A stretch of DNA of 10,324 nucleotides from Planctomycetota bacterium (GTDB lineage: Bacteria > Planctomycetota > UBA11346): contig JBBQSO010000132.1 of assembly GCA_038213805.1 (NCBI GenBank), positions 1 to 10,324 on the forward strand. The letters run 5' to 3'. The notes under the pieces were generated by a model. The model searched no databases. It saw nothing but the letters and a program-made list of their open reading frames with translations, and was not told the origin of the DNA. The stretch's first letter is position 1. Every line of letters starts with the position of its first letter. Both the position numbers and the translations under genes were made by a program. Positions 1 to 10,324 of the stretch are shown here, piece by piece.

Positions 1-466
1 TGACCGATGCGCCGAAGTGGCCGGCGGCGAACAAGGCGCCCTGGGCCATGCCCTGCTCGCCGATCGGGAACCAGCGCGCGATCGCGGCCGTCGCATTCGG
101 GAAGGCGCCCGCCTCGCCCATGCCGAACAGGAAGCGGACAACCAGCAGGGAGGCGTAATTGAACGCACCGGCCAGCGCCATGGTGCAGGTCGACCACCAC
201 ACCACGATGCGCGCCAGCACGCGCCGCTGCCCGATACGGTCGCCCCAGTGCCCGGTGGGGATCTCGAAGATCCCGTAGGCCAGCGCGAAAGCGCTGAAGA
301 CGGTGCTCATCTGGTCCATCGTCAGGTGCAGGTCGCCCATCACGTTGGGCGAGATCGCGGCCAGGCAGGCGCGGTCGAGGTAGGTCAGGAAGGCCAGCGC
401 CCCGAGATAGCCGAGCACCCGGCGCCGGGCCCGCGTCGGTGCCGCCGGGATCGCCGCCGCGGTCAT
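1..466 (-). CDS. MFS transporter, anion:cation symporter (ACS)-like sugar-acid/organic-anion permease; N-terminal 155 codons only, runs off the window edge
   Basis: Hand translation from ATG at 466: [84 protein letters not shown]...[13 protein letters not shown]...RWFP. Shows YLDR in TM1, MFS motif A ([11 protein letters not shown]) and RFLFGxGEA/WFP, typical of ACS-family MFS. GGGAG RBS upstream; 13 nt after the stop of the dehydrogenase. Absent from the ORF track because there is no stop in the window. Confidence 0.92.
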
Positions 467-479
467 GGCGCGCTCCCGC

Positions 480-1478
480 TCACCGGACGCAGGTCATGGC
501 GGTGGTGCGTCCGGCGAAGAAGTGCCCGACATTGGCCACGCAGGCCTCGGCCATGCGCCGGTTCGCCTGCGCGGTGTTCGACGCGACGTGCGGGGTCAGC
601 ACCACGTTGGGCAACTGGCGCAGGTCGTGCGCCGGATCGGCCGGCACGTAGGGCTCCTGCGCGAAGACGTCGAGCCCGGCCCCACCGAGCGCACCCGTGC
701 GCAGCGCCTGGTGGAGGGCGACCTCGTCGACCAGCGCGCCGCGGCCGGTGTTGATGAACAGCGCGCCCGGCCGCATGCGGGCGAGCCGCGGACCGTCGAT
801 CAGCCGCGCCGTCTCAGGCGTCGCCGGCAGGTGCAGGCTGACGATGTCGGCTGCCTGCAGCACCTCGTCCAGGGTCTGGGTGTGCACGTCGATACCCATC
901 TCCGCGATGCTGCGGCCGCTGGCCGCCTCCAACTCCGCGCGTGGCCGGCGTCCGCACGCGATGACGCGCATGCCGAAGCCAAAGCGCGCGATCGCGGCCA
1001 CGCGCTGGGCGATCGGACCGCAGCCGAGCAGGCCCAGGGTGCGGCCCGCGAGTTCCGTGCCCGGAGTGGCGGCCCACTCGCCCGCGCGGAAGCGGCCGTG
1101 CAGGTCGGCCACATGCCGGACCAGGCAGCCGATCAGCCAGAAGGTGTGCTCGGCGACGCTGGCGTCGAGCGTGCCCGGAGTGTTCGCGACCAGGATGCCC
1201 AGGTCGCGAGCCTGCGCCTTGTCCACGCCATCGTGGCCGACACCGAAGCGCGCGAGCAGCGCGCCGCGGCCGCGCGCGGTGCGCGCCAACGCCGCGTAGA
1301 GCGGCCCGGCGTAGCGCTTGGCGCCGATCACCACGGCCTGGCAGTCATGGCGCAGCACCGCCTCGGCCAGCTCGGCCTCTTCAGCGGGCACCGGCAGGAA
1401 GGCGAAATCCGCGCTTGCGGTGAAGACGGCGCCGCCCTTCACATGCTCGGGTGCGGTGACCAGGACGGTCGGGATCAT
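480..1478 (-). CDS. D-isomer-specific 2-hydroxyacid dehydrogenase (SerA/GhrB-like NAD(P)-dependent oxidoreductase), 332 aa
   Basis: Motifs [21 protein letters not shown], Rossmann [23 protein letters not shown] (catalytic Arg), LDVFAQEP (Glu) and LTPHVA (His). Confidence 0.95.
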
Positions 1479-1790
1479 CGGATGGCGTCCATGGGGCTAC
1501 CTGCAGAATCAACACGTGACGAAGGAAACGGTGGTCGCCGGCGTCATCCACCTGCAAGCCCCGGCAGCCTCGTCCCCGTTCACGGCCTGGCAAGCCGGAC
1601 CACGCACGCGCACTGCCTACCGTGATGGCGGGTTCCCGTTCGCGGGTCCCCAGTGTGATCTCCCGCCCAACGCCTTCCTATCGGACGCGACCGCGCCATC
1701 CTGCGTCCGCGATCGCTCCCAGGCGTGGGCGACCCCGCGCAGCAGCAGCAGTCCGCGCGTAGCGGCACCATTTCCACGAAGCCAGCGCCC

Positions 1791-2243
1791 ATGAAGCACC
1801 TCTACAACCCCGCCCACGTCGATGAGATCAAGCTGCGACTGACGGCGCTGACGCCGGGCAGCCAACGGTTGTGGGGCACCATGGTTCCGGCCCAAGCCCT
1901 CGCACACTGCAGCGGCGGGCTGGAGATGGCGGTCGGCGACCAAGTCCCGCCACGTCTGCTGCTGGGCCGCCTGATCGGCCGGATGATCAAGGGGCTGGTT
2001 CTCGGCAACGATGCGCCCATGCGCCGGAACTCGCCCACCGTGAAGGCACTGCAGGTGCGCGATGAGCGCGACCTGGACCGCGAACGCGAGCGGCTGTGTG
2101 ACTTGATCGACCGATTCACCACGGCGGGTCCCGCCGGGTGCACGATGCATCCACATAGCTTCTTCGGGCGGCTGACGCCGAACGAGTGGGCGGTGTTGAT
2201 GTACAAGCACCTCGACCACCATTTGCGGCAGTTCGGGGCATGA
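1791..2243 (+). CDS. DUF1569 family protein (DinB/YfiT-like four-helix superfamily), 150 aa
   Basis: WGTMVPAQALAHC near the N-terminus and HSFFGRLTPNEWAVLMYKHLDHHLRQFG at the C-terminus match the DUF1569 pattern as I recall it. ATG 1791 (MKHLYN) is preferred over GTG 1725, whose extension is low-complexity. Confidence 0.88.
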   Translation: MKHLYNPAHVDEIKLRLTALTPGSQRLWGTMVPAQALAHCSGGLEMAVGDQVPPRLLLGRLIGRMIKGLVLGNDAPMRRNSPTVKALQVRDERDLDRERERLCDLIDRFTTAGPAGCTMHPHSFFGRLTPNEWAVLMYKHLDHHLRQFGA

Positions 2244-2253
2244 ACGCGGTCCG

Positions 2254-2853
2254 CTAGGAACCGCGCATCCACGAACCCCAGGCGACCCACGACGACACCA
2301 GGTCCGCCAGCTGCGCGTATCCGGGCGCACCGGGATGCGCGCCATCGCCGCCCGCGACCTGCTCCTGCCAGAGCGTCGACGCGCGCAGGGTCGCGCACAC
2401 CTCGAGGTACGGGACGTCCAAGTCCACGCTCATTCGCGCGTAGGCCGCGGACAGTTCGCCGATGCGCTCCGCTGCTTCCGGGAGCGGCGGCGGGCCCACC
2501 ACCAGCACCGGCCGCCACGCCAGCGCAGCGCCGACGATGGCGCGAAAGTTCGCCAACGATTCAGCCACAGAGATGCGGGGGCGTCCATCCACCAGCACCG
2601 CGTCATTGGCACCGAACGCGAACACCAGCCGTCCATCGCAACCCTCCGGCAGGCGGCGCTCGGCCTCGTCCCGCCAGCGCGCCCGCACGTCGGCGCTGGT
2701 GTCGCGGCGGATGCCCAGATTGTAGTGCGTCAACTCCGGCAGCGTGGCGCGCACCCGCGCACAGACCCGGCCCGTCCAGCCCAGGAACTGCGCGTCGCCG
2801 GTGCCGTTGATAAAGCTGTCGCCGATGAAGGCGAGGCGCAGGTCTCTGGTCAT
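2254..2853 (-). CDS. SGNH/GDSL-family hydrolase (esterase/lipase), 199 aa, no signal peptide
   Basis: Block I FIGDSF, block II YNLG, block III FGAND, block V DGAHP. ATG 2853 (MTRDLRL) has GGAG upstream and places GDS about 10 residues from the start; the ORF-track start at 2925 is likely an over-extension. Confidence 0.92.
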   Translation of the reverse strand: MTRDLRLAFIGDSFINGTGDAQFLGWTGRVCARVRATLPELTHYNLGIRRDTSADVRARWRDEAERRLPEGCDGRLVFAFGANDAVLVDGRPRISVAESLANFRAIVGAALAWRPVLVVGPPPLPEAAERIGELSAAYARMSVDLDVPYLEVCATLRASTLWQEQVAGGDGAHPGAPGYAQLADLVSSWVAWGSWMRGS

Positions 2854-2947
2854 GGGCGATCGCTCCGCGCTGGGCCGCCGCATCCTGCCCTGGTGACCGC
2901 GCGGCGCCAGCGGCCCAACACGCACGGATGGGCGCAGTGGACGCGTC

Positions 2948-3014
2948 CCTGGGATCGCCGAGGTTTACTCGGCATGGAGCCGGAACCGGCTGCGTGCACC
3001 TCGGCGAATCCAGG
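2948..3014. repeat. Long imperfect inverted repeat (extended stem-loop) in the divergent intergenic region
   Basis: CCTGGGATCGCCGAGGT (2948-2964) pairs with ACCTCGGCGAATCCAGG (2998-3014) at 15/17 Watson-Crick positions and encloses an inner hairpin GCATG-G-AGCCG-gaac-CGGCT-G-CGTGC (2972-2997). Confidence 0.7.
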
Positions 3015-3278
3015 AAGCGGCACCTCGGCTCAGCGAGCCCGTAGCTGCGACCCGACGAGAGCGCGACGGTTCCGGATACAGGACGTGCCGATCCGATCCG
3101 GGAATGCCGTTCCCTTGCCAAGACCGCGACCCCGCCAGCACCCGACCGTCAACCCGCACCGCCCTGCGCCGTACCGCTTCTTGTCCCACCTGTTTGCCCC
3201 CGACCCTGGCGCGAGCTTTGGTGTCGGCTACTGTGGTAGCGCTTCCACCCCGGCCCCTTCCGCGAAAGCCCCCTGCCC

Positions 3279-5939
3279 ATGCGCACCGTCGCCGTCCTCG
3301 CGCTGCTCGCCTCCGCCGCCGCCGTTTGCGCGTCCGATGCGCTGCCGGACTTCCGCTTCCGCGTCGAGACGCTGTTCGAGAACATTCCTCAGCCGATGGA
3401 GTTGAAGCTCGCTCCCGACGGCCGGCTGTTCTTCAACGAGTACGGCGGCAAGCTGAAGATCTATCATCCGGATACGCGTCAGATCGTCGAGGCCGGGCAG
3501 CTCGACGTCTTCACCGATCAGGAGAACGGCTTCCTCGGCTTCGCGCTCGATCCCAAGTTCACCGAGAACGGTTACATCTACTGCCTGCACTCGCCCAAGG
3601 GCTTCGAGGGCCAGTACCTCAGCCGCTTCGTGATGCACGGCGACACCCTCGACGTGGCGTCGGCGAAGCTGGTGTTGTCCTTCCCGGAGCAGCGCAAGGA
3701 GTGCTGCCACCACGCCGGCTCGATGGCGTTCGCGCCGGACGGCTGCCTGCTGTTCACGGCCGGTGACAACACCGATCCGTTCAACGACTCGAACGGCTAC
3801 GCGCCGCTCGACCAGCGCGCGGGGCGCGAGCCGTGGGACGGCGCACGCAGCGCGGGCAACACCGACAGCTTCAACGGCAAGATCCTGCGCATCCGACCGA
3901 CGCCGGATGGCGGCTACGAGATCCCGCCGGGCAACCTGTTCCCCAAGGGCACGCCGAAGACCAGGCCCGAGATCTTCGTGATGGGTTGCCGCAACCCGTG
4001 GCGCATGACCGTCGACGCCGCCACCGGCTTCGTCTACTGGGGCGAGGTCGGTCCCGATGCCGGCGATGACGGCCCGCGCGGCTCGCGCGGTTACGACGAG
4101 ATCAACCAAGCGCGCAAGGCCGGCAACTTCGGCTGGCCGTTCTTCGTCGGCAACAACTTCACCTACACCGCCTACGACTACGCCACCAAGGAGTTCGGCA
4201 AGCCCTTCGATCCGGCACACCCGATCAACGCCAGCGTCAACAACACCGGCCTGCGCGAGCTGCCACCGGCGCAGCCGGCGATGATCTGGTGGCCCTACCG
4301 CAAGCCGGTCGACTTCCCCGAACTGGGCGAGGGCGGCCGCACCGCCTGCGCCGGGCCGGTCTTCCACTACCAGCCGTCCTTCGAGAAGAGCAACGGCTTC
4401 CCCAAGGAGTTCGACGGCTGCCTGCTGTTCTGGGACTGGCAGCGCCCCTTCATCCGCTGGGCGCGGCTGGACAAGGCCGGCGACTTCCATGGCACCGAGC
4501 CTTTCACCGGCGCCATCGTCACCGGCAACCAGGCCGACCAGTTCGAGCGGCTGAAGCCGGCCATCGCCGCCGGCGCGACCCTGATCCAGCGCCCGATCGA
4601 CGCGGTGTTCGCGCAGGACGGCGCGCTCTACGTGCTCGACTACGGCGAGACCTGGGGCGCCAACGCCGACGCCAAGGTGGTGCGCATCACCTATGTGCGC
4701 GGCAACCTGGCGCCGGTGGCGAAGGCCGCCGCCGAGCCGGCCGCGGGCAAGGAGCCGCTGAAGGTCACGCTGAGCAGCGCCGGTTCGAAGGACTTCGAAG
4801 GCGCGGCCTTGACGTATGAGTGGCGCCTGAAGTCCGGCGGACCGGTGGTGTCCACCGCCGCCAATCCCGAGATCGCCATCGCCGAGCCCGGCAACTACCG
4901 CGTCGAACTGCGAGTCAGCGATCCTGAGGGCGCGGTCGGCACCGCCAGCGTCGCGGTGGTGGTCGGCAACACCGCACCGCAGGTCGCGTTCGCCAAGCCG
5001 CAGGACGGCGACTTCTACACCCCGGGCAAGGCCATCCCGTACGCCGTCACCGTCACCGACGCCGAGGACGGCTCCTCCGTGGACAAGCCCGGCGACTTCG
5101 CCCTGCGCACGCTGGTCAGCAGCACCTTCCTGCACGCCGACGGCAAGGTCACCGCGGGCGATCCCGGCTTCGCCATGGTCAAGTCCTCGGACTGCTTCAA
5201 CTGCCACGCCATCGAGACCAAGGTCATCGGCCCGGCCTTCGTCGACGTCGCCACCAAGTACCGCGGCCAGCCCGGCGCCCTCGAGGCAACGGTGCAGCGC
5301 GTGCGCAATGGCAGCAGCAAGGTGTGGGGCGAGATCCCGATGCTGGCGCACCCGCAGCACACCGTCGACGAACTCGCGATCATGGTGCGCTGGGTCTACT
5401 CGTTGGAGAAGGGTAAGGGCGGCCCGTCATTGGCCCGCGGCCTGAGCGGCCAGGTGACCGCGCCCAAGGACGATCATGCCGGCACTTTCCGCCTGGAAGC
5501 CACCGCCACCGACGCCGGCCACGGCGTCGCGACCGCGCTCAGCGGCCGCGCCACCGTGACGCTGCATTCGCGGCGCGCTGAAGCCGAGTTCGCCGAACTG
5601 CACGGGCCGAAGGTGCTGGGCACCTTCCTCGGCGCCATCGACCACGGCCACACTGCGATCTTCCCCACCGTCAACCTCGCCGAGGTCGGTTCTATCACCG
5701 CGCGCGTCACCTCGCCGCGCGCCGGCGCCAGCGTCGAATTCCACGCCGGCACGGCGAATGGCCCCCTGATCGCGACCGTCACCGTCCCCAACACCGGCGG
5801 CTGGGACAAGTGGGTCGAGCAAAAGACCGAGCTGGCGCCAAGTGCGCCGCGCACGCGCAGCGCGGTGGTCGCGGTATTCGTCTTCCCCGGCCAGACCGGG
5901 ATCATGAACCTGGACTGGGTGCAGTTCGACGCGAAGTGA
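3279..5939 (+). CDS. Secreted modular protein, 886 aa: signal peptide + glucose/sorbosone dehydrogenase (sGDH/YliI-like) beta-propeller + PKD + Ig-like domain with class I cytochrome c + CBM6-like domain
   Basis: Signal peptide MRTVAVLALLASAAAVCA. Propeller motifs ENGFLGFALDPKF, GKILRI, GCRNPWR, DEINQARKAGNFGWP, DGALYVLDYG (about 3350-4700). PKD motifs PLKVTLSSAGSKD..LTYEW..PGNYRVELRVSD (about 4704-4965). Heme motif CFNCH at 5193-5207 with IGPAF and WGEIPM (Met at 5340). CBM6-like EAE..VPNTGGWDKW..MNLDWVQF (about 5574-5936). Confidence 0.9.
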   Translation: MRTVAVLALLASAAAVCASDALPDFRFRVETLFENIPQPMELKLAPDGRLFFNEYGGKLKIYHPDTRQIVEAGQLDVFTDQENGFLGFALDPKFTENGYIYCLHSPKGFEGQYLSRFVMHGDTLDVASAKLVLSFPEQRKECCHHAGSMAFAPDGCLLFTAGDNTDPFNDSNGYAPLDQRAGREPWDGARSAGNTDSFNGKILRIRPTPDGGYEIPPGNLFPKGTPKTRPEIFVMGCRNPWRMTVDAATGFVYWGEVGPDAGDDGPRGSRGYDEINQARKAGNFGWPFFVGNNFTYTAYDYATKEFGKPFDPAHPINASVNNTGLRELPPAQPAMIWWPYRKPVDFPELGEGGRTACAGPVFHYQPSFEKSNGFPKEFDGCLLFWDWQRPFIRWARLDKAGDFHGTEPFTGAIVTGNQADQFERLKPAIAAGATLIQRPIDAVFAQDGALYVLDYGETWGANADAKVVRITYVRGNLAPVAKAAAEPAAGKEPLKVTLSSAGSKDFEGAALTYEWRLKSGGPVVSTAANPEIAIAEPGNYRVELRVSDPEGAVGTASVAVVVGNTAPQVAFAKPQDGDFYTPGKAIPYAVTVTDAEDGSSVDKPGDFALRTLVSSTFLHADGKVTAGDPGFAMVKSSDCFNCHAIETKVIGPAFVDVATKYRGQPGALEATVQRVRNGSSKVWGEIPMLAHPQHTVDELAIMVRWVYSLEKGKGGPSLARGLSGQVTAPKDDHAGTFRLEATATDAGHGVATALSGRATVTLHSRRAEAEFAELHGPKVLGTFLGAIDHGHTAIFPTVNLAEVGSITARVTSPRAGASVEFHAGTANGPLIATVTVPNTGGWDKWVEQKTELAPSAPRTRSAVVAVFVFPGQTGIMNLDWVQFDAK

Positions 5940-5962
5940 CGCGGGCGGCCGCTGATCCCCTG

Positions 5963-5997
5963 CCGGGGATCGCCGAGTCGCCCTCGGCGATCCCCGG
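5963..5997. terminator. Perfect 15-bp hairpin between convergent genes; possible bidirectional terminator, mRNA 3' stabiliser or REP-like element
   Basis: CCGGGGATCGCCGAG-tcgcc-CTCGGCGATCCCCGG, starting 24 nt after the stop at 5939. No U-tract on either strand, so terminator function is inferred only from position. Confidence 0.6.
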
Positions 5998-6045
5998 AAC
6001 GGACGCCGGCCCGGCACCATCCGCGACAGGATGACTCGAGGACTC

Positions 6046-7191
6046 CTACTCCGCGATGAAGCCCTTCTTGGCGGCCTCATCGGCGATCGCTGTGCGCATC
6101 GCATCGCCCAGGGTCTTCTCGCCGCCCGCCTGCGCGAGCTTGCGCTCCTCGGCCGCGACGAAGGCGGCGCGCGCGACGGCCAGCGCCGCGATCTCGGTCT
6201 GCACGGCCTTGCGCTCCGCCGCCTTGGCGGCGACGGCCGCCTTCAGGCCCTCCGCGTCCAGACCGCGCAATTCCGCGGGCAGTTCATCCTTGGCCACCTT
6301 GGCGAGATCGACCTTGTTCTCCGCGACCGCATCGACCAGGTCCCATGCGGCGTTGCGGTAGCCGGCACCGGCCTTGCACGCGGTGCGCGCGGCTGCGGCG
6401 GAAGGCGCCAGCGAACTGGCGTTACTGTCCTGGTCGGCCTGGCGCTGCGCCATCTCCTTGCGCTCGGCGCCATAGGTGACGTAGGTGCCGTTCAGCGCCT
6501 GGTTCAGCTCCGCCAGGCGGGCGTCCTGGGGCGCGGCGATCTGCGCCTCGGCCTTGTTCTGGTCGATGCAGATGTAGGTGCCCTCGCCAAGGCGCGCGCC
6601 GACGTCCCACTCGCCGGTGATGCCTTCCTGCACCGATCCGCAGTGGATGGTGTTGATCTGGATGCCGTGCGAGACCGCCTCGGAACAGGCGATGCGGAAA
6701 CCGAACTGACCCTGGCTGAAGGGCTCGTTGCCGGCGATGAAGATCAGCTTGAGGTCCTGCGGCCGCGCGCTCCACGCCAGCTGCGTGACCGCGTTGTGGA
6801 TGACCTGCCCGCAGTACTCATCACCACCGCCGCCATTGATGGCGAACAGCTGCGCCGACACCGCGTCCAGGTCGTCGCTGAGCGGGATCAGCGGCTGGGT
6901 CAGGAACGGCGCGTCCCCGTAATGGTAGAGCGCGACCTGCAGCTGCGGCCGCACGCCGTTCCGGCGCGTCGCGACCAGCTGGTTGACCACCGACCACAGG
7001 TGCGCGCGCGCCTGGTTGATCAATCCCGACATGCTGCCCGAATCGTCAAGCAGGATGGCGACCTGGATGAGCGGCGGCGCCTCCGCGGGCGCGAGCGGGA
7101 CGCGCGCGGGCGCGTCGGCGGCGGTCAACGCGCCACTGAGGCAGGCGAGCGCGAGACAAGGGAGGGAGAGCAGCGTGGGGATCAGGCGCAT
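6046..7191 (-). CDS. Secreted von Willebrand factor A (vWA) domain protein with helical C-terminal region, 381 aa
   Basis: Signal peptide MRLIPTLLSLPCLALACLSGALTA; MIDAS start IQVAILLDDSGSM (DxSxS); later vWA strands VALYHYG, GGGDE, LIFIAGNEP, INTIHCG; Ala/Glu/Lys-rich helical tail. GGAG RBS upstream of the ATG. Confidence 0.9.
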   Translation of the reverse strand: MRLIPTLLSLPCLALACLSGALTAADAPARVPLAPAEAPPLIQVAILLDDSGSMSGLINQARAHLWSVVNQLVATRRNGVRPQLQVALYHYGDAPFLTQPLIPLSDDLDAVSAQLFAINGGGGDEYCGQVIHNAVTQLAWSARPQDLKLIFIAGNEPFSQGQFGFRIACSEAVSHGIQINTIHCGSVQEGITGEWDVGARLGEGTYICIDQNKAEAQIAAPQDARLAELNQALNGTYVTYGAERKEMAQRQADQDSNASSLAPSAAAARTACKAGAGYRNAAWDLVDAVAENKVDLAKVAKDELPAELRGLDAEGLKAAVAAKAAERKAVQTEIAALAVARAAFVAAEERKLAQAGGEKTLGDAMRTAIADEAAKKGFIAE

Positions 7192-7276
7192 GGGTGGGCT
7201 CCGTGGCGGGTGGTGGGGCCGGGCGCGGCGGCGCGCGGTCCTGGTAGGGATCTAACGTCCGCGCCGGCACGCGGGT

Positions 7277-7292
7277 GTAACTGCTTGGTAAC
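7277..7292 (-). promoter_or_regulatory. Candidate OmpR/PhoB-type tandem binding site (GTTAC-N6-GTTAC on the minus strand)
   Basis: GTAAC at 7277-7281 and 7288-7292, an 11-bp period, in an AT-enriched patch of the divergent vWA/kinase intergenic region. The motif is short, so chance is not excluded. Confidence 0.3.
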
Positions 7293-7486
7293 CGCGGCAG
7301 GGATCCGACCGCTGGGCCGTGGGCGACCTGGTCGTCACCGTGCCTGGCGACGGCGATCCCCTGGATCCGCAACCGACGTGCGCCGCGCGCAGCGGTGTAT
7401 TGAAACCGCCGCTTACCCAGTGACAGCCCTGTCGGCACTCCCACGATCCTCCACATGGCGACCCCCAGCCGCGGCAGTGACAGTCC

Positions 7487-10156
7487 ATGAGCCCGGCGGA
7501 CGGTGATGATCCATCTCCGCCGACTTCCATCGGCGCTTACCGCATCATCGGCCATCTCGGCAAGGGCGGCATGGCGCAGGTCTATCGCGCCGAGCACCGC
7601 ACGCTGAAGCGCGCGGTCGCGCTCAAGGTCGTGCTGCCCGACTACGCCGACGATCCCGCCTTCCGCGCCCGCTTCCTGGCGGAGGCCCAGGCCTCCGCCA
7701 GCCTCGCGCACGCCAACGTCATCACCTGCTACGACGCGGGTGAGGACGATGGCCACCTGTTCATGGCCCTGGAGCTGGTCGAGGGCGGCGACCTGATGGC
7801 CATGACGGAACGGCGCGGCGGCCGGCTCGACGAGGGCGAGGTCCTGGCGTTCGCCCACGACTGCCTCGCCGGCATCGGCGCCATCGCCGCGGCCGGTCTG
7901 GTGCACCGCGACATCAAGCCCGCCAACATCTTCGTCACCGCGACCGGGCAGGCGAAGATCGCCGATCTCGGCCTCGCGCGCCAGCTGCGCGTGGCCACCT
8001 CGACGGCCGCCGGCAAAGAGGCGAGCATCATGGGCACGCCCTGCTACATGTCGCCCGAACAGATCCACTGCCTGCCCGACCTCGACGTCCGCACCGACCT
8101 CTACGCCCTGGGCGCGTCGCTGGTGCACCTGCTCACCGGCGCGCCCCTCCACGCCGGCGCCGATCCCCTCGCCACCCTGGCGATGACGCTGAGCGCGCCC
8201 TTCCCCGACCTGCGCAGCCGGCGCAGCGACCTCTCCAGCGGGGTCTGCGCGATCCTGCAGCGACTCCTCGCCCGTGACCGTGACCAGCGCTATCGCAGCG
8301 CCGAGGAGGCGCGCGAGGACGTCGGCCGTGCGTTGTCGGACGCGGCCCCGCGCCATGCGCCGCGCCATGGCGAGCGCGGGGGCACGTCCAGGATCGCGCC
8401 GCAGACCACCCGGGCATTCAGCGCGGACGGGCCGCAGCGGCCGATCTCCGACGACACCATGCGCCACGCCGCCACGGTCGACGGCATCGATAGCGCACGC
8501 CTCGCCGCGCTCGCCAAGCGCGTCATCGTCGACCGGCGCGGGCTGACCGCGGCGATCAGCCTCGCGGCCAACGCCTGCTTCCCACCGCTGCTGATCGAGC
8601 GCATGATCTCCGCTGCGGGCATCCGCTTCGGCCTTGACCCGGACGGCATCGCCGAAGCCACGTGCGCGGCGGCAGTGCCGCGGCGCATCGTCATCGCGCG
8701 CGGCGACGCCCCAGGGCCCGGCAGCAGCGGCAAATCGGTCCGCGGCGAGGTCATGCCGCCGCTGGTCGAACCCTTCCACATCCACGTCCACGAGGACGCC
8801 ATGGTGGCGGTGGCGACCAGCGGCGGGCAGCAGGCCATCACGGTGCCGGACCTGCAGCGCGCCGTGCGCGAGCGCGAGCTGCGCTTCGGGCTCGATACGG
8901 CGGCTCTCCAGCGGCTGATCACCGGGCCGCTGGCACCCGGGGAACGCATCATCATCGCGCGCGGCACGCCCGCCGTGCCCGGCATCGCTGCAGGCTTCCA
9001 TCTCGCCCACGCCGCGACCGCGCACGCCGCGAACGGTGCGCCACCGGACGGGGTTATTTCCAACTACGCCCGCGTCGCGGCCGGAACCCGGCTCGCCCGC
9101 TGGTCGCCCGGTCGACAGGGGCAGGCGGGCATGGATGTCCACGGCCGCGCGCTGCCGGTGGTCGCATTGGCGACGCGCAGCGCGGCCGCGTGCGCCGGCG
9201 AAGGCACCCTGCTGCACACGGATGCCGCCGGCGACGCGCTGGTCGCCGCGCGCGACGGTGTGGTGCAGGAATGCGCCGACGGCACCGTGCGCGTCATCAC
9301 CGCCATCGAGATCGCCGGCGACCTCGGCCCCGGGCACGCCCCGGTGCGCGCCACCGGGCTGGTGCTGGTACGTGGCGATGTCCTGGCGGGCGCCGTGATC
9401 TCATCCACCGAGGACGTGGTGGTCCTCGGCAGCCTCGGTGACGCCGCGGTCACCGCCGGCGGCGACCTGGTGGTCGCCGGTACCATCGCCAACGGCGTGC
9501 AGCCAGTGCTGGCCGGAGGCGAGCTGGTCGCGAGCGGCATCGGCGCGCGCCGCGTGCTGGCGGGGGCGGTACGCATCGGCGGGACGTCGGAGCACAGCCA
9601 GGTCGCCGCCAACGGCGACATCCAGGTGCGCCGGGTGCGCGGCGGCCGCCTGGTCTGCGGCGGCAGCATCACCGCCGAGATCGCCGGCGATGCCACCGGC
9701 ACCGCCACTGAACTGTGGGCTGGTCAAGGTCTCGGCTTGGAGCAGCACCAGGAGCTGGTGCGCGTCGTCAGCGCGCGCCACGCCGCCGCCCGCGAACGGC
9801 TGCTCGCCGAATCCAAGGCGCTCAAAGCCGAGATCGATGATGCCATGCTGGCCGACAGGCGACTCGAAGGCACGCACTTTATCCGCCGCGACGTGCTGGT
9901 CGAGCGCCAGGCGAGGCTCCGCCTGATGACCGGCCATCTCGACAGCCTGCGCCGCGCCGCCGAAGACGTCCGGCAGCGCGTGGAAAGCGACCGCACGACG
10001 CTGGACCGCGCGCCCGGTGCGCCCACGCCGGTGGATCCGAACGCCGCGATCCGCATCGCCCAGCTGGCGCACGACGGGGTGAGCGTGCGCATCGCCGACA
10101 ATGATGCCGAGACGTTGGTGATGCCGCAGGGGATGCTGGTTATCGGGGGGACGTAA
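7487..10156 (+). CDS. Hanks-type Ser/Thr protein kinase fused to a FapA/DUF342-like module, 889 aa, predicted cytoplasmic
   Basis: Kinase about 7538-8335: LGKGGMAQVY, VALK, RFLAE, HRDIKPAN (7904), DLG (7964-7972), GTPCYMSPE, DLYALG. From about 8519: two GIRFGLD/ELRFGLD...IARG units, VAAGTRLAR..PGRQGQAGMDVHGRALP, GEGT..LVAARDG, a Gly/Val-rich beta-solenoid (IAGDL..GLVLVRGDV..DVVVLG..AGGDLVVAG), a coiled coil and terminal AIRIAQLAHDGVSVRI. This is the order of elements I recall for DUF342/FapA. Confidence 0.85.
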   Translation: MSPADGDDPSPPTSIGAYRIIGHLGKGGMAQVYRAEHRTLKRAVALKVVLPDYADDPAFRARFLAEAQASASLAHANVITCYDAGEDDGHLFMALELVEGGDLMAMTERRGGRLDEGEVLAFAHDCLAGIGAIAAAGLVHRDIKPANIFVTATGQAKIADLGLARQLRVATSTAAGKEASIMGTPCYMSPEQIHCLPDLDVRTDLYALGASLVHLLTGAPLHAGADPLATLAMTLSAPFPDLRSRRSDLSSGVCAILQRLLARDRDQRYRSAEEAREDVGRALSDAAPRHAPRHGERGGTSRIAPQTTRAFSADGPQRPISDDTMRHAATVDGIDSARLAALAKRVIVDRRGLTAAISLAANACFPPLLIERMISAAGIRFGLDPDGIAEATCAAAVPRRIVIARGDAPGPGSSGKSVRGEVMPPLVEPFHIHVHEDAMVAVATSGGQQAITVPDLQRAVRERELRFGLDTAALQRLITGPLAPGERIIIARGTPAVPGIAAGFHLAHAATAHAANGAPPDGVISNYARVAAGTRLARWSPGRQGQAGMDVHGRALPVVALATRSAAACAGEGTLLHTDAAGDALVAARDGVVQECADGTVRVITAIEIAGDLGPGHAPVRATGLVLVRGDVLAGAVISSTEDVVVLGSLGDAAVTAGGDLVVAGTIANGVQPVLAGGELVASGIGARRVLAGAVRIGGTSEHSQVAANGDIQVRRVRGGRLVCGGSITAEIAGDATGTATELWAGQGLGLEQHQELVRVVSARHAAARERLLAESKALKAEIDDAMLADRRLEGTHFIRRDVLVERQARLRLMTGHLDSLRRAAEDVRQRVESDRTTLDRAPGAPTPVDPNAAIRIAQLAHDGVSVRIADNDAETLVMPQGMLVIGGT
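8519..8995 (+). repeat. Two tandem protein-level repeats of about 86-87 aa (FapA N-terminal-type units)
   Basis: RFGLD starts at 8624 and 8882; RI(V/I)IARG is encoded by cgcatcgtcatcgcgcgcggc (8684-8704) and cgcatcatcatcgcgcgcggc (8945-8965), 20/21 identical. Confidence 0.75.
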
Positions 10157-10190
10157 ACTGGATGCCGATTGGCGGAATCAAAAAGCGCCC

Positions 10191-10206
10191 TCAGCGACAT
10201 CGCTGA
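10191..10206. other. Perfect 7-bp inverted repeat downstream of the kinase-FapA gene (weak terminator hairpin or operator)
   Basis: TCAGCGA-ca-TCGCTGA, 35 nt after the TAA at 10156; followed by TCCTT, not a real U-tract. Confidence 0.3.
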
Positions 10207-10324
10207 TCCTTGCGCGGCAGCTCCGGCAGGTGCCGATCTCGATGGGCCAGTGGCCACATTCCGCGAGACCTGCCTCCCGACAGGCGCAACCGCACCTGGG
10301 AGCGCCCAGCCCCCGCACCGCGGG

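Follow-up and report, generated by a model that had tools for sequence, protein, structure and literature searches.

The C-terminal half of the protein described here resembles the FapA/DUF342 proteins, which have been linked to the flagellar motor in two preprints. In Borrelia, FapA is described as a stator clutch: domain D5 of the B. burgdorferi protein, which comprises the solenoid and a two-helix coiled coil, is reported to bind each of the five MotA subunits and to hide the interface with FliG (10.64898/2026.10.14.759253). In Helicobacter it is said to extend the motor cage on the cytoplasmic side, and the H. pylori protein is polar and binds PilM (10.64898/2026.10.23.761471). As far as these texts go, every FapA protein studied to date is associated with the flagellum; Planctomycetota are not among the phyla listed in the abstract of the H. 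pylori preprint. The N-terminal half resembles the kinase domain of PknA/PknB-type proteins. Kinases of the Hanks type share a G-loop, the lysine of the VAIK motif, a glutamate in helix αC, the aspartate of HRD, an asparagine, the aspartate of DFG and the APE motif. We know of no signal for the binding or release of FapA beyond the PTS link in Vibrio, and our literature search found no characterised fusion of a kinase with FapA, in agreement with the preliminary description of this DNA.

The window, that is the whole stretch of 10,324 nucleotides of Planctomycetota DNA analysed here, carries such a fusion, with the following features.

7487..10156, + strand: the whole kinase-FapA ORF (ORF list, translation, codon bias, start of P0004)
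7538..8305, + strand: Hanks-type Ser/Thr kinase domain, residues 18-273, catalytic motifs intact (Pfam Pkinase, motifs, Foldseek against PknA/PknB)
8366..8479, + strand: linker of predicted disorder with abundant Ser, Thr and Pro, residues 294-331 (pLDDT below 50; alignment of relatives)
8489..8761, + strand: first of the α+β domains in the FapA module, at residues about 335-425, outside the Pfam matches (AlphaFold2 secondary structure, pLDDT 83-91; conservation in the family)
8777..9268, + strand: FapA_N region, residues 431-594, second α+β domain and β-rich domain (Pfam PF20250, AlphaFold2)
9305..9760, + strand: FapA β-solenoid, residues 607-758 in Pfam, model strands 620-745 (PF03961; AlphaFold2 pLDDT 92-95; weak likeness to MinC)
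9737..10006, + strand: antiparallel two-helix coiled-coil hairpin, residues 751-840 (AlphaFold2 helices 751-794 and 801-840)
10046..10147, + strand: small C-terminal β domain, residues 854-887 (AlphaFold2 strands 854-861, 865-869 and 881-887)

The gene is a single ORF of 889 amino acids plus stop codon, as had been described, and its start codon agrees with that of P0004, an 80% identical homologue of likewise 889 amino acids. From position 7501 to the end, each 300-nt block has a GC3 of 0.85-0.96 and its lowest G+C content at the second codon position (GC2), and this codon bias runs without a break across the kinase-FapA junction (8335-8520). The same two halves lie in one ORF in all 18 Planctomycetota contigs that extend over the 5' part of the gene (four further loci, L002, L003, L004 and L022, are cut by contig ends and stand outside this count), and all 10 homologues retrieved by word index, at 35-80% identity, combine Pkinase, FapA_N and FapA. 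The junction, for which the preliminary description had named an assembly chimera as a refuting outcome, is thus real and conserved across relatives. Rfam and tRNA scans of the window and a promoter and terminator scan of 7100-10324 returned nothing.

The kinase domain matches Pfam Pkinase (PF00069) over residues 18-273 with an E-value of 1e-42 (146.8 bits, cut-off 31.7), and the alignment contains every motif that had been claimed for it: LGKGGMAQV, VALK with Lys47, αC Glu66, HRD at 140-142, Asn147, DLG at 160-162 and SPE at 189-191. Its bilobal fold is matched by Foldseek to the PknA and PknB kinase domains (E 3e-22, target-normalised TM-score 0.85-0.92), with which it shares 30-34% identity, and like these kinases the fusion continues behind the kinase domain with a linker of high Ser, Thr and Pro content. 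It differs from them in lacking a transmembrane helix and PASTA domains, again as anticipated: the highest Kyte-Doolittle mean over 19 residues is 1.62 and falls within kinase helix αE, no PASTA repeat was matched in the Pfam and NCBIfam searches of the protein, and the NCBIfam model of PASTA kinases (PknB/Stk1, PknB_PASTA_kin, NF033483) reaches 250 bits against a cut-off of 450, in the kinase part only. A further difference is DLG in place of DFG in 22 of the 25 active family members, these being the 25 of 33 aligned proteins in which all the named motifs (G-loop, Lys, Glu, HRD, Asn, DLG/DFG and PE) are kept. The linker itself is predicted to be disordered between residues 294 and 331 (AlphaFold2 pLDDT below 50), and the Ser and Thr residues noted there earlier are present in abundance, together with Pro. 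Its motif RPISDDTMRH is common to close relatives only, and the span between residues 285 and 345 of the window protein (P0001) varies in sequence and measures 40-188 amino acids in the relatives.

That the remainder is FapA is indicated by Pfam matches to FapA_N (PF20250, residues 431-594, 3.8e-18, 65.9 bits, cut-off 27) and to the FapA β-solenoid (PF03961, residues 607-758, 4.1e-18, 66.4 bits, cut-off 31); both of the comparisons that had been proposed for this part thus score above their cut-offs, and the fusion shares both families with V. vulnificus FapA, B. burgdorferi BB0267 and H. pylori HPG27_837. AlphaFold2 models (pLDDT 83.6 at full length, 92.2 for the C-terminal part alone) place behind the kinase fold and the linker at 294-331 α+β domains at about 335-425 and 430-510, a β-rich domain at 535-610, the solenoid at 620-745, the hairpin at 751-840, with its helices at 422-465 and 472-512 in the C-terminal-only model, and a β domain at 854-887. 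This bears out the N-terminal repeats, β-solenoid, coiled coil and terminal β segment that had been read from the sequence. Compared with published text descriptions only, the order of α+β domains, β-rich domain, solenoid, two-helix coiled coil and small β subdomain is that of FapA, and it fits, including the triangular type of the β-solenoid, what the two preprints say of the B. burgdorferi and H. pylori proteins. In contrast to all studied FapA proteins, the fusion bears an N-terminal Hanks kinase and linker; it belongs to a divergent Planctomycetota clade, and its gene in the window has no flagellar operon context. Moreover, it has two N-terminal α+β domains whereas the Borrelia protein is described with three; mapped from text only, the absent domain may be the anchoring D1.

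Among structures, a profile search of PDB sequences found MinC alone and Foldseek with the C-terminal model gave no PDB hit at E≤1e-3. The match to the C-terminal domain of MinC covers a 44-residue stretch of the β-solenoid (E 1.9e-4; Foldseek rank 14, E 0.92), and unlike MinC the fusion has no MinC N-terminal domain and no MinC_C Pfam hit at E≤0.01. We therefore reject identity with MinC; the likeness is one of fold or repeat only. Sub-threshold MinC_C Pfam hits were seen in four relatives. As judged from the sequence, a Hanks-type kinase with its catalytic residues intact has been joined in this protein to a genuine FapA/DUF342 module.

All 22 related genomic loci fetched with a four-row alignment as query come from Planctomycetota MAGs, which answers for these loci the question of taxonomic range raised earlier. 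The locus labels are at phylum level except for four that read Brocadiaceae or Kuenenia, and three of these (L014, L015, L021) have 68-70% G+C, which makes that label doubtful. The 49 library representatives at E≤1e-30 comprise 18 full-length and 2 truncated proteins with HRD, 8 with a long N-terminus without HRD, 7 of 550-640 amino acids and 14 shorter than 550. In the tree, the FapA parts of 26 active-kinase proteins and of 5 fragments fall into a single clade (SH-like support 96), nested in a clade of support 100 that lies apart from canonical DUF342 and also takes in a few stand-alone proteins and a sister group of pseudokinase-FapA proteins (P0033, P0034, P0037, P0039, P0041, P0043 and P0044, with P0035 apart). 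These sisters resemble the fusion in length and architecture and align with it over full length in profile-profile comparison (13-867 against 18-889, probability 100), but they lack the G-loop, catalytic Lys, HRD Asp and DFG and have a motif of their own in the linker. The kinase-FapA fusion is a conserved, unstudied Planctomycetota family.

What would an active kinase do on a FapA module? Our preferred reading, to which we give a probability of roughly 45%, is that the module places the kinase at the motor stators or at the cell pole and so couples Ser/Thr signalling to flagellar assembly or stator engagement. A soluble kinase, predicted to be catalytically competent, would be tethered by a flexible linker of about 40 residues to a targeting or scaffold part made up of the β-solenoid, the coiled-coil hairpin and the preceding α+β domains. 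By homology with B. burgdorferi FapA, this part might bind MotA stator units at their cytoplasmic base, or else polar proteins associated with the motor. The kinase would then act locally, either on motor, pole or chemotaxis proteins or on its own linker or FapA module, the latter altering docking; by either route the coupling just named would come about in Planctomycetota. Docking at the motor or pole is inferred, as are the proteins phosphorylated and the way in which control runs. In addition, the kinase fold probably has a structural role, packed against the FapA module, because the sister clade keeps the fold without its catalytic residues. Intramolecular docking of the kinase (residues 1-293) against the FapA part (332-889) gave a median of 0.66, with 0.01 for the best control. 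That mark is attained by 116 of 157 solved complexes and by 2 of 215 mismatched pairs, counts that are rough because our own alignment was used. Contact agreement between runs was at least 0% and the partner's pLDDT at least 78, with a score of 0.00 in one run of three. Columns of the predicted interface show no higher conservation than the domains to which they belong (0.51 versus 0.63 and 0.53 versus 0.57), and we therefore reject interface conservation as independent support for the docking model.

A flagellar role and a function as localisation scaffold had already been proposed in the preliminary description. The scaffold proposal fits the accounts of FapA in the two preprints. The flagellar role is partly supported, through what FapA does in other phyla, and some carriers of the fusion can be flagellated, as fliFGH or cheAW adjoin the gene at two loci: FliH, FliG and FliF are encoded within about 2-6 kb, together with CheR and CheB, in L014, and CheW and CheA directly downstream in L021. 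CheX is encoded nearby in L008. The suggestion, also made there, that Hanks-type phosphorylation has taken over from PTS control finds no support in these results. What tells against the flagellar role is that flagellar or chemotaxis genes occur within 10 kb at only these 3 of 22 loci, which may be no more than chance in a flagellated genome, that the gene's own neighbours in the window, encoding a secreted VWA protein and a GSDH/cytochrome c/CBM6 protein, are unrelated to motility, and that a long branch of 0.82 changes per column separates the fused clade from canonical FapA. Because of this branch the binding partner may have changed.

The main alternative is a scaffold kinase whose FapA module has been co-opted in Planctomycetota for binding, oligomerisation or regulation in another polar or envelope process, for instance budding, division or another 5:2 motor of the MotA/ExbB/TolQ type, where the kinase would do its signalling. 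We consider it doubtful, but it draws on the position of the fused clade, the pseudokinase sisters and the few stand-alone proteins far from canonical DUF342, on the 19 loci with no motility genes nearby, and on the resemblance of the solenoid to MinC, including the hits in four relatives. It also agrees with the recurrent neighbours, which are convergent housekeeping genes (UPF0102/YraN at 8 loci, rplS at 5, lgt at 4), and with the many kinds of C-terminal domain borne by Planctomycetota kinases, such as Pkinase+FGE-sulfatase in L009 and Pkinase+NHL/SGL in L004. Against it stand the flagellar association of the FapA proteins studied so far and the carriers with fliFGH or cheAW next to the gene; moreover, a positive link to division or envelope genes was found at none of the loci. 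All-against-all clustering of neighbour ORFs revealed only housekeeping synteny in a sub-clade and no conserved neighbour across the family, which speaks against the flagellar reading. Even L001, the locus at 80% identity, lacks the divergent VWA gene of the window and has BaxI_1 and SnoaL genes in its place, so that a conserved partner gene is rejected.

It is highly improbable that the protein serves in antiphage defence as a stand-alone kinase of PD-T4-6 type. PADLOC models of PD-T4-6 do match residues about 12-344 with E-values down to 7.7e-74, and the mad6, Stk2 and PglW models match too, but all of these matches are confined to residues 10-350, the kinase domain with the linker next to it, as any Hanks kinase would give them, and the NCBIfam models of MADS6 and BREX PglW score far below their cut-offs (125 versus 460 and 56 versus 990). 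Beyond them lie 560 C-terminal residues of FapA, the family is conserved, with housekeeping synteny in a sub-clade, and the neighbours are not defence genes, so that membership in PD-T4-6 is rejected; no defence island was seen around the loci, apart from unrelated single items such as TCAD9 in L020. Finally, an artefact in which two genes have been joined by chimeric assembly or by the loss of a stop codon has nothing in its favour except that metagenomic data make it possible a priori, and is for practical purposes refuted by the one-ORF architecture in 18 independent contigs at 35-80% identity, by the 18 full-length HRD-bearing representatives at 50% clustering that share it and by the uniform codon bias over the junction.

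Placement of the kinase at the motor could be taken a step further, to a stator clutch operated by phosphorylation in Planctomycetota, in which a FapA module that covers the rotor-facing surface of MotA is hard-wired to a kinase whose local activity sets the binding or release of individual stator units. We think this specific version rather unlikely; the pseudokinase sister clade would then be an allosteric, non-catalytic version of the switch. To our knowledge a phosphorylation-set stator clutch as control of torque or assembly is not known in any model organism, and the clutch, if true, would be a new mode of controlling flagellar torque or assembly. FapA was placed at the flagellar motor only recently, in the two 2026 preprints, and its fusion to an intact Hanks kinase, with a sister form carrying a pseudokinase, suggests a regulatory input that is directly testable. 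Should the FapA module serve some process other than the flagellum, the FapA fold would be a general docking device. The motor reading would also assign a function to one among the numerous orphan Ser/Thr kinases in Planctomycetota.

P0001, the 889-aa product of the gene at 7487-10156 (+), joins a protein kinase to a FapA module, with above-cut-off Pfam matches to Pkinase (residues 18-273, E 1e-42), FapA_N (431-594, E 3.8e-18) and the FapA beta-solenoid (607-758, E 4.1e-18). These matches, the kinase catalytic motifs, all of which were found, and a codon bias that is uniform across the kinase/FapA junction confirm the preliminary description, in which both parts were seen in a single ORF. As also described there, no signal peptide, PASTA domain or hydrophobic membrane segment is evident. 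AlphaFold2 models of the full protein (33-row family alignment; mean pLDDT 83.6, pTM 0.55) and of its C-terminal 560 aa (60-row alignment; pLDDT 92.2, pTM 0.78) predict the following organisation.

Predicted domains of P0001 (AlphaFold2)
Residues about 14-290: kinase
Residues 294-331: disordered linker
Residues about 335-425 and 430-510: two alpha+beta domains
Residues 535-610: beta-rich domain
Residues 620-745: beta-solenoid
Residues 751-840: helical hairpin
Residues 854-887: small beta domain

In the PDB, the full model matches the kinase domains of PknA/PknB (E 3e-22; TM-score 0.85-0.92, normalised to the target). Structure comparison of the C-terminal model found nothing there at E<=1e-3; the MacA hairpin and MinC came closest, as partial matches, and a profile search of PDB sequences with this part likewise picked out the C-terminal solenoid of MinC alone (E 1.9e-4). 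Judged from alignment offsets, canonical DUF342 proteins (610-650 aa) carry about 70 additional residues before the aligned region, which is consistent with one additional N-terminal domain that the fusion lacks. The span from residue 285 to 345 varies between 40 and 188 aa among relatives and is Pro/Ser/Thr-rich in members with an active kinase, the linker motif RPISDDTMRH being common to P0001 and its closest relatives only.

The window has a G+C content of 71%, and its real genes were told by third-position G+C.

Genes of the window
2-466 (-): MFS transporter, partial
480-1478 (-): 2-hydroxyacid dehydrogenase
1725-2243 (+): DUF1569/DinB
2254-2925 (-): GDSL hydrolase
3279-5939 (+): secreted GSDH-PKD-CBM6 protein, weak PVC-type haem-binding match
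6046-7191 (-): secreted VWA protein
7487-10156 (+): P0001

The 886-aa protein at 3279-5939, in which glucose/sorbosone dehydrogenase, a PKD domain and CBM6 are combined, matches the PVC-type haem-binding CxxCH family below cut-off and has an 86% identical counterpart in L001, the locus of a close relative of P0001; its domain combination is compatible with a Planctomycetota/Verrucomicrobiota origin. The VWA-domain protein (381 aa, with a signal peptide) is encoded divergently upstream of the kinase gene. A 491-aa arginine-rich ORF at 6031-7506 (+), which overlaps the start of P0001, was rejected as a shadow ORF antisense to the VWA gene, having the wrong GC3 pattern and no family match.

The fusion is a family trait. 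Residues 330-889, used as the query of a word-index search, matched 10 proteins of 35-80% identity, all annotated Pkinase+FapA_N+FapA; compared exhaustively by phmmer with 1.84 billion representatives, they gave 3359 matches at E<=1e-3. The 49 matches at E<=1e-30 comprise 18 full-length proteins (844-990 aa) and two truncated ones with the HRD motif, eight of 845-897 aa without it, seven of 550-640 aa and 14 below 550 aa; the architecture was confirmed with Pfam in the 41 proteins scanned. A scan of 185,579 species, each represented by a single genome, with an alignment of the FapA part yielded 34 loci, 22 of which (L001-L022) all lie in Planctomycetota metagenome-assembled genomes (MAGs). The remaining 12 are DUF342 genes of the usual kind; most belong to Bacillota and Fibrobacterota, and one locus is unclassified. 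Kinase and FapA share one ORF in all 18 loci whose contig includes the 5' side; contig ends truncate L002, L003, L004 and L022, which were not counted. Since this one-ORF fusion recurs across the family, as it does in the 10 word-index homologues, an assembly chimera at the junction is excluded for practical purposes. One locus (L019) carries two tandem copies (6290-8914 and 8990-11665), and one MAG has, on the contigs of L002 and L022, two divergent paralogues with 89% and 40% identity to P0001. The contigs of L014, L015 and L021 are labelled Candidatus Kuenenia and have 68-70% G+C; as the genus has about 41%, these labels may be wrong.

When 87 FapA parts were placed in a FastTree phylogeny (local SH-like supports only, midpoint rooting, several rows of unusual amino-acid composition), the 26 active-kinase proteins and five fragments formed one clade (support 96). 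It is nested in a larger clade (support 100, stem length 0.82) that also holds a pseudokinase group (support 99), P0035 and five stand-alone proteins (560-631 aa in length); the canonical DUF342 proteins fall outside it. The proteins with a degenerate kinase (P0033, P0034, P0035, P0037, P0039, P0041, P0043 and P0044) share length and architecture with the active group, to which the pseudokinase group aligns over its full length (columns 13-867 vs 18-889, hhalign probability 100). The pseudokinase-type rows, 8 of the 33 aligned, lack the G-loop, catalytic Lys, HRD Asp and DFG, and have in the linker a motif of their own (RS..FN..DIQ.HI). That a catalytically dead fold has been kept suggests that the kinase fold has a structural role. 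A protein atlas contains stand-alone FapA clusters in which Planctomycetota is the most frequent phylum. Outside the kinase clade lie two unusual DUF342 architectures, the giant P0074 (3620 aa, 7-8 tandem FapA_N+FapA units) and P0160 (1182 aa, Jag_N plus FapA matches).

Complex prediction of kinase 1-293 with FapA part 332-889 supports such a structural role, with a median score of 0.66 against 0.01 for the best control, one of three runs giving 0.00, contact agreement between runs of at least 0% and partner pLDDT of at least 78. Among solved complexes 116 of 157 reach 0.66, as do 2 of 215 mismatched pairs; these counts are rough because our own alignment was used. The modelled interface would place the back of the kinase C-lobe (109-125, 153-155, 243-254, 277-289) against the alpha+beta domains (382-508) and one solenoid face, leaving the active site free. 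Interface columns are not more conserved than their own domains (0.51 vs 0.63 and 0.53 vs 0.57), and the interface thus remains a model only.

No neighbour is kept across the 22 Planctomycetota loci. L001, whose kinase-FapA protein is 80% identical to P0001, shares with the window the upstream 2-hydroxyacid dehydrogenase, DUF1569, GDSL and GSDH genes (the partial MFS gene was left out of the comparison), but lacks the VWA gene and has BaxI_1 and SnoaL-like genes before the kinase instead, so that close relatives differ in this intergenic slot. Convergent housekeeping genes are common to a sub-clade (UPF0102/YraN in 8 loci, rplS in 5, lgt in 4), and a few loci have SucCD or inositol monophosphatase upstream. 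In L018 the kinase-FapA gene is directly preceded, on the same strand, by a histidine kinase with a PAS domain and a single-domain response regulator (3585-5463 (+)), which may form an operon in that lineage. Other multidomain Hanks kinases near family loci, Pkinase+FGE-sulfatase in L009 (8911-12963 (-)) and Pkinase+NHL/SGL in L004 (7754-11344 (+)), show how freely kinases are fused to other domains in Planctomycetota. Motility genes occur within 10 kb in 3 of 22 loci: FliH, FliG, FliF, CheR and CheB in L014, convergent CheW and CheA directly downstream in L021, and CheX in L008. At least some carriers therefore possess flagellar and chemotaxis genes; the linkage is weak, and a flagellar link is not established.

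FapA (DUF342) has been classed as a flagellar regulator in a co-presence study (PMC13277936). FapA of Borrelia burgdorferi (BB0267) comprises three ferredoxin-like domains, one beta-sandwich and a beta-solenoid of triangular type that bears a coiled coil of two helices, and its deletion reduces swimming speed and reversal frequency (bioRxiv 10.64898/2026.10.14.759253). In Helicobacter pylori the protein has a polar location, interacts with PilM of the cage and holds back migration in soft agar; seven phyla with FapA are named in the abstract of that study, Planctomycetota not among them (10.64898/2026.10.23.761471, which also cites Park et al. 2016, 2019 on Vibrio vulnificus FapA and EIIA-Glc). 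The literature searched on DUF342, FapA and planctomycete kinases yielded no published kinase-FapA fusion, in agreement with the initial description, which knew of no characterised example. One homologue has a JGI record entitled 'serine/threonine protein kinase/uncharacterized protein (DUF342 family)', and the architecture thus appears to be on record in automatic annotation only.

We tentatively favour, with a probability of roughly 0.45, a reading in which the FapA module would dock the protein on stator units (MotA) or on motor proteins at the pole, with the tethered kinase either phosphorylating local targets or changing its own docking. Its main rival, somewhat doubtful but still to be reckoned with, is that the module was co-opted as a non-flagellar scaffold, for which the long branch of the fused clade, the 19 of 22 loci without flagellar context and the MinC-like solenoid speak. 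A PD-T4-6-type defence kinase is very improbable, as the model matches to P0001 that point to it are confined to residues 10-350, the kinase domain and linker, and an artefact of assembly or annotation, least probable of all, is excluded by the conserved architecture.

Kinase-FapA is a real, conserved and uncharacterised architecture, found among the data here in Planctomycetota only, and it joins two families already known. Tempered by the readiness of Planctomycetota kinases to fuse with many kinds of domain, the finding is timely given the new work on the FapA clutch.
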